A stretch of 63,759 bases of DNA, the filler included, from an uncultured Acidimicrobiia bacterium (GTDB lineage Bacteria; Actinomycetota; Acidimicrobiia; Spongiisociales; JAOTWH01): assembly GCA_964347285.1 (NCBI GenBank). It is 4 parts of 4 records of this genome, joined end to end, with 100 filler letters (N's around TTAATTAATTAA, not from the genome) between each part and the next. Parts side by side here need not be neighbours in the genome. Positions count along the whole stretch, not along the records: positions 34,803 to 51,978 come from CAYFYE010000055.1; 3 more parts are not named here. One strand, written 5' to 3'. Positions within the stretch are counted from its first letter, which is position 1; every line of letters begins with the position of its first letter. The notes beneath the pieces were generated by a model that saw only the letters and a program-made list of their open reading frames with translations, was not told the origin of the DNA and searched no databases. Shown here piece after piece: positions 1-63,759 of this stretch. Both the position numbers and the translations under genes were made by a program.

Positions 1-271
1 AGCACGATGACGATGAGCACGGCCAGCGTTCCCACGAGGGTCGTGCTGGACCGCATCCAGTCGCGGTTGTCGATGAGGCGGCGGGGGTGGTCATGGGCTG
101 TCTCCTTCGGCCGCACCAGCAGCGGCGAGTCGGCGCAAACGTGCGGCGAGGTTAGGCGGGTCGGTTTCCTCCGCAGGATGTGCCGGTGGTGGCCGGCCCG
201 TCCCAATCGACGTCATCGGCCCGGCCCGGAACAACCGGCACCGATCGCCTAGGATCGGCTCCAGTCTTTCG

Positions 272-565
272 GTGGGCCTGGCCGTAGCGAGCCGGACCGT
301 GGGCAAGGCGATCGTGGGATTGCGGGTGGTGAACAGAGATGGTTCGCCGCTGGGCGGGCCCAGGGCCTTTCTGAGAGTCCTGGTCTTCCCGCTCAGCTTC
401 GCCCTCTTGGGGTGGGGCTTTCTGGGCATCCTCCTCGGGCGGGAGCGACGGGCCCTCCACGACGTGACTGCCGTCACTACGGTCGTCTACGACTGGGGTG
501 ATCGGCCGGCCGAGTTGCCTGCCCCGCTGACGAGCTGGCTCTCGCGGCGTACGGCTCCGAGATGA
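272..565 (+). pseudogene. RDD-family membrane protein, C-terminal half only (probably truncated)
   Basis: TVGKAIVGLRVV...RRALHDVTAVTTVV matches the RDD C-terminal motifs; no N-terminal RD/TM half is recognisable upstream. Confidence 0.55.
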
Positions 566-647
566 GAAGGCGCTACCGGGCGTGGAGGAGCCGGTGGTCT
601 CGGCACCGCCGCCAGCGGAATGAGCCGGGGGAGGAGTGCCGGCGTCG

Positions 648-1673
648 ATGAGAGCTGCCGTCTTCAAGGAAGTGGGCGTTCTGTCGATCGAGGACCGGCC
701 CCGACCTCGGCTGGTGTCCGATGACGACGTTCTGGTCCGGGTCGTGGCGTGCGGCGTGTGCGGGACGGACGTCCACATCCTCAGCGACCCACCGGGGCAC
801 CCGGCCACGCTCGGGATCATCCTCGGGCACGAGTTCGTAGGCGACGTCGTCGAGGTGGGTGCGGCCGTTCACACTGTGACCGCGGGTGATCGAGTTGCGA
901 TCCGTCCGATCCTCACCTGCGGCACGTGCCGTCACTGCCTGGCGGGATTCCCCAACCACTGCGCCGATCTGGAGGCTCTGGGCGTACACCGGAACGGAGG
1001 CTTGGCTCAACATGCGGTTGCTCCGCAGAGCGCCTGTATCCCTCTGGCCCGATCGGTTCCCCCTTCGGTTGCGGCTATGACCGAGCCGCTGGCGTGCGTG
1101 GTCAATGCAGTCGAGCGGGCCGGACCGGTCCCCGGTGAGGATGTCGTCATCATCGGGGCGGGCGCCATCGGACTCTTGTTCCTGGCCGTGCTGCGCACGT
1201 CGGGCGTTCGGCGCATCGTGGTGGTGGAGCCGATTGCAGTGCGACGCGAGGTGGCCCAGCAGATGGGAGCAAACGCCGTCATCGATCCGACGTCGACCGA
1301 CTCGGTCGGATCGATCCAGCAGCATCTTCCCGACGGCCCCAGCCTCGTCATCGACGCAGTGGGGTCGCAATTGGCCACCGCGGTGGCGATCGCCGCCCGT
1401 CGCGGGCGCGTCATCCTGTTCGGAATGGACGCCCGGGCCCGTCCTGAGGTGGCTCAGTTCGCCATCACCGAGAGGGAGCTGTCGATTCTGGGCTCCTTTG
1501 TCGGGCAACACAGTTTTCCCGCCGCTATCCGCCTGCTGGAGTCCGGGGGCCTCGACCTGAGCCCGATCGTCAGCCATGTCGTCGCCCTCGATGAGGTTGC
1601 CGACGTCATCGGCCAGATCCGCCGAGGCGCCGTGGTCAAGGCGGTCGTCATGATGGACGCAGGCACCGCATGA
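648..1673 (+). CDS. Zinc-dependent alcohol/polyol dehydrogenase (MDR family)
   Basis: CGTD, GHE, CxxCxxC(7)C structural Zn site, GAGAIG Rossmann motif; likely start MRAAVF. Confidence 0.9.
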   Translation: MRAAVFKEVGVLSIEDRPRPRLVSDDDVLVRVVACGVCGTDVHILSDPPGHPATLGIILGHEFVGDVVEVGAAVHTVTAGDRVAIRPILTCGTCRHCLAGFPNHCADLEALGVHRNGGLAQHAVAPQSACIPLARSVPPSVAAMTEPLACVVNAVERAGPVPGEDVVIIGAGAIGLLFLAVLRTSGVRRIVVVEPIAVRREVAQQMGANAVIDPTSTDSVGSIQQHLPDGPSLVIDAVGSQLATAVAIAARRGRVILFGMDARARPEVAQFAITERELSILGSFVGQHSFPAAIRLLESGGLDLSPIVSHVVALDEVADVIGQIRRGAVVKAVVMMDAGTA

Positions 1674-2482
1674 GTAACCCGGTGGACCCGCCCCTGTTCG
1701 ACCTCGCCGTCTGCAGCGAGATGGTCTTCCTGGAGTTGCCTTTCGAAGAGCGAGTGCGCCGGATTCACCAACTCGGATTCCAGGTCGAGATTTGGAACTG
1801 GACCACCAAGGACATCGAGACGTTGGCCCGGACCGGAGCAGCGTTCTCGTCGATGACCGGGTACGTCCGGGGCGGGCTGGCCGAACCGGACGACGCCGCG
1901 GAGCTGATTCGGACCGCACGCCAGACCCTTCCCGTGGCTGCGCAGCTTGGCTGCCCTCGTCTGGTGATTCACGGCACCCAGCTCGACGACAGAGGCCGGG
2001 CCGTGCGGCCCGTTCACCGTGTCACCGGGGGAATGTGGCTCACTGCGGCCCGCACCCTGGACGAGCTGGCCGGATTGGGCGAGCAGGCCGGCGTCACGTT
2101 CTGCCTCGAGAACCTCAACCTCCTGGTGGACCATCCCGGTGTCCCTTTTGCCCGTGCCGCGGACACTCTCGCCCTCGTCGAAGCGGTCGATCGGCCGGGG
2201 GTGCGAATGATGCTCGACCTGTATCACGCCCAAATCGGCGAGGGCAACCTGATAGAGCTCATCCAACGCGCCGGTCCCGCCATCGGCGAGGTACAGGCGG
2301 CCGACGTACCCGGTCGCTGCGAACCCGGCACCGGCGAAATCAACTACCCGGCCATCGCCGCAGCACTTCACGACATGGGATACCGCGGCACAGTCGGCCT
2401 GGAGGCCTACGCAGCCGGCGACGACGAAGTTGCCCTGGAACGGTTCCGTGCCGCCTTCACTCGGGCCCCCGGCGGGCACTGA
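1670..2482 (+). CDS. Hydroxypyruvate isomerase-like TIM-barrel protein (Hyi family)
   Basis: LENLN, DLYHAQIGEG, ADVPGRCEPGTGEINY, VGLE motifs; ATGA overlap with the upstream dehydrogenase. Confidence 0.85.
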   Translation: MSNPVDPPLFDLAVCSEMVFLELPFEERVRRIHQLGFQVEIWNWTTKDIETLARTGAAFSSMTGYVRGGLAEPDDAAELIRTARQTLPVAAQLGCPRLVIHGTQLDDRGRAVRPVHRVTGGMWLTAARTLDELAGLGEQAGVTFCLENLNLLVDHPGVPFARAADTLALVEAVDRPGVRMMLDLYHAQIGEGNLIELIQRAGPAIGEVQAADVPGRCEPGTGEINYPAIAAALHDMGYRGTVGLEAYAAGDDEVALERFRAAFTRAPGGH

Positions 2483-2576
2483 CGGCGGGTCCGCTTCGAC
2501 GCCCTCCCGGGTGCCATCCGCAGGAGAGCCGCTGCAGGATGCCCGCACGGGTGGCCCGCCGCAGCGGGGCTTTCGG

Positions 2577-2651
2577 TGGGCCCACCTGGATTTGAACCAG
2601 GGACCTCATCCTTATCAGGGATGCGCTCTAACCAGGCTGAGCTATGGGCCC
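2577..2651 (-). tRNA. tRNA-Ile(GAT)
   Basis: GGGCCCATAGCTCAG...CATCC CTGATAA GGATG...GGTTCAAATCC...TGGGCCCA cloverleaf. Confidence 0.95.
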
Positions 2652-2735
2652 CCTGGGACACGGGAGTGTACCAGTGCCCGGGAATGGCCCAGCGGTCCGG
2701 CGGGGTTGGCTCGGTATGATGGCGCCCCAACGGAC

Positions 2736-2809
2736 GGGGATGTAGCTCAGTCTGGCAGAGCACCTGGTTTGCAACCAGGGGGTCGTCGGTTCAAATCCGA
2801 TCATCTCCA
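2736..2809 (+). tRNA. tRNA-Ala(TGC)
   Basis: GGGGATGTAGCTCAG...CCTGG TTTGCAA CCAGG...GGTTCAAATCC...CATCTCCA; G3:U70 pair present. Confidence 0.95.
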
Positions 2810-2829
2810 CGGATTCCCCAGGAGGTCAA

Positions 2830-3981
2830 GTGAAAACTGCCGTCATCGTCGACGCCGTCCGCACTCCGGTCGGCAAGCGCAACGGGTTGCTCAAAGACTG
2901 GCACCCCGTCGATCTCGCCGCCGAAACGCTCCAAGCTCTCGTTGAGCGCAACGACATCGACCCGGCGGAGATCGATGACGTGATCATGGGCTGTGTGAGC
3001 CAGACCGGTGAGCAGGCTGCCAACGTGGCCCGTAATGCGGTGCTCGCCGCCGGGTGGCCCGAGGAGGTGCCGGGCACCACGATCGATCGCCAGTGCGGTT
3101 CCAGCCAGCAGGCGGCGCATTTTGCTGCCCAAGGGGTCATAGCCGGCGTCTACGACATGGTGGTGGCGGCGGGGGTCGAGGCAATGACTCGAGTACCGAT
3201 GGGTATCGCCGTGCAGCAGGGTCCGGGCATGGCGTTCGGGCCCAGGGTCATGGACCGCTACGCCCAAGGCCTCGTACCGCAGGGAATCTCGGCCGAGCTG
3301 ATTGCCGAGAAATGGGCCATACCGCGCGAAGAGCTCGACACACTCGCCCTCGAGTCGCATCGGCGGGCAGCCCGGGCCACCGATGAAGGGCGCTTCGAGC
3401 CCGAGATCGTCCCCGTACCCGTCGACGGCGCCGAATCCATGACCAGGGACGAGGGAATTCGCTGGGACACCAGCTCCGAAGCGCTGAGCGGCCTCAAGCC
3501 CGCTTTCAAGCCGGACGGGGTGATCACGGCCGGCAACTCGTCGCAGATCTCCGACGGAGCGGCTGCGCTCCTGGTTACGAGCGAAGACAAGGCGGCCGAG
3601 TTGGGTCTCGAGCCCAAGGCCCGATTCGCGGCGTTTGCCCTGGCCGGTGTCGATCCGATCATGATGCTCACCGGTCCCATTCCGGCTACGCAGAAGGTCC
3701 TGGATCGAGCCGGCCTTTCCGTGGACGACATCGATCTGTTCCAGGTGAACGAGGCCTTTGCCTCGGTCGTGGCGGCCTGGCTCCGGGAGACCGGGGTCGA
3801 CCATTCCAAGGTCAACGTCAACGGCGGGGCGATGGCGCTGGGTCACCCTCTGGGGGCGACCGGCGCCAAGTTGATGACCACTTTGGTGCACGAACTGCAG
3901 CGCTCCGGTGGGCGCTACGGCCTCCAGGCCATGTGTGAAGGAGGCGGCATGGCCAACGCGACGATCCTCGAGCGGATGTAG
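2830..3981 (+). CDS. Acetyl-CoA C-acyltransferase (thiolase)
   Basis: RQCGSS, NEAF, GHPLGATG, CEGGG motifs; RBS AGGAGG. Confidence 0.95.
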   Translation: MKTAVIVDAVRTPVGKRNGLLKDWHPVDLAAETLQALVERNDIDPAEIDDVIMGCVSQTGEQAANVARNAVLAAGWPEEVPGTTIDRQCGSSQQAAHFAAQGVIAGVYDMVVAAGVEAMTRVPMGIAVQQGPGMAFGPRVMDRYAQGLVPQGISAELIAEKWAIPREELDTLALESHRRAARATDEGRFEPEIVPVPVDGAESMTRDEGIRWDTSSEALSGLKPAFKPDGVITAGNSSQISDGAAALLVTSEDKAAELGLEPKARFAAFALAGVDPIMMLTGPIPATQKVLDRAGLSVDDIDLFQVNEAFASVVAAWLRETGVDHSKVNVNGGAMALGHPLGATGAKLMTTLVHELQRSGGRYGLQAMCEGGGMANATILERM

Positions 3982-3993
3982 CGCTCCGGGCCG

Positions 3994-4227
3994 ATGGACG
4001 TTTTGATCGCCGTCCTCATCGGCCTAGTCATCTTTGGGCTGGGCCTGTGGGCGGTGCGGCTGCTGGCGACACCCCCGCCCGACGAACCCGACCCCGACGC
4101 CGTCGTCGAGACCGCCGCCGATTACCGCTGCTCGGTGTGCGGATTACGCCTTACCGTGACCCACGCCCAGGATGCCGAGATCTCGGCGCCCAAGCACTGT
4201 CGCGAGGAGATGGAGGCGGTTCCCTAG
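3994..4227 (+). CDS. Small single-TM protein with a desulforedoxin-like CxxC...HC metal-binding domain
   Basis: N-terminal hydrophobic helix followed by YRCSVCG...KHCREEM. Confidence 0.7.
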   Translation: MDVLIAVLIGLVIFGLGLWAVRLLATPPPDEPDPDAVVETAADYRCSVCGLRLTVTHAQDAEISAPKHCREEMEAVP

Positions 4228-4259
4228 TTATCCACAGGAGTGGACAACTCTGGGGAGAA
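4228..4259. promoter_or_regulatory. DnaA-box cluster (one perfect TTATCCACA plus two degenerate boxes)
   Basis: TTATCCACA at 4228-4236, then AGTGGACAA and TGGGGAGAA (reverse-orientation near-matches) in a short intergenic region. Confidence 0.6.
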
Positions 4260-4274
4260 TAACAGACGTGTAAT

Positions 4275-4529
4275 TCAGCGGTAGTTGAGCGTCATCGTGA
4301 ACCCAATGGCTATGCCGGCCAAACCAATGATCAGCCAGCTATTCGAGGTTCCGCCCGGCACCACCCCTATGTAATTAAGGATTATGAGGATTGCGCCGAT
4401 GGCCATGAGGCCGAACATGGTTGCCACATACCACGCCGGGGAGGGACCTTTGGCCTTGACTTCACGAGGTGCCGGAGGCGGAGCCGACCGCTTCTTCTTC
4501 GCCTTCTTGCGGGCTTTCGACTTGGGCAC
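4275..4529 (-). CDS. crgA: Cell division protein CrgA
   Basis: MPKSKARKK...SPAWY...two TMs...N.IIG.G..GF.MT..YR; synteny with sortase and pknB. Confidence 0.9.
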   Translation of the reverse strand: MPKSKARKKAKKKRSAPPPAPREVKAKGPSPAWYVATMFGLMAIGAILIILNYIGVVPGGTSNSWLIIGLAGIAIGFTMTLNYR

Positions 4530-4598
4530 GCATTGCATCGTAGCCGGTGGACCGGTTTGGCCCCGCTCACCGGTAACCTCGCGGCCGAGGGCCAGTTA

Positions 4599-5414
4599 AT
4601 GACCGAGACTCCCGCTACCGATCTGCCCGCCGACGACACGACGGAGTCGGTTGTTGCCCAACTGAGTCGGCCGAGGCGCGAAGGCCGAGTAGTCAAAGTG
4701 GTTCGCGGCATCGGTTGGACGTTCATCTATGTCGGCTTCCTCATCCTGGGCTTCGTGTTTCACCAGTTGTTCATCACCGACTTTTTTGCCGAGCGGGCCC
4801 AGGCCGGGCTCGAGAAGGAGCTCGAAGCGCGCTTGGCGACGACCGAGCCCAGGCGGGCCATACTCGACCCCGAGACCGGACAGATCATCGAGGTCGACGA
4901 GGCTGGCGGGAACGGAGGCACTACACCTTCGCCCGATCTCGAGACCGGCCCCGGGATCCTCTTCGCCCTGGAGACGGCGCCCGATGAGGGCGAACCGGTC
5001 GGGATCATTCGCATTCCCGAGATCGATGTCGACTGGGCCGTAGTCGAGGGGGTACGACTGGGCTCCGACCTCAAGAAGGGTGCCGGTCACTACCCCGACA
5101 CGCCGCTCCCCGGCCAGCCCGGCAACGCGGCCATCGCCGGCCACCGCACCACCTACGGCGCGCCATTTCACGATCTCGACAAGCTGGAGCCGGGCGATCA
5201 GATCTTCTGGGACAGTGCCACCGGGACGCACGTCTACGCGGTCCGTGACATCCAGGTGGTGAAGCCGACTGCGGTGTGGGTCGTCGAACCCAAGGACGGC
5301 GGATGGCTCACGTTGACCACCTGCAACCCCAAGTTCTCGGCCCGAGAGCGGTTGGTGGTGTTCGCCGAGATGGTCGGAGGACCCAACGCGCCGGTCATTG
5401 TGGGCAACATATGA
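4599..5414 (+). CDS. Class E sortase
   Basis: AGHRTTYGAPF, TLTTCNPKFSARERL catalytic motifs; N-terminal TM. Confidence 0.9.
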   Translation: MTETPATDLPADDTTESVVAQLSRPRREGRVVKVVRGIGWTFIYVGFLILGFVFHQLFITDFFAERAQAGLEKELEARLATTEPRRAILDPETGQIIEVDEAGGNGGTTPSPDLETGPGILFALETAPDEGEPVGIIRIPEIDVDWAVVEGVRLGSDLKKGAGHYPDTPLPGQPGNAAIAGHRTTYGAPFHDLDKLEPGDQIFWDSATGTHVYAVRDIQVVKPTAVWVVEPKDGGWLTLTTCNPKFSARERLVVFAEMVGGPNAPVIVGNI

Positions 5415-5563
5415 TCCGGTGGGTTTACCGAAGTCTTCCCGGCCCGACCGGCCTTCGTATCGCTCTCTTTGCGGTGATCACGGTGGCCTTCCTCATCGCC
5501 CTGCATTTCTTCTACACCTGGGTCGGTGACACCTTCCTGGACACCGGTGGAGGCCTTGGCTGA
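5411..5563 (+). CDS. Small membrane protein coupled to the sortase (50 aa)
   Basis: ATGA overlap with the sortase stop; MIRWVYRSLPGPTGLRIALFAVITVAFLIALHFFYTW... Confidence 0.7.
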   Translation: MIRWVYRSLPGPTGLRIALFAVITVAFLIALHFFYTWVGDTFLDTGGGLG

Positions 5564-5607
5564 CTCCACGGCTGGGGTGTTCAACAACGTACCGTCGGGC
5601 CGCTGCT

Positions 5608-6423
5608 TCAGTCCGCCAACTGGTAGGTTCCGTTGGGAGATCTCCAGACCATTCCTTCAGCGATCAAGGCATCGATAGCCGCCCGGGTGCGCCGAGAGCC
5701 CGTGGCGGTAGCCGATGCCAGCTCTGTGAGCGACAGAGGGGCGCCTGATGTCAAGGACCGCAGCACCGCACCGCGGGCCTGGCGCAGTGACCCTTCGAAC
5801 CGGCCCTGCCGCGGTGCCGGCCGGTAACCCTGGGGGCCGGGGCAGTATTCGGCCACCGGGCAGCGCTCACAGCGCGGAGCCCGGGGCAGGCAGACTTCAG
5901 CGCCGAGGTCCATGATCGCCTGGTTCCAGTCGGCCGCCTTTCCCTGGAGTACCCGACCGGCTTCTTCGGCCAGGGCCGCGCCCTCGAGAGGCTTCCCGGC
6001 CCACCTGCTGAGGACGCGTCGTACGTTGGTGTCGACGACGGCTACCGGCTCCCCAAAGGCAAAGCACGCCAGAGCGGCGGCGGTGTAAGGCCCCACACCG
6101 GGTAGCTGCTGAAGCTCCGCGGGCGTGGTCGGCCACCCAGTGGCACTGATTCGGCGGGCGGCGTCGCGGAGCCGCTTGGCCCGGCTGTTGTAGCCCAGGC
6201 CGGCCCAGGCCCCGAGCACGCTCTGCAGGGGGGCGGCCGCCAGGGCTTGAACCGTGGGAAACCGATCGAGGAACGCCTGGTAGTGACGGGCGACCCGTGC
6301 CGTCTGGGTTTGCTGCAACATGACCTCGGCCACGAGGACTCGATACGGATCGGCCTCTCCACGCCAGGGGAGTGGTCGGCTCCGGCTCCGGTACCACTCC
6401 ACGAGAGCGGCGCCTCTGGTCAC
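5608..6423 (-). CDS. mutY: A/G-specific adenine glycosylase (short form)
   Basis: EVMLQQT, WAGLGY, LPGVGPYTA HhH, VDTNVRR, Cx6Cx2Cx5C Fe-S motif. Confidence 0.9.
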   Translation of the reverse strand: MTRGAALVEWYRSRSRPLPWRGEADPYRVLVAEVMLQQTQTARVARHYQAFLDRFPTVQALAAAPLQSVLGAWAGLGYNSRAKRLRDAARRISATGWPTTPAELQQLPGVGPYTAAALACFAFGEPVAVVDTNVRRVLSRWAGKPLEGAALAEEAGRVLQGKAADWNQAIMDLGAEVCLPRAPRCERCPVAEYCPGPQGYRPAPRQGRFEGSLRQARGAVLRSLTSGAPLSLTELASATATGSRRTRAAIDALIAEGMVWRSPNGTYQLAD

Positions 6424-8582
6424 GGGGCAATGGTGGTGGTCGTCGTCGGGGTCGTCGTGGTGGTCGTGGTCGTCGTCGGGGTGGGTTCGCCGAGAATCAC
6501 CGTCACCGTCTGGCCCACCTGGAGTTCCGTGCCCGCCGCTGGAGTCTGACTGATGACCGTTCCCACTTGCGCATCGGGAACGGGAGTCGTTCCCGCCACC
6601 TCGAAGACGAGGCCGATCACTTCGACAGCCGATCGGGCATCAGCCTCGGAGAGGCCTACCAGCGACGGCACCGCCGACCGTGGTATCTGACCGATAGCGA
6701 CGACGACGGACTCGCCCATCTCCAACTCGACGTCGGGCTGGGGGTCCTGGGCGGCAATAACGTTCTCGAGACCACTGCCCGGCTCGACGGGGACGGGGGT
6801 CGGATCGACCTGTAGGACCAACCCGAGCTCTTCGAGGATCGATCCTGCTTCGGCGACGGTCTTGCCGACCAGCAGCGGTACCTGCACTGTGCCCGGCCCG
6901 GCCGAAACGAACAGGGTGATCGAGCCTCCCTTGGGAAGCAGGCTGGCCGCGTCCGGTTCGCTCCGCACGACAAAGCCCTCCGGGACCTCGCTGGAGAACT
7001 CCTCTTCGATGTTGATTGTGATGTCCTCGGGTCCAAAGCCGGCCTGGATCAGTTGGAAGCGGGCGTTTCCCACCGCCAGGCCGGCGAGGGGGGGCACGAT
7101 GATCGACTCGGGTCCGCACGACACAATGAGATCGACCTCGGTTTGTGGGGGTACCTGGGTGCCGGCGGCCGGACTCTGGGAGACGACGATGCCCTCGTCG
7201 ATGTCGGTGCGGGATTCGCACTCCACCGCTCCCAGCGTCAGGTCGTTGTCTGCGAGGAGCTGTATGGCGCGCTCTTCCGTCTCACCGATGAGGTTCAACA
7301 CCGGGAATCCTTCCGGTCCGGTTGAAACGAGCACGGTGACGAAGGAGTCGGCCTGTACCCTCTCGCCGACCGGCGGTTCGGTCCCGATGACCAAACCGGG
7401 CTCGACCTCATCGCTTGCCTGGAAGCTGGTGCGCACCCGGAGGTCGAGTGCCTGCAGCTCCGCGAGCGCATCTTCCTCGGTGAGGCCGGCCACGTCGGGG
7501 ATGACCACGATGTTCCCGTCGCCGCCTCCCGAGAACACCCTGAAGAGCAGGAACGCCCCAATGCCCACAGCCACCACCAGCGCCGCCACACCGAGAATGA
7601 ACAGGCTCTGGCTGTGGGGTGCCTCCTCGATTGCGGATGCCTGCGCCACATGTCGGGCGGTCTCATCGGGGGGAACGGTCGCCGGCGGAGGTGACTCCAT
7701 GAGCCGGGTGGCGGCGTCCGGTGGGGCGACCGCCACGGGCTCGACTCCGGCCGGCTGCTCGCCCCGCAAGTAGTGGAGGAGATCGTTCCGCATCTCGGCC
7801 GCCGACTGGTAGCGGGCCCCGGGGTTCTTCTCGAGGGCTTTCATGACGATGGCGTCCAGCTCCCGGGGGACATCGTGATTGAGCGAGGATGGCGGAGCTG
7901 CGAATTCGGAGACGTGCTGGTAGGCCACCGCCACAGGGCTCTCACCGGAGAATGGCGGGATTCCGGCCAGCATCTCGTACAACACGATGCCGAGCGAGTA
8001 GACGTCGGAGCGCTCGTCGGCCGGCAATCCCTGGGCCTGCTCTGGGCTGAAGTACGTGGCGGTGCCGATGACGGCACCGGTCTTGGTCAGCTCCTCGGAG
8101 TCGTCGAGCGCTCGGGCAATACCGAAATCGGTCACCTTCACGCTGCCGTCGGCAGTCAGCATGATGTTGCCGGGCTTGAGGTCTCGATGGATGAGGCCGG
8201 ATGCGTGGGCCACCTCGAGGGCGGCCGCCACCTCGGCGATGATCTCTGCAGAGCGTCGAGGGAGCAGGGTCTCTTCGCTCTTGAGAATGTCGCGCACCGT
8301 CCGGCCATGGATCAGCTCCATGACGATGAAATAGGTCGATGCCTCGCTACCCCAATCGAAGATGCTGACGATGTTGGGATGACTGAGGTTGGCGGCCGCT
8401 TGGGCCTCGCGGCGAAAGCGCTGGACGAAGGCGTCGTCGGTGGCGAATTGGGTATGGAGAACCTTCACAGCCACGGCACGCTGCAGTTCGCGGTCCTCGG
8501 CCTCGAAGACGTCGGCCATACCGCCTCGGGCCAGGTGGGTGGTGAGAAGGTAACGCCCGGCGAGCGTCCGGTCTGCGTTCAC
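6420..8582 (-). CDS. pknB: Ser/Thr protein kinase with five PASTA domains
   Basis: GGMADV, VAVK, HRDLKPGN, DFG, SPEQ; TM; five PASTA repeats; Thr-rich tail. Confidence 0.95.
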   Translation of the reverse strand: MNADRTLAGRYLLTTHLARGGMADVFEAEDRELQRAVAVKVLHTQFATDDAFVQRFRREAQAAANLSHPNIVSIFDWGSEASTYFIVMELIHGRTVRDILKSEETLLPRRSAEIIAEVAAALEVAHASGLIHRDLKPGNIMLTADGSVKVTDFGIARALDDSEELTKTGAVIGTATYFSPEQAQGLPADERSDVYSLGIVLYEMLAGIPPFSGESPVAVAYQHVSEFAAPPSSLNHDVPRELDAIVMKALEKNPGARYQSAAEMRNDLLHYLRGEQPAGVEPVAVAPPDAATRLMESPPPATVPPDETARHVAQASAIEEAPHSQSLFILGVAALVVAVGIGAFLLFRVFSGGGDGNIVVIPDVAGLTEEDALAELQALDLRVRTSFQASDEVEPGLVIGTEPPVGERVQADSFVTVLVSTGPEGFPVLNLIGETEERAIQLLADNDLTLGAVECESRTDIDEGIVVSQSPAAGTQVPPQTEVDLIVSCGPESIIVPPLAGLAVGNARFQLIQAGFGPEDITINIEEEFSSEVPEGFVVRSEPDAASLLPKGGSITLFVSAGPGTVQVPLLVGKTVAEAGSILEELGLVLQVDPTPVPVEPGSGLENVIAAQDPQPDVELEMGESVVVAIGQIPRSAVPSLVGLSEADARSAVEVIGLVFEVAGTTPVPDAQVGTVISQTPAAGTELQVGQTVTVILGEPTPTTTTTTTTTPTTTTTIAP

Positions 8583-8604
8583 GACCGTTCGATGGTAACG
8601 GGGG

Positions 8605-10074
8605 TCACTCCTGCTCCAGGTTCAGCCAGCTCGACACCACCGCTGCCGCAATGGGAGCCGCCACCGAACCCCCGGTGGCTGCTTCCCCGGCCTCGCCACC
8701 GGATTCGACGAGCACGGCAAAGGCTATCGGGCCCCGCTCAGCCAGAGGGGCCGTGAATCCGATGAACCAGGCGTGGGGCGCCCGTTCCGGTATCTCGGCG
8801 GTCCCGGTCTTGCCGGCTACGCTCGCCCCGGCGACGGCGGCTTGCCTACCGGTTCCCGAAGTGACCACCTCCTCCATCAGCCCGGCCAGCACCCGGGCGG
8901 TGGCGGGACTGATCGCCCGTCGCCACTCGGTGGGCCCGGTCGTAGACGTAACCTCGCCGTCGGCATTGATGACTTCTTGCACCAGATAGGGCGTCATGAT
9001 CACGCCACCGTTGGCTACTGCAGCCGCCGCAAGTGCCATCTGTAACGGTGTGGCCCGAACGTCTCGCTGACCCAGGGCGGTTTGGGCCAGGGCCGGGTCG
9101 TCGTTGCGGAAGGCGGCGGCTTCGGGGATGACCGACTGGACCGCGTCCAAGTCGAACGGCACGTCCTGGTTGAAACCGAAGGCGGTGGCTCTCCCGACGA
9201 GGTCGCCGGCGCCGGTCTCCATACCGACCATGCCGAAGATCGTGTTGCACGACCGCACGAATGCCGTTTCCAGCGACACTCGATCGCCGGGGCCACACGG
9301 CTCGTCGTCGAAGTTACGGATGGTGGCGGTGGTGCCCGGAAGCTGAAGCTCGGCTGGGTTGGGGTAGGTGGTCTCCGGTCCGGCATTACCGGCCTCGATG
9401 GCAGAGGCGGCGGTCACCACTTTGAACGTCGATCCAGGTGGGTAGGTCTCTTGCAGGGAACGATTGAGCAGGGGACGGCCCGGATCGGCCTCCAGAGCCT
9501 CACCGGCCACGGTTGCATCAAGGCCGACCAGCAGATTCGGATCGAAGTCGGGCTTGGAGACCATGGCCAGGATCGCTCCGGTCGATGGGTCGATGACCAC
9601 CACGCTGCCGGCCCGATCCCCCAAAGCTTCGGAAGCGGCCTGCTGGAGGCCATGATTGATGGTGAGGCGCAGGCCGTGGGCGCGTAGGTCGTCCCCGGCC
9701 AAGGCCGACAGGAGCCCGGAAATCGTGGCGTCGCGCTCGGAGGAGAGTGTGCTCCCCCGGGCTTCTTCAACTCCCCGATCATCGAGGAGTGGGGAGGCGT
9801 ATCCGACCACGTGAGCGTAAAGGGCACCATGGGGATAGCTGCGTCGGTAGTAACGCGGGTCCTGGGGAGCGGCCACCGATTCAGCCACCACTACCCCGTC
9901 GGCTGTGATGATCCCTCCCCGCTCTCGGCCGGCTTGATCGAGAACCACTCGAGCATTGCGGGGGTCGTCGCGATAACGAGGGCCGGCGATCACCTGGGAG
10001 TAGGTGAGGCCGCCCACGAGCACAGCAAAGGCGACGAATAGGACGATCGCCAGGCGGCGCAGTGGCAGGTTCAC
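8605..10074 (-). CDS. pbpA: Class B penicillin-binding protein
   Basis: STFK, SCN, KTG motifs; start GTG (VNLPLRR) overlaps the rodA stop. Confidence 0.9.
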   Translation of the reverse strand: MNLPLRRLAIVLFVAFAVLVGGLTYSQVIAGPRYRDDPRNARVVLDQAGRERGGIITADGVVVAESVAAPQDPRYYRRSYPHGALYAHVVGYASPLLDDRGVEEARGSTLSSERDATISGLLSALAGDDLRAHGLRLTINHGLQQAASEALGDRAGSVVVIDPSTGAILAMVSKPDFDPNLLVGLDATVAGEALEADPGRPLLNRSLQETYPPGSTFKVVTAASAIEAGNAGPETTYPNPAELQLPGTTATIRNFDDEPCGPGDRVSLETAFVRSCNTIFGMVGMETGAGDLVGRATAFGFNQDVPFDLDAVQSVIPEAAAFRNDDPALAQTALGQRDVRATPLQMALAAAAVANGGVIMTPYLVQEVINADGEVTSTTGPTEWRRAISPATARVLAGLMEEVVTSGTGRQAAVAGASVAGKTGTAEIPERAPHAWFIGFTAPLAERGPIAFAVLVESGGEAGEAATGGSVAAPIAAAVVSSWLNLEQE

Positions 10075-11366
10075 GCCCTCTCCTCGTGCGAGATCCTCAG
10101 CAGAAGGGCCAGGACCACCATGTTGGCCAACAGCGATGAGCCGCCGTACGACATGAACGGCAGGGTGATGCCGGTGACCGGCAGCAAGCGGACCACGCCG
10201 GCCAGGATCAATACGGTCTGGATTGCCAACGTCAGCGTGAGCCCGGCCGCCAGCAGCTTGCGGAACAGGTTCCTGGCACGAAGGGCAACGCCGAGTCCGG
10301 CGGTGGTGAGCAAGGCAAAGGCGGCGACCACGGCTACCGCCCCGGCCAAACCGGTCTCCTCGGCCACGGCGGCAAAGACGTAGTCGGTGGCGGCGGCGGG
10401 GATCAGATCGGGCCGGCCCACACCGATCCCGGAGCCGGTGAGGGATCCGGAGCCGAGGGCAAACAACCCCTGGGCGGTCTGGAATCCGACGCCGAGGAAG
10501 TCGTCGAAGGGATGGAGCCATGCACTTACCCTGGCCTGCACGTGGTCGAACAGGAGGTAGGCCGCCGTTCCTCCACCGACCACGAGCACGAATCCGGCCC
10601 CCAAGTAGGCGTGGCGGGCCGTGGCGGCGTAGAGCATGGCGACGAACAGGGCGAACAAGAGCATCGAGGCGCCCAGGTCTCGCTGATAGATGAGGACGGC
10701 GAAGCTGAGGGCGAAAGCCAACAACACCGGAACGAGTTGGCGAGGCTCGGGGAGGTGAAGCGGACCGACCCGGCGACTCATCTGAGTCAGCGAGAGATAC
10801 CGCTCCGACAAGTAAGAGGCCAGGAAGATGACGATGAGGATCTTGGACAACTCGCCCGGCTGGAAGCTGAGGGGGGAGTCGAGGAACGGCAGATCGAGCC
10901 GCACCCAGAGGCGGGAGCCGTTGACGATGGCACCGTGCAGAGGCCAGGACTCGGGCAAGAGGGGGAGCAGCAGCAGTAGCAGCGCCCCGGTCAGGGTCAG
11001 ATACCGGTAGCGGCGCAGCACCGCCACCCCCCTGCCCCGCAAGAGGTAGAGAACGGCCGCCGCTCCCCCGGCCGAGACCAAGAGCCACCATCGCTGCGCC
11101 GAGCCGAGCCGCGGATCGATGCGGAACACTTCAGTGAATCCCACCGCGGTCAGCAAGGCGGCACTCGGCAGGAGGTAGGGAATGGCTGCCGAAGCCCACC
11201 GCCGCACTGCGATATGGAGGCCACCGAACGCAATCAAGAAGACCCCCAGCGTGAGAGCAACCTGGGCGTCGATTCCCTCCGATGCGGAGAACCTGACGAG
11301 GGTGACTCCCATAGCCGCCAGCACGGCGGCCAGCACGAGCAGCGAAGCTTCAGCGGCCTTGGTCAC
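10071..11366 (-). CDS. rodA: SEDS peptidoglycan glycosyltransferase
   Basis: FQPGELSK, QRDLG, TDYVF, PVTGITLPFMSYGGSS. Confidence 0.95.
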   Translation of the reverse strand: MTKAAEASLLVLAAVLAAMGVTLVRFSASEGIDAQVALTLGVFLIAFGGLHIAVRRWASAAIPYLLPSAALLTAVGFTEVFRIDPRLGSAQRWWLLVSAGGAAAVLYLLRGRGVAVLRRYRYLTLTGALLLLLLPLLPESWPLHGAIVNGSRLWVRLDLPFLDSPLSFQPGELSKILIVIFLASYLSERYLSLTQMSRRVGPLHLPEPRQLVPVLLAFALSFAVLIYQRDLGASMLLFALFVAMLYAATARHAYLGAGFVLVVGGGTAAYLLFDHVQARVSAWLHPFDDFLGVGFQTAQGLFALGSGSLTGSGIGVGRPDLIPAAATDYVFAAVAEETGLAGAVAVVAAFALLTTAGLGVALRARNLFRKLLAAGLTLTLAIQTVLILAGVVRLLPVTGITLPFMSYGGSSLLANMVVLALLLRISHEERA

Positions 11367-12073
11367 GCTGCCACATCGACGAGGGCCACGGTCACGTTGT
11401 CCTCGCCGCCGGCGTTGTTGGCCGCCTCTATCAAAGTCCAGACCGTTTCTTCGGGAGGCTCTCCCTCGGACAGGAAGGCGGCGATCTCGGAGTCGGTCAG
11501 CATTCCGGTGAGGCCGTCGGAGCAGAGCAGTATCCGGTCCCCCGGCATCAGCTCCTTGGTCAGCGTGTCGACTGCCAGGGTCTTGGCCATACCCACGACC
11601 CGGGTCAATAGGTTGCGTTGGGGATGGTGCTCGGCCTCGGTGGGCGTCAAGCGGCCCTGGGCCACCAGCTGGGCAACGTAGGTGTGGTCGGTGGTGAGCT
11701 GCTGGAACTCGCCTCCTCGATACAGGTAGGCCCGGCTGTCTCCGACGTGGGCGAGCTCGAGTTGCCCGCTCTCAGCGAAGATGCCCAGGGTCAGCGTGGT
11801 GCCCATGCCGGCCAAGTCGGGGTTTTCGACGATCGCCTCCACCACGGTCGTGTTGGCTGCGGTGATCCGCTCGGCCGGCGTCCCCTGAGTAGCCACGGCG
11901 GAATCGATGGCAAGGCGACTGGCTATCTCTCCTCCCACGTGTCCGCCGAGGCCGTCGGCCACCGCAATCACCGCAGGTCCGGGTCCACTGCCGGGCTCGG
12001 CGGGGTGAACGGCATCCTCGTTGTTGGGTCGCAGCCGGCCGAGGTGCGAGGCACCCGCCCACAGGTAGTTCAC
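11363..12073 (-). CDS. pstP: PP2C-family Ser/Thr phosphatase (cytosolic domain only)
   Basis: NED, VADGLGG, HVGDSRAY, CSDGL, GGEDN. Confidence 0.92.
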   Translation of the reverse strand: MNYLWAGASHLGRLRPNNEDAVHPAEPGSGPGPAVIAVADGLGGHVGGEIASRLAIDSAVATQGTPAERITAANTTVVEAIVENPDLAGMGTTLTLGIFAESGQLELAHVGDSRAYLYRGGEFQQLTTDHTYVAQLVAQGRLTPTEAEHHPQRNLLTRVVGMAKTLAVDTLTKELMPGDRILLCSDGLTGMLTDSEIAAFLSEGEPPEETVWTLIEAANNAGGEDNVTVALVDVAA

Positions 12074-12483
12074 CTCACCTCCATGATCGTCTTGCCGACT
12101 TGGACGGCATCGCCCTGACTGAGGGCCACCGGTGAGGTGACCCGGCGTCCATTGACATAAGTGCCGTTGGTGCTGCCCAGATCGTGGACCACGATGTGTC
12201 CGTCCTGCGTGCCGAAACGGAGATGGAAGTCGGAGGCATAGGGGTCGTGGAGCGTCACATCGGCGTCGTCACTCCTGCCCACCACCACTCCATCTTTGAC
12301 CGCGAAGCGCAGCCCGGCCTGATCGTCGGAACGTACCACCACGACGTCGGCACCGGCCCGGGCATGTCGCCGGGCCTCGGATCCACCGATGTGGGCGCCT
12401 ATGGCCCGGGCCAGTTGCCAGAGGAACAGGTAGATCAGAGCGAGGAATATCAGCTTGAGGATGTTCAGGAAGAGTGCCGGCAT
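12070..12483 (-). CDS. fhaB: Membrane-anchored FHA domain protein
   Basis: N-terminal TM; GR, SxxH, DLGSTNGT FHA motifs. Confidence 0.88.
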   Translation of the reverse strand: MPALFLNILKLIFLALIYLFLWQLARAIGAHIGGSEARRHARAGADVVVVRSDDQAGLRFAVKDGVVVGRSDDADVTLHDPYASDFHLRFGTQDGHIVVHDLGSTNGTYVNGRRVTSPVALSQGDAVQVGKTIMEVR

Positions 12484-12490
12484 GTCGCTC

Positions 12491-13150
12491 CTAAGCGGGG
12501 AGGAACGTGAAGGATGCCGGACCGAAGGTTAGGGCGTCCCCAAACTCGAGGGCCTCCACCGTCTGAACCGCCCGACCGTTGATCCACGTGCCGTTGGCCG
12601 AACCGAGATCGGCGATCCACGACGCGCTGCCCTCCCGCCAGATCAGCGCATGGCGACGAGAGATCTCCGGTTGCCCTAGTCGGATGTCGGCCTCGTCGGA
12701 GCGGCCGACGAGGCAGCGGTTGTGGCGGATCTCGTAACGCTGGTCACCGTGCCGGCCCTCGAGAAGGGCCCACGATCCCAACGAAGCGACGGCCCTAGAA
12801 GCGGCCACCTCCAATGAGCCCGGACTCAGGGCCGTGTCGGTGACGATCTCGACGACGACCTGCCCTTCTAGTCGCCAGCCCTGCTGGGCGGCGGTCTGCT
12901 CGACCGCAGCTGCCAACTCGGCGCACAAGGCCTCGGGGGCCTGGTCGGTCCCCAGATCCCCGGCACTGATGCGGATGCCGAAGACATTGGGCGCAGTCGG
13001 GCCGGCCGGACCCTCCACCAGGGCGAGATCGGCCTCCCGGATCACGCGATTTGCCAGCTCCGAGGCCTGTACCCTCCCAGGGAACAAGCGGCCGGCCAGC
13101 CCGTCGACGAGACGCTCGAGCCTGCGCTCGATGTTCCGAGCCAGGTTCAT
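12491..13150 (-). CDS. fhaA: DUF3662 + FHA domain protein
   Basis: Start MNLARNIERRLERLV; C-terminal GR..SRRH..DLGSANGT. Confidence 0.88.
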   Translation of the reverse strand: MNLARNIERRLERLVDGLAGRLFPGRVQASELANRVIREADLALVEGPAGPTAPNVFGIRISAGDLGTDQAPEALCAELAAAVEQTAAQQGWRLEGQVVVEIVTDTALSPGSLEVAASRAVASLGSWALLEGRHGDQRYEIRHNRCLVGRSDEADIRLGQPEISRRHALIWREGSASWIADLGSANGTWINGRAVQTVEALEFGDALTFGPASFTFLPA

Positions 13151-13210
13151 TCGATGGATTGTACGGGCAAGCTTTGGGCCGCCGACCGCTGCTAACGTTT
13201 CGCATCCCAC

Positions 13211-13295
<85 letters not shown>

Positions 13296-13299
13296 CCCG

Positions 13300-14298
13300 A
13301 TGGCCTATCCGCTACCCACTGTGCGGCGGCGGCGTCGACGACGCATCTGGATGGTGCTCACCGCAGCCGCAGTCGCACTGTTGGTCTTGGCACTGGCCGT
13401 CCGGTTCATCTCAGAACGCCGCAAGGTGACAGACTTCCTCGACGCGGCCCGCGAGGCCGCCGTGATGTTCGACGGGCTGGCCGTGCGCGCCGACACACTG
13501 GTCGGCGGCCTGGAAAGTGCCGATCGAGCCTCGATCCTCTCGGTGCTGGAGGAGACCGTCATTGAAGCGGCCGTTGCCCAGGAATCCCTGGCAGCCACCG
13601 AAATGCCCGAGGAAGTGGTGATTCCGGGAGGCTTCCTCAACGTGGCCGTCACCTCCTGGCGGATCGGCCTGGGTCAGCTCCACGAGGGGGTGGTGGACGT
13701 GCTCGACGATCCGGCCGACATGGAGGGCCACACCCTGCTTGCCAATGCATTTCTGAACTTCCGCGTGGGAGACCGGGCCTACACCCAGTTCCTTCTGGCA
13801 GTCCAAGAGGTTGAAGAGGCCGCCGATCGAACCTACCCGGAGTTCCTGTTCGTCCCTCCCGAGTTGGAGGGGCGCTACGACGCCACACTGGTGACCGAGA
13901 GGTTGAGCGCTCTCGAACGGCTGACGATCCAGCACGATCTGGCCGTTGCCGATGTTCGCTTCGATCCGGCACCGGCCGGGGATCGCGATGGACGCATGGT
14001 GATCCCCTTCTCGCCGTCCCTGAGCGTGGAGGTCACGGTGGTCAACCGGGGCAATGAGCCGGAGGCGAACATCCCGACCCGGTTGCTCCTCGTCGGCCTG
14101 GGGACCGACCTACGTCACGAGCGAACCCAGACCCTCGAGGGTCTCGAACCGGGTGAAGCGGTGACCCTCACATTCCCGGGTCTTCCCGTCGAGCCCGGTC
14201 AGTTCTATGAGGTGGTGTTGACCGTCGACCTGGCCGGTGACGAGGACCCGAGCAGCAATCAGTACTCGGAATCGTTCTATCGAAACGACTCGGCATGA
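13300..14298 (+). CDS. Membrane-anchored protein with a helical region and C-terminal CARDB/Ig-like domain
   Basis: RRRRRRR followed by TM; DLAV..VTVVNRGNEPE..LEPGE..NQY. Confidence 0.7.
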   Translation: MAYPLPTVRRRRRRRIWMVLTAAAVALLVLALAVRFISERRKVTDFLDAAREAAVMFDGLAVRADTLVGGLESADRASILSVLEETVIEAAVAQESLAATEMPEEVVIPGGFLNVAVTSWRIGLGQLHEGVVDVLDDPADMEGHTLLANAFLNFRVGDRAYTQFLLAVQEVEEAADRTYPEFLFVPPELEGRYDATLVTERLSALERLTIQHDLAVADVRFDPAPAGDRDGRMVIPFSPSLSVEVTVVNRGNEPEANIPTRLLLVGLGTDLRHERTQTLEGLEPGEAVTLTFPGLPVEPGQFYEVVLTVDLAGDEDPSSNQYSESFYRNDSA

Positions 14299-14753
14299 CG
14301 GTTGCCTTCCTCACCCTCGTCATCGCCACTTCCATCATTGTGGGCTGGCTGGCATACGAGGTGTTTCGTCTCAAGGCGAGAGTCGAGACCGTCCCCGAGG
14401 AGGGCGGTGTCTTCGAAGCCTTGCGTCGCCTTGATGTCGACCTGGCACAAGTGGAGGAGGTGGTCGAAGATCTCCACCCACGGTTTCTGGAAGTCGAGCG
14501 CCGTTTGCCGACCGCCGTGCAGCACACCGCTGTGGTTTCCTACGATGCCTTTGGGGATGTGGGCGGCCGCCTTTCTCGTTCCATAGCTCTCCTCAACCAA
14601 GGCGGCGACGGCATCGTGCTCTCGCTCCTCGTCGGCCGCCAGGACACCAGGTTCTTCACGAAAGAAGTCCGCGGCGGCCGGGGCACCGAGCCCTTGTCGC
14701 CGGAAGAGTCGCAGGCGGTGGCCCGGGCCCTCTCCGGTACGATGCCGCCATGA
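14295..14753 (+). CDS. DUF4446-family protein
   Basis: TM, coiled coil, YDAFGDVGGRLSRSIALL, LSPEE. Confidence 0.8.
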   Translation: MTVAFLTLVIATSIIVGWLAYEVFRLKARVETVPEEGGVFEALRRLDVDLAQVEEVVEDLHPRFLEVERRLPTAVQHTAVVSYDAFGDVGGRLSRSIALLNQGGDGIVLSLLVGRQDTRFFTKEVRGGRGTEPLSPEESQAVARALSGTMPP

Positions 14754-16012
14754 TCGATGTGGCGCTGTTGCGGGACGCTCCTGAGGTGCTCGAGGCGTCG
14801 CTGGCGCGACGTGGACAACAGGGGATCGACGTCGGCACGCTTCAGGAACTCGATCAGGGGAGGCGCCGGGCCCGTGCCCATGCCGAGGAGCTCCGGTCGG
14901 AGCAGAAATCGTTGGGCAAGCGCATCGTCGGTCTGGAAGGTGCCGAACGCGACCAAGCCATCGAGAGGGCCGCAAGATTATCCGACGAGTACAAGGCGGC
15001 GCTCGCCGAGGCCGACGGCCTCGATCGCCGGTTCGAAGAGCTGTGGATCCTCGTGCCCAATCTGCCCCACCCCTCGGTGCCGGACGGTGAGGGCGAGGAG
15101 GACAACGTGGAGCTCCGCCTCTGGGGAGAGGTGCCCCACTTCGACTTCGAAGCAAAGGACCATCTCGACTTGGGAGAGACGCTGGGGGTCATCGACATGG
15201 AGCGGGCCGCCAAGACTTCGGGGACCCGGTTCGGGTATCTGAAGGGCAAAGCAGCCCTGCTCGAGTTCGCTCTGGTCCGATGGGCCCTCGACCGTCTGAC
15301 GGCTCAAGGTTTCGAGCCGGTGGTGCCCCCGGTGCTGGTGCGGGAGCCGGCCGTTTTCGGCACCGGCTTCTTCCCCGGAGATAGAGACCAGGTGTACGCC
15401 ATCGAGGCCGACGAGCTGTACCTGGCCGGCACAGCTGAGATCCCATTGGCGGCCATGCATCAAGACGAGATCCTTGAAGCCGACCAACTGCCGCTGCGGT
15501 ATGCCGGATTCTCGACCTGCTTTCGGCGGGAGGCGGGCGCCTACGGCAAGGACTCCAGAGGGATCTTCAGGGTGCATCAGTTCGACAAGGTCGAGATGTT
15601 CTCTTTTTGTCATCCGGAGAGGTCGTGGGAAGAGCACGACTTTCTTCTCGGGAGAGAGGAGGCACTCGTCCAGGAATTGGGTATCCCCTACCGGGTCGTG
15701 AACGTGTGTGTCGGGGACCTCGGAGCGTCGGCGGCCAAGAAGTACGACATAGAAGCTTGGTTTCCGTCGCAGGCCCGCTACCGGGAGCTGACGTCATGCT
15801 CCAATACCACCGATTTCCAGGCGCGCCGCCTGCGGGTGCGCTTCCGCAGCGAGGACGGCACCGCACTGGCCCATACGCTCAACGGAACGGCGGTGGCCAT
15901 CGGGCGCACGCTGGCTGCGATCATCGAGAACTTCCAGGCGGGTGACGGGACCGTCACCATTCCCGAAGTGCTCCGGCCCTACGCCGGTTTCGAGGTCATG
16001 ACACCGGCGTGA
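14750..16012 (+). CDS. serS: Serine--tRNA ligase
   Basis: N-terminal coiled arm, GTAE, FRREAG, RVHQFDKVE, ELTSCSN, HTLNGT. Confidence 0.97.
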   Translation: MIDVALLRDAPEVLEASLARRGQQGIDVGTLQELDQGRRRARAHAEELRSEQKSLGKRIVGLEGAERDQAIERAARLSDEYKAALAEADGLDRRFEELWILVPNLPHPSVPDGEGEEDNVELRLWGEVPHFDFEAKDHLDLGETLGVIDMERAAKTSGTRFGYLKGKAALLEFALVRWALDRLTAQGFEPVVPPVLVREPAVFGTGFFPGDRDQVYAIEADELYLAGTAEIPLAAMHQDEILEADQLPLRYAGFSTCFRREAGAYGKDSRGIFRVHQFDKVEMFSFCHPERSWEEHDFLLGREEALVQELGIPYRVVNVCVGDLGASAAKKYDIEAWFPSQARYRELTSCSNTTDFQARRLRVRFRSEDGTALAHTLNGTAVAIGRTLAAIIENFQAGDGTVTIPEVLRPYAGFEVMTPA

Positions 16013-16635
16013 GCGGGGGAACGGTCTTTGCTCGCATCGCCCGCCGCTACGACCGACTCAACGCTCTCCTGTCACTGGGACGTGACGGAGCCTGGCGGCG
16101 AAGGGCCATCGGCCATCTGCCTCCGGGATTGATCCTTGATCTCGGCGGTGGCACCGGGGCGGCCAATCGCCTGATGAGCGACAGGGATACGGTCGCCCTC
16201 GATCCGGCCTTCGAGATGCTCGACATCAACCCGGCGGCGCTGCGGGTGGTCGGCATAGGTGAGCAACTCCCGTTTCGAGATGCCGTGTTCGACGGCGTCT
16301 TCTCGGCATTCGTCTTTCGCAATCTCGATTCGGTCCCCAAGACGCTGGCCGAACTGGCCCGGGTGTTGCGATACGGAGGGGTGGCAGTGGTCGTAGATCT
16401 GGGCCGACCTCCGGGCCGGCTGCGCGCCCAATTGCACCGGGCGGGAACTGCCGTCGTCCTGCCGGTGGCCGGTTCGACGATCGGAGCCCGGGGTGAGTAC
16501 ACCTACTTGCACCGCAGCCTGGACCGGCACCCGCCCCCCGAGAAACTACTTGCCGGCGGTCCGCTGCGCCTGGACCATATCTGGCGGATGGGCCCCATGG
16601 GATTCGTTTGGGGAGCGGTACTTCGCAACGCCTGA
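16009..16635 (+). CDS. Class I SAM methyltransferase (UbiE/MenG-like)
   Basis: FARIARRYDRLNALLS, LDLGGGTG, LPFRD, FVFRN. Confidence 0.8.
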   Translation: MSGGTVFARIARRYDRLNALLSLGRDGAWRRRAIGHLPPGLILDLGGGTGAANRLMSDRDTVALDPAFEMLDINPAALRVVGIGEQLPFRDAVFDGVFSAFVFRNLDSVPKTLAELARVLRYGGVAVVVDLGRPPGRLRAQLHRAGTAVVLPVAGSTIGARGEYTYLHRSLDRHPPPEKLLAGGPLRLDHIWRMGPMGFVWGAVLRNA

Positions 16636-16680
16636 CTTCGTGGCACCGACGCCGCTCTGTGCAGGGCGGGTCCGGTTGGG

Positions 16681-16955
16681 CGACCGTGCACCCCGCCTTC
16701 GAGCTCGGCCCCTCGGCGCATTCCGGGTCGCCGGCTCCTGCCAGGCACCCCTGCGGCACCCGGAGCGGTCCGCTTAGGGCTGCTTCCTTCCGGACCTGAC
16801 CCGGTTCACGGGCGCTCCGCCGCGCAGGACCCGGCACTCGACACCACGTGCCCGGCGCCGTCCCGAAGGGTGTTCGCCCTCGGGCGGGGAATTCGGCCCC
16901 GCATCGAGAGGGTTTCGGGTGCAGGGCACCCCTAGCGCCCCGCTTAGCACGGTCG
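16681..16955 (-). ncRNA. ffs: Signal recognition particle RNA, large (Alu-containing) type
   Basis: Helix 8 GTCAGGTCCGGAAGGAAGCAGC; 5' CCGTGCTAAGCGGGG..TAG.GGTGCCCTG.ACCCG resembles the Bacillus scr Alu domain; terminal CGACCGTGC/GCACGGTCG helix. Confidence 0.9.
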
Positions 16956-17020
16956 GCGCCATCGTAGGCCGGAAGACGGAAGGCAAGAAACGGTCCACCA
17001 CCCGTAGGGTGGTGTCAATG

Positions 17021-17111
17021 CGGAGGGAGTGGGATTTGAACCCACGAGGCGGCTCACATCGCAAACACGCTTTCCAAGCGTGCGCACTCGGCCAGACTAT
17101 GCGATCCCTCC
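17021..17111 (-). tRNA. tRNA-Ser(GGA)
   Basis: GGAGGGATCGCATAG...CACGC TTGGAAA GCGTG, long variable arm, GGTTCAAATCC. Confidence 0.93.
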
Positions 17112-17137
17112 TCGGCGCGAGATTGTAGGGGCATGAC

Positions 17138-17397
17138 ATGGAGCGGACTCGACTGGAAGCGGCCATGGCGCGGGCTCTGAGTGAAGCGCGTTCAGCCCTC
17201 CGGCACGGAGACGTGCCGATTGGTGCCGTACTGCTGTCTGGAGCCGGCGGTGTTGTGGCTGCCGACCACAATCGCAAGGAGCAGATGGGCGATCCCACCG
17301 CTCACGCCGAGATGCTGGTGATCTCGACGGCGGCCCGCGCCCACGGCTCGTGGCGCCTCGACGGCCACACGCTCGTGGTGACGCTCGAGCCATGCCC
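17138..17397 (+). CDS. tadA: tRNA adenosine deaminase (partial, cut by contig end)
   Basis: DVPIGAV, DPTAHAE, TLEPC. Confidence 0.88.
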
Positions 17398-17497
17398 NNN
17401 NNNNNNNNNNNNNNNNNNNNNNNNNNNNNNNNNNNNNNNNNTTAATTAATTAANNNNNNNNNNNNNNNNNNNNNNNNNNNNNNNNNNNNNNNNNNNN
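17398..17497. other. Artificial contig linker
   Basis: N-run containing TTAATTAATTAA (stops in all six frames). Confidence 0.97.
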
Positions 17498-17937
17498 TAT
17501 CGGGGTTCTCTGGCAGCGCAAGCAGGGTCATCCAGCGGTCGGGCCGGCCACGCGTGCGACCCGATTGTCATCCACGGCCCTGGGCCTGCGGGCCCGACGT
17601 CCCAGGTCATACTCGACGGCGGGCGGATACGCGGCATTGTGGACATAGACGGAGCCGGCCTCGGTCGACGGTCCGACGACCTCGCCACGCTGCTGGGTCA
17701 TGTCCACACGCTCGGTCTCGAGTCGCCGCGTTCCGACGCCATTTTCAGGTCCGGCGCCGGGTTGATCGACGCGTTCGATACCGAGGTGGATGGGCGTGCC
17801 CTTCGCCTGCGAGTCGCCGGGGCTTTGTTGGGATTTGCCACGGGACCCTTCCGCGTCCAGCAGGCGGACTGGCCCGCGGCCACGGCGCTCGCGTTGAGGC
17901 GGCGCTGCGATGGGTGGAGAGCGCAGCCGGCGCATAG
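17498..17937 (+). pseudogene. Aminoglycoside-phosphotransferase-like kinase C-terminus, partial and apparently frameshifted
   Basis: VIHG...QVILDGGRIRGIVDIDGAGLG..DDLA..L.H; the natural C-terminus RVEAALRWVESAAGA* is in another frame from ~17885. Confidence 0.5.
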
Positions 17938-18148
17938 CGGACCGGGTAGTGATTTCCCCGGTCAACACCCGCAGCTGACACCCGGTCGGAGGAGGGGTGG
18001 GCGGACGCATAACTCTTCGGTCCCAGGTCCGGCGGTCGTTTCCCGAGGCGTCAGATTGTGCTGGCTCTACGGAAGGCGTCGGCACAGATCGAGCTGTTGT
18101 CAACCGGAGCCCTGCCCCCAACAGCCTCGGGGCCTAGAGTCGATCGCG

Positions 18149-19120
18149 ATGACCGATCCCTTCTCGGCTTCGCAAAGCCATGCCTTCGCGGCGCGGGCGA
18201 CGTTCGCGGGGGTGCCCGCCCGCCCCATTCACGACCTGGGTGACGCCGCGGTCGTGATCCTCGGGGCGCCGTTCGACTGGGGCACGTCGTACCGGGCCGG
18301 TGCCCGCTTCGGACCGAAAGCGATTCGCGACGCCGACTACCTCGGTTTCGACGGATACCGGCCCCACCTGCCCACGGGTCTCGACTCCCTCGGGACGCTG
18401 GGAGTGGTCGACGCCGGCGATGTGGATCTCGTTCCGGGCGACGTCGAGCAGAGCCTCGAACGGATCACTGCCGCAGTGGAGGCGATCGCAGCTGCCGGGG
18501 CGGTTCCCGTCGTATTGGGGGGCGACCACACGATCACGTTTGCCGACGCCACTGGTGTGGCTCGGGTGCACGGCTTCGGGGAGGTAGCGCTCGTTCACTT
18601 CGATGCCCACGCCGACACCGCCGATTCGCAGAGCGGTGCCCTGTACGGACACGGCACCCCCATGCGCCGGCTCATCGAATCGGGAGCCGTACCCGGTCAC
18701 CGCTTCGTGCAGATCGGGTTACGGGGATACTGGCCGGATCCCGACGTCGTCGCATGGATGGCAGAGCAGGAAATGCGGACCTTTCTCATGAGCGAAATAG
18801 AGGAGCGTGGCCTCGGGCCGATCCTCGACGAGGCCGCGGCACACGCCGCCGATGGGGCCATAGGGGTCTTCGTTTCGGTCGACATCGACGTGGTCGATCC
18901 GGGAATGGCGCCGGCCACGGGCACACCCGAGCCGGGTGGGCTCACGGGCGGTCAGCTGCTCAACGCAGTGCGTCGCCTCGCCAAGGATTTGCCCGTACTG
19001 GGAGCCGACGTGGTGGAGGTTTCCCCTCCTTACGACGGTCCGGGGCAGATCACCGCCTTCCTCGCCAACCGGGTGGTACTCGAGATCCTCAACGGCATGG
19101 CCGGACGCAAAGCCGGCTGA
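18149..19120 (+). CDS. speB: Agmatinase/ureohydrolase
   Basis: GAPFD, GARFGP, GGDHT, DAHAD, HGTP, SVDIDVVDP..APATGTPEPGG. Confidence 0.85.
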   Translation: MTDPFSASQSHAFAARATFAGVPARPIHDLGDAAVVILGAPFDWGTSYRAGARFGPKAIRDADYLGFDGYRPHLPTGLDSLGTLGVVDAGDVDLVPGDVEQSLERITAAVEAIAAAGAVPVVLGGDHTITFADATGVARVHGFGEVALVHFDAHADTADSQSGALYGHGTPMRRLIESGAVPGHRFVQIGLRGYWPDPDVVAWMAEQEMRTFLMSEIEERGLGPILDEAAAHAADGAIGVFVSVDIDVVDPGMAPATGTPEPGGLTGGQLLNAVRRLAKDLPVLGADVVEVSPPYDGPGQITAFLANRVVLEILNGMAGRKAG

Positions 19121-19121
19121 C

Positions 19122-19955
19122 CTACGTGCTCTTCCGCTGCAGCCCCACGACGCCCAGCATGATGAGCAGCGTGATGACGAACACAGTGGTTCCGAACACA
19201 TTGACCTGCGGGGGTACGCCCACTCGGGCAGCTCCCCAGATGAACAAGGGGAAGGTCACCGTTTGGCCTGAGTTGAAGTTGGTGATGATGAAGTCGTCGA
19301 ACGAGAGGGCAAAGCCCAACAGGAAGGCGGCAAACACCCCGGGCATGATCATGGGCAGGGTGACCTTCCGGAACGTCGTCCACTCGTTGGCGTAGAGGTC
19401 CATGGCTGCTTCTTCGAGGTGGCGGTCGAACCCGGTGAGGCGGGCCTTGACGACTACCACGACGAAGCTGATGTTGAACATGATGTGAGCCAACACGATG
19501 GTGGTGAAGCCGGTTTTCACGTTCAGGGCAAGGAACAGTGCCAGCACCGACGAGCCAAGCACCACCTCCGGAGTGGCCATAGGCAGGAAGATCAGGAAAT
19601 TGGTGGTGCCGCGACCTCGATATCGGTACCGCACCAGCGCCAACGCAATCAGGGTCCCGAGGACGGTGGCCACCAGCGATGATACGAACGCGATCTGCAG
19701 GCTGGTCATCAGCGAGTCGAAGAGACCGGGGACTTCGAAGGCATTGCGCCACGACCTGAGCGTGAATCCCTGCCAGACGAAATTGAAGCGGCCCCGGTTG
19801 TTGTTGAACGAGAACAGGATCACCACTGCGACGGGAATGAGCAGATAGGCGAGGGCGGCCGTCGTGTAGACGGTGAGGATGTGACGGCGGGCAAAAGAAC
19901 CCAGCCGTCTCAGGCTCGGTGATGGTGTGCGGCGGGTGGCGACCGACTTAGTCAT
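19122..19955 (-). CDS. potC: Polyamine ABC transporter permease (PotC-like)
   Basis: LEEAAMDLYA EAA loop, LSFDDFIIT. Confidence 0.85.
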   Translation of the reverse strand: MTKSVATRRTPSPSLRRLGSFARRHILTVYTTAALAYLLIPVAVVILFSFNNNRGRFNFVWQGFTLRSWRNAFEVPGLFDSLMTSLQIAFVSSLVATVLGTLIALALVRYRYRGRGTTNFLIFLPMATPEVVLGSSVLALFLALNVKTGFTTIVLAHIMFNISFVVVVVKARLTGFDRHLEEAAMDLYANEWTTFRKVTLPMIMPGVFAAFLLGFALSFDDFIITNFNSGQTVTFPLFIWGAARVGVPPQVNVFGTTVFVITLLIMLGVVGLQRKST

Positions 19956-20995
19956 GCCGCAGCCAGTTCCTCGGTGCCGGTGGCTCTCACGTAGGGAATC
20001 ACGAGAGCGAGGATCGCCAGCAGCAGCGTGAAGGACAGGGCGGCAGCGACCGGATAGTCCAGCACGACCAGGAAGCGGCTCTGAATGACGTTTCCGATCA
20101 TGAATTGCTGCGGAGCCCCGAGCAGCTGGGCATTGACGTAGTCGCCGGCCGCCGGAATGAGCGTCAGCAGCGTGCCCGCGACCACCCCCGGTCGGGAGAG
20201 CGGCCACGTCACTTTCCAGAATCCGAGGGCCGGATTGGCGTACAGGTCGGCGGCCGCCTCGAGCATGGAGCGGTCGATCTTCTCGAGCGACACGTAGATG
20301 GGGAGGGTCATGAACGGCAAGAAGTTGTAGGTGATCCCGGCCACTACGGCGATGGCGGTGGCCAGCAGCTTGCCGTTGTCCGACACGAGTCCGACCGTCT
20401 TGAGAGTGTCCAACACCAGGCCGTCATCGGCAAGGATGATCTTCCACGCCAAGGTCCGGAGCAGAAACGGAACGAGGAACGGAAGAACGATCAGCACCAG
20501 GAAGAGGTTCTTCCAGCGTCCGGCCCGGAAGGCGATGAAGTAGGCAAGCGGGTACGAGATGACCAGCGCCACTGCTGTTGCCAAGCCCGCGTAGACAAAC
20601 GAGCGGATGAACTGGGCGCCGAACGTGTCGTAGACCGCGGAGAAGTTGCTCCACCTCCATACGAAGTCGAATCCGGTTTCCACCGTGCCTTCTTGCAGAG
20701 ATGTGGCCGCCAGGCGGGCCATGGGGATCAGATAGAAGAAGGTCAGCCAAATGACTCCGGGAATGAGGAGCAGGTAGGCGACCCGGGTCCGGGCGCGAAC
20801 CGCCACCAGGATGGCGACGAGGCCGGAGGCGATGAGGAGCAACGACAGGAACAGCCGTGTCAGCCTGTCGACGGTGGCGAACCCGAGATTGCCCGTGAAC
20901 AGCAGCAGCAGCCCGGCCCCGGCTGCCAAGATCCCAGCTGCAAGCAGCGGCGGATTTCGCGTCGTCGTTCGGGGAGCGATCAGCGTCTCGGCCAT
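19952..20995 (-). CDS. potB: Polyamine ABC transporter permease (PotB-like)
   Basis: YPLAY, LPFMTLPIY, LEAAADLYA, MIGNVIQ. Confidence 0.85.
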   Translation of the reverse strand: MAETLIAPRTTTRNPPLLAAGILAAGAGLLLLFTGNLGFATVDRLTRLFLSLLLIASGLVAILVAVRARTRVAYLLLIPGVIWLTFFYLIPMARLAATSLQEGTVETGFDFVWRWSNFSAVYDTFGAQFIRSFVYAGLATAVALVISYPLAYFIAFRAGRWKNLFLVLIVLPFLVPFLLRTLAWKIILADDGLVLDTLKTVGLVSDNGKLLATAIAVVAGITYNFLPFMTLPIYVSLEKIDRSMLEAAADLYANPALGFWKVTWPLSRPGVVAGTLLTLIPAAGDYVNAQLLGAPQQFMIGNVIQSRFLVVLDYPVAAALSFTLLLAILALVIPYVRATGTEELAAA

Positions 20996-21008
20996 GCCCT
21001 CCAACCCC

Positions 21009-22133
21009 TCATGCACCGACGAGGAAGGTGTGCTCGGGCAGCCAGGCCGCTACCACGGAATCTCCGGGAGCGAACCGGACTCCCTCCATGTTCTGCACGA
21101 CCACGGTCAGGTCGGTGCCCATGGCAGTCGAGACCAGGTATTGGGTCGAGACGCCGATGAAGGAGCCGTCCACGATGCGGCCTTCGATCTGGTTGGGTGG
21201 TAGGCCGGGGGTGTCGGGAGCAGCCAAACGCACCTTCTCCGGACGCACGCCTACTTGAACGCTCTTCCCGACTCCGGTGAGGCGGTCGGCGGCCACGTGC
21301 AATACGGTTCCGTCGGCGAGCGCCAAGGCAGCACCGGCCCTTTCGACCACGTCGGCGCGCATGAGGTTCGAGGCGCCGAGGAAGTTGGCGACGAACTTCG
21401 AGCGGGGATCCTCGTAGATGTCGGTGGGCGAACCGATCCGCTCGATCCGCCCGTCGTTCATCACTGCGATGGTGTCGGCCATCGTCATCGCCTCCTCCTG
21501 GTCGTGCGTCACGTGGATGAAGGTGATGCCCACGTCATGCTGGATGCGCTTCAGCTCGATCTGCATCTCCTTGCGCAGCTTGAGATCGAGGGCTCCCAGC
21601 GGCTCGTCCAACAGGAGTACCCGCGGATGGTTGATGAGCGCCCGAGCCAGGGCAACCCGCTGCTGTTGCCCCCCGGACAGCTGGGCTGGTTTGCGTTTGC
21701 CCATCCCGATGAGCTGCACCAGCTCCAGCATCTCGTCGACTCGCCGGCCGATCTCTGCGCCGTCGACCTTGCGCCGTTCCAGGCCGAAGGCCACGTTCGC
21801 GCCCACCGTCAGGTGTGGGAACAGCGCATAGCTCTGGAACACCGTGTTCACGAGGCGCCGATACGGCTTTTCGTGGGTCACCTCCTGGCCGTGGAGGCGA
21901 ATCACCCCCGCCGTGGGCTCCTCGAACCCGCCGATCATCCTGAGGGTGGTGGTCTTACCGCAGCCGGACGGTCCCAGCAACGCAAAGAACCGGTTCTCCC
22001 CGATCGACAGGCTGAGCTCGTCGACTGCCACCACGTCGCCGAAGCGTTTGGTGATGTTCTCTAACTCGACCGCGGGGGTGTCGTTGGGTTCGTGGTTACC
22101 TGGATCTCTTTCGATCGAAGCGACGGCCTCCAC
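21009..22133 (-). CDS. potA: Polyamine ABC transporter ATPase
   Basis: GPSGCGKT, FQSYALFPH, LSGGQQQR, LLLDEP, TOBE domain. Confidence 0.9.
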   Translation of the reverse strand: MEAVASIERDPGNHEPNDTPAVELENITKRFGDVVAVDELSLSIGENRFFALLGPSGCGKTTTLRMIGGFEEPTAGVIRLHGQEVTHEKPYRRLVNTVFQSYALFPHLTVGANVAFGLERRKVDGAEIGRRVDEMLELVQLIGMGKRKPAQLSGGQQQRVALARALINHPRVLLLDEPLGALDLKLRKEMQIELKRIQHDVGITFIHVTHDQEEAMTMADTIAVMNDGRIERIGSPTDIYEDPRSKFVANFLGASNLMRADVVERAGAALALADGTVLHVAADRLTGVGKSVQVGVRPEKVRLAAPDTPGLPPNQIEGRIVDGSFIGVSTQYLVSTAMGTDLTVVVQNMEGVRFAPGDSVVAAWLPEHTFLVGA

Positions 22134-23393
22134 TCAGGCTCCGATGACGGCCTCGAACAGCTCGTTCATCTGCCGTTCCTCGTCTTCCGACAGGTCCTTG
22201 AACACGTTGGTGACCGCCAGCGTGGCTTCGTCCGGGAAGATCAGCGGGTCATCAGCCAACGCGGCCAGGTCCTCGTCACCCAGCTCGGCGCCCAGGTCGC
22301 GGATGGCCTGTTGGGCGCCCTGCACCGGGCAGATGAAGTTCACCCAGCTCTCGATCTTGGCGGCGACCTCGGGTTCGTAGACGTAGTTCATGAACAACTC
22401 GGCGTTCGCCTTGTTCTTGGCGCCCTTGGGAATGAGCATGTTGTCGGACCACAGCATGAGTCCCTCGTCGGGAATCAAGAAACGGAGGTCGGGGTTGTCG
22501 AGCTGCAGCTGGATGACGTCGCCCGACCAGGCGAACGCGGCCCACACATTGCCGGCGACGAGGTCGTCGCCGTAGTCGTTGCCCGTGAAGCGCCGAATCT
22601 GGCCAGAGTCCACCGCCTCCTGTATCCGGTCGGTGGCCTTGCGGGCGTCCTCGACGGTGGCCTGGGCCGGATCGAGGCCCAGCCCGAGCATGACCAGGCC
22701 GAGGGTGTCACGCATCTCGGTGAGCATCGTGACACGTCCCGCAAACGCCGGGTCGAAGATGTCGTTGATCGAGGTCAACTCCCGGCCGGTGCGGTTCGGG
22801 TCGTAGCCGATTGCCGTCAGTCCCGACTGCCAGGGCAACGTGTACGTGCGGTCGGGATCGAATCCGGGGCTCTGCAGTGATTCGAGAAGGTTGACGGCGT
22901 TGGGAACGTTCCCCTTGTTGATCTGCTCGACCCAGTCGAATCGAATGAAACGGGCCGCCATCCAGTCGGTGAGAACCGCAAGGTCGCGGTCGATGTCCTG
23001 ACCGGCACTCAGCGGAGCCTGAACCTTGCCGAACCACTCGTTGTTGTCGTTGATCTCCTCGATGTACTCGACGGCGATCCCGAATTGTTCGGTGAAGTCG
23101 TCTAGGGAGCTGGTCTCGAAGAAGCTGTCTTCGCCGCCCGGGTCGATGTAGAAGGGCCAGTTGGCGAAAACCAGCTCGGTGGACGCTTGTGGAGCTGCAG
23201 TGGTCGCCGCTCCGGCGGCGGCGGTAGTGGCGATCGCGCCGCCTTCTTCGTCGCCACATGCGGCCAGGATCGTGCCGCCCACAGTCGCGGCAGCCACACC
23301 GGCGCCCATCATCTTGATGAACTCGCGACGACTGGTCCCGTGCATCTGGGAAATCCGTGGCATGCCGGAGAGCCGCACACGTCGGTTCGTCAT
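22134..23393 (-). CDS. potD: Polyamine-binding Tat lipoprotein (PotD/PotF-like)
   Basis: SRREFIK Tat motif, LAAC lipobox, NWPFYID, WSGD, WSDNMLIP. Confidence 0.85.
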   Translation of the reverse strand: MTNRRVRLSGMPRISQMHGTSRREFIKMMGAGVAAATVGGTILAACGDEEGGAIATTAAAGAATTAAPQASTELVFANWPFYIDPGGEDSFFETSSLDDFTEQFGIAVEYIEEINDNNEWFGKVQAPLSAGQDIDRDLAVLTDWMAARFIRFDWVEQINKGNVPNAVNLLESLQSPGFDPDRTYTLPWQSGLTAIGYDPNRTGRELTSINDIFDPAFAGRVTMLTEMRDTLGLVMLGLGLDPAQATVEDARKATDRIQEAVDSGQIRRFTGNDYGDDLVAGNVWAAFAWSGDVIQLQLDNPDLRFLIPDEGLMLWSDNMLIPKGAKNKANAELFMNYVYEPEVAAKIESWVNFICPVQGAQQAIRDLGAELGDEDLAALADDPLIFPDEATLAVTNVFKDLSEDEERQMNELFEAVIGA

Positions 23394-23603
23394 CGTGATC
23401 CTCCTCGCTTCGCCGGCCTCATCCGGGGCCGATTTCGTATCCTACGTCGCCAATTCGACCTGTGCGGCGGTCCACTGGTATAGGCGCCGGCCCGGTGGAG
23501 GAGCCGCTGCCGACGCTGGGATGACCCGCCCGTGCCCGACGACCGCCGTCTTCGGGCCACCCATCAGGCGGGCGCGTCGAGGGTCGGGCCACGGTTCCGG
23601 GCC

Positions 23604-25613
23604 CTATTCGCGGAGAAAGGAAACTCCGATCGGCACGTCGGCATCCAGCTCACGTGCATATCGATGTCCCGAGTACACCGCGGCAGCGATCGTGGCCGGC
23701 GCCAGGCAATCTCCGATGCTTCTGATGGCGATTCGATCGGCCAGCGACTCATAGAGGGCATCGTTGGGCACGCGGGACGTCGTCATCACAATCGTCGCTG
23801 CCTCGAGTTCTCTCGTCTGTCCGGTGTGGACGGACTCGAGAGTCACACCGCCTTCGCCGACGTTCGCCAGCGTGGTTCCGGTCTCGACAGCGATTCCCAG
23901 GCCGAGGATCCTCGCCTGAATTCGGTGCTGTTCCTCCGTATGCCTCGTCCAGGTCGAGATCTCGTTGGCAGGGGTGACCAACACGACCTCGAGCTCGGCC
24001 CGACGAAGAGCCTCTGCGATCACGCCACCCATGTAGTAGTGGTCGTCGTCGTAGACCACGACCGGGCCGGCGGGTATGACACCGTCCATGATGTCGTCCG
24101 GGGTCATGACCGATGGGATCTCCCAACCCGGAATGGGCCTTTCCCGCCACCGCCCCACCCCGTCTCTGCGCCAAGTGGCTCCGGTGGCGATCACGACGTG
24201 ATCGGCGGCGAATTCGAGGATCTGCGATTCGTCTACGACGCTTTCTCTGTAGACCTCGACGTTGGCAAGCTTGCTGATTTGATGGAGGCGGTAGTCGCGA
24301 ACGCGCCCCCACGTGGCGAGCCCGGGTAATGCCGATTCGAGCGCGACCCGGCCCCCGAGCTCCCGGCGAGCTTCAACGATCGTCACCTCGTAGCCCCGCT
24401 TGCCAAGCGACATGCCAGCTTCGAGACCTGCGGGGCCTCCGCCGACGACGAGGATCCTCGCGTCTGATCCTTTGGGAGGGATGAATTCGGGGTGCCAGCC
24501 CTTGCGCCACTCCTCTCCCATGGTGGGATTCTGGGTACAGCGGATGGGCGTGCCGGTCTGATCGCCGGTGTAGCAGATGTTGCAGCCGATGCACTCCCGG
24601 ATCTCGTCCTCGCGTCCTTCCGAGATCTTCTGGGGAAGGAAAGGGTCGGCGATCGATGGTCGGGCAGCGCCGATCAAATCCATGATGCCGTCACGAACCT
24701 GCCGCAGCATCGTCTCGGGAGACGTGAAGCGCCCGACGCTGACAACCGGCTTGTCGGTGACGCTCTTGACCCACGACATCGTGGCCTCGAGCCCGGCCTC
24801 TTCGACGAAGCGGGAAGACCCCATTTCATAGCTGTAGTCGTGGACGGTTACGTCCCACAGGTCCGGTAGGTCGGAGAGCAGCTCGAGCATCCGGCGCGGC
24901 TCGGTGGTGTCCTGGTCCCCGTCCGCTCCGCCGCTGCTTGCCGAGAACCGCACCGCCACGGCGCAGGTATCTCCGATGGCCTCCTTGGTCTCGACGATCA
25001 ATTCGCGAAGCAGCCGAGCCCTGTTCTCGAGCGAGCCGCCGTACTCGTCACTTCTCTGGTTGGAGGGCAGCAGGAACTGTCGGATGAGATACCAGTGAGC
25101 CGCATACACGTAGACGATGTCGAAGCCCGCCCGCTGCGCTCGTCTGGCCGCATCGACGTGCCACTTCTTCAGCTCTTTGATGTCGGCCTTGTCCATGGCA
25201 CGGGTCTGCACCGGGTCATCTACGCCCGCCGGCGTGCTGTAGGGACCCAGTGGGACCTCGCGCGAATAGTGGTTTGCGCTGGCACCGCCCCCATGCCACA
25301 ACTCGACACCGGCAAGTGCGCCGTGGGCGTGGACCCTCTCGACCATGAGCGCATGCCGGTCGATGTCCTGGTCGTCCCACAGCGACGCGGAGGGAAACGG
25401 CTCATCGTCGGACGACGGGTGTATGGAGCAGTACTCGGTGCAGACTGTTCCCCACCCGCCTTCCGCCTTGACTTCCCGCAGCCCGGCGAGCGACCGCGGC
25501 CTTCGATAGCCCATGCCCGTGCAGTGCGGGACCTGGTAGAAGCGATTCGGTGCGGTCACCGGACCGATGGGGACGGGCTCGAACAGGATGTCGAACCGGG
25601 GATCGCGTGGCAT
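23604..25613 (-). CDS. Trimethylamine/histamine dehydrogenase-family Fe-S flavoprotein
   Basis: NRFYQVPHC (covalent FMN Cys), KAEGGW, YVYAAH, ARPSIADP, CIGCNIC...C 4Fe-4S motif, GEEWRKGWHPE. Confidence 0.88.
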   Translation of the reverse strand: MPRDPRFDILFEPVPIGPVTAPNRFYQVPHCTGMGYRRPRSLAGLREVKAEGGWGTVCTEYCSIHPSSDDEPFPSASLWDDQDIDRHALMVERVHAHGALAGVELWHGGGASANHYSREVPLGPYSTPAGVDDPVQTRAMDKADIKELKKWHVDAARRAQRAGFDIVYVYAAHWYLIRQFLLPSNQRSDEYGGSLENRARLLRELIVETKEAIGDTCAVAVRFSASSGGADGDQDTTEPRRMLELLSDLPDLWDVTVHDYSYEMGSSRFVEEAGLEATMSWVKSVTDKPVVSVGRFTSPETMLRQVRDGIMDLIGAARPSIADPFLPQKISEGREDEIRECIGCNICYTGDQTGTPIRCTQNPTMGEEWRKGWHPEFIPPKGSDARILVVGGGPAGLEAGMSLGKRGYEVTIVEARRELGGRVALESALPGLATWGRVRDYRLHQISKLANVEVYRESVVDESQILEFAADHVVIATGATWRRDGVGRWRERPIPGWEIPSVMTPDDIMDGVIPAGPVVVYDDDHYYMGGVIAEALRRAELEVVLVTPANEISTWTRHTEEQHRIQARILGLGIAVETGTTLANVGEGGVTLESVHTGQTRELEAATIVMTTSRVPNDALYESLADRIAIRSIGDCLAPATIAAAVYSGHRYARELDADVPIGVSFLRE

Positions 25614-25935
25614 CTAGGCGTCCTCCCGTGGCTGGACGGCACTCCGATCGAGCGGCCGGGGACTACGGGGGCTCCGAAGGCGGCAGCGAGGTCTGTCCGT
25701 CAACCCGGTCGGCCGGACCAGCTCGACGGCTCGTCCGCCTCTGTCGCCGATCTCCGACCGGCCCAGGCCCCGCCTCGGCGGCCCCAACCCGGCGTTCTTC
25801 TCGACATTCATGAACCGGGAACCGGACCGGCAAACGGTGTCGACCTGCCGGTGTTGGCGGCCGCGCGTCGGCTCACTTGGGTCGTTCGAGCCGGATTACC
25901 GTCGGCGTCCGCGAGGCTCGGGACCGCGCCGGTCA

Positions 25936-27363
25936 TCAGGACGCATGATTGATCATCACGTGCTTGACCTCGGTGAAGTGCTCCAGCGCATATGTCGACA
26001 TGTCCTTGCCGTAGCCGGAGTGCTTGAAGCCGCCGTGGGGCATCTCGGAAACGATCGTGATGTGGTCGTTCACCCACACGGTGCCGAAGCGCAGTCTCTT
26101 TGTCATCCGCATGGCGCGACCGATGTCGCGTGTCCACACCGAGGCGGCCAGCCCGTAATCGACATCGTTTGCCCAGGCGAGGGCAGCGGCCTCGTCCCCG
26201 GCGTCCTGGACGGTGACCACCGGCCCGAAGACCTCGCGTTGGATGATCTCCGACTTCTGGTCGGTGACCGTGATCAGAGACGGCTCGTAGTAGAACCCGA
26301 CCCCATCGATCCGCTTGCCGCCGGTCACGATCTTGGCACCCTCGCCGACGGCCCGATCGACGTATCCGGCGACCCTCTCGAGCTGCCTGGCAGACACCAG
26401 CGGCCCCATCTCGACGGATGGATCATTCGGGTCACCTACGGCGATCTGGCCGACCTGGTCACCGAGGGCGTTGATGAGATCTCCGTGGACGCCGGACGTT
26501 GCGATGACCCGGCACGGAGCGGTGCAATCCTGGCCCGAGTTGTAGAAACTCGCCTCCCGGAGCTTTGCAGCGACCGCTTCGACATCGGCGTCATCGAACA
26601 CCACCACGGGAGCCTTGCCCCCGAGTTCCAGGTGAACTCGCTTCAGGGTGTCGGCGGCGGTCCGTGCCACCGCCTTTCCGGCCTCGACGCTGCCCGTGAG
26701 GGAGACCATGGCGATGTCCGGGTGGGCCGACAACGCCTCGCCGACGACGGGCCCCGTGCCGCATACGACGTTGAGGACGCCTGGTGGCAGCACACCTTCG
26801 AGTAGCTCGGCGAGCCGGACGGCCGTGATCGGGGTGACCTCCGACGGCTTGAGCACCACCGTGTTGCCGGCGGCCAGGGCGGGACCCAGTTTCCACGTCG
26901 CCATGTTGAGCGGGTAATTCCACGGTGTGATGGCTCCGACGACCCCGAGGGGGTCCCGCCTGACATACGAGGTGGCGTCGGGCCAGTACTCGGCGGCAGC
27001 CTTGCCCTCGATGTGCCGGGCGGCGCCGGCGAAGAAACGCCAGTTGTCCACGGTGAGATCGAACTCGAAGTCGACGATCGAAACCGGCTTGCCGACGGAC
27101 TCGACCTCTAGATGCCGCAGCTCGTCCAGGTTCTGCTCGATCACGTCTGCGACTTGGAAGAGCACCTCCGATCGCTCTCGTGGTGTCTTGTCGGCCCAGG
27201 CGGGGAAGGCGGCGGCAGCAGCCTCCACTGCCGCGTCAACGTCCGCCGCCGTGCTCAAAGGGACGGTTCCGATGGGCTCACCGGTGGCGGGATTTGTCAA
27301 CTTGTCTGTGGCGCCTTCTGACGACGGGCGCCGCGAACCTCCTATGTGGTTGAGCACTTCCAT
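25936..27363 (-). CDS. Gamma-aminobutyraldehyde dehydrogenase (PatD-like ALDH)
   Basis: [41 protein letters not shown]. Confidence 0.85.
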
Positions 27364-27433
27364 CCCTGAGCTACTCCTCTTGTTGTGCCATTCGACCACC
27401 CCTGTGCGCGGGTGATCGGATCCTTCTTTGTCT

Positions 27434-28798
27434 CTATGAGGCGGTGACGTCCTTTGCGAACTCTTCGAAGACCGCCACGAAGTGGTCGATCTCCGCATCG
27501 GTGTGCATGACCGAAAGCGTCCACTGCTCGTCGGCGCCGGGCGTCATGTAAACGCCGTTGACCATGTGATACAGCCACCCGAGGTAGTTGAGCGCCTCGT
27601 CGAAATGCTCGGCATAGGATCGGTAGTCGACTACCCGCTCGCCGGCGAACATGACGCATCCCTTCGACGCGACGCCGACGGCGTATGCCGGCAACCCGTA
27701 CCGCTCGCAGACTTCCTGGCATCCACTGACAACGCGTTCGCCGACGCGATCGAGGCGACGGTATGCATCCTCGTCGAGCACTTGGGTCAGCGCCGCTTCG
27801 GCCGCCGCCATGCTGAGCGGGTTTCCGTTGAACGTTCCCAACTGGGCCACGGTCCCTTCGCTGATCTGAGCCATGATCTCTTCGGTGCCGAGAATCGCCC
27901 CGATCGGGGTGCCGCCGCCGGTGGCCTTGGCCAAGGCAACGAGGTCCGGGACGACGCCGTACTTCTCCACTGCGCCTCCGGCGGAGATCGTGGCTCCGGT
28001 CTTGACCTCGTCGAAGATGAGCACCACATCGTGTTTGCGGGTGATCTCACGAACCGCCTGCAGGTAGCCGTCGTCGGGGGGAACCACGCCGATGTTGAGC
28101 ATGATCGGCTCGATGATCATCGTGCCCACGTCGTGATTGGCCGCCAGGGCGGCGTCGAGCGCGTCCGGGTCGTTGAAGGGCACGACCACTGTCAGGTCCA
28201 GGAGGGCCTGCGGTATCCCCGCAGACTGCGGAACCGATGCCGGATGGGCGCGCGGTCCGATCTTCGATGGATCGGGGTGCACCGACACCATCACAGCGTC
28301 GTGGTGGCCGTGGTACGAGCCCTCGATCTTGACCAATGCATCCTTGCCGCTGAAGGCCCGGCCCAGGCGAATGGCGTCGAGAGTTGCCTCGGTTCCCGAG
28401 TTCGAGAACCTGACCTTGGGAAGCCCAAATCGCTTCGACAACTCGGCTGCCACCCGGACCGCACTCGAGTTGGGCGCAGCAAAGTGGGTCCCTTTGAGTG
28501 CCACCTCGGCTATGGCCGTCGCGACGACCGGATGGGCATGGCCTACGACCATGACTCCGAACCCATTGTGGAAGTCGCTGTAGGTGTTGCCATCGAGATC
28601 TACGACCTTCGAGCCCTTGCCCTCCACGATGAAGATCGGGTGCGGCGGTTGATCCTGGAACGATGACGCCACCCCGGCCGGGAGAACCTTCTTGGCCTCT
28701 GCGAGGAAGTCACCGGACCGTCGGGTACGGAGGCGGAGCGACTCCTCCATCGACTTGGTGAGTTCGGCAACACGGTTTCGGTCCACCCTGGTCGCCAT
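27434..28798 (-). CDS. Class III PLP aminotransferase (GSA-aminomutase-like)
   Basis: [28 protein letters not shown]. Confidence 0.85.
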
Positions 28799-28986
28799 GG
28801 AGACTCCGATCGGTCGACGCGGCAGGGATCTCAGATTTCGCTATTGTCTAGCACGCCATTCAGGTGATCCGCAAACAAGCCAACCCTTCGATTGCTGAAT
28901 CAGCAACGCCGGGACGAACCGTGAGGGCACTCTCCGAGAGGCAGGGAAGAGATGAGGGGTTCCGAGCCGCCGGGGCCGGCCGAGAG

Positions 28987-29508
28987 ATGGCCGGACTGAT
29001 GCCCCATCCCACGGGACGCCGCCCCAAAGCCCATATCGCAGGGGACCGAGCCCTGGACGAAAAGGATCTGCAAATCATCGCGGCGCTCCAGATCGACGGG
29101 CGTACCAATTTCGCAGAGTTGGCATCGCGCATCGACCTCAGCCAATCGGCCATCCGCCTCAGGGTGAAGCGGCTCCTGGAGTCCGGTGTCGTCCAGATCG
29201 TGGCGATCACCGATCCGCTCTCGATCGGGTTCACAGTGCAGGCCATGATCGGCCTTACCGTCGACGGCGATGTCGAGGCGATCAGCGACGAGATCGCGAC
29301 CCGGGAGTACGCCGTCTACGTGGTCTTGACGGCAGGTCGCTTCGATTTGCTCGTCGAGGTGCTGTGCGCCGACAACGATCACCTGCTCGAAGTGATGAGT
29401 GACCTGCGAGCCCTCGAAGGGGTGTCATCGGTCGAGGCCCACACCTACCTGAGATTGACGAAGCAGACGTACGCATGGGGAATCCCTCCCGCCACAGCGA
29501 CCGTGTGA
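28987..29508 (+). CDS. Lrp/AsnC-family transcriptional regulator
   Basis: LDEKDLQII..LQIDGR HTH, AGRFDLLVEV; divergent from the amine operon. Confidence 0.9.
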   Translation: MAGLMPHPTGRRPKAHIAGDRALDEKDLQIIAALQIDGRTNFAELASRIDLSQSAIRLRVKRLLESGVVQIVAITDPLSIGFTVQAMIGLTVDGDVEAISDEIATREYAVYVVLTAGRFDLLVEVLCADNDHLLEVMSDLRALEGVSSVEAHTYLRLTKQTYAWGIPPATATV

Positions 29509-29694
29509 CGGTCGACCCCACCCCGGCATCCGTGGTCGGACCTGCTGATGACAGTCGAAACCGGAGGATGGCGGACATCGAAGGTGCCGGCCTGTCCGGA
29601 GCCACTCCGGTGGCATCGGGCCGTACCGAACCAACCGCCTCTCCGGCGCCAGGCTGATGGCGTCGACACGTCGGCGCCAAAGGCGGCTCGGCGC

Positions 29695-32202
29695 ATGAAC
29701 GATCAGACGGACCGCCCCGTGCCAGCCGCTCGATCGGAGCCGTCCGGGCGCGGTGGCCTCCCCGATCGGGCACGGGTGGTGATCATTGGAGGCGGGGTGA
29801 TCGGCGCCAGCGTCGCCTACCACCTGGCCAGGCTCGGCTGGAACGACGTCGTTCTCCTCGAGCGCGACAAGCTCACCTCGGGCACGACCTGGCACGCCGC
29901 CGGCCTCATTGTTTCGGGCGGCATGACGACTCAGACCCTTGCCTGGATGGCCAAGTACTCGCGCGACCTCTATGAGGTCCTCGAGGAAGAGACCGGCCTC
30001 TCCACCGGCTTTCGCCCCGTCGGGTATCTGCAGACGGCGAGCACCGAAGAGCGGACCCACAAGCTGCGTCGGGAGGCCGACTTCCTGCGCCTCATGGGAA
30101 TCGAGCGCGAGGAGATCTCACCCGCCGAAGTCGCCGATCTGTGGCCGCAGATCGACACGAAAGCCGTTGCCGCGGGGTTCTTCACCGCCAACGAGGGACG
30201 GGCCGATCCGGCGAACGTTGCGATGTCTCTGGCCAAAGGGGCCAGGATGGGAGGGGTTCGCGTTTTCGAGGACTCGCCGGTGACCGCAATCACCCATCGA
30301 GACGGTCGGGTCACCGGGGTGGTAACGGGCCGGGGATCCATCGAGGCCGAATACGTCGTCAACTGCGCCGGGATGTGGGCCAAGGAGGTCGGGGCGATGG
30401 CCGGCGTCGCGGTGCCGTTGCAAGCGATCGAACACGCCTATCTGATCAGCGAGCCGTTCGAGGGCGTCTCTCCCGATCTGCCGATCTTCGAGGACCCCGA
30501 CCGTTTCGCCTACTACCGGGAAGAGACCGGTGGGCTCATGGTCGGCTTGTTCGAGCCCGTCTCCGCCCCGTGGTCTCTGGACGGGATCCCGGACGACTTC
30601 AGCTTCGGTGAGATCCCTTCCAACTGGGATCGGCTGGCGCCGTTCCTCGAGCGTGCCATGGACATCCTCCCCGTGCTCGAGCGCGTCGGCGTGCGCAAGC
30701 TGTTCACGGGTCCTGAGAGCTTCACCCCCGACAACGGCTTCATCGTCGGCGAAGCCCCCGAGCTCACCAACTTCTTCATCGCTGCTGGATTCAACTCGTT
30801 GGGAATTCTCACCGGTGGGGGCGCCGGCTCCATCATCGCCAGCTGGATCGTCGACGGCGTGACTCCGATGGACGTCACCGACTTGGACCCCGCCCGGCTT
30901 CACCCCTTCCAGACCAACCGCTCCTACCTGGCGGAACGGGGCGTCGAGTTGCTCGGGCGGCTCCACTCCACCGGATCGTGGCCGCACTCCCATCCAACCA
31001 CGGCACGCGACGTGCGGCGCTCTCCCGTGCACGAGCGAATGGCCTCAGCCGGCGCCCACTTCAGCGAAGCTGCCGGGTGGGAACTCACGGCCTGGTTCGC
31101 CCCGGCGGGAGCCTACATCGAGCCCCGTCTCACCTATGGGCGACAAGACTGGTTCGATTATCACGCGGCCGAACACCACGCAGTCCGCACCGGGGTCGCT
31201 CTCTTCGACATGTCGGCGATGTCCAAGTTCCTCGTGCAGGGGCCCGACGCCGAGCGAATCTTGAACCGGCTCTCCGGCAACAACATCGCCGTCCCCGCCG
31301 GGCAGTGCGTGTACACCCAATGGATGAACCGCGCCGGGGGAGTGGAAGCCGACCTGACGGTTACTCGCATTGCCGAGCACCGATTCCTCGTGGTCGTTGC
31401 CGAACTGTTCCATCGACGCGTCGAAGCCATGCTGCACAGGGCAAGCGCGGACAACAGGGGCGTCTCCATCACCGACGTGACGTCGGGGTACGGACTGCTC
31501 AGCGTGCAGGGACCCCGCTCGAGAGACCTCCTGAGCCGGGTCACCACTGCGGACCTGAGCAACCAGTCCTTCCCCTACTTCACCGCCCAGGAGATCGACC
31601 TGCACCATGGTGTGGGCATGGCGTTTCGGCTCAGCTTCGTCGGCGAGCTCGGGTGGGAGCTCTACATCCCGACCGAGTTCACGCTCGGGGTTTATGACGA
31701 GATCGTCGAGGCAGGCACGGAATTCGGCCTGGCCCATGCGGGTATGGAGACCCTCGAGAGCACTCGCACCGAAGCCGGAAGACGAGACTACGGCCTCGAC
31801 ATGGAGAACTCCGACTCCCCGCTCGAAGCGGGCCTGGGGTTTGCCGTGGACTTCGACAAGCCGGATGGGTTCATCGGACGAGACGCTCTCTTGAAACAGA
31901 GGGAGAACCGGCCCCTGAAGTCGCGGCTCGTGCAGTTCCTGCTCGAGGATCCCGAGCCTCTGCTCTACGGCGAAGAGCCGATCTTCCACGACGGCAAGCC
32001 CGTTGGGTACCTGCGCTCCGGCGCCTACGGCCACACGCTCGGTGGAGCCATGGGCTTCGGGTACGTGGGAAATCCTGCGGGAGTGACTGCCGAATTCGTG
32101 AAGGGCGGAGGTTTCGAGATCCAGGTCGCCGGCGAGCAGATCGGGGCGCGCGCTTCGTTGCGACCGATGTACGACCCCGAAAACCTCCGGGTGAGAATGT
32201 GA
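29695..32202 (+). CDS. GcvT-domain FAD oxidoreductase (dimethylglycine/sarcosine dehydrogenase family)
   Basis: GGGVIG, GTTWHAAG, GPESFTPD, ELGWELY, C-terminal GcvT domain. Confidence 0.9.
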   Translation: MNDQTDRPVPAARSEPSGRGGLPDRARVVIIGGGVIGASVAYHLARLGWNDVVLLERDKLTSGTTWHAAGLIVSGGMTTQTLAWMAKYSRDLYEVLEEETGLSTGFRPVGYLQTASTEERTHKLRREADFLRLMGIEREEISPAEVADLWPQIDTKAVAAGFFTANEGRADPANVAMSLAKGARMGGVRVFEDSPVTAITHRDGRVTGVVTGRGSIEAEYVVNCAGMWAKEVGAMAGVAVPLQAIEHAYLISEPFEGVSPDLPIFEDPDRFAYYREETGGLMVGLFEPVSAPWSLDGIPDDFSFGEIPSNWDRLAPFLERAMDILPVLERVGVRKLFTGPESFTPDNGFIVGEAPELTNFFIAAGFNSLGILTGGGAGSIIASWIVDGVTPMDVTDLDPARLHPFQTNRSYLAERGVELLGRLHSTGSWPHSHPTTARDVRRSPVHERMASAGAHFSEAAGWELTAWFAPAGAYIEPRLTYGRQDWFDYHAAEHHAVRTGVALFDMSAMSKFLVQGPDAERILNRLSGNNIAVPAGQCVYTQWMNRAGGVEADLTVTRIAEHRFLVVVAELFHRRVEAMLHRASADNRGVSITDVTSGYGLLSVQGPRSRDLLSRVTTADLSNQSFPYFTAQEIDLHHGVGMAFRLSFVGELGWELYIPTEFTLGVYDEIVEAGTEFGLAHAGMETLESTRTEAGRRDYGLDMENSDSPLEAGLGFAVDFDKPDGFIGRDALLKQRENRPLKSRLVQFLLEDPEPLLYGEEPIFHDGKPVGYLRSGAYGHTLGGAMGFGYVGNPAGVTAEFVKGGGFEIQVAGEQIGARASLRPMYDPENLRVRM

Positions 32203-32211
32203 GGTGGCGGT

Positions 32212-34689
32212 TTGCCTCGCCCGCAACCTGACCCGGCGAACGGCCGTCCTGCCGCCAAGCTGCCCGATCGCACGGAGGTGCTGGTCGTCGGCGGCGGCAT
32301 CGTCGGCTGCAGTGTGGCGTATCACTTGACCCGGCGCGGCGTCACCGACGTGACCATCATCGAGCAAGGCAAGCTCACCGGCGGCACGACCTGGCACGCC
32401 GCCGGCCTCGTTTCTCAGCTCAAGTCCTCCCACAGCTTGACCAGGCTGGCCACGTACTCGGCGCGACTGTTCGAGGAACTCGGAGAAGAGACCGGTCAGG
32501 CCACCGGCTACCGAACCGCAGGGTCGATCTCGGTCGCCGCCGACGAGGAGCGGTGGGAGGAGATCCTGCGGGGAGCGTCGATGGCCAAGGCCAGCGATGT
32601 GGTGACCGAGGTCATCGGCCTCGACCGGGTCAAGGAGATGTGGCCGCTCCTGAACGTCGACGACCTGATCGGTGCGCTCTACATCCCCCACGATGGCCAG
32701 ACATCTCCGGTCGACACCACTCTGGCGTTGGCGAAAGGCGCCAAGTCCAGGGGTGCCCGCGTCATCGAAGGCACCGCGGTGGAGAAACTGGTTGCCCGCA
32801 ACGGCAGGGTGGTCGGCGTCGAAACCGAGCGAGGCTACATCGAGGTCGAGACCGTGGTGCTCGCCACTGGGATCTGGACGAGACAACTCGCCGCCACGAT
32901 CGGGGTCAACGTTCCGCTCCAGGCCTGCGAGCACTTCTACGTGGTCACCGAGCCCCTGGAGGGAATGTCACCGGGGATGCCCACGGTGCGCGACCCGGGG
33001 GGCTACACGTACTTGAAGGAAGAGACCGGCAAGATCATGGCGGGCTTCTTCGAGCCGCGAGGCAAGGTGTGGGGGCTGGACGGCATCCCGCGCGATTTCT
33101 CGTTCGGCACGCTGCCGGAGGACTGGGATCACATCGGCCCGGTGTTCGAGCGGGCGGTTCATCGGGTGCCCGTGCTGGGTGAGTGTGGCCTGCAGCTGTT
33201 CTTCAACGGCCCGGAGGCCTTTACCCCCGATGGGGTGTACTACCTGGGCATGGCGCCGGAGGTCGACGGTTGCTTCGTTGCTGCCGGCTTCAACTCGGTC
33301 GGACTCCAGTCCGCCGGCGGTGTCGGCTGGGCGCTGGCCGAGTGGATCGTCGACCGCCATCCACCGATGGACCTCACTGCCGTCGACATTCGCCGCGTGT
33401 TCCCCTTTCAGGGTGAGCCTCGCTACCTCGCCCAGCGGATTCCGGAGAGCCTGGGCCTGCTGTACGCCATGCATTGGCCGTTTCGGCAATACGAGAGCGC
33501 CCGCAACCAGCGACTTTCCCCCATCCACGACCGAATCGAGGCGGCCGGCGCGGTCTTCGGTGAAGTGGCGGGGTGGGAGCGGCCGAACTGGTTCGCCCTC
33601 GAAGGCCAGGAGCGTGTCTACGAGTACAGCTACGGCAAGCAGAACTGGTTCGAGGCCTCCGGCCTCGAATGCCAGGCGGTGCGCGATGCGGTGGGCTTCT
33701 TCGACCAGAGCAGCTTCGCCAAGTTCCGCGTGGAGGGTCCGGGCGCAGTCGCCGCGCTCAACGGAATCTGTGCCAACGACGTGCACGTGCCGGCCGGCAA
33801 AGCCGTCTACACCCAGTGGTGCAACGACAGAGGCGGTATCGAGGCCGACCTCACCGTGACCAGGGTCGGGGAGACCGAGTACTTGGTGGTCACCGCGGCG
33901 GCCTCCGGCAGCCGGGACTGGGCCCGGCTGCGGCGCGGATGTGTCGATCACGACGTGACGATCAGCGACATCACCGATGAGCTCGCCATGTTCGGCGTGA
34001 TGGGTCCCAATTCCCGGGCACTGCTCTCAGAGCTGACGTCGGCCGACCTCGGCAACGACGGCTTTCCGTTCGGGACCACCCAGCGCATCGAGGTCGCCGG
34101 ATACGACGTGCGGGCGCTCCGGCTGACCTACGTCGGCGAGCTGGGCTGGGAGCTGTACGTACCGCGGGAGGACGCCTGCTCCCTCTACGACGCCATCTTC
34201 GAAGCCGGCGGGCCCCATGGGTTGAAGCACGCCGGCTACCACGCCATGAACAGCCTTCGGCTCGAAGCCGGCTACCGGCATTGGGGCCACGACATCACCG
34301 ACCAGGACACTCCCATCGAGGCAGGGCTCGGCTTTGCCGTGGGGTGGGAGAAGGCCTCGTTCGTCGGACGTGACGCGCTCCTGACGCAAAGAAGGCTGCC
34401 GCGTGCCAAGCGCCTCATCCAATTCCGACTCGAGGACCCCGACCTGCTGCTGTACCACGATGAGCCCATCTATCGGGACGGCAAGCTCGTCGGACGAACC
34501 ACTTCCGGCATGTGGAGCTACGTCGAGAATCGCTGCCTCGCCATGGGCTACCTCGAGCACCCGGGCGGCGTCACCGAGGCCTGGCTGGAAGCGGGTACCT
34601 TCGAGATCGAGGTGGCCACCCGACGCATCCCCGCTACGGCCTCGATCCGTTCCTTCTACGACCCACTGAACCAACGGGTCCGGGGCTGA
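32212..34689 (+). CDS. Second GcvT-domain FAD oxidoreductase
   Basis: GGGIVG, GTTWHAAG, GPEAFTPD, YVGELGWELY, LRLEAGYRHWG. Confidence 0.9.
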   Translation: MPRPQPDPANGRPAAKLPDRTEVLVVGGGIVGCSVAYHLTRRGVTDVTIIEQGKLTGGTTWHAAGLVSQLKSSHSLTRLATYSARLFEELGEETGQATGYRTAGSISVAADEERWEEILRGASMAKASDVVTEVIGLDRVKEMWPLLNVDDLIGALYIPHDGQTSPVDTTLALAKGAKSRGARVIEGTAVEKLVARNGRVVGVETERGYIEVETVVLATGIWTRQLAATIGVNVPLQACEHFYVVTEPLEGMSPGMPTVRDPGGYTYLKEETGKIMAGFFEPRGKVWGLDGIPRDFSFGTLPEDWDHIGPVFERAVHRVPVLGECGLQLFFNGPEAFTPDGVYYLGMAPEVDGCFVAAGFNSVGLQSAGGVGWALAEWIVDRHPPMDLTAVDIRRVFPFQGEPRYLAQRIPESLGLLYAMHWPFRQYESARNQRLSPIHDRIEAAGAVFGEVAGWERPNWFALEGQERVYEYSYGKQNWFEASGLECQAVRDAVGFFDQSSFAKFRVEGPGAVAALNGICANDVHVPAGKAVYTQWCNDRGGIEADLTVTRVGETEYLVVTAAASGSRDWARLRRGCVDHDVTISDITDELAMFGVMGPNSRALLSELTSADLGNDGFPFGTTQRIEVAGYDVRALRLTYVGELGWELYVPREDACSLYDAIFEAGGPHGLKHAGYHAMNSLRLEAGYRHWGHDITDQDTPIEAGLGFAVGWEKASFVGRDALLTQRRLPRAKRLIQFRLEDPDLLLYHDEPIYRDGKLVGRTTSGMWSYVENRCLAMGYLEHPGGVTEAWLEAGTFEIEVATRRIPATASIRSFYDPLNQRVRG

Positions 34690-34702
34690 TTCGGTCTTCT
34701 CC

Positions 34703-34802
34703 NNNNNNNNNNNNNNNNNNNNNNNNNNNNNNNNNNNNNNNNNNNNTTAATTAATTAANNNNNNNNNNNNNNNNNNNNNNNNNNNNNNNNNNNNNNNNNN
34801 NN
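34703..34802. other. Artificial contig linker
   Basis: N-run containing TTAATTAATTAA. Confidence 0.97.
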
Positions 34803-34908
34803 CTTCCTGCCGGTGGCCGGAGCGTTCGGAACCTAAGACTGCGAGGCGGCCGCCGCGGTTCGGGTGGAAGCGTTGGGTCTATCTTGGCGGTCGGAGATAG
34901 CGCCAGCC

Positions 34909-35910
34909 ATGCCCGCCAACCTGACTCCCGAGTACAAAGCCGCCGAGGCCGCCTTCAAGGCGGCCCGCGACCCCAAGGAGCGGCTGGAGCATCTGCGGGT
35001 GATGCTGCGCACCATTCCCAAGCACAAGGGGACCGAACACCTCCAGGCGGACATCAAGACCCGCATCAAGGAACTCACCGAGGAGCTGTCAGAGCCCCGT
35101 AGGAGCGGGGCCCGGACCGGGCCGGCCACGGTCATACGCCCCGAAGGGGCCGCCCAGGTGGCGCTGTTGGGCCCGCCCAACTCCGGGAAGTCGACCCTCC
35201 ACGACCGTCTCACCGGATCTCACGCCCAGACCGGACCTTTTCCCTCGACCACCCAATGGCCCCAGCCGGGCATGGTCCCCTTCGAAGACGTATTCATTCA
35301 GCTGATCGACCTGCCGCCGCTCACGCCCGAGCACCCGGTGTCGTGGATTGCCAATGCCTTGCAGCCGGCGGACGGAGCGCTACTGGTGATCGATCTCGGC
35401 GATCCGGCGTGTGTCGAGCAGGTGGAAGCCGTCCACCAACTCCTCAGCGAGCGGAAGGTGACCCTCACCGACTCGTGGCGTTCGGCCGAAGGGGACGACG
35501 ATCCGTTCACGATTCGCCTCCCCGCGCTGCTCATCGCCAACAAAGTCGATCAGATCCCCCATCTCGACGACGAGCTCCAAGTGTTTCGGGAGTTGACCGG
35601 GCTGCAGTATCCGGTGCTGGCGGTGTCGGCTGCCACTGGGGAACGATTGGACGAGATCGGGCCCTGGCTGTTTCGTCACCTGGGAATCGTGCGGGTCTAC
35701 ACCAAGCTGCCCCATCGATCGGCCGACATGGATCGGCCTTACACGCTCCGAAAGGGACAAACCGTGCGCGACGTGGCGTTGATGGTGCACAAGGACATCG
35801 CCCGCTCGCTGAAGTACGCACGCCTCTGGGGAGGGGGCGACTTCGACGGCCAGCAAGTGGGCCGGGACCACCCCCTTCAGGACGGGGACGTCATCGAGTT
35901 GCACGCGTGA
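34909..35910 (+). CDS. DRG/OBG-family GTPase with TGS domain
   Basis: MPANL..PKHKGTE, GPPNSGKS, DLP, NKVD, SA, C-terminal TGS (L.DGDVIELH). Confidence 0.85.
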   Translation: MPANLTPEYKAAEAAFKAARDPKERLEHLRVMLRTIPKHKGTEHLQADIKTRIKELTEELSEPRRSGARTGPATVIRPEGAAQVALLGPPNSGKSTLHDRLTGSHAQTGPFPSTTQWPQPGMVPFEDVFIQLIDLPPLTPEHPVSWIANALQPADGALLVIDLGDPACVEQVEAVHQLLSERKVTLTDSWRSAEGDDDPFTIRLPALLIANKVDQIPHLDDELQVFRELTGLQYPVLAVSAATGERLDEIGPWLFRHLGIVRVYTKLPHRSADMDRPYTLRKGQTVRDVALMVHKDIARSLKYARLWGGGDFDGQQVGRDHPLQDGDVIELHA

Positions 35911-35964
35911 GGCCGACCCCTGGGGCAGTCCGACACATCTGATCTGCCGGTAACGTGTGCGGCC

Positions 35965-36441
35965 GTGGCCCGCAAGGACATCTCGATGAGCCCCGAAGAG
36001 GTTCGGGAGTTCCTGGCGCCGGCGCGGAACATCGAGGTGGCGACGATCGGTCCCGATGGCTGGCCTCACGTGGCGCCGATGTGGTACGTCGTCCGGGAGG
36101 GCACCGTGGTGTTTCGCTCTTTCACCAAATCCCAAAAAATCGTCAACCTCCGCAGAGATAGACGGGTAACACTGTTGGCCGAGGAAGGCCTGGCGTATCA
36201 CGAGCTGCGGGGCGTCATGGTCAAAGGGCGGGCCGAGCTCAACGACGATCCGGGCTTCGTGCTCGAGATCTACGGAGAGCTGGCGGCCCGCTATCCGATG
36301 GCGGGCGGTGGACCAGCCCGGCTCAGCCCCGAGGCCCTGGACGCCGCCTTCGGGCGCTTTGCCGCCAAGAACACCGCAGTCACGGTGCACCCAGAGCGAG
36401 TGATCTCATGGGACCACACCAAGCTGGGCGGAGCGTATTGA
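35965..36441 (+). CDS. Pyridoxamine 5'-phosphate oxidase/PPOX-family protein (possibly F420-dependent)
   Basis: ATIGPDGWPH..PMWY, SQKIVNLRRD, SWDHTKL. Confidence 0.85.
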   Translation: MARKDISMSPEEVREFLAPARNIEVATIGPDGWPHVAPMWYVVREGTVVFRSFTKSQKIVNLRRDRRVTLLAEEGLAYHELRGVMVKGRAELNDDPGFVLEIYGELAARYPMAGGGPARLSPEALDAAFGRFAAKNTAVTVHPERVISWDHTKLGGAY

Positions 36442-36499
36442 GCCTTCCCTCGGCCCGAGCCCCATGGACCGGGGCTCTCCCCAACACAGCGGACGAGCC

Positions 36500-37480
36500 T
36501 CAGGGATGCCAGGCGTTGTACACCATGCCCACCACCACCGGCCGGCCGTCCTCGTAGTCGACCATCACGTACCAGGTCTCCCAGTCAAGGCCCCCGTAGT
36601 CGGGATCGTCGCCGGGGTCGTGGACCACCATCCAGTTGAAGTTGGCGAACTCGGTGGGGACGATCTCGGATTCGAGAATCCCGTTGCCGCCGCTGAGGTG
36701 ACCGTTGGGTAGGGCTCTACGGTCCGGATCGTCGTACGTGCTCACAAACGAGTCGGCCACCGCCTCGGCAAACGTCAGCTTCGGGCACTCCTCCGGAGAA
36801 CAGCCCGTGCCCGGCCATTCCAGCGGAGTCGGGTCGCTGAGCACGCCGGCCAGCTCGGAAGGCTCCCATCGCTCCGGGGGCTTCAAGCGGGCCATGAACA
36901 GCCCCCTCCGGGATGACACCGTGGTGAGATCCCCTCCGGAGGCCATCACCGCCGATAGATCATCCAGGAGATCCGGCACCCGTTCATCGTCGGCGAACTC
37001 GGCCCCGTCCATCTGGGGAGTCAGGAAGAAACCGTTGGCCCAGCCGACATTGGTGCCCCCATCGAGTTCGATCCACTTGGAGCCGGCCACGATGGCAAAT
37101 CGGCCGGTCGTGGGGACGTCGCGGGCGGTTGGTGCCAGGGTGTCGACTACGCCGAACTCGATGCCCGGACCGGCCCGAACGTTGAGCACGTCGTCCGGTG
37201 CTACGAGGACCACGGCCATAGCCTTGGGCTCTTCGGTCTGTACCGGCACCGTCGTCGACGGGGCAGTGGTAAGCGGGGAGCCGACGGTGGACGTGGTGGA
37301 CGGGGCCCTGGTCGTGGCCTGGGGCGAGTCGGTCGGTACCGTGCTGGTGGTCGGGGGCGGTGCGCTGGTAGCCGTTCCCGGAAGGAGGGTGGTGATCGTC
37401 GCGGCGGAGTCTCCACAGCCGATGGCGACCAGGCCGAGCGCCGTGGCCAGCAGGAGATGCACTGGAGGCCTGACGGTCAT
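36500..37480 (-). CDS. Lipoprotein with Thr/Pro-rich linker and bacterial SH3-like domain
   Basis: AIGC lipobox; DVLNVRAGPG...W...GWANGFFL. Confidence 0.75.
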   Translation of the reverse strand: MTVRPPVHLLLATALGLVAIGCGDSAATITTLLPGTATSAPPPTTSTVPTDSPQATTRAPSTTSTVGSPLTTAPSTTVPVQTEEPKAMAVVLVAPDDVLNVRAGPGIEFGVVDTLAPTARDVPTTGRFAIVAGSKWIELDGGTNVGWANGFFLTPQMDGAEFADDERVPDLLDDLSAVMASGGDLTTVSSRRGLFMARLKPPERWEPSELAGVLSDPTPLEWPGTGCSPEECPKLTFAEAVADSFVSTYDDPDRRALPNGHLSGGNGILESEIVPTEFANFNWMVVHDPGDDPDYGGLDWETWYVMVDYEDGRPVVVGMVYNAWHP

Positions 37481-37576
37481 GCCGATGCTCCTTGCATACA
37501 GGATATGGCAGGAGTGGCGGGAGGTGAACTCCCGTCGGTTCGCTGAAACCGCTTTCTGGCTCGCTACCGTCGCCGT

Positions 37577-38032
37577 ATGAAGGTCAGTGCCGGGATCCTC
37601 GTCCATCGCACGGGTGAGCGGGGGCTGGAGGTGCTGCTCGCCCATCCCGGCGGCCCGCTGTGGGCCGCCAAGGACGAGGGGGCCTGGAGCATTCCCAAGG
37701 GCGAACTCGACTCCGCCGAGGACCCCGAGCGGGCCGCTCGTCGAGAGTTCGCCGAGGAGACCGGCGTCTCCGTCGAGGGGGAACTGACGGCGCTGGGCCG
37801 GGTCCGCCTGAAGTCGGGCAAGGAGGTGTACGCCTGGGCCTGGCGACGAGACCTCGACGCCGCCGTCCTGGCCAGCAACACGTTCACCATGGAATGGCCG
37901 CCCCGTTCAGGCCGTCGGGCCGAGTTCCCCGAAATCGATAGGTTCGCCTGGTTTCCCCTCGAAGAGGCACGGGCCAAGGTGAATCCCGCGCAGGTCGCGT
38001 TCATCGATCGGCTCGAGGAGCTGATTCCCTGA
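37577..38032 (+). CDS. NUDIX hydrolase
   Basis: HPGGP, WSIPKGE...AARREFAEETG, EWPPRSG..FPEIDR. Confidence 0.88.
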   Translation: MKVSAGILVHRTGERGLEVLLAHPGGPLWAAKDEGAWSIPKGELDSAEDPERAARREFAEETGVSVEGELTALGRVRLKSGKEVYAWAWRRDLDAAVLASNTFTMEWPPRSGRRAEFPEIDRFAWFPLEEARAKVNPAQVAFIDRLEELIP

Positions 38033-38110
38033 CCTCCCTCCGCCGACGCTCAGGGACAGGGGACCACACAGGACGGCTGCGACCCCGGTCGTCCGGGGGG
38101 TCCCCCTGCC

Positions 38111-40114
38111 TCAGGGTGTGCCCGGAGCGCCGTTGGCCAGTTCGACCCGGTTGCGGCCGGCCCGCTTGGCCGCATACATCGCCGAGTCGGCCCGATCGAG
38201 GAGCGTCTTGAGGTCGAGCACCCCCGGCTTCACCTCGGCCACCCCCACACTGATAGTCACCACCACCGGACCTCTTCCGGTCTCGATCGGATCGGCGCCA
38301 ACGGCCTCGCGCAAGCGCTCGGCCGCCTGAGCCGCCTGGCCGATCCCAATCTCGGGCAAGATCACTGCGAATTCCTCGCCACCGAAGCGCCCCAGGATGT
38401 CGACCTCGCGCAGCACCCGCCGGCACCGATCTGCAACCCCACGAAGCACCTCGTCGCCGACGACGTGGCCCAGGGTGTCGTTGATCGTCTTGAAGTGGTC
38501 GAGGTCGAACATCATCGCCGCCAGCGGCTTGTGGTAGCGAATCGCCTGGGCGAACTCCTGCTCCCCCAGCTGAAAGAGGTGGCGTCGGCTGTGGATCCCA
38601 GTCAGGTCGTCGGTGATGGCCAGGCGCTGGACCTGCTCGAACAGGAGGTGGTTCTCGATGGCCACGGCCGACTGGGCGGCCAGCGTGAGCAGGGTGTCGT
38701 ACTGTCGGTCGGTGAACGGCTCCTCTTCACCGTCTCGAACGACCGACAGCACCCCCAGCAGGCGATCGTGGACCTTGAGCGGAGCCACCAGCCAATGGAG
38801 TCCCTCGCTTCTCTCGCGGCGGGCCGTCCCAGAACGCAACACCTCCCCCGTGGGGCCGGTCCACAGAGTCTTGAAGTCGGCCGGTCCGGCGGTGCCCACT
38901 GTCGCTTGAGCGAGGACCTTCTTGTTGTCCAGATCAACGGTGGCGACGATGGCGCTCTCGGCCACTACCGCCTCGGCGACTCCTTGGGCAACGGCCCTGA
39001 GCATCTGCTCGACATCGGCCGAGTCGATCAGGGCTTGAGAGGTGGCATACATGGCCTGGGTCTCGGCCAGCGACCGTCTGGTCGTCTCGAGGAGGCGGAC
39101 GTTGTCGATGGCCACCGCCGTCTGGTTGGCCATGGCGAGGACTAGGTCGACCTCGGCATCGGTGAAGCGGGGCGCCCCGGGTGCTCGACAGACGGTGAGC
39201 GTGCCGAGGATGCGCTCGCTGTTACGGAGTGGGGCCACGATGGCCGGACCGTCGTCGTCATCTCCCGGCAGCAGGGTCAGCCGTCGCTCTCGCATCACCC
39301 AACCCGTCGGGCCCTCCATCACATCCTGGTAGGAAGGCGCCTCCCGCCCGATGCCGCTGGCCGCGTAGTCGACCACGAGCTCCTTGGTGGAGTCGAGCGT
39401 GACGAGTTCTGCCCGGTCGGCATTGGCGGCCGCTGCGGTGCCCTCGACGACCGAGAACAGCACCTCCTCGAGATCCTCGGCGGCGATGACTGCGTTGGCA
39501 GCCCAGGCCAGGGCCTCGGAACGCTCCCGGGCCGAGCTCATGTCGGAGAACAGCCGGGCGTGGAGGACGGCCGCCGCGGCTCGGCGCGCCAGGAGATCGA
39601 GGAACTCGAGATCGTCCTCGGTGTACTCGCGCGGTTCGCCGTCCAACGCGTAGAGGATGCCCAGCGCCCGCCCCTCAGATTCGATCGGCACTCCGACGTA
39701 GGCGCGCACCCCGAACTCATCGGAGAGGTCCCCGGGCCCAAACCGATCGGCCCTCACATCGGGCACGACCGCCCGTTGCTGGGAGTCGAAGATCCAGCGG
39801 GTGGCACCCCCCTCGGCGCGAATCCGCCCGTCGTAGTGGCCCGCTTCCTGCCCGGGCACGGTGGAGGCGGCCACGACAAACTGTTGTTCGTCGGGATGCC
39901 AGACGATCACGCTGGCCCCGATGCTGGTGGGCAGGAGTTCGGTCGTGAGACGAGCCACGTGGGCCAGCACTTCGCCCGCCGAGCTCTCGCCGGCAAACTC
40001 GACCTGGGCGAGCGCGGCGAGTCGCTCATAGCGCCGGTCGGGCGCGCCGAAACTCGGCGACACGGCTGGCTCGCCGTTGCCGCGCACGGCATCGTCCACG
40101 TGCTCGGCCGGCAC
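38111..40114 (-). CDS. Diguanylate cyclase with three GAF domains
   Basis: DDLTG, DLDHFKTIND..GH..GD, RxxD I-site (REVD), RFGGEEF, AMYAAK.AGRN; start at GTG 40114 (RBS AAGGGG) or 40144. Confidence 0.9.
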   Translation of the reverse strand: MPAEHVDDAVRGNGEPAVSPSFGAPDRRYERLAALAQVEFAGESSAGEVLAHVARLTTELLPTSIGASVIVWHPDEQQFVVAASTVPGQEAGHYDGRIRAEGGATRWIFDSQQRAVVPDVRADRFGPGDLSDEFGVRAYVGVPIESEGRALGILYALDGEPREYTEDDLEFLDLLARRAAAAVLHARLFSDMSSARERSEALAWAANAVIAAEDLEEVLFSVVEGTAAAANADRAELVTLDSTKELVVDYAASGIGREAPSYQDVMEGPTGWVMRERRLTLLPGDDDDGPAIVAPLRNSERILGTLTVCRAPGAPRFTDAEVDLVLAMANQTAVAIDNVRLLETTRRSLAETQAMYATSQALIDSADVEQMLRAVAQGVAEAVVAESAIVATVDLDNKKVLAQATVGTAGPADFKTLWTGPTGEVLRSGTARRERSEGLHWLVAPLKVHDRLLGVLSVVRDGEEEPFTDRQYDTLLTLAAQSAVAIENHLLFEQVQRLAITDDLTGIHSRRHLFQLGEQEFAQAIRYHKPLAAMMFDLDHFKTINDTLGHVVGDEVLRGVADRCRRVLREVDILGRFGGEEFAVILPEIGIGQAAQAAERLREAVGADPIETGRGPVVVTISVGVAEVKPGVLDLKTLLDRADSAMYAAKRAGRNRVELANGAPGTP

Positions 40115-40156
40115 AGGGTTTCCCCTTCTCGAGTCGGGTATCACTAGTTACTTCCT

Positions 40157-40182
40157 ACTTCGGCCTCTACGCCGCCCCCTGA
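40157..40182 (-). promoter_or_regulatory. Putative sigma-28/WhiG-type promoter of the diguanylate cyclase
   Basis: TCAG-N14-GCCGAAGT on the minus strand just upstream of the CDS. Confidence 0.45.
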
Positions 40183-40270
40183 ACCCCTTTCCAGACCGCT
40201 CCGGCTTGACGGGGCGGCCGGTCGGCTACTATATATATCGAACCGCTATATCGATTCGTTAGGAAACTCG

Positions 40271-40843
40271 ATGCTCGACTTTGCCATCCTGGGCCTGCTA
40301 CGGGACGAGCCCCGCCACGGCTACGAGCTTCGGCGCCAGCTCTCCGACCTCGGGTTCTGGAGCGTTTCCTTCGGTTCCCTCTATCCGGCCCTCAAGCGCC
40401 TGGAGAAACAGGGCGCCATCGCCGCCGAGGCCCAGACCGGGCGACGTAAGGCCTATCGAATCACCGCCGAAGGGCAGGGTAGGTTCCGCGAGCTACTCGA
40501 AGACGAGCAGGGTACCAACGACGACGACCGCTCGTTCAGCCTGAAGCTGGCCTTCTTCCGTTACCTCGACCCGGACTCCCGGCTCGGAGTGCTGGAAAGG
40601 CGCCGGGCGCAGTTGGCCGAGCGAGTCCAGGAGGCGAGGGCCAAGCTGCGCCGACGAGCCAGCCGCACCAAGGAGCGGATGGATCGCTACACGCTCGCCT
40701 TGATGGAGCACGGCGTCCGCTCCGCCGAAGCCGACATCGCCTGGCTCGACGAGTTGATCGAGTCGGAGCGGGCCTTGCGTCGCCCCAAGCGACGCAGAAA
40801 GCGTCGAACCGCTCCGGCCGGCAAAGACCTTGTCGCTGAATAA
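40271..40843 (+). CDS. PadR-family regulator
   Basis: [29 protein letters not shown]; typical actinobacterial position upstream of ino1. Confidence 0.9.
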
Positions 40844-40862
40844 CGAGGAGGAGAAGACACAG

Positions 40863-41969
40863 ATGGGAACGGTGAAGGTGGCCATTGCCGGTGTGGGCAA
40901 CTGCGCCAACTCCCTGGTCCAAGGCGTCCGCTACTACGCCGACGCCGAGCCGGGCGAGTCCATACCCGGGCTGATGCACGTGACCGTAGGCGACTACCAC
41001 GTCGGCGACATCGATTTCGTCACGGCGTTCGACGTGGACGCCCAGAAAGTCGGTCAGGACCTGGCTAAGGCCATGTGGATGGGCCGCAACGACACGATCC
41101 GGTTCGCCGATGTCCCCGAGCTGGGCATCGAGGTGCAGCGCGGCCCCACCCTCGACGGCCTGGGGCGCTACTACCGCGATGTCGTCGAGGAGTCCGCCGC
41201 GCCCCCGATCGACGTGGCTGCGGCGCTGCGTGAGAGCGGCGCCGACGTGCTGGTGAGCTACCTCCCGGTCGGCTCCGAGTTGGCGGCTCGGCACTATGCC
41301 GAGGCAGCGCTCGAGGCCGGAGTGGCCTTCGTCAACTGCATGCCGGCATTCATCGCTTCGGACCCATCCTGGGCACGATTGTTCCACTCCAAGGGAGTCG
41401 CCATCATCGGCGATGACATCAAGTCCCAGGTGGGAGCAACGATCCTGCACCGCACGCTGGCACGCCTGTTCGAGGCCCGCGGCGTCGAGGTGGAGCGCAC
41501 CTACCAGCTCAACTTCGGCGGCAACATGGACTTCCGCAACATGCTGGAACGAGACCGACTGCAATCAAAAAAGATCTCCAAGACTCAGTCGGTGACCTCA
41601 CAGCTGGACCTTCCTATCGGCGCAGACGACATTCACATCGGTCCCTCCGACCACGTGCCCTGGTTGTCGGATCGCAAGTGGGCCTACATCCGCATCGAGG
41701 GCAAAGCCTTCGGGGACGTTCCCCTCAATGCCGAGCTGAAGCTCGAGGTGTGGGACTCGCCCAACTCGGCCGGAGTGGTCATCGACGCGGTGCGCTGCGC
41801 CAAGCTGGCAACCGACGCCGGGGTGGGAGGGCCTCTGCTGGCTCCCTCGGCCTACTTCATGAAGAGCCCGCCCGTTCAGTTCTCCGACACCCAAGCCCGA
41901 GAGCTCGTCGAGGCGTTCATCCGTGGCGAGGACGAAACGGGCCGGCTGGTCGACGACTTCCTCGACTGA
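40863..41969 (+). CDS. ino1: myo-inositol-1-phosphate synthase
   Basis: [31 protein letters not shown]. Confidence 0.95.
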
Positions 41970-41985
41970 GCCGACCCTCCACTCC

Positions 41986-43188
41986 TCACACCCGTCGAGC
42001 TTCCGCCGGCAGGGAGAAACCAACCCGACCTCCCGGGCCGGGTTCGATCCAAATCTCCCCTCCGTGAGCCTCGACGAGCCCTTTGGCGATGGCCAGTCCG
42101 AGACCGGCGCCACCCCCTCCGACGCCTCTGCTGCGTGCCGGCTCGAAACGCGCAAAGGGCTCGAAGGCACGCGGCTCGAACCCGGAAGGAAACCCGGGAC
42201 CCTCATCCTCCACGAGTACTGTGGCCGAGCCCCTCCCGTTGACGACATCGATGCGGATGCGCGACGCTTCTGGAGCGAAGCGGATGGCGTTGTCCAGCAG
42301 ATTGCGAATAACCCGCCGCAACTGGGCGGCGCCACCCTCCACCATGACCCGGTCTTCCGACCGGAGTTCCAGCTGAACGCCACGGCGCAGAGCGAGCGGG
42401 GTCATAGCTTCGACGGCCTCGTCGGCCAGCTCGGTCAGGTCGATCGGGACGAGTTCTAGGTCCACTCGCTCCGCCTCGATGCTGGCGAGCAGGAACAGGT
42501 CATCAACCAGGCTCGACATCAGCTCCACGTCGGCGGCTATTGCCGCCAGGTACCGGTCCGGCTCGCCCACCACCCCGTCCTGGAGTGCCTCGACGGCCGC
42601 CTGCATTGCCGTCAGCGGAGTCCGCAGGTCGTGGCCTACTGCCGCCAAGAACGAGTTCCGGGCCTCCTCTTCTTGCCGCCGCCGCCGGCTGGCCTCCTCG
42701 AGCCGAATCACCATGGCGTCGAAAGCGGCCGCCACCGCCCCCACCTCATCACGCCGATCCACACCGGTTCGGACCGCCAGGTCGCCCGTGCCGACACGAG
42801 CTGCGGCCCGACCCAGCTGTTTCATGTCATCGGCCAGGGGGGCTGCAGCCCACATGGCCAGTACCAACGCCAGCGCCGCGCCCAGTCCGGAGGCGACGAG
42901 GACCAGCCTCAAATCGTGGCTGGAGATGAACATGAAGCCCGCTGAGATCGCCACGGCCGAGGCCACCACCGCAACCGACACCATGGCCACGGCCAGCACC
43001 AGGTAGCGAAAAGAGGCAAAGCCGGCCCGGCGGCGACGGATGGCAATGCCGACGGCGAGCCCGGCCCCGGCCACTGCCCCGAAGATGGCCAGGATGGCCA
43101 GACGATCCTCCCCAGACGGCTGCATGACCATTTCCAGGACGGCCAGTCCCAGGACCAACATCCCGACAACGGCGGTGACCAGCCTCAC
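41986..43188 (-). CDS. HAMP sensor histidine kinase
   Basis: TMs, HAMP, HDLRTP, NLLDNA, DEGPG, GAGLGLAI. Confidence 0.92.
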   Translation of the reverse strand: MRLVTAVVGMLVLGLAVLEMVMQPSGEDRLAILAIFGAVAGAGLAVGIAIRRRRAGFASFRYLVLAVAMVSVAVVASAVAISAGFMFISSHDLRLVLVASGLGAALALVLAMWAAAPLADDMKQLGRAAARVGTGDLAVRTGVDRRDEVGAVAAAFDAMVIRLEEASRRRRQEEEARNSFLAAVGHDLRTPLTAMQAAVEALQDGVVGEPDRYLAAIAADVELMSSLVDDLFLLASIEAERVDLELVPIDLTELADEAVEAMTPLALRRGVQLELRSEDRVMVEGGAAQLRRVIRNLLDNAIRFAPEASRIRIDVVNGRGSATVLVEDEGPGFPSGFEPRAFEPFARFEPARSRGVGGGGAGLGLAIAKGLVEAHGGEIWIEPGPGGRVGFSLPAEARRV

Positions 43189-43901
43189 TGCTCGAACCGA
43201 TACCCGACTCCCCACACGGTGGTGAGTCGCTTCGGCTCAGAGGGGTCGTCCTCGATCTTGTTGCGGAGCCGGCCAATGTGCACCGTGACCGTGGCCGGAT
43301 CTTGCCACTCGGTCGAGGAATCCCATACTTGCTGGAGCAGCTGACCGCGACTGAAGACCTGACCCGGCGAGGACGCCATGAACCACAGCAGCTCGAACTC
43401 CCGCCGGGTGAGCTCCACCGAACGGCCCTCTACTTCAACCCGCCTTTGTCGGGGATCGATGGTCAGCTCGCCGAACTCCAGCCGCCCGGCGTCGGGCGCG
43501 GGAAGGCCGGAACGGCGTAGCACGGTCTTGACCCTGGCGGCCAACTCTCGGGGAGAGAAGGGCTTGAGCACGTAGTCGTCGGCGCCCAGCTCGAGGCCGA
43601 GAACACGATCGGCTTCCTCGGTCCGGGCCGTCAACAAGATCACCGGAACGTCCCCGAGCTTGCGGATCTCGGCCAAGACGTCGAGTCCATCGACGATGGG
43701 CAGCATGACGTCGAGAACGACCAGATCGGCCCCGTGCCTTCGGACGTAGTCGATGGCGGACCGTCCGTCCTCCAAGACTTCCACACGGAATCCGGCGTGG
43801 GTCAGGTAGGTGGCCACGACCTCTCGCACCATCGGCTCGTCGTCGACGACCACCACCCGACGGGGCCGCTCCGAGCCGGCGCCGATCCTCGCGTCAGACA
43901 T
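43185..43901 (-). CDS. OmpR-family response regulator
   Basis: VVDDE, LDVMLP, KPFSPREL, winged HTH, TVWGVGYRF. Confidence 0.93.
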   Translation of the reverse strand: MSDARIGAGSERPRRVVVVDDEPMVREVVATYLTHAGFRVEVLEDGRSAIDYVRRHGADLVVLDVMLPIVDGLDVLAEIRKLGDVPVILLTARTEEADRVLGLELGADDYVLKPFSPRELAARVKTVLRRSGLPAPDAGRLEFGELTIDPRQRRVEVEGRSVELTRREFELLWFMASSPGQVFSRGQLLQQVWDSSTEWQDPATVTVHIGRLRNKIEDDPSEPKRLTTVWGVGYRFEQ

Positions 43902-44034
43902 GTGTCTCATCGTATGTATCCATGCCGGAAAACGACCCAAGACGCCCGAGAGTTTCGGCTTTGTTCATCACCCCGTTCGATGCCGTTGAGGTCGACGGGC
44001 CACCGTGTGAGGCCTGAACCCGAGAGAAAGGAGA

Positions 44035-44802
44035 ATGTCCATGCTCGGGCACACGAAACGGCTGATCTTTGGGCTGGTGATTGCCCTGTTCGGAGCGCTC
44101 GCCATCCCGGCCGTGTCGGCCGACGGCGGAAGGGACGCGGTGTTCACTTACGAGGTCACCATCGAGAACCTGACCTCGTCCCAACCGCTGTCGCCTCCCA
44201 TCGCCTACACCCACGACAAGGGGTTCGGCCTGTTCGACGTGGGTCAAGCGGCTTCGGCGGCCATTGCCGCAATAGCCGAAGACGGCAACCAGTCGGTGGC
44301 GAGAGCGGCACTGGAGGGAACTCGAGACGTCGGGTTCGGCATTGTGACCGATGTCGTCGACGTCGGGGTTCCGCTCACACCGCAGGGAACCACCGTGGGC
44401 TCCTTCACCGATTCCGCCAGCTTCACCATCGAGGCTCGTCGTCAAGATCGGCTGTCGCTCGCCACGATGCTCATCTGCACCAACGACGGCTTCACCGGGG
44501 CCGGCGGTGTCGAGCTCACCAACCAGCCGGGCGGATCGTCGGTCCACTACTTGATGGCCTACGACGCCGGCACCGAGGACAACACGGAGTTGAGCGCCGA
44601 CATCGTCGACCCGTGCAGCGCCCTCGGACCGCTGACACTGGCCGGTGACCCCAACGGGAACGAAAACATGGACCCCGACACCGATCCACCGGCTGCCATC
44701 CAGCTTCATCCGGGCGTGGTCGGCACGGCAGGTGGTCTGGCGGCGGCCCACGACTGGGGCGGTGCCGCCGTCGCCAAGGTGACGATCAGGCGGCTGGGAT
44801 AA
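44035..44802 (+). CDS. Secreted Spondin_N-domain protein
   Basis: Signal peptide; YEVTIENLT..QPLSP...H, AEDG, TMLICTNDGF, YDAGTE.N.E, HPG. Confidence 0.8.
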   Translation: MSMLGHTKRLIFGLVIALFGALAIPAVSADGGRDAVFTYEVTIENLTSSQPLSPPIAYTHDKGFGLFDVGQAASAAIAAIAEDGNQSVARAALEGTRDVGFGIVTDVVDVGVPLTPQGTTVGSFTDSASFTIEARRQDRLSLATMLICTNDGFTGAGGVELTNQPGGSSVHYLMAYDAGTEDNTELSADIVDPCSALGPLTLAGDPNGNENMDPDTDPPAAIQLHPGVVGTAGGLAAAHDWGGAAVAKVTIRRLG

Positions 44803-44820
44803 GGCTCGATGCGGTTCTGC

Positions 44821-44846
44821 TGAGCCCCTTCCTCGGGAGGGGCTCA
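44821..44846. terminator. Hairpin between the convergent spondin and nfo genes
   Basis: TGAGCCCCTTCC-TC-GGGAGGGGCTCA inverted repeat. Confidence 0.55.
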
Positions 44847-45608
44847 GCCCAGTCGCTCGCGCAACCAGGCGATGTCGCCGGCCTGGCCTTCGGCGTCGTC
44901 GGGAGTTTCCACCACCACCGGCGCCTGGGCCGCTCGGACGACTCCCACCAGCAGCTTTTCGGGTATCAGGCCGGTCCCGAGATTGGTATGACGGTCCCGT
45001 CGGCTGTTGAGAGGATCGCGTGAGTCGTTGCAGTGGACCAGATCGACCCGACCGGTAGCCGCCAACAGCCGTTCCACCACCGTTACCAAGTCCTCCCCGG
45101 CCGCCCAGGCGTGGCAGGTGTCGAGGCATGTACCGACCCCCAAGTCCCCGATCTCCTCCCACAATGGCCCATAGGCGTCGATCTCGCGGGCGATGGCGTT
45201 GCCTCCCCCGGCGGTGTTCTCGATGAGGATGGGGATGTCGGTCTCCAGCGCATCGAGCGCCTTGCGCCATCGCTCCCCGGCCACCTCGGGCCCTTCATCG
45301 TCACCAATGTGGCCGCCGTGCACGACGACGGCGGCGGCCCCGATGGCGTCGGCTGCGGTCACCGTGTCGGCGAGAATCTTCCGGCTGGGAATTCGGACCC
45401 GGTTGTTGGGGGAGCCGACGTTCACCAGGTAGGGGGCATGGACGTACAGAGGAAGGTCGGAGGCGACCAGCTCCCGGGTGTCGTCCCGGGGCAAGGGCGC
45501 CTTCCAGGATTGGGGATTGGAGAGGAAGAACTGCACCAGGTCGGCCCGACGATCCTCGGCTTCCTTGAGGGGGTGCGCATTGGGCACATGGGCGCCGACT
45601 GGAATCAC
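44844..45608 (-). CDS. nfo: Endonuclease IV
   Basis: IPVGAH, NPQSW, HAPYLVN, HGGH, ENTAG, DTCH, HCNDS, DRH, ETP. Confidence 0.9.
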
Positions 45609-46177
45609 CGCTCCTCCATATCGGGACGGTCTGCGTAGCGGGATCGCTCCAGCATCTTCTGAAGCAGGTCGGCGACCTCCGGGAGTGCCGGGCTCCAGTC
45701 TCCGGCATCGATCAGTAGTAGATCGCCCTCCCAACGCGCCCCCCGAGGGTCGGTGAGGCCCAATGCCGGATGAGCCAACTCCAGAGCGAGGGCTCGTGAC
45801 TGACCGGTCTCATCCTCGTCGAGAGTGGAGCGGACGGCGAGCACTTCGTTCCACCCAATGCGCCACGGCCGCCCCCCAATTCCAGGAGCCGCGAGGAGGA
45901 TGCCCTCGCCGTCGGCGGCCAGCACTGGGCGCCGGCGTAGGTCGCTCGCCCCCCACAACACCAGTCCTGCTCCGGCCACGGCGAGCCCTACTCCCCAGGT
46001 GATATCGGCCCGACGCTCGCTCCGCCCCTGGTTGGTACGACGGCCCTCGTCGTCCACTTCGGGCTCGGGAAAGACCACGTACCCGAACAACAGATCCACC
46101 GCCGCCACCAGAGCCACCAAGCCCGCCGCCAGCGTGAAGACCGGGCGTCGCATCGACCGGCGCACCTGGAGGTTCAC
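45605..46177 (-). CDS. Hypothetical membrane protein (two TMs plus a PH-like C-terminus)
   Basis: Two hydrophobic helices; GTGA overlap with nfo; start uncertain. Confidence 0.6.
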
Positions 46178-46220
46178 CCCAGCGTCCCTGCTTCGGGTGC
46201 CGGAAGGTCAGAAAAAGCGC

Positions 46221-46249
46221 TCAAGATTCGGGGGCTCAACGGCCGAACC
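46221..46249 (+). promoter_or_regulatory. Putative sigma-28/WhiG-type promoter, unit 1
   Basis: TCAA-N17-GCCGAACC preceded by an A-tract. Confidence 0.5.
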
Positions 46250-46253
46250 ATAA

Positions 46254-46318
46254 CGGTGTAAAACTTCCTTCCATCGCTTGCCCGTACGGAGGGGCCGCCC
46301 GGTGGGGCGGCCCCTCGC
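46254..46318 (+). ncRNA. Candidate small RNA 1 (CU-loop hairpin + GCCCGUAC + terminator hairpin)
   Basis: Stem CGGTG/CATCG with loop TAAAACTTCCTTC; GCCCGTAC; GAGGGGCCGCCC-GGTG-GGGCGGCCCCTC. Confidence 0.55.
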
Positions 46319-46371
46319 TCGCGAGCCCCGACTGCGCCCGAAATAAAGCGCGAAAAAAACTCGAAAACATC

Positions 46372-46399
46372 TAAAGGTTCTCGAGGTTGTGACCGATAG
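46372..46399 (+). promoter_or_regulatory. Putative sigma-28/WhiG-type promoter, unit 2
   Basis: TAAAG-N15-ACCGATAG (TAAA-N16) with upstream A-tracts. Confidence 0.6.
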
Positions 46400-46406
46400 A
46401 CACCGC

Positions 46407-46475
46407 AGACGGATTCCTTCCTCCCGTCTTCGCCCGTACCGAAGGGCCGCCCAGTGGGCGGCCCCTCGGTCTTTC
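46407..46475 (+). ncRNA. Candidate small RNA 2 (paralog of RNA 1)
   Basis: Stem AGACGG/CCGTCT with loop ATTCCTTCCTC; GCCCGTAC; CCGAAGGGCCGCCC-AGT-GGGCGGCCCCTCGG then TCTTT. Confidence 0.6.
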
Positions 46476-46498
46476 TGGGCTTGGTACTCTCGCAGCAG

Positions 46499-47182
46499 GT
46501 GGAGATCTGCTTCGTCCGTCACGCTGAGCCCGCCTGGAGCGTCGCCGGGGTCAACCAACACGATCCGTTCTTGACTCCACGCGGTCACCGCCAGGCCCAG
46601 CTGCTGGCCGATCGCCTGGCCTCGGAGCCGGCCTTCACCGAGCTCGTCGTCTCTACCTCACAACGCACTCGCCAGACGGCCGAGCCGGTCGCCGACGCGC
46701 TCGATCTCGAGCCCCGCTTCCTGGACGATTTGGTGGAGTTCCGCATGCCCGATCTTCAAGGCAGTCCGGCCGAAACGGTCGAAAAGATCTTCCGCGAGGC
46801 GTACCGGAGACCGCCGGAAGAATGGTGGGACGGGCTGCCGGGCGGTGAGAGCTTCCGGCAGTTCCACGATCGGGTCAGCGCCACGGTCTTGAGCATTCTC
46901 GACGGACACGGCATCGAACGCGACGAACACACTCCCACCCACCTGTGGCGGATGGGGTCTCCCGAGGAGCGCCTGGTGATCGTGGGTCATGGAGGCACCA
47001 ACGCGGTGGCCCTTGGCTTCCTCCTCGGGGTGGAGCCCACTCCGTGGGAGTGGGAGCGCTTCGTCCTCGGCCACGCTGCGATAGCCCGCCTGGTGAGCGT
47101 GCCCCTCGCCGGCGAGCACATCCTTTCGATGCGCTCCTTCAACGACCAGGAACACTTGCCGGCCAACTTGAGGACCAGGTGA
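46499..47182 (+). CDS. Histidine phosphatase family protein
   Basis: FVRHAE, RTRQTA, GGESF, VGHGGT, FND.EHL. Confidence 0.85.
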   Translation: MEICFVRHAEPAWSVAGVNQHDPFLTPRGHRQAQLLADRLASEPAFTELVVSTSQRTRQTAEPVADALDLEPRFLDDLVEFRMPDLQGSPAETVEKIFREAYRRPPEEWWDGLPGGESFRQFHDRVSATVLSILDGHGIERDEHTPTHLWRMGSPEERLVIVGHGGTNAVALGFLLGVEPTPWEWERFVLGHAAIARLVSVPLAGEHILSMRSFNDQEHLPANLRTR

Positions 47183-47320
47183 CTGCTCCTGCCCCATCGA
47201 ACGGGTCCGCCGAGACCGGCCGGCAGCCCAGGAGTCCTCACGGGAACCGTCCCCATCCGTTGCCCCTCGAGCAGGAAGGCCCTCGTTACCCACATCCGCA
47301 GTCCACAGAAGGAGAGCCCA

Positions 47321-47476
47321 ATGTGCGATCAGCCCCGCATCGACGACGCCCGCCGGAACTGGAAGGAGAGCGAGCTGCCCTTTGCCGAGAAGCTGGCGTT
47401 GGCGGCCAAGAACCACGCCAAGAAGATCGCCACCCTCTCCAGTTGCTGCGGCAACCCCGGTGAGCCCGGCTGCTGA
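47321..47476 (+). CDS. Small Cys-rich protein (51 aa) ending CCGNPGEPGC
   Basis: Strong RBS AGAAGGAG, ATG, high-GC3 codon usage; below the ORF-track size cutoff. Confidence 0.75.
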   Translation: MCDQPRIDDARRNWKESELPFAEKLALAAKNHAKKIATLSSCCGNPGEPGC

Positions 47477-47557
47477 AAGGCAAAGAGCGAGCCCGGTCGG
47501 GACTCACTAAACGACTCGAACGACGGCTGACTCCGAGCCAGGGGAATCGGTGGGGGA

Positions 47558-49763
47558 TTAGCCGAGCCCGAACTCCCCCGCCACCGGCAAGAACGAAGGT
47601 TCCCCGAACACAAACTGGCTGTCGGCGACGCCCTGGGTCGGCGTGTGGCGGAAGTAGAAAGTGGCATCCGAAGGCCGGAATGCCGCCGGGGTGTCCACAC
47701 CGTCCACCACTCCCCAGTCCCCGGCCACAAAGCGATCGTTGGGGTTTCCAAAGAAGATCTCGCGATCGGCAATCCCGGTGGTGAGCGTTTCGCGCCAATA
47801 GAAGAACCCGGTCGCCTCTCGGTGCAGGCCGACCTCGTCGATCCCGTCCCCATCCCAGTCGCCCACTACCGGCTTGTCCCCGGGGTTGCCGAACAGGAAC
47901 GAGAAGTCGACCGTTCCCAGGCCTGCGAAGCTGCTGCCCAGCGTCTCGATGATGTAGAAGCGCTGCTCGGAAGGCCGATACAAGCTGAGGGTATCGCACC
48001 CATCCCCGTTCCAGTCTCCGGCCAACGGAATGTCGCCGGGGTTGCCGAAGAAGAACCTGATGTCGGCAGTGCCTTGGGTGTTGGAGTTCCTCAGGTAGGC
48101 GAAGGCCTCCGACCGGCGAAACAAGCCCGGAGTGTCGACTCCGTCGCAATCCCAGTCCCCCATGAAGGGGATGTCGCCGGGGTTGCCGTAGAAGAAGGAG
48201 GTCACTGCTCCGACGGAATTCCGCAGGTGCCACCGGCCGGTGAGCGGGTCTTGGAGGCCCACGGTCTCGACACCGGAGACCAGGACCGGCAGATAGCGCT
48301 GCCCGAAGATCTCGAACTCGCCGTCAACGACGTCGTCCCCCTCCCATGCAACCAGGTACTGATTGTCCACCGGATTGTTCGCTACCGCCGGGTCGAAGGC
48401 GCTGAATGCGACGCTGCCCTCGAGCCCCATGCTGGAGATCCGAATATCCACGCCGATCTGGGTGCCGTTGGAAGCCCTCAGTCGCTGGCCGTAGATCTCA
48501 AATTCACCGTTGACCGCGTCGTCCCCCCACCACACGACGAGGTACTCGCCGGCCACCGGGTTGTGGGCCACCGCCGGGCTGAAAGCATCGAATGCCGCCG
48601 AAGTCTCGACGCCCATGTCGGACAGGCGAACGTCGTTGGGACCTACCTCGACCCCGGCGGCATCGACCCGCTGCCCGTAGATCTCGTTCTCTCCGTTGAC
48701 GACGTCGTCGCCGGCCCACACCACCAGGTACTCGCCGCTGGCGACGTTGGATGCCACCGCCGGATTGACGGCGCCGAACTTGCTGTCGCCCTCCGGGCCC
48801 ATGTCGGAGAGGCGGAAATCGTTGGGACCTACCTCGGCCCCGGCGGCATCGACCCGCTGGCTGTAGATCTCGTTCTCCCCATTGACGACTTCGACGGCCT
48901 CCCACACCACCAGGTACTCGAGGGCCACCGGGTTGTGAGTCACCGCCGGCGAGCGGGCGTTGCCTGCCGGGCCCATGTCGGAGATAGGGACGTCGTTGGT
49001 CCCAACCTCGGCCCCGGTGGCATCGATCCGTTGGCCGTAAATCTCGCTCTCCCCGTCAATGACGTCGTCGCCCTCCCAGACCACCAAGTACTCGTTGGCC
49101 GCCGGGTTGTAGGCCACCGCCGGCGAATGGGCGTCGAAATCGCCATTGCCTTCCGGGCCCATGTCGGAGAGGCGGAAATCGCTGCCGATCTCGCTGCCGT
49201 CGGCGGCGTCGACCCGCTGGCCGTAGATCTCGTTCTCCCCATCAATCACGTCGTCGCCCCACCACACCACCAAGTACTCGTTGGCCGCCGGGTTGTAGGC
49301 CACCTCAGGCGAATGGGCATCGAAATCGATGTTGCCTTCCGGTCCCATGTCGGAGAGGCGGAAATCGCTGCCGATCTCGCTGCCGTCGGCGGCGTCGANN
49401 NNNNNNNNNNNNNNNNNNNNNNNNNNNNNNNNNNNNNNNNNNNNNNNNNNNNNNNNNNNNNNNNNNNNNNNNNNNNNNNNNNNNNNNNNNNNNNNNNNCC
49501 CGCTGGCCGTAGATCTCGCGCTCGTCCAGCACGTCGTCGCCCTCCCACACCACCAGGTACTCGTCGGCCGCCGGGTTGTAGGCGACCGCCGGATTGAAGG
49601 CGCCGAAGTCCGGGGCGCCGTCGGGACCCATTTGGGAGAGGCGCACGGTGTTGGGGCCCGCTGCCTCGAGTGGTTCGACCGGCAAGAGCATCGGACCCGA
49701 AGCCAGGACGATGACTGCGGCCGCCAGCACGGATGCCGAGAGCCGGACGGAGTTGCCGATCAT
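47558..49763 (-). CDS. Secreted protein with ~62-aa tandem repeats and C-terminal FG-GAP-like domain (interrupted by a scaffold gap)
   Basis: Signal peptide, repeats PAVAYNP..NEYLVVW.GDD..DGE.EIYGQR, C-terminal GDWDCDGVDT repeats. Confidence 0.8.
48300..49640 (-). repeat. Intragenic ~186-bp tandem repeat array
   Basis: Near-identical DNA units (e.g. CATGTCGGAGAGGCGGAAATCGCTGCCGATCTCG near 49160 and 49346); the gap lies inside the array. Confidence 0.85.
49399..49498. other. Scaffold gap (100 N)
   Basis: N-run inside the repeat array. Confidence 0.95.
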
Positions 49764-49946
49764 CGATGCCCCGCCATCAGACAAATCGGAGCCGGACGAT
49801 AGCGCCCGATTCCGCCGCAGCCCCAGCCGTCACCAAGTTTTGCGTCGTTCCTACCAGGATCTTCACACTGCAACTTCGACCCGATTCCACTACTCAGAGT
49901 AGTCCACCCTGGCAACTTCGCCCCGCACACACGACCACGGATGATC

Positions 49947-49976
49947 GAGCGCCCCGGGTGGTGACCCGGGGCGCTC
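49947..49976 (-). terminator. GC hairpin downstream of the PD40 protein gene
   Basis: GAGCGCCCCGGGT-GGTG-ACCCGGGGCGCTC. Confidence 0.65.
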
Positions 49977-49995
49977 TCCCAAGTCTGGCCATTCC

Positions 49996-51681
49996 CTACA
50001 GCCCGAACCTGCCCGACACCGGCCGCCAATCGCTACCGGCTCCGATCCACACGAACTGGCTATCGGCCACTCCCTGGGTGAGGTCGTGTTTGAAGAAGAA
50101 GGTCACATTGGAGGGCCGAAACACCGCCGGAGAGTCGCGGCGGTCCACAACTCCCCAGTCCCCCGCCACAAAGCGGTCGCCCGGATCTCCAAAGAAGAAC
50201 TCGGCTGAGGCGATCCCTGTGTCGAGCGTGTTGCGGTAGTAGAAGAACCCGGTCGACTCCCGATGGAGGCCCACCTCCGTCATCCCGTCTCCGTCCCAGT
50301 CACCCGCCACCGCCTTGTCCCCGGGGTTGCCGAAGTCGAAGAAGAAGTCGGCGGCGCCCAGCCCGCCTTCGTTCTCGCCCAGCCTGTTGATGATGTAGAA
50401 GCGCTGCTGCGACGGTCGGTAGATACTCAGGGTGTCGCAGCCGTCCCCATTGAAGTCCCCCACGATCGGCACGTCGTCAGGATTTCCGAAGAAGAAGCGT
50501 ATGTCGGCGATGCCCTGGCTATTGGAGTTCCTCAGATAGGCGAAGGCATCGGACTGCCGGAACAGGCCGGGAGTGTCCACACCGTCGCAGTCCCAGTCCC
50601 CCATGAAAGCGATGTCGGCTGGGTTGCCGTAGAAGAAGTTGGTCACCGCTGCGGTGTCGGCATCGCGTAGGTACCAGATGCCGGTAGCCGGGTCGACCAG
50701 ACCTACGTCGTGACCGATGGGGGAAACGTTGATCGTCACCGTGGCCGGCGCCGAAGTCGCTCCGTGCTCGTCTGTCAGCGTATACGTGAAGGTGTCGACG
50801 GAGGGCGTGCTCCCATCGTGGGAGTAGACAAACCGGGTGGGATGGACACCATCGCGGGCGACAGTACCGTGAACCGGATCGGTCGCCTTGTCAGCGGTAA
50901 GGCCATCACCGTCGGGGTCAGAGTCGTTGGCGGCAAGGTCGATCGTTGCCGATCCTCCGGTGGGCACGGTGACCATGTCATCCACTGCGATTGGGGGACG
51001 GTTCAACGGTTGCCACGTCGGCTCGAACTCGTCGATGCCGGTGGTGTTGGTCACGTTGACCCCGCCGCTTCCATCGGCGTTGACCACGTAGATGTCGTCG
51101 GTGCCGGTGAGGGGAAACGTGGGGTTGTTTCGGTAGGCGATCTTGGTCCCGTCCGGCGACCAGGCCGGCTCATGGTGGGTGGAGGCCACAATGAGCCCGG
51201 TGTTGGTCAGCGCAGCCTGGCCGGTGCCGTCGGCGTTCATCGTCCAGATGGAATTGCCCCTCCGGTAGGCGATCTTGGTCCCGTCCGGCGACCAGGTCGG
51301 CTCGAACTCGTCGATGCCGGCGGTGTTGGTCACGTTGACCCCGCCGCTTCCATCGGCGTTGACCACGACGATGTCGTCGTTCGCAAAGAAGGAGTCGTAG
51401 CGGTAGGCGATCTTGGTCCCGTCCGGCGACCAGGCCGGCTCATGGTGGGTGGAGACCACGATCGGCCCGGTGTTGGTCAGCGCAGCCTGGCCGGTGCCGT
51501 CGGCGTTCATCGTCCAGATGGAACTGCCCCTCTGGTAAGCGATCTTGCCGTTGGCGCCGGGAACTGTTCCGGACGCAGGTGAATCGGCGATGGCGACCAG
51601 AACGGTCAGCAGCAACACGAAGACCGACACGAGGCCGGTGATAGCTCGCGCCCGGCCGGCCGAACTCGCATGTGGGGACAT
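49996..51681 (-). CDS. Secreted protein with PD40/TolB-like repeats, an Ig/cadherin-like domain and C-terminal FG-GAP-like domain
   Basis: EP.WSPDGTKIAY repeats; NRPPIAVDD..NDSDPDGD..DTFTYT; C-terminal GDWD.DG repeats. Confidence 0.85.
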   Translation of the reverse strand: MSPHASSAGRARAITGLVSVFVLLLTVLVAIADSPASGTVPGANGKIAYQRGSSIWTMNADGTGQAALTNTGPIVVSTHHEPAWSPDGTKIAYRYDSFFANDDIVVVNADGSGGVNVTNTAGIDEFEPTWSPDGTKIAYRRGNSIWTMNADGTGQAALTNTGLIVASTHHEPAWSPDGTKIAYRNNPTFPLTGTDDIYVVNADGSGGVNVTNTTGIDEFEPTWQPLNRPPIAVDDMVTVPTGGSATIDLAANDSDPDGDGLTADKATDPVHGTVARDGVHPTRFVYSHDGSTPSVDTFTYTLTDEHGATSAPATVTINVSPIGHDVGLVDPATGIWYLRDADTAAVTNFFYGNPADIAFMGDWDCDGVDTPGLFRQSDAFAYLRNSNSQGIADIRFFFGNPDDVPIVGDFNGDGCDTLSIYRPSQQRFYIINRLGENEGGLGAADFFFDFGNPGDKAVAGDWDGDGMTEVGLHRESTGFFYYRNTLDTGIASAEFFFGDPGDRFVAGDWGVVDRRDSPAVFRPSNVTFFFKHDLTQGVADSQFVWIGAGSDWRPVSGRFGL

Positions 51682-51823
51682 GACTTCTCTCCTCCCCGCC
51701 CGTGTGCGCAACCTTCCGGATGCGCCGCGGGACTCTCGTCTACTCCCAAACACTACGCCCACGCCAATAACCGTGTCTGAACGAATCGGAGTACGGCAGA
51801 CAAGGGTCAACCGGCCGGCTGCT

Positions 51824-51978
51824 CTACTTCCCGAACCGCCGCTGCCGCCGCGAGAAATCGCGCAGGGCCCGCAGGAAGTCGACCCGCCGGAAGGCCGGCC
51901 AGTACACGTCGATGAAGCTGTACTCGGCGTAGGCCGACTGCCACAGGAGGAACCCCGACAGCCGACTCTCACCGCTGG
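51824..51978 (-). CDS. cis-isoprenyl diphosphate synthase C-terminus (partial)
   Basis: [50 protein letters not shown]. Confidence 0.85.
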
Positions 51979-52078
51979 NNNNNNNNNNNNNNNNNNNNNN
52001 NNNNNNNNNNNNNNNNNNNNNNTTAATTAATTAANNNNNNNNNNNNNNNNNNNNNNNNNNNNNNNNNNNNNNNNNNNN
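51979..52078. other. Artificial contig linker
   Basis: N-run containing TTAATTAATTAA. Confidence 0.97.
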
Positions 52079-52796
52079 CGGCCGGCTCGTTGATCGGCAG
52101 CTTGATGATGCCGGTGCCGTCCCACACCACCTTGGACATCAGGGCCGAGTACTCGGTGGAGATGTCCTCGTCGTCGAAGTGGCGCAGCATCGTGAACCCG
52201 AAGATGCGGTCGTAGAACTCCACCCACTCGTTCATCTTGCCCAGCTCGACGTTGGCCACCACGTGATCGACGTGCTTGAGGCCGGCCCAGCGGGCGATCT
52301 CGTCGCTACGGGGCTCGAAGTCGGGCAGCTCACCGTCGCGGGCCACCAGCGAGTGGATGGTGTCGCCATAGGCCTCGATACCGGCCATCTGAGCCTTGCC
52401 CCGCTCGGTCTCGACGATCATGGACTCGTAGGCCGATTCGGCCCCGCGCTCGAGCGCCATCTCCCAGGCCGCCTCGGCGTCGGGCACCAGGAACGCCACG
52501 TCGCGCACCCCGGGGCCATGCTCGAGGACGTGCCGAGCCACCGGGTGGTCGGGGCCCATCGCCCCGGTCACGACGAAGCGGATGTCCCGGGAGGCGAGCA
52601 GATAGGAAGCGGTGTCCCGGACCCCCGTCTCCGGCCCCCTGTAGCCGATCACCGAGAACCCCAGCGCCGATCTCAGGAAATGAGCGGTCTGATAGGCGTT
52701 GCCCACCCACCACTCGAGGTGAGAGAAACCCTTGAGCGGGAAGCGGTCACGGGCGGCGTGCTCCTTGGCCCGTTCCAGCGTCTCCCGATCCACCAT
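52079..52796 (-). CDS. hppD: 4-hydroxyphenylpyruvate dioxygenase (partial)
   Basis: HLEWWVGNA, HG.GVRDVAF, DHVVANVELG, ISTEYSALMSKV, KLPINEPA. Confidence 0.93.
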
Positions 52797-52963
52797 CGCA
52801 ACCTCCTCGGCCTACGCACCGTCTGAGGCTACCCGAGGATCGCCCCTCGGGTTTCGGGTCGCGCCGGCCCGTAGACCGGGCCGTGGTCGGTCTCCCAATG
52901 GTCGGAGCGCGGCCGCCACATCGGCGGCGATTGGGGCAGTATGAGGCCGGAGAGGAGGAGCAG

Positions 52964-54130
52964 ATGCCCTACTACCGGCGGCTCGGCGACATCCCGCCCA
53001 AGCGCCATACCCAGTTTCGCAAGCCCGACGGCGGGCTCTACACCGAGGAGCTGATGGGAGAGGAGGGGTTCAGCTTCGACTCGGCCCTGCTCTATCACCT
53101 CAACCCCCCCACCGCCCTGGCCTCCATCGAGACCGTCGATTCCGAGGTGCAGGAGACGTCGCCCAACCACCCGCTGCGGCCCCGCCACTTCCGCACCCAC
53201 AAGCTGAAAGAGGGCGGCGATCCGATCACCGGCCGCCACGTGCTGCTGGCCAATGCCGACGTCACGATCTCCTACGTGGCCTGCGACCAGGACAGCGCCC
53301 TGTTCCGCAACGCCACCGGCGACGAGGTGGTCTACATCGAGGAGGGCTCGGGCCGCCTTGAATCGGTCTTTGGCATCCTGCCGTTCACCTCCGGTGACTA
53401 CGTGGTGATTCCGGCCACCACCATCCATCGCTGGATACTCGACGATGACACGACGTTCCGGGCGCTGGTGGCCGAGGCCCGGGGCGGCCACATCGGCCCG
53501 CCGCGGCGTTACCTGTCACGGAATGGGCAGTTCCTCGAGCATGCCCCCTACTGCGAGCGCGACCTGCACGGTCCCACCGAGTTGCTGAACATCGACGAGG
53601 AGGATGTCGACGTGCTGGTGAAACGCCAATCGGGGATCACCCGGTTCACCTTCCGCCACCATCCCTTCGACGTGGTGGGCTGGGACGGGTGCCTCTACCC
53701 CCACACGTTCTCCATCCACGACTTCGAGCCGATCACCGGGCGGGTTCATCAGCCCCCGCCGGTGCATCAGACTTTCGAGGGGCCCAACCTGGTCATCTGC
53801 AGCTTCGTCTCCCGCAAGTTCGACTACCACCCGCTGGCCATCCCCGCCCCCTACCACCACTCCAACGTCGACTCCGACGAGGTGATCTTCTACCACGAGG
53901 GCAACTTCATGAGCCGTAAGGGCTCGGGCATCGAACCCGGCTCGGTGTCGCTCCACCCCGGTGGACACACCCATGGACCGCAACCGGGGAGCGTCGAGGC
54001 TTCGATCGGCAAGGAGGGGACCGAGGAGCTGGCGGTCATGATCGACACGTTCCGGCCCCTCGAGATCGGCCCGGGCGGCTGGGACGCCGAGGACGACAAG
54101 TACGCCTGGACCTGGCTCGAGGGCCGCTAG
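52964..54130 (+). CDS. hmgA: Homogentisate 1,2-dioxygenase
   Basis: MPYY..GDIPPKRH, HPFDVVGWDG, HQPPPVH, PYHHSNVDSDE, HPGGHTHGP, MIDTFRPL. Confidence 0.93.
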   Translation: MPYYRRLGDIPPKRHTQFRKPDGGLYTEELMGEEGFSFDSALLYHLNPPTALASIETVDSEVQETSPNHPLRPRHFRTHKLKEGGDPITGRHVLLANADVTISYVACDQDSALFRNATGDEVVYIEEGSGRLESVFGILPFTSGDYVVIPATTIHRWILDDDTTFRALVAEARGGHIGPPRRYLSRNGQFLEHAPYCERDLHGPTELLNIDEEDVDVLVKRQSGITRFTFRHHPFDVVGWDGCLYPHTFSIHDFEPITGRVHQPPPVHQTFEGPNLVICSFVSRKFDYHPLAIPAPYHHSNVDSDEVIFYHEGNFMSRKGSGIEPGSVSLHPGGHTHGPQPGSVEASIGKEGTEELAVMIDTFRPLEIGPGGWDAEDDKYAWTWLEGR

Positions 54131-54187
54131 CGGCGGGCCGACTCGCCAGAACCGAGCCCGCCGGCCCCTTGGTACCCTGGCCGGGCT

Positions 54188-55144
54188 TTGCACACCGAGC
54201 CGCCCGCCGACGCCCGTCGCCTCCTCCTGGATGGCCTGATCGACTACGCCGGCCTGTTCCCGCCGGCCTCCCTGGACATGAAGGAGGCGGTGGCCGGCTA
54301 CCGGGCCGCCCGGGCCGCCCCCCACGCCTGGATCGTCCACCGCTTCATCGTGCCGGCTTCGCGCCTCGGCGAGCTCGGCGATGTGCTCGACCCGGCCGCG
54401 GACGAGGAGGCCTGGCCGATCGCTCTTCTCCTCGACGCCGGTGATTGGCCCGACTTCGCCGCGTCCATGGAGGCCGCCGGCGAGTTTGCCGAGCGGCTGG
54501 TGCCGGCGGCTCGGCTCGAGTCGGCCGAAGCCAAGCTCCCCGCCGAGCGCCTGCGGGTGCCGACCCTTGCCGACGAGGTGAGCCGTGCGGCGACCGCCAT
54601 CGGCGCCGGGGGGCTCGTGCCGTTCTTCGAGGTGCCCCTGGTGGCCGACTGGGACGAGGCGGTGTGGTCGGCGGTGGAGGACCTAGCGGCGGCCCGGGCC
54701 GCCACCGGGGTGGAAGTCGGAGCCAAACTGCGCTGCGGGGGCCCGACTGCCGAGCTGTTCCCCACCCCCCGCCAGGCCGCCCAATTCATCATCGCCTGCC
54801 ACGACGCCGACCTGCCCTTCAAGTGCACCGCCGGGCTGCACCACCCGATCCGCCACGACGATCCGGCGACCGGTTTCACCCATCACGGCTTCCTCAACCT
54901 GCTGGGCGCTGCGCTCCTGGCCCGGGCCGAGGCGGCCGAGCACGAGCTGGTCGAGATCATCTCCGAGCGCGACCCGGCGTCGTTCACGCTGGAAACGGTC
55001 GGCTTTGGCTGGGGACACTTCTGGGCCGGGGTCGGTGAGATCGAGGGGACCCGACGGGTGCTCTTCGTCGGCTACGGCAGCTGTGACGCGGTCGAGCCGA
55101 TCGACGAGCTGGCAGCTCTCGGAGCCCTTCCCGGCCGCGCGTGA
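54188..55144 (+). CDS. Conserved hypothetical protein between hmgA and fahA
   Basis: LIDYAGLFPPA, KLRCGG, PFKCTAGLHHP, HGFLN, GSC..EP motifs; overlaps the fahA start. Confidence 0.75.
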   Translation: MHTEPPADARRLLLDGLIDYAGLFPPASLDMKEAVAGYRAARAAPHAWIVHRFIVPASRLGELGDVLDPAADEEAWPIALLLDAGDWPDFAASMEAAGEFAERLVPAARLESAEAKLPAERLRVPTLADEVSRAATAIGAGGLVPFFEVPLVADWDEAVWSAVEDLAAARAATGVEVGAKLRCGGPTAELFPTPRQAAQFIIACHDADLPFKCTAGLHHPIRHDDPATGFTHHGFLNLLGAALLARAEAAEHELVEIISERDPASFTLETVGFGWGHFWAGVGEIEGTRRVLFVGYGSCDAVEPIDELAALGALPGRA

Positions 55145-56442
55145 TGGAAGACGCCACGGTCGACCCGGCCCTGGGTTCGTGGGTCCCGGTACCGGTCGAT
55201 TCCGAGTTCCCCATCCAGAACCTGCCCTACTGCGTCTTTCGTCGGGCCGACGAGCCGCCCCGGGTCGGTGTCGCCATCGGCAACCGGATCCTCGATCTCG
55301 ACGTGATCGCCGAGGCCGGGTTGTTCGAAGGACTGGCCGACCTGCCCTGGGGACTGTTTGCCCAGGACTCGCTCAACCCGTTCATGGCGTTGGGTCGGGA
55401 GATGTGGACGGTGGTGCGCTGGCGGGTGTCCGAGCTGCTCAGCTTCGACAATCGAGAGATCCGCGACACCTGGGGCCTCGCCGAGAAAGCCCTGGTCCCC
55501 ATGCCCGAAGCGACCCTGCTGCTGCCCTTTGCGGTGGCCGATTTCGTGGACTTCTACTCCTCGCTCGAGCACGCCACCAACCTGGGAAAGATCTTCCGAC
55601 CCGAGTCGGAGCCGGTCCTCCCCAACTGGCGCCATCTTCCGGTGGGGTACCACGGGCGGGCGGGGACGGTGGTCGTCAGCGGCACGCCGGTCGTCCGGCC
55701 TCGGGGACAGGTGAAGCCCCGGGGCGGGCCGCCCCAGTGGATCGCCAGCCGCAAGCTCGACTTCGAACTTGAGGTCGGCTTCGTCGTGGGCACGGGTAAC
55801 GAACTCGGCAGCCGGATCACGACCGACGACGCTGCCGACCACATCTTCGGTTTGGTGTTGGTCAACGACTGGACCAGCCGCGACATCCAGGAGTTCGAGT
55901 ATCAGCCGCTGGGGCCGTTCTTGGGAAAGTCCTTCGCCACCTCGATCTCACCGTTCGTCGTGTCCCTCGATGCGGTCCTCCCCTACCGCGTGCCGGCTCC
56001 CCCTCAAGACCCCCCCGTCCAGACTTATCTGATGACACTCGAGGACTGGGCCCTCGATCTCGAGCTCGAGGTCGGCCTGGCCAGCAGGTCGATGCTGGAA
56101 CACCAGCGCCCTCCCGAAATAATCAGCCGCACCAACTTCCGCTCGGTGTACTGGACCATGCCCCAGCAGCTGGCCCACGCCACCGTCAATGGAGCCCGTA
56201 CTCGTACCGGCGACCTCTTCTCGTCGGGAACCGTGTCGGGCTTCGAGCCCGATTCCTACGGCAGTCTCATCGAGCTGACTTGGAATGGAAAGGTCCCGAT
56301 CGAGCTGCCCGACGGGGCCGTCCGAACCTTCCTCGAAGACGGAGACACCGCGGTCATGCGGGGCTGGTGTGGCGGGAAGGGAAGGCCTCGCATCGGCTTC
56401 GGTGAAGTCAGGGGGACCATCCTTCCGGCGGAGGAGGGCTGA
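55141..56442 (+). CDS. fahA: Fumarylacetoacetase
   Basis: FPIQNLP, DFYSSLEHA, PVGYHGRA, LDFELE, NDWTSRDIQ.FEYQPLGPFLGKSF. Confidence 0.95.
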   Translation: MMEDATVDPALGSWVPVPVDSEFPIQNLPYCVFRRADEPPRVGVAIGNRILDLDVIAEAGLFEGLADLPWGLFAQDSLNPFMALGREMWTVVRWRVSELLSFDNREIRDTWGLAEKALVPMPEATLLLPFAVADFVDFYSSLEHATNLGKIFRPESEPVLPNWRHLPVGYHGRAGTVVVSGTPVVRPRGQVKPRGGPPQWIASRKLDFELEVGFVVGTGNELGSRITTDDAADHIFGLVLVNDWTSRDIQEFEYQPLGPFLGKSFATSISPFVVSLDAVLPYRVPAPPQDPPVQTYLMTLEDWALDLELEVGLASRSMLEHQRPPEIISRTNFRSVYWTMPQQLAHATVNGARTRTGDLFSSGTVSGFEPDSYGSLIELTWNGKVPIELPDGAVRTFLEDGDTAVMRGWCGGKGRPRIGFGEVRGTILPAEEG

Positions 56443-56531
56443 CCACTCAGCCCGGCTCTGGAGCCAACCGACCACCGCTGGGGGCGGCGCGTGTAGGTTG
56501 GCGCCCACGGGCAGGACGACATGGGGATGTG

Positions 56532-57104
56532 ATGACGCGAAGAATCGCCCTGGCCGGTTTGATGCTGGTCGCACTGGCGGGGACGGCATCCCCGGCCGCC
56601 GCCGAAATCACCGGCCCCTGTGACGGAACGGCCGAGTGGGAGAGCGGCCTCACGGTGACCGCCAGCGCGATCCGGCTTGGGGATGTGGTCGATATACCCG
56701 AGAAGGGAACCGTGAAATGGACCGGGACCATCGCGCTCGACCCGCCGCCCCAAGAGCCACGGCCGGTGAGCGGCTGGGTGAAAGTCAAGTTGCCCTTCCC
56801 CGTCGGCCAAGTCACCGTCGCCGATTGGAGCGACGATGGCGTCCTCACCTCGAACTCGGGATCGTACGAGTACGAGTTGCCGTCGATCCTGGCCGGGTTC
56901 GACGTGACAGTGACCGGCAAGCACTGGGAGGGAACTCACACGTTCGCAGGGGAACCCACGTGCTCGGGGACCGTGACTTTGAAGCTCGAGGGGACCAATC
57001 CGGCCGGCTTCATCACCGCTGGGTTCACGGTGATCAGCCTGGCCGGCGTGTTTCTCGCCGTCCGGGCCAAGGGGCCATCGGCGGGAGGGAGGACGAGGCG
57101 ATGA
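56532..57104 (+). CDS. Secreted protein with C-terminal TM anchor
   Basis: Signal peptide (..SPAAA), beta-rich body with two Cys, C-terminal TM plus basic tail. Confidence 0.7.
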   Translation: MTRRIALAGLMLVALAGTASPAAAEITGPCDGTAEWESGLTVTASAIRLGDVVDIPEKGTVKWTGTIALDPPPQEPRPVSGWVKVKLPFPVGQVTVADWSDDGVLTSNSGSYEYELPSILAGFDVTVTGKHWEGTHTFAGEPTCSGTVTLKLEGTNPAGFITAGFTVISLAGVFLAVRAKGPSAGGRTRR

Positions 57105-57296
57105 AGCGACGCGGCCGTCCCGTTCTGGGCGCCATCTCGGGGTTCTTCACCGGGCTGTTCTTGGCCCTCACGCTGCTGGCATTCGGCGGCATCGCCCTCG
57201 ACAGCGTCTTCTTGACGCTGCTTCCGATCGCCGGGATGGTGCTGGTCTTCGTGATCGCCATGTGGTTCCCCGTCGGCGGGAGCCGGGGGCCGGCCG
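57101..57296 (+). CDS. Small membrane protein (runs into a gap)
   Basis: MKRRGRPVLGAISGFFTGLF...; ATGA overlap. Confidence 0.6.
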
Positions 57297-57396
57297 NNNN
57301 NNNNNNNNNNNNNNNNNNNNNNNNNNNNNNNNNNNNNNNNNNNNNNNNNNNNNNNNNNNNNNNNNNNNNNNNNNNNNNNNNNNNNNNNNNNNNNNN
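57297..57396. other. Scaffold gap (100 N)
   Basis: N-run. Confidence 0.95.
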
Positions 57397-57447
57397 TCGG
57401 CGCCTGCGACCACCGGCGATTGAGATGCAAGCGAGCCGCGTCTTCCG

Positions 57448-58530
57448 CTAGGCGGAAGCAGAAACCTCGTCGAGGGCGGCGAAAAACTTGGCGTTGTCCG
57501 CCTCCGTGCCCACCGTCACCCGGACCCAGCCCTGCGCCCACGGCCGCACCACGATGCCGTTGCGGGCCATGGCGGCATCGAAGGCTTCGGATCGAGCCCC
57601 GGGGTGCATGAACACGAAGTTGGTGACGCTCTCGGCGAAGTCGAAGCCGCGGCCGGAGAGTTCCTCGCCGAACAGTTTGAGGGCCTCCGCGTTGCGCTGA
57701 ACTCGCTCTGCCACCCGGTCTCGGCACGCCAGTGCCGCTGTGGCGGCCGCCTGGGCAATCGAGCTCACCGTGAAGGGGGCCTGGACCCGGCGAAGTTCTC
57801 TGATCGTTTCGGGGTGACCCACCATGTAGCCGCAGCGCAGTCCGGCCAGCCCGTAGACCTTGGAGAAGGTCCGAGAGACCAACACGTTGTCGGCTTCCAG
57901 CGCCAATGGAAGTGCCGTCCCGTACTCGGGCGCTTGGACGTATTCGTAGTAGGCCTCGTCCACCACGACCAGGACCTCGTCGGGCAGGGCGGCGACGAAA
58001 TCCCGCACGGCGTCACTATCGACATGCGTGCCGGTGGGATTGTTGGGATTGCACACGAATACCAGGGTGGTGTCGGACCTGAGAGCAGCCGTCATCGCCG
58101 GCAGGTCGTAGCGCTGATCCCGGTCGAGCGGCACCTCGATTCGTTCCGAAAATGCGGTCTGGGCGGCGATACGGTAGAGCCCAAAACTGGGCCAGCCGTA
58201 TACGACACTGGTGCCGGGGCCGCCCACACCGAGGGCGGTCACCATCATCAATGCCGCGCTGCCGTTTCCGAACCAGAGATTGTCCGCCGCCACCGACAGA
58301 TGGGCGGCCACCGCCGCCCGCAGCTCGGAACACTCGTTGTCGGGGTACCGGTTCGCCCCGGCCAGGGCGGCGGCGACCACATCCTGGACTTCCGGAAACG
58401 GTGGGAGAGGATTCTCGTTGGAGGCCAGCTTGACGATCTCGGTGAGGCCGAGTTGCCGGGCGGCTTCCTCGATCGGCGTGCCCGGCTGGTAAGGGATGAT
58501 CGAGGAGAGATCCGACCGAAATCGCGGCAT
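57448..58530 (-). CDS. Histidinol-phosphate/aromatic amino acid aminotransferase (HisC/Pat family)
   Basis: KLASNENP, NPNNPTG, DEAYYEY, RTFSKVYGLAGLR.GY. Confidence 0.85.
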   Translation of the reverse strand: MPRFRSDLSSIIPYQPGTPIEEAARQLGLTEIVKLASNENPLPPFPEVQDVVAAALAGANRYPDNECSELRAAVAAHLSVAADNLWFGNGSAALMMVTALGVGGPGTSVVYGWPSFGLYRIAAQTAFSERIEVPLDRDQRYDLPAMTAALRSDTTLVFVCNPNNPTGTHVDSDAVRDFVAALPDEVLVVVDEAYYEYVQAPEYGTALPLALEADNVLVSRTFSKVYGLAGLRCGYMVGHPETIRELRRVQAPFTVSSIAQAAATAALACRDRVAERVQRNAEALKLFGEELSGRGFDFAESVTNFVFMHPGARSEAFDAAMARNGIVVRPWAQGWVRVTVGTEADNAKFFAALDEVSASA

Positions 58531-58666
58531 GGCGCTGCTGAGGCTAGCGAGCGGCCGAGGAACAAGGGACGGGCAACAGGCCGGGAAGGCTCGAACGGCG
58601 ACGGCAACTCTGTGAGACGCCGCGATCGATCACTACCCTGACCCGGCGCGGAGTGAGGGAAAAACG

Positions 58667-59506
58667 GTGCCGCTCAATTTCGACCTGGCCGGCAAGACCT
58701 ATGACCCGATCGAGGTCGCAGTGACTTCGGAGGCAATCGCCAGTTACGCCGAGGCCTCCTCCGATCCCAACCCTCGCTACCGGCCCGGGCCCGATCAGAT
58801 TGCCTCACCGATATTCGCCGTCGTGCCCGGATTCCCCGAGCTGGCCAGGGTGAACCGCGATCCCGAACTCGGAATCGATGACCCGCTCATGATCATGCAC
58901 GGGGAACAGGAGTTCCGCTACCACCGGCCCATCCACGCCGGTGACAAGCTCCTGCTCACCCCCAGCATCGAACGAGTAGAGGACAAGGGCGAGGGCGCCG
59001 TCTTCGTCACCAAGATGGCGGCCACCACTCCGGATGGCGATCCCGTGGTCGACTCCTGGGCCACCATCTTCGTGCGGGGTGGAGGAAGTGGCCGAGAGCG
59101 CTCGCCATCGCCCAAGCCGTCCGCTCCGGCCCGGGGCAGACCCGTGGGCACCTTCACGTCGAGGGTGGACGCCACCATGCCGGCCCGCTACGCCGCGGCT
59201 TCCGGCGACCACAACCCTATTCACCTCGATGACGAGGTCGCTCGGAGCGTGGGCCTTCCCGGCGTGATCAACCACGGCCTGGGAACGTTGTCCCTGGTCA
59301 CCGGGGGCCTCGTCGACCTCCTGGTCGACGGCGATCCGGCACGGCTGGCCCACCTCAAGGTACGGTTCACAGACATGGTGTTCCCCGGCAGGGATCTCAC
59401 CACCACCGTCTGGGAGTCGGACCGAGGGAACCACTTTCTTTTCGAGACGAGTCGCCCGGACGGCGCGGCGGTGATGTCGGGGGGGGTGGAGGCGGCCGGC
59501 GCATGA
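58667..59506 (+). CDS. MaoC-like double hot-dog (R)-hydratase/dehydratase
   Basis: HGEQEF..HRP; YAAASGDHNPIH.D..NHG. Confidence 0.85.
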   Translation: MPLNFDLAGKTYDPIEVAVTSEAIASYAEASSDPNPRYRPGPDQIASPIFAVVPGFPELARVNRDPELGIDDPLMIMHGEQEFRYHRPIHAGDKLLLTPSIERVEDKGEGAVFVTKMAATTPDGDPVVDSWATIFVRGGGSGRERSPSPKPSAPARGRPVGTFTSRVDATMPARYAAASGDHNPIHLDDEVARSVGLPGVINHGLGTLSLVTGGLVDLLVDGDPARLAHLKVRFTDMVFPGRDLTTTVWESDRGNHFLFETSRPDGAAVMSGGVEAAGA

Positions 59507-60315
59507 CCCAGATCGAGCCCGACAAGCCACCCATCGGCCAGGTTTCTCGCGAGGCGCTCACCCGGGTCGAGAGCCCGTTGACGCTGCAGAGCCTCCTCGC
59601 CGCCATGTTGTTGGTGGCCCTGTTCGTCGCCAACCTGACCTCGCTGCGGGCGTTCGTCGTAGTGGTCGTCGGTGTGGTCGGGCTGTGGGCCTGGGACCTG
59701 ACCGACACCGCCGGTCGAAATCAAACCGATCTCAACCCGCTTCCCGTGTTTGCCGGGGTGGCAGCGGCGGCTTGGGGCTCATACCGCTGGGGTTTCGAAG
59801 GCCTAGCCGTGGCCACCGCCGTAACGGTGGCCGTCGCGTTCGGCTGGGCCATATTTCGCCCCACAGAGCGCACGGCCAAGAGACTGTCGAATACGGCCTT
59901 GGCCTCCCTGCTGGCCGCCCTCAGCACGGGGCCGCTCATCCTGCTGCGGATGCGCACCGAAACCGAGGTGACCGCCTACGTCATCGTCATGGTGGTTGCC
60001 CTGGTCACTTCCGAGGTGGCTCGTCAGTTCCAGCACCGCTACCCATTGTTCGACGCCAACCTGGCAGCCCTTGCGGCAGCTGCGGCTGCCGGACTCGTCG
60101 TCGGCGCGGCGTTCTCCGAACTCTCCCTGTCGGCCACCTTCGTGGCGGCGGTGGCCTCCGCAGGAGGCATCGTCGCCGGGCAGACGGCCGGCTCCCTGCT
60201 GCGAACCGGTCACATATCACTCCTCCAGAGGGCCCCCGGCGCCTTGCCGATGATGGACGGAATTCTGCTCGCCTCGGCCATCTTCTGGCTGGCGATCATC
60301 ACACTCTCCACCTGA
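59503..60315 (+). CDS. Polytopic membrane protein, remotely CdsA-like
   Basis: About eight TMs; C-terminal PGALPMMDGILL aligns by eye with the CdsA HGG.LDRxD region. Confidence 0.55.
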   Translation: MTQIEPDKPPIGQVSREALTRVESPLTLQSLLAAMLLVALFVANLTSLRAFVVVVVGVVGLWAWDLTDTAGRNQTDLNPLPVFAGVAAAAWGSYRWGFEGLAVATAVTVAVAFGWAIFRPTERTAKRLSNTALASLLAALSTGPLILLRMRTETEVTAYVIVMVVALVTSEVARQFQHRYPLFDANLAALAAAAAAGLVVGAAFSELSLSATFVAAVASAGGIVAGQTAGSLLRTGHISLLQRAPGALPMMDGILLASAIFWLAIITLST

Positions 60316-60324
60316 GGAAACCTC

Positions 60325-60352
60325 TCAGCGGGCCAAGGGGCTCGGCCGATAC
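60325..60352 (+). promoter_or_regulatory. Putative sigma-28/WhiG-type promoter of the M23-rsiG operon
   Basis: TCAG-N16-GCCGATAC in a short intergenic region. Confidence 0.6.
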
Positions 60353-60360
60353 TCGAGCAC

Positions 60361-61503
60361 GTGGCTTTTCGATCCAACCCCGGTGGGTTAGCCTTGGGCT
60401 CACGCATGGTTCCCCGCCGCTCCTGGCGCGTTGCCGTACCCCTAGTACTTCTTTCCGTAGTTGTGAGTGCCCAGGGCGTCTACGCGCAGACCCAAGAGAA
60501 GGTCGACGAGACCCGAAGAGTCCTCGAGGACGCCAAGAACGAACGAGCCTTCGTCCTGAGCGAACTCGATTCGGCCGTCACCGAATACCAGACGGTCAAT
60601 GCTGAGCTGGCCGACCTGACGTTCAAGGTCACCCAGCTCTACGACCGTATCGAGTCCTACGAGGCGAGTGCCCGCGACCTGCGGGGTCGCGCCGACGAGC
60701 GCGCCCTCGAAGCGTATATGGCCGGCGGCACCCAACTGTGGGATCTCTTCTTCGAAGCCGAGACGTTCGGTGAGTTGATCACCAGCCAACAGGTGATGGA
60801 GCGGGCCACCACCGCAGACACCGAGCTCGCCGACCAGCTGGCGGCCACTCAGCGCGAGATGGAGCGACTGCGAGAGATCCTGGCCGAGGATCAGCAGCGG
60901 GTCCGAGAGCTGAACGATCAGCTCCAGGGCCTGGTGGGCCAACTGGATGTGCTGTACGAACAAGCCAACATCGATGTCCTGGAGGCCGACGAGGCGTATC
61001 GCCAGGCGGTTCGAGAGTTGGAGCTGGAACGGCAGCGCCAGCGACTGGCCGAGCTGGCCCGGCTGCAAGGAGCGGCTGCCGGCATTTCCTCCGCGCTCGT
61101 CCCCGGCTTCATATGCCCAGTCCAGGGCGGGGCGAGCTTCATCAACGACTGGGGCTTTCCCCGCTCAGGAGGCCGGCGCCATAAGGGCAACGACATGTTC
61201 GCTCCTCGGGGAACGCCGCTGTTGGCGGTCGCCGACGGCACCGTGCGATTGTCGAGCAGCCACCTCGGTGGCATCGGGATCTGGCTGGTCGCCGACTACG
61301 GCGTGCACTTCTACTACGCCCATCTCGACGGGTACGCGGCCGGTTTGGCGAGCGGAGCACGGGTAGCCAGGGGGCAGGTGATCGGATACAACGGCGATTC
61401 GGGCAATGCCCGTGGGGGAGCGCCTCACCTCCACTTCGAGATCCACCCCGGGGGCGGGGCGGCGGTGAACCCGTATCCGACGAACGCCGCCGCCTGCGGC
61501 TAA
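60361..61503 (+). CDS. Coiled-coil M23 peptidoglycan endopeptidase
   Basis: Signal/TM, long coiled coil, HKGND, YAHL, HLHFE; start at 60361 or 60406. Confidence 0.88.
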   Translation: MAFRSNPGGLALGSRMVPRRSWRVAVPLVLLSVVVSAQGVYAQTQEKVDETRRVLEDAKNERAFVLSELDSAVTEYQTVNAELADLTFKVTQLYDRIESYEASARDLRGRADERALEAYMAGGTQLWDLFFEAETFGELITSQQVMERATTADTELADQLAATQREMERLREILAEDQQRVRELNDQLQGLVGQLDVLYEQANIDVLEADEAYRQAVRELELERQRQRLAELARLQGAAAGISSALVPGFICPVQGGASFINDWGFPRSGGRRHKGNDMFAPRGTPLLAVADGTVRLSSSHLGGIGIWLVADYGVHFYYAHLDGYAAGLASGARVARGQVIGYNGDSGNARGGAPHLHFEIHPGGGAAVNPYPTNAAACG

Positions 61504-61512
61504 AAAGGGGCT

Positions 61513-62052
61513 ATGAGCCGGGAGTTCCAGCGCCGCATCGACCAGGTCAAGGACGCGGCCTTCCTCGAGGGGCTGGAATCCATGCCGTTGGAGGAGGTCC
61601 GCGCCAAGCGGAGCATGTGCGATGCTCTCGACACCGAGTACGCCTACTACCGGCGTCTCGTCCATGGGCGGATGGATCTTCTCGCCTTCGAACTACGGCG
61701 GCGGCGCGGCGAAGAGAGTCGGACTCTCATCGAGGCACTCCCGGCGATCCTCGCCGGGCCCCACGGCGAACGTAAGCCGGGCGGACGCCCGATTCAGCTC
61801 GACCTTCCCGATCTCCCCGACGTGGGACGACGCGAACTCGATCGGGTCCTCCACGACGATTTCTTGACCCGCATCGCCGATTTCTCGGACGAGGAGCTCG
61901 AGGACATTCAGCGCCAGCTCACCGAGGCCGAGGCCGAGATCTCGGAGAACCGTCGCATGGTGTATGAGGCCTTCGAGCATCTCCAGGCCGAACTGACCCG
62001 GCGCTATCGGGAGGGCCTCGCCGACGCCAGCGAGTTGATCAGTCCTGGCTGA
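61513..62052 (+). CDS. rsiG: Anti-sigma factor RsiG (AmfC) homolog
   Basis: RRIDQV...FL.GL..M.L.EVRAKR; two helices bearing degenerate E-x3-S-x2-R-x3-Q-x3-D motifs; L.AILA; EL.RRYREG.A. Confidence 0.85.
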   Translation: MSREFQRRIDQVKDAAFLEGLESMPLEEVRAKRSMCDALDTEYAYYRRLVHGRMDLLAFELRRRRGEESRTLIEALPAILAGPHGERKPGGRPIQLDLPDLPDVGRRELDRVLHDDFLTRIADFSDEELEDIQRQLTEAEAEISENRRMVYEAFEHLQAELTRRYREGLADASELISPG

Positions 62053-62998
62053 GGCTCTGCTGGCCCGTTGCGTTCGCTCCGGGCTGGTCGAATCGACCCA
62101 CCCGGGCCGGGTGGTGGCCGTCGTCGACGGCACGGCCGTTGCCCGCTGGGGCGATCCCGGGCCGCCGTTCTTTCTCCGCTCGACGGCCAAGCCCTTCCAG
62201 GCCATGGTGAGCCAGGAGTTGGGAGCCGACCTCGACCTGGTCGAGATGGCGCTCGCCTGTGCATCTCACGACGGCGAGCCCGTGCATATCGCCATCGTCC
62301 ACCGCATGCTCGAGGAAGCAGGTCTCGACCCGTCGGCGCTGCGCTGCCCTCCCGCCTGGCCGATGTCCGAGGAAGCCGCCCGGGCACTGGCCCGCACCGG
62401 TGTTCGTGATCCGGCTCCGATCTTTCACAACTGCTCCGCAAAGCATGCCGCCATGTTGCGGGCCTGCGTTGCCCAGGGCTGGTCGCTCGACTACACCGCC
62501 CCCGACCATCCCCTGCAGCAGGCGATTCTCGAGCTCATCGCCGAAACGACCGGGGACGGTCCCCGACCAACGGGGGTGGACGGCTGCGGCGTCCCCACCG
62601 CGGCCGCCACCGTCGATGGACTCGCCGCCGCCTATGCCCGGCTGGCCACCGATCCCCGATTCGCAAACGCGACACGGGCGATGCGTCGCTACCCGGCCCT
62701 CACCTCCGGGACGCGGCGACCCGAGGCCGCGGTGGCTTCAGCCGTCGCGGCGGCCGTCAAAGGCGGAGCCATGGGGGCATTGGCAGCAGCCTCGGCCGGG
62801 GGGCTCGGCGTCGCCGTCAAATCCTCAGACGGCTCCTTTCGGGCGGCGACGGTGGGCCTGATCGAGGCGCTCCGCCGCCTGGGCTTCTTCTCCAAGACGG
62901 CCCTGGACTCGCTGGAGCGCTTTGCCCGCCCGGCGGTGACCGGTGGCACGAGCAATGTCGGTCGTTGGGAACCGGCGCTCGGCGAGCCGGAGGAGTGA
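62045..62998 (+). CDS. Asparaginase II (Rhizobium AnsA-type), probable CTG start
   Basis: RSGLVESTH.G, RSTAKPFQ, CASHDG, HNCSAKH, DGCGVP. Confidence 0.8.
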   Translation: MAEALLARCVRSGLVESTHPGRVVAVVDGTAVARWGDPGPPFFLRSTAKPFQAMVSQELGADLDLVEMALACASHDGEPVHIAIVHRMLEEAGLDPSALRCPPAWPMSEEAARALARTGVRDPAPIFHNCSAKHAAMLRACVAQGWSLDYTAPDHPLQQAILELIAETTGDGPRPTGVDGCGVPTAAATVDGLAAAYARLATDPRFANATRAMRRYPALTSGTRRPEAAVASAVAAAVKGGAMGALAAASAGGLGVAVKSSDGSFRAATVGLIEALRRLGFFSKTALDSLERFARPAVTGGTSNVGRWEPALGEPEE

Positions 62999-63077
62999 TG
63001 GCCATCGGCCCGGCGACTCGAGGCTTCGGGGGTGGGGAGCTCGGCCGGCGTGATCTCTCGTCTGCTGAGATGGTTCG

Positions 63078-63511
63078 GTGACTCCCGACCAGGCCCGTCG
63101 CCTCCTCGAGCGCGTGTCGGCCGACTGGGTCGAGGATCCCCGGTCCGACGTGGGGTGAGCCGGCGCCTACGAGGGCCGCTGGGGGGTCCGCATGGCTCAG
63201 CAGGTGCGCGACTACACGGCTGTCTGGTTCGACGTTGGAGACCGAACGCTGGGATACGAGGCGCACCTAATACCATCGCCGCTGCGCGGTTGTCAGGAGG
63301 TGTATCGCCGGTGCCTCTTCCGCAATGCCTCGGGCCGGCGGGCACACTTTGCCCTCGACGCAGCAGGCGGCTGCTCCTGCGGGGCAGGATCCCGCTCGAA
63401 TGCCTGTCGCTCTTCGAGCTCGACGCCATCCTCGACGCTCTGTACGACATGGTGGAGGTGGCCTTGCGCAGCCTCGTTCGGGCCGGTTTCGGGCGCGAAA
63501 AAAACGGCTGA
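63078..63511 (+). pseudogene. Disrupted YbjN-like domain gene
   Basis: Coherent frame MTPDQARR..WGVRMAQQVRDYTAVWFD..EVYRRCLFRN..HFALD with in-frame TGA at 63156 and a frameshift near 63370 into LLLRGRIPLE..LYDMVE. Confidence 0.6.
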
Positions 63512-63574
63512 AATTCCACATGTCGACAAGCGTTGTGCACAACCTCTTGTGGATTTGTGTGGACATGTGGACAG
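63512..63574. promoter_or_regulatory. Cluster of about six degenerate DnaA boxes
   Basis: AATTCCACA, TGTCGACAA, TTGTGCACA, TGTGGATTT, TGTGGACAT, TGTGGACAG. Confidence 0.55.
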
Positions 63575-63665
63575 GCTGCCGATTTGGAGGTCAAGAGGCC
63601 CCAGCAAACAGCAAATAACGAGGCGGATCCCCGCCAGAACGCGAAAGCGCGTCGTATCGAGATCC

Positions 63666-63695
63666 TTGACGCACGGGGGCGGGTCTCAATACTGT
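63666..63695 (+). promoter_or_regulatory. Putative housekeeping promoter
   Basis: TTGACG-N18-TACTGT. Confidence 0.45.
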
Positions 63696-63759
63696 CGGCC
63701 GCACCAGGCCCAAGGTGCCGAACGCGCCGCAACCTCGTTCGGGGAAGTGCGGGGAACGG

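Follow-up and report, generated by a model that had tools for sequence, protein, structure and literature searches.

Small RNAs (sRNAs) driven by sigma-28 have been described for the flagellar systems of Escherichia coli and Campylobacter (PMC10578931, PMC4626219). In E. coli, the sigma-28-dependent RNAs UhpU, MotR, FliX and FlgO tune motility; these flagellar RNAs derive from untranslated regions and have been studied together with Hfq (PMC10578931). In Campylobacter, CJnc170/FlmR is a FliA-dependent sRNA (PMC11187230), and CjNC1 and CjNC4 are short, stand-alone, paralogous RNAs placed behind a sigma-28 promoter; they are reported to be Hfq-independent, carry a conserved single-stranded region and a 3' stem-loop, are predicted to cover ribosome-binding sites (RBS), and share a clear target 5' UTR (PMC4626219). 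Other sRNAs display an anti-Shine-Dalgarno (anti-SD) motif, as do the cuckoo/CcsR RNAs, reported in Alphaproteobacteria only, which include two to four hairpins, each with CCUCCUCCC, and show the motif in the hairpin loop, variable compensating stems and tandem copies (PMC4615179). In actinobacteria, the C-rich loops of 6C RNA base-pair with multiple mRNAs and need no chaperone (PMC6486639), and expression of scr1906 of Streptomyces coelicolor is lost in a whiG mutant; for the latter, the authors did not find a WhiG-like promoter and proposed that the effect is indirect (PMC2602773). Studies of the WhiG-RsiG regulons link WhiG, a sigma factor of the sigma-28 family controlled by RsiG, to type IV pili, chemotaxis and c-di-GMP genes (PMC8325347; bioRxiv 10.64898/2026.01.14.699351). 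As described there, promoters were sought within 200 bp of start codons and protein genes were listed; the terms "small RNA" and "sRNA" do not occur in the main texts of these two studies. In the literature searched, we found no description of an actinobacterial sRNA with a direct WhiG promoter.

The locus described here resembles these systems in different respects. As in CjNC1/CjNC4, two short stand-alone paralogous units lie behind a sigma-28-type promoter, combine a conserved single-stranded region with a 3' stem-loop, and are predicted to cover RBS. In contrast to that flagellar system of another phylum, the predicted regulon here concerns type IV pili and chemosensory proteins, a conserved target was not found, and an extra covarying 5' hairpin is present; the two were compared by their description (PMC4626219) and through Rfam, which gave no match. 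The sigma-28 family is likewise involved in the case of UhpU, MotR, FliX and FlgO, whereas our units are intergenic, have their own promoters and come from a genome in which Hfq was not found. The anti-SD motif in a hairpin loop, the variable compensating stems and the tandem arrangement recall cuckoo/CcsR; however, each unit has a single loop hairpin (CCUUCC/CCUCCC), a second hairpin without such a loop, a GCCC linker and a WhiG-type promoter, and the promoter-bearing homologs, among the matches listed, come from Acidimicrobiia or Actinomycetota records, outside the taxonomic range of cuckoo. The 6C RNA provides a mechanistic precedent; Rfam searches gave no 6C match at E ≤ 10 or E ≤ 1. 6C RNA has two C-run loops, and we know of no link between this RNA and a sigma-28 promoter. 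The nearest published case, likened by its description, is scr1906, and here, unlike there, a consensus WhiG promoter is conserved.

From sequence comparison we obtained a promoter, two covarying stems, a kept loop and linker, synteny, the co-distribution with WhiG and RsiG and the lack of a conserved open reading frame, and from these we infer transcription, WhiG dependence, termination, base-pairing, repression and targets. Both units are very probably real RNA genes driven by WhiG. The conserved promoter, the anti-SD tract and the stand-alone organisation suggest that the RNA pairs with RBS, as for CjNC1/CjNC4, cuckoo and 6C RNA, a mode of action that we favour with less assurance. The reading that we prefer, to which we assign a probability of about 0.6, is a WhiG-driven trans-acting anti-SD sRNA analogous to CjNC1/CjNC4, which by this analogy would work like the known sigma-28 sRNAs. 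Under this reading, RNA polymerase with WhiG would transcribe each unit into an RNA of approximately 70 nt, whose first hairpin would display a CU-rich anti-SD sequence and whose 3' hairpin would end and protect the molecule. The RNA would pair with the RBS of several mRNAs with no need of Hfq, and would lower their translation while the WhiG programme (type IV pilus/chemosensory) is on. Unit 2 would be the inherited member of the family, and unit 1 a tandem duplicate with an altered loop, directed to a partly different set of mRNAs. The family would then be an order-wide candidate for post-transcriptional control within the WhiG-RsiG switch of type IV-piliated bacteria, and it offers a search recipe for culturable WhiG-bearing actinobacteria: a WhiG promoter, a CU-rich tract and a hairpin with no open reading frame.

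The tandem locus and its surroundings

The window, that is, the whole stretch of DNA analysed (63,759 nucleotides), includes four contigs of one genome (G000; 2.63 Mb, 90% complete), and both units with their flanking genes sit within one of them, C55. As read from the sequence, a gap of 321 bp (46178-46498) holds two units of the same layout, 151 bp apart, in agreement with the first-pass annotation, which had noticed a pair of similar units about 150 bp apart in a gap of about 320 bp. In each, a WhiG-type promoter is followed by a hairpin with a CU-rich loop, a GCCCG linker and a GC-rich 3' hairpin. The predicted WhiG/sigma-28 promoter of unit 1 (46212..46248, + strand) comprises an A-tract (46212-46216), the -35 element TCAAG (46221-46225), a 16-nt spacer and the -10 element GCCGAAC (46242-46248). 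The predicted sRNA (46253..46320, +; approximately 68 nt, with putative ends) starts with a hairpin that pairs CGGTG at 46254 with CATCG at 46272 and has CUUCCUUC in its loop (46264-46271), followed by the GCCCG linker (46280-46284) and the GC hairpin (46289-46316), all on the + strand. In unit 2, the predicted WhiG/sigma-28 promoter (46354..46399, +) includes A-tracts, the -35 element TAAAG (46372-46376), a 15-nt spacer and the -10 element ACCGATAG (46392-46399). The predicted sRNA of this unit, the family-typical copy (46404..46476, +; approximately 70 nt, also with putative ends), forms on the + strand a first hairpin from AGACGG at 46407 and CCGTCT at 46424 around an 11-nt loop with CCUUCCUC; its core CCUCCCGUCUUCGCCCG (46420-46436, +) includes the GCCCG linker at 46432, and its 3' hairpin (46438-46470, +) has a short U-rich tail, CTTTCT.

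Taken together, loop, linker and hairpin form a pattern seen twice in the window and in none of 100 shuffles. Each of its two halves is present twice in the 2.63-Mb genome, and the combined pattern is found in this genome only at this locus, so that with two copies it does not behave as a high-copy REP-like repeat. Two metagenome contigs (L507 and L509; a third match, L508, is unrelated) carry the tandem pair without a single difference, which speaks against an assembly artefact, although the samples may not be independent.

Upstream of the units lies a divergent gene of unknown function (45605..46177, - strand), for which Pfam and NCBIfam searches gave no match, and after it nfo, encoding endonuclease IV (44844-45734). 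Downstream, a gene of the histidine-phosphatase family (46499..47182, +; PF00300, E=4e-33) probably starts at 46499, as judged from the starts of its homologs. Farther along the window, the interval 47558-51972 encodes two large, predicted secreted proteins that contain internal repeats and have a C-terminal repeat region in common; one of them has PD40 and Ig-like domains and the other has no Pfam match. On the other side (41986-44802), genes for a sensor kinase and a response regulator are divergent from a Spondin_N-domain gene, with myo-inositol-1-phosphate synthase upstream.

Distribution and fold of the RNA family

Of the 8 genomes of its family, 7 carry an exact copy of the 17-nt unit 2 core, and the genome without it is 70% complete. 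Among the matches listed, variants of this core recur through the order and in Acidimicrobiia or Actinomycetota records, and 95 of the 135 distinct core matches carry the promoter T(C/A/T)(A/C)AG-N14-17-xxCGA within 80 nt upstream; the same pattern is present in 120 of 20000 random windows (0.6%). This frequency, together with the consensus matches at the locus itself, sustains the proposal that each unit has its own WhiG/sigma-28-type promoter. The 95 promoter-bearing matches are followed by a strong hairpin (mean -25.7 kcal/mol) and the other 40 average -12.5; the latter are mostly chance matches that fall in other taxa or in coding sequence, and one is a genuine member that escaped the regular expression. 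A covariance model built without the promoter (R1) matched 46 of 61 relatives at E≤0.05, and when R1 matches were inspected the promoter was present in 18 of 24, including all 17 with E<1e-4. Core matches and promoter-free R1 matches thus both indicate that homologs retain promoter, loop and linker. No match was obtained with R1 in 104 genomes from other orders of the class. Unit 1 scored E=1.3e-7 with R1 and E=7.4e-11 with R2, but it is part of both training alignments.

Within the order, R2 matched 57 of 101 genomes and R3 matched 76 of 141, mostly with one copy; close kin are counted here and are not independent. By family, R3 matched 23/25 genomes in f2, 14/15 in f7, 6/6 in f11, 9/14 in f12, 12/24 in f9, 4/24 in f4 and 0/24 in f10; a few matches, with E close to 1e-3, are weak or incomplete, and divergent members are possible in f4, f8 and f10. 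The copy number is two in G000 and one or two per genome elsewhere, which qualifies the earlier description of a tandem pair: the pair is real, but it represents a local duplication in a family whose members are mostly single-copy. The alignments and tallies include one unpublished genome (G022), and no claim depends on it alone. A phylum match in G464 and a weak match in G014 were rejected as members given that they do not have the architecture.

Upstream of the RNA there is in most cases a divergent pyrE (57 loci), and after it homologs of the 45605-46177 gene and nfo; in most relatives pyrE intervenes between the RNA and the homolog of the 45605-46177 gene, and this homolog is placed beside the RNA in L454, L164 and L196. 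Downstream genes vary: a phosphatase gene is the commonest (34 loci), and many others are unrelated or lie on the opposite strand. This variation in identity and orientation argues for a trans-acting RNA, as had been proposed. It also bears on a different explanation, in which the unit would be a cis element, either a WhiG-driven 5' leader or attenuator of the phosphatase gene or a terminator combined with a protein-binding DNA site. The 34 loci with a phosphatase gene and the short U tails described below, which would allow read-through, are in its favour; nonetheless, the many loci with unrelated or opposite-strand genes downstream, the promoter and 3' hairpin that each tandem copy has of its own, and the covariation of the first stem, which implies an RNA fold, make this explanation improbable.

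Regarding the fold, z-scores against shuffles on the + strand were -3.2/-2.9 for unit 1 and -4.5/-5.6 for unit 2. The minus strand also folds well, therefore folding does not give the strand; the promoters point along the + strand. The 3' stem covaries, with two-sided changes at 7 of 9 pairs, a value reached in none of 500 shuffles and higher than in all slid controls. Annotation as a terminator had been proposed for this hairpin: the hairpin is present and covaries, but a terminator scan of the + strand found no canonical U run after the 3' hairpins of the window, and the homologs have on average 2.9 T within 8 nt after the 3' stem (95 loci), so that its role in termination is presumptive. 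In Streptomyces, poly-U tails are reported not to be the rule for terminators (PMC2602773).

The sequence of the first stem differs by family and yet it pairs (AGACGG/CCGUCU, UAACACG/CGUGUUA, GAGAC/GUCUC, GGCAC/GUGCU), and in 29 of 39 cases it pairs better with its own 3' strand than with swapped strands, which extends to the family the observation that the stems of both units pair despite having different sequences. This stem is weak in about a quarter of cases and in the f7, f11 and f3 types, and RNAalifold recovered only the 3' stem from an automatic alignment. In unit 1 the first hairpin has two alternative folds, CGGUG/CAUCG or an ACGG-GUAA pairing into the linker, and CUUCCUUC is unpaired in both. 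First-stem pairing accounts for most of the change seen midway along the core; two motifs, CCUCC(C) and GCCC, are then left as conserved. In the first-pass annotation the loop was described as shared and the linker as invariant; at the level of the family they are kept in the form of these two motifs, whereas TTCCTTCC and GCCCGTAC are local. In predicted folds, CCUCC is exposed in both units of the window and in the f6 and f12 types, and in several families it is partly paired with a 5' GAGG/GGAGG. The CU-rich seed characteristic of anti-SD sRNAs is conserved among full-length homologs, by a partly circular census given below, and is exposed in the former types and partly paired in others.

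No conserved reading frame was found in the 95 loci, and a Shine-Dalgarno (SD) sequence plus start is present in only 7/95 on the + strand and 6/95 on the minus strand. A small open reading frame was discarded for this reason, and the view of the units as paralogous non-coding + strand genes of 65-70 nt stands. Nor does the family correspond to a described one: with Rfam 15, the window and 14 homolog loci gave best scores of 11-21.5 bits against thresholds of 35-80, and no description was found in the freely accessible main texts searched, although motif catalogues other than Rfam could hold it. This is probably a real and undescribed sRNA family, ready for an Rfam model.

WhiG, RsiG and the predicted regulon

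G000 encodes one WhiG (G000:C25), above the cut-off for NF004935 and TIGR02479. The anti-sigma factor of WhiG is encoded on another contig of the window by rsiG (61513..62052, +; PF22802, two stretches, E=1.6e-16), which is regulatory context outside the RNA locus. Among 61 relatives, WhiG is present in 55 and RsiG in 53. The f10 family, the only one without WhiG and RsiG (0/5 each), is also without the RNA (0/24), and this joint loss counts as one event. In other families that have WhiG, many genomes gave no RNA match, namely 20 of 24 in f4, half of f9 and nearly all of those tested in f8. Presence of both regulators and their co-distribution with the RNA bear out the link to WhiG that had been suggested; an upstream promoter and a cognate sigma factor, as in the sigma-28-dependent sRNAs, are thus found here.

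The published WhiG consensus is T(A/C)AA or CTCA, N16-17, GCCGA, and the promoters seen here share the consensus of the WhiG-RsiG regulon studies (PMC8325347; bioRxiv 10.64898/2026.01.14.699351). With a weight matrix made from 68 homolog promoters, G000 excluded, the unit 2 promoter is the second-best site genome-wide in G000 (score 25.5); the unit 1 promoter fits the published consensus but falls under the listed matrix scores. At a score of 16, the matrix finds 21 intergenic sites in G000 versus 5 in resampled DNA. Further sites lie ahead of three pilin genes (two major, one minor), pilT, genes for a CheA-like protein and a response regulator, and an M23-rsiG pair; the pilin labels were confirmed by a separate check, and the pilT, CheA-like and receiver labels are those of best matches in the f2 genome G048. 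In G048, a stricter regular expression gave eight intergenic sites, among them those of the RNA and pilT. Flagellin, CsrA and Hfq were sought in G000 (90% complete) and not found. The predicted regulon is similar to that of Rubrobacter, whose WhiG is reported as pilus-linked (PMC8325347), and agrees with the survey preprint on WhiG (bioRxiv 10.64898/2026.01.14.699351).

Several features of these genes were observed in passing. At 60325-62052 of the window (G000:C80), an M23-peptidase gene lies directly upstream of rsiG behind a WhiG-type promoter (score 21.6), and in most of 22 relatives the gene that precedes rsiG likewise ends in NPYP-x, which suggests that WhiG may transcribe its own anti-sigma factor. 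By eye, both c-di-GMP signatures of RsiG look degenerate versus the published E-x3-S-x2-R-x3-Q-x3-D. A type IVa pilus cluster at G000:C4:9258-18810 and 29139-31601 includes pilins, two ATPases, pilM-like genes and three WhiG-type promoters; G048 has no matches to most of these genes and keeps the RNA and a pilT with a WhiG promoter. For free-living members of UBA5794, which is presumably the order concerned here, type IVa and Tad pili have been reported (PMC12008989).

Predicted targets and alternative readings

Targets were ranked in two whole genomes, G000 and G048, from our own gene calls and starts and with a simplified accessibility/energy model; unit 1 was scanned with a lighter method than unit 2 and the energies are not strictly comparable. 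The best duplexes cover the SD window in 39 of 50 (G000) and 34 of 50 (G048) cases, which is expected for any anti-SD sequence, and units 1 and 2 have 10 of their top 50 predictions in common under different settings. None of 1046 G000/G048 orthologue pairs was within the top 1% of both genomes. Perfect complements of the linker plus SD did not recur across 10 genomes, recurring loop complements in 41 f2 genomes were limited to the RNA's own gene plus one or two isolated sites, seeds shared by orthologues gave nothing above chance worth naming, and complements in coding regions were not in excess. The repressive arm of a WhiG regulon proposed in the first-pass annotation is conjectural; among the predicted WhiG-promoter genes none scored as a target, and the leaders of the pilin, pilT, cheA-like and whiG genes had poor ranks (that of whiG in G000 is void, its start being mis-called). 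Given that no conserved target was found, a multi-target repressor with a short seed is the best reading.

Individual candidates were also considered. In G000, 11 nt of the flp leader (G000:C61), next to the SD, are exactly complementary to unit 2, and this leader ranks 4 of 2315. Elsewhere, with the flp genes taken from the best-scoring locus of each genome, only 2 of 25 sRNA-flp pairs (23 genomes) placed flp among the top 10%, and in G048 it ranked 361 of 1892; the Flp/Tad pilin was hence rejected as a family-wide target and is still possible for G000 alone. The top-ranked gene of G048 (L430:4379-5640, -) encodes a predicted secreted protein of 414 aa with no G000 homolog, and a 14-nt perfect complement of the G048 RNA loop covers its SD; this match does not recur in 40 other f2 genomes. 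As a feedback target, rsiG was discarded because its start region matches both motifs in G000 and in none of the other 21 genomes. An enrichment of lipoprotein genes among the predicted targets (8/50 per unit versus 31/518 GGAGG genes, p=0.015) was not convincingly replicated in G048 (3/50 versus 65/1892). As a separate observation, the flp genes that head the Tad locus (G000:C61:10147-10341; L245, L247, L249, L256, L260) show a hairpin in the leader immediately ahead of the SD, and its arms, compared by eye, differ between genomes yet pair; many flp genes of the order (L242-L271) show the inverted repeat (A)TGGGTC-N4-GACC(C/T)AT 40-90 nt upstream, which is likely a regulator-binding site.

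Pairing with the SD leaves the invariance of the GCCC linker unexplained. The main rival of the anti-SD reading starts from this point: a WhiG-driven RNA could act as a protein decoy or scaffold, whose single-stranded (UA)GCCC linker and CCUCC loop would bind an RNA-binding protein. A core of about 17 nt that hardly varies among ten families, and for which no conserved complement in mRNAs was found, fits such a function, as do f7 members with GUUAGCC twice in one RNA. Divergent copies and distant relatives point in the other direction. At least 6 of 118 distinct loci, some with short flanks, carry two promoter-hairpin units, the second no more than 330 nt away; it is upstream in G000 and downstream in five f2-type loci (L151, L164, L196, L213, L230); the second copies of f2 type have loops such as AACUCCUUCUC and no GCCC. 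A looser form, with promoter, 5' hairpin, CU-rich tract and 3' hairpin and also without GCCC, is found in G069 (L532), G062 (L533) and G488 (L530), the last from another class of the phylum. In second copies and distant relatives alike the loop is altered and GCCC dropped, while CCUCC, CUCCU or CCUUCC is kept. Moreover, duplicates diverge in the loop, and a candidate protein was not identified, CsrA and Hfq being among those not found. We consequently regard this explanation as unlikely.

The anti-SD tract is present in 28 of 28 full-length rows, a census that is partly circular because the model and the screen favour CU tracts; compared at this level, promoter and anti-SD tract appear to be what all forms share. 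Unit 1 is like unit 2 in its linker and 3' stem, therefore the duplication at this locus is probably separate from the others and local. Recurrent tandem duplication with a change of loop would represent a natural case of sRNA seed evolution. In G124 (f2), a short contig (L113; G124:C130) carries a second copy of f11 type, possibly by contamination of the bin.

A wider proposal, which we consider speculative and rather doubtful, is a phylum-wide RNA arm of WhiG, in which RNAs that mimic the 16S tail would damp translation initiation when c-di-GMP falls and the programme of pilus motility begins, and (UA)GCCC would dock a putative actinobacterial RNA chaperone that replaces Hfq; the RNA of G488 and the 16S-tail copy of G035 would be the edges of the family. 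The latter, a syntenic copy (L014:1500-1572, -) missed by all three models, carries GGAUCACCUCC, 11 nt identical to a stretch of G048 that we take to be the 3' tail of 16S rRNA. The same copy, together with the ACCUCC present in 8 of 29 aligned rows and the absence of specific conserved targets from our searches, could be accounted for by a mimic of the 16S tail that broadly damps translation initiation, or sequesters an anti-SD-binding factor, with no defined list of targets. Against it, the exact tail occurs in one genome among approximately 25 loop variants, for which we estimate a chance of a few percent; most members have CCUCCC, and the sRNA would have to be very abundant to compete with ribosomes. 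We hold this mimicry to be as improbable as the cis element discussed above. Finally, the alternative offered in the first-pass annotation, a minus-strand RNA that would expose GGA loops for CsrA, is consistent with the good folding of that strand and with ACAGGAUG, presumably similar to a CsrA site, in many + strand members, but it can be practically dismissed, as it can as a decoy of CsrB/RsmZ type, since CsrA was found in 0 of 6 genomes (G000 and five others), the conserved promoter faces the + strand with no sigma-70-type promoter found in the region, and the 5' arm of several families has no GGA.
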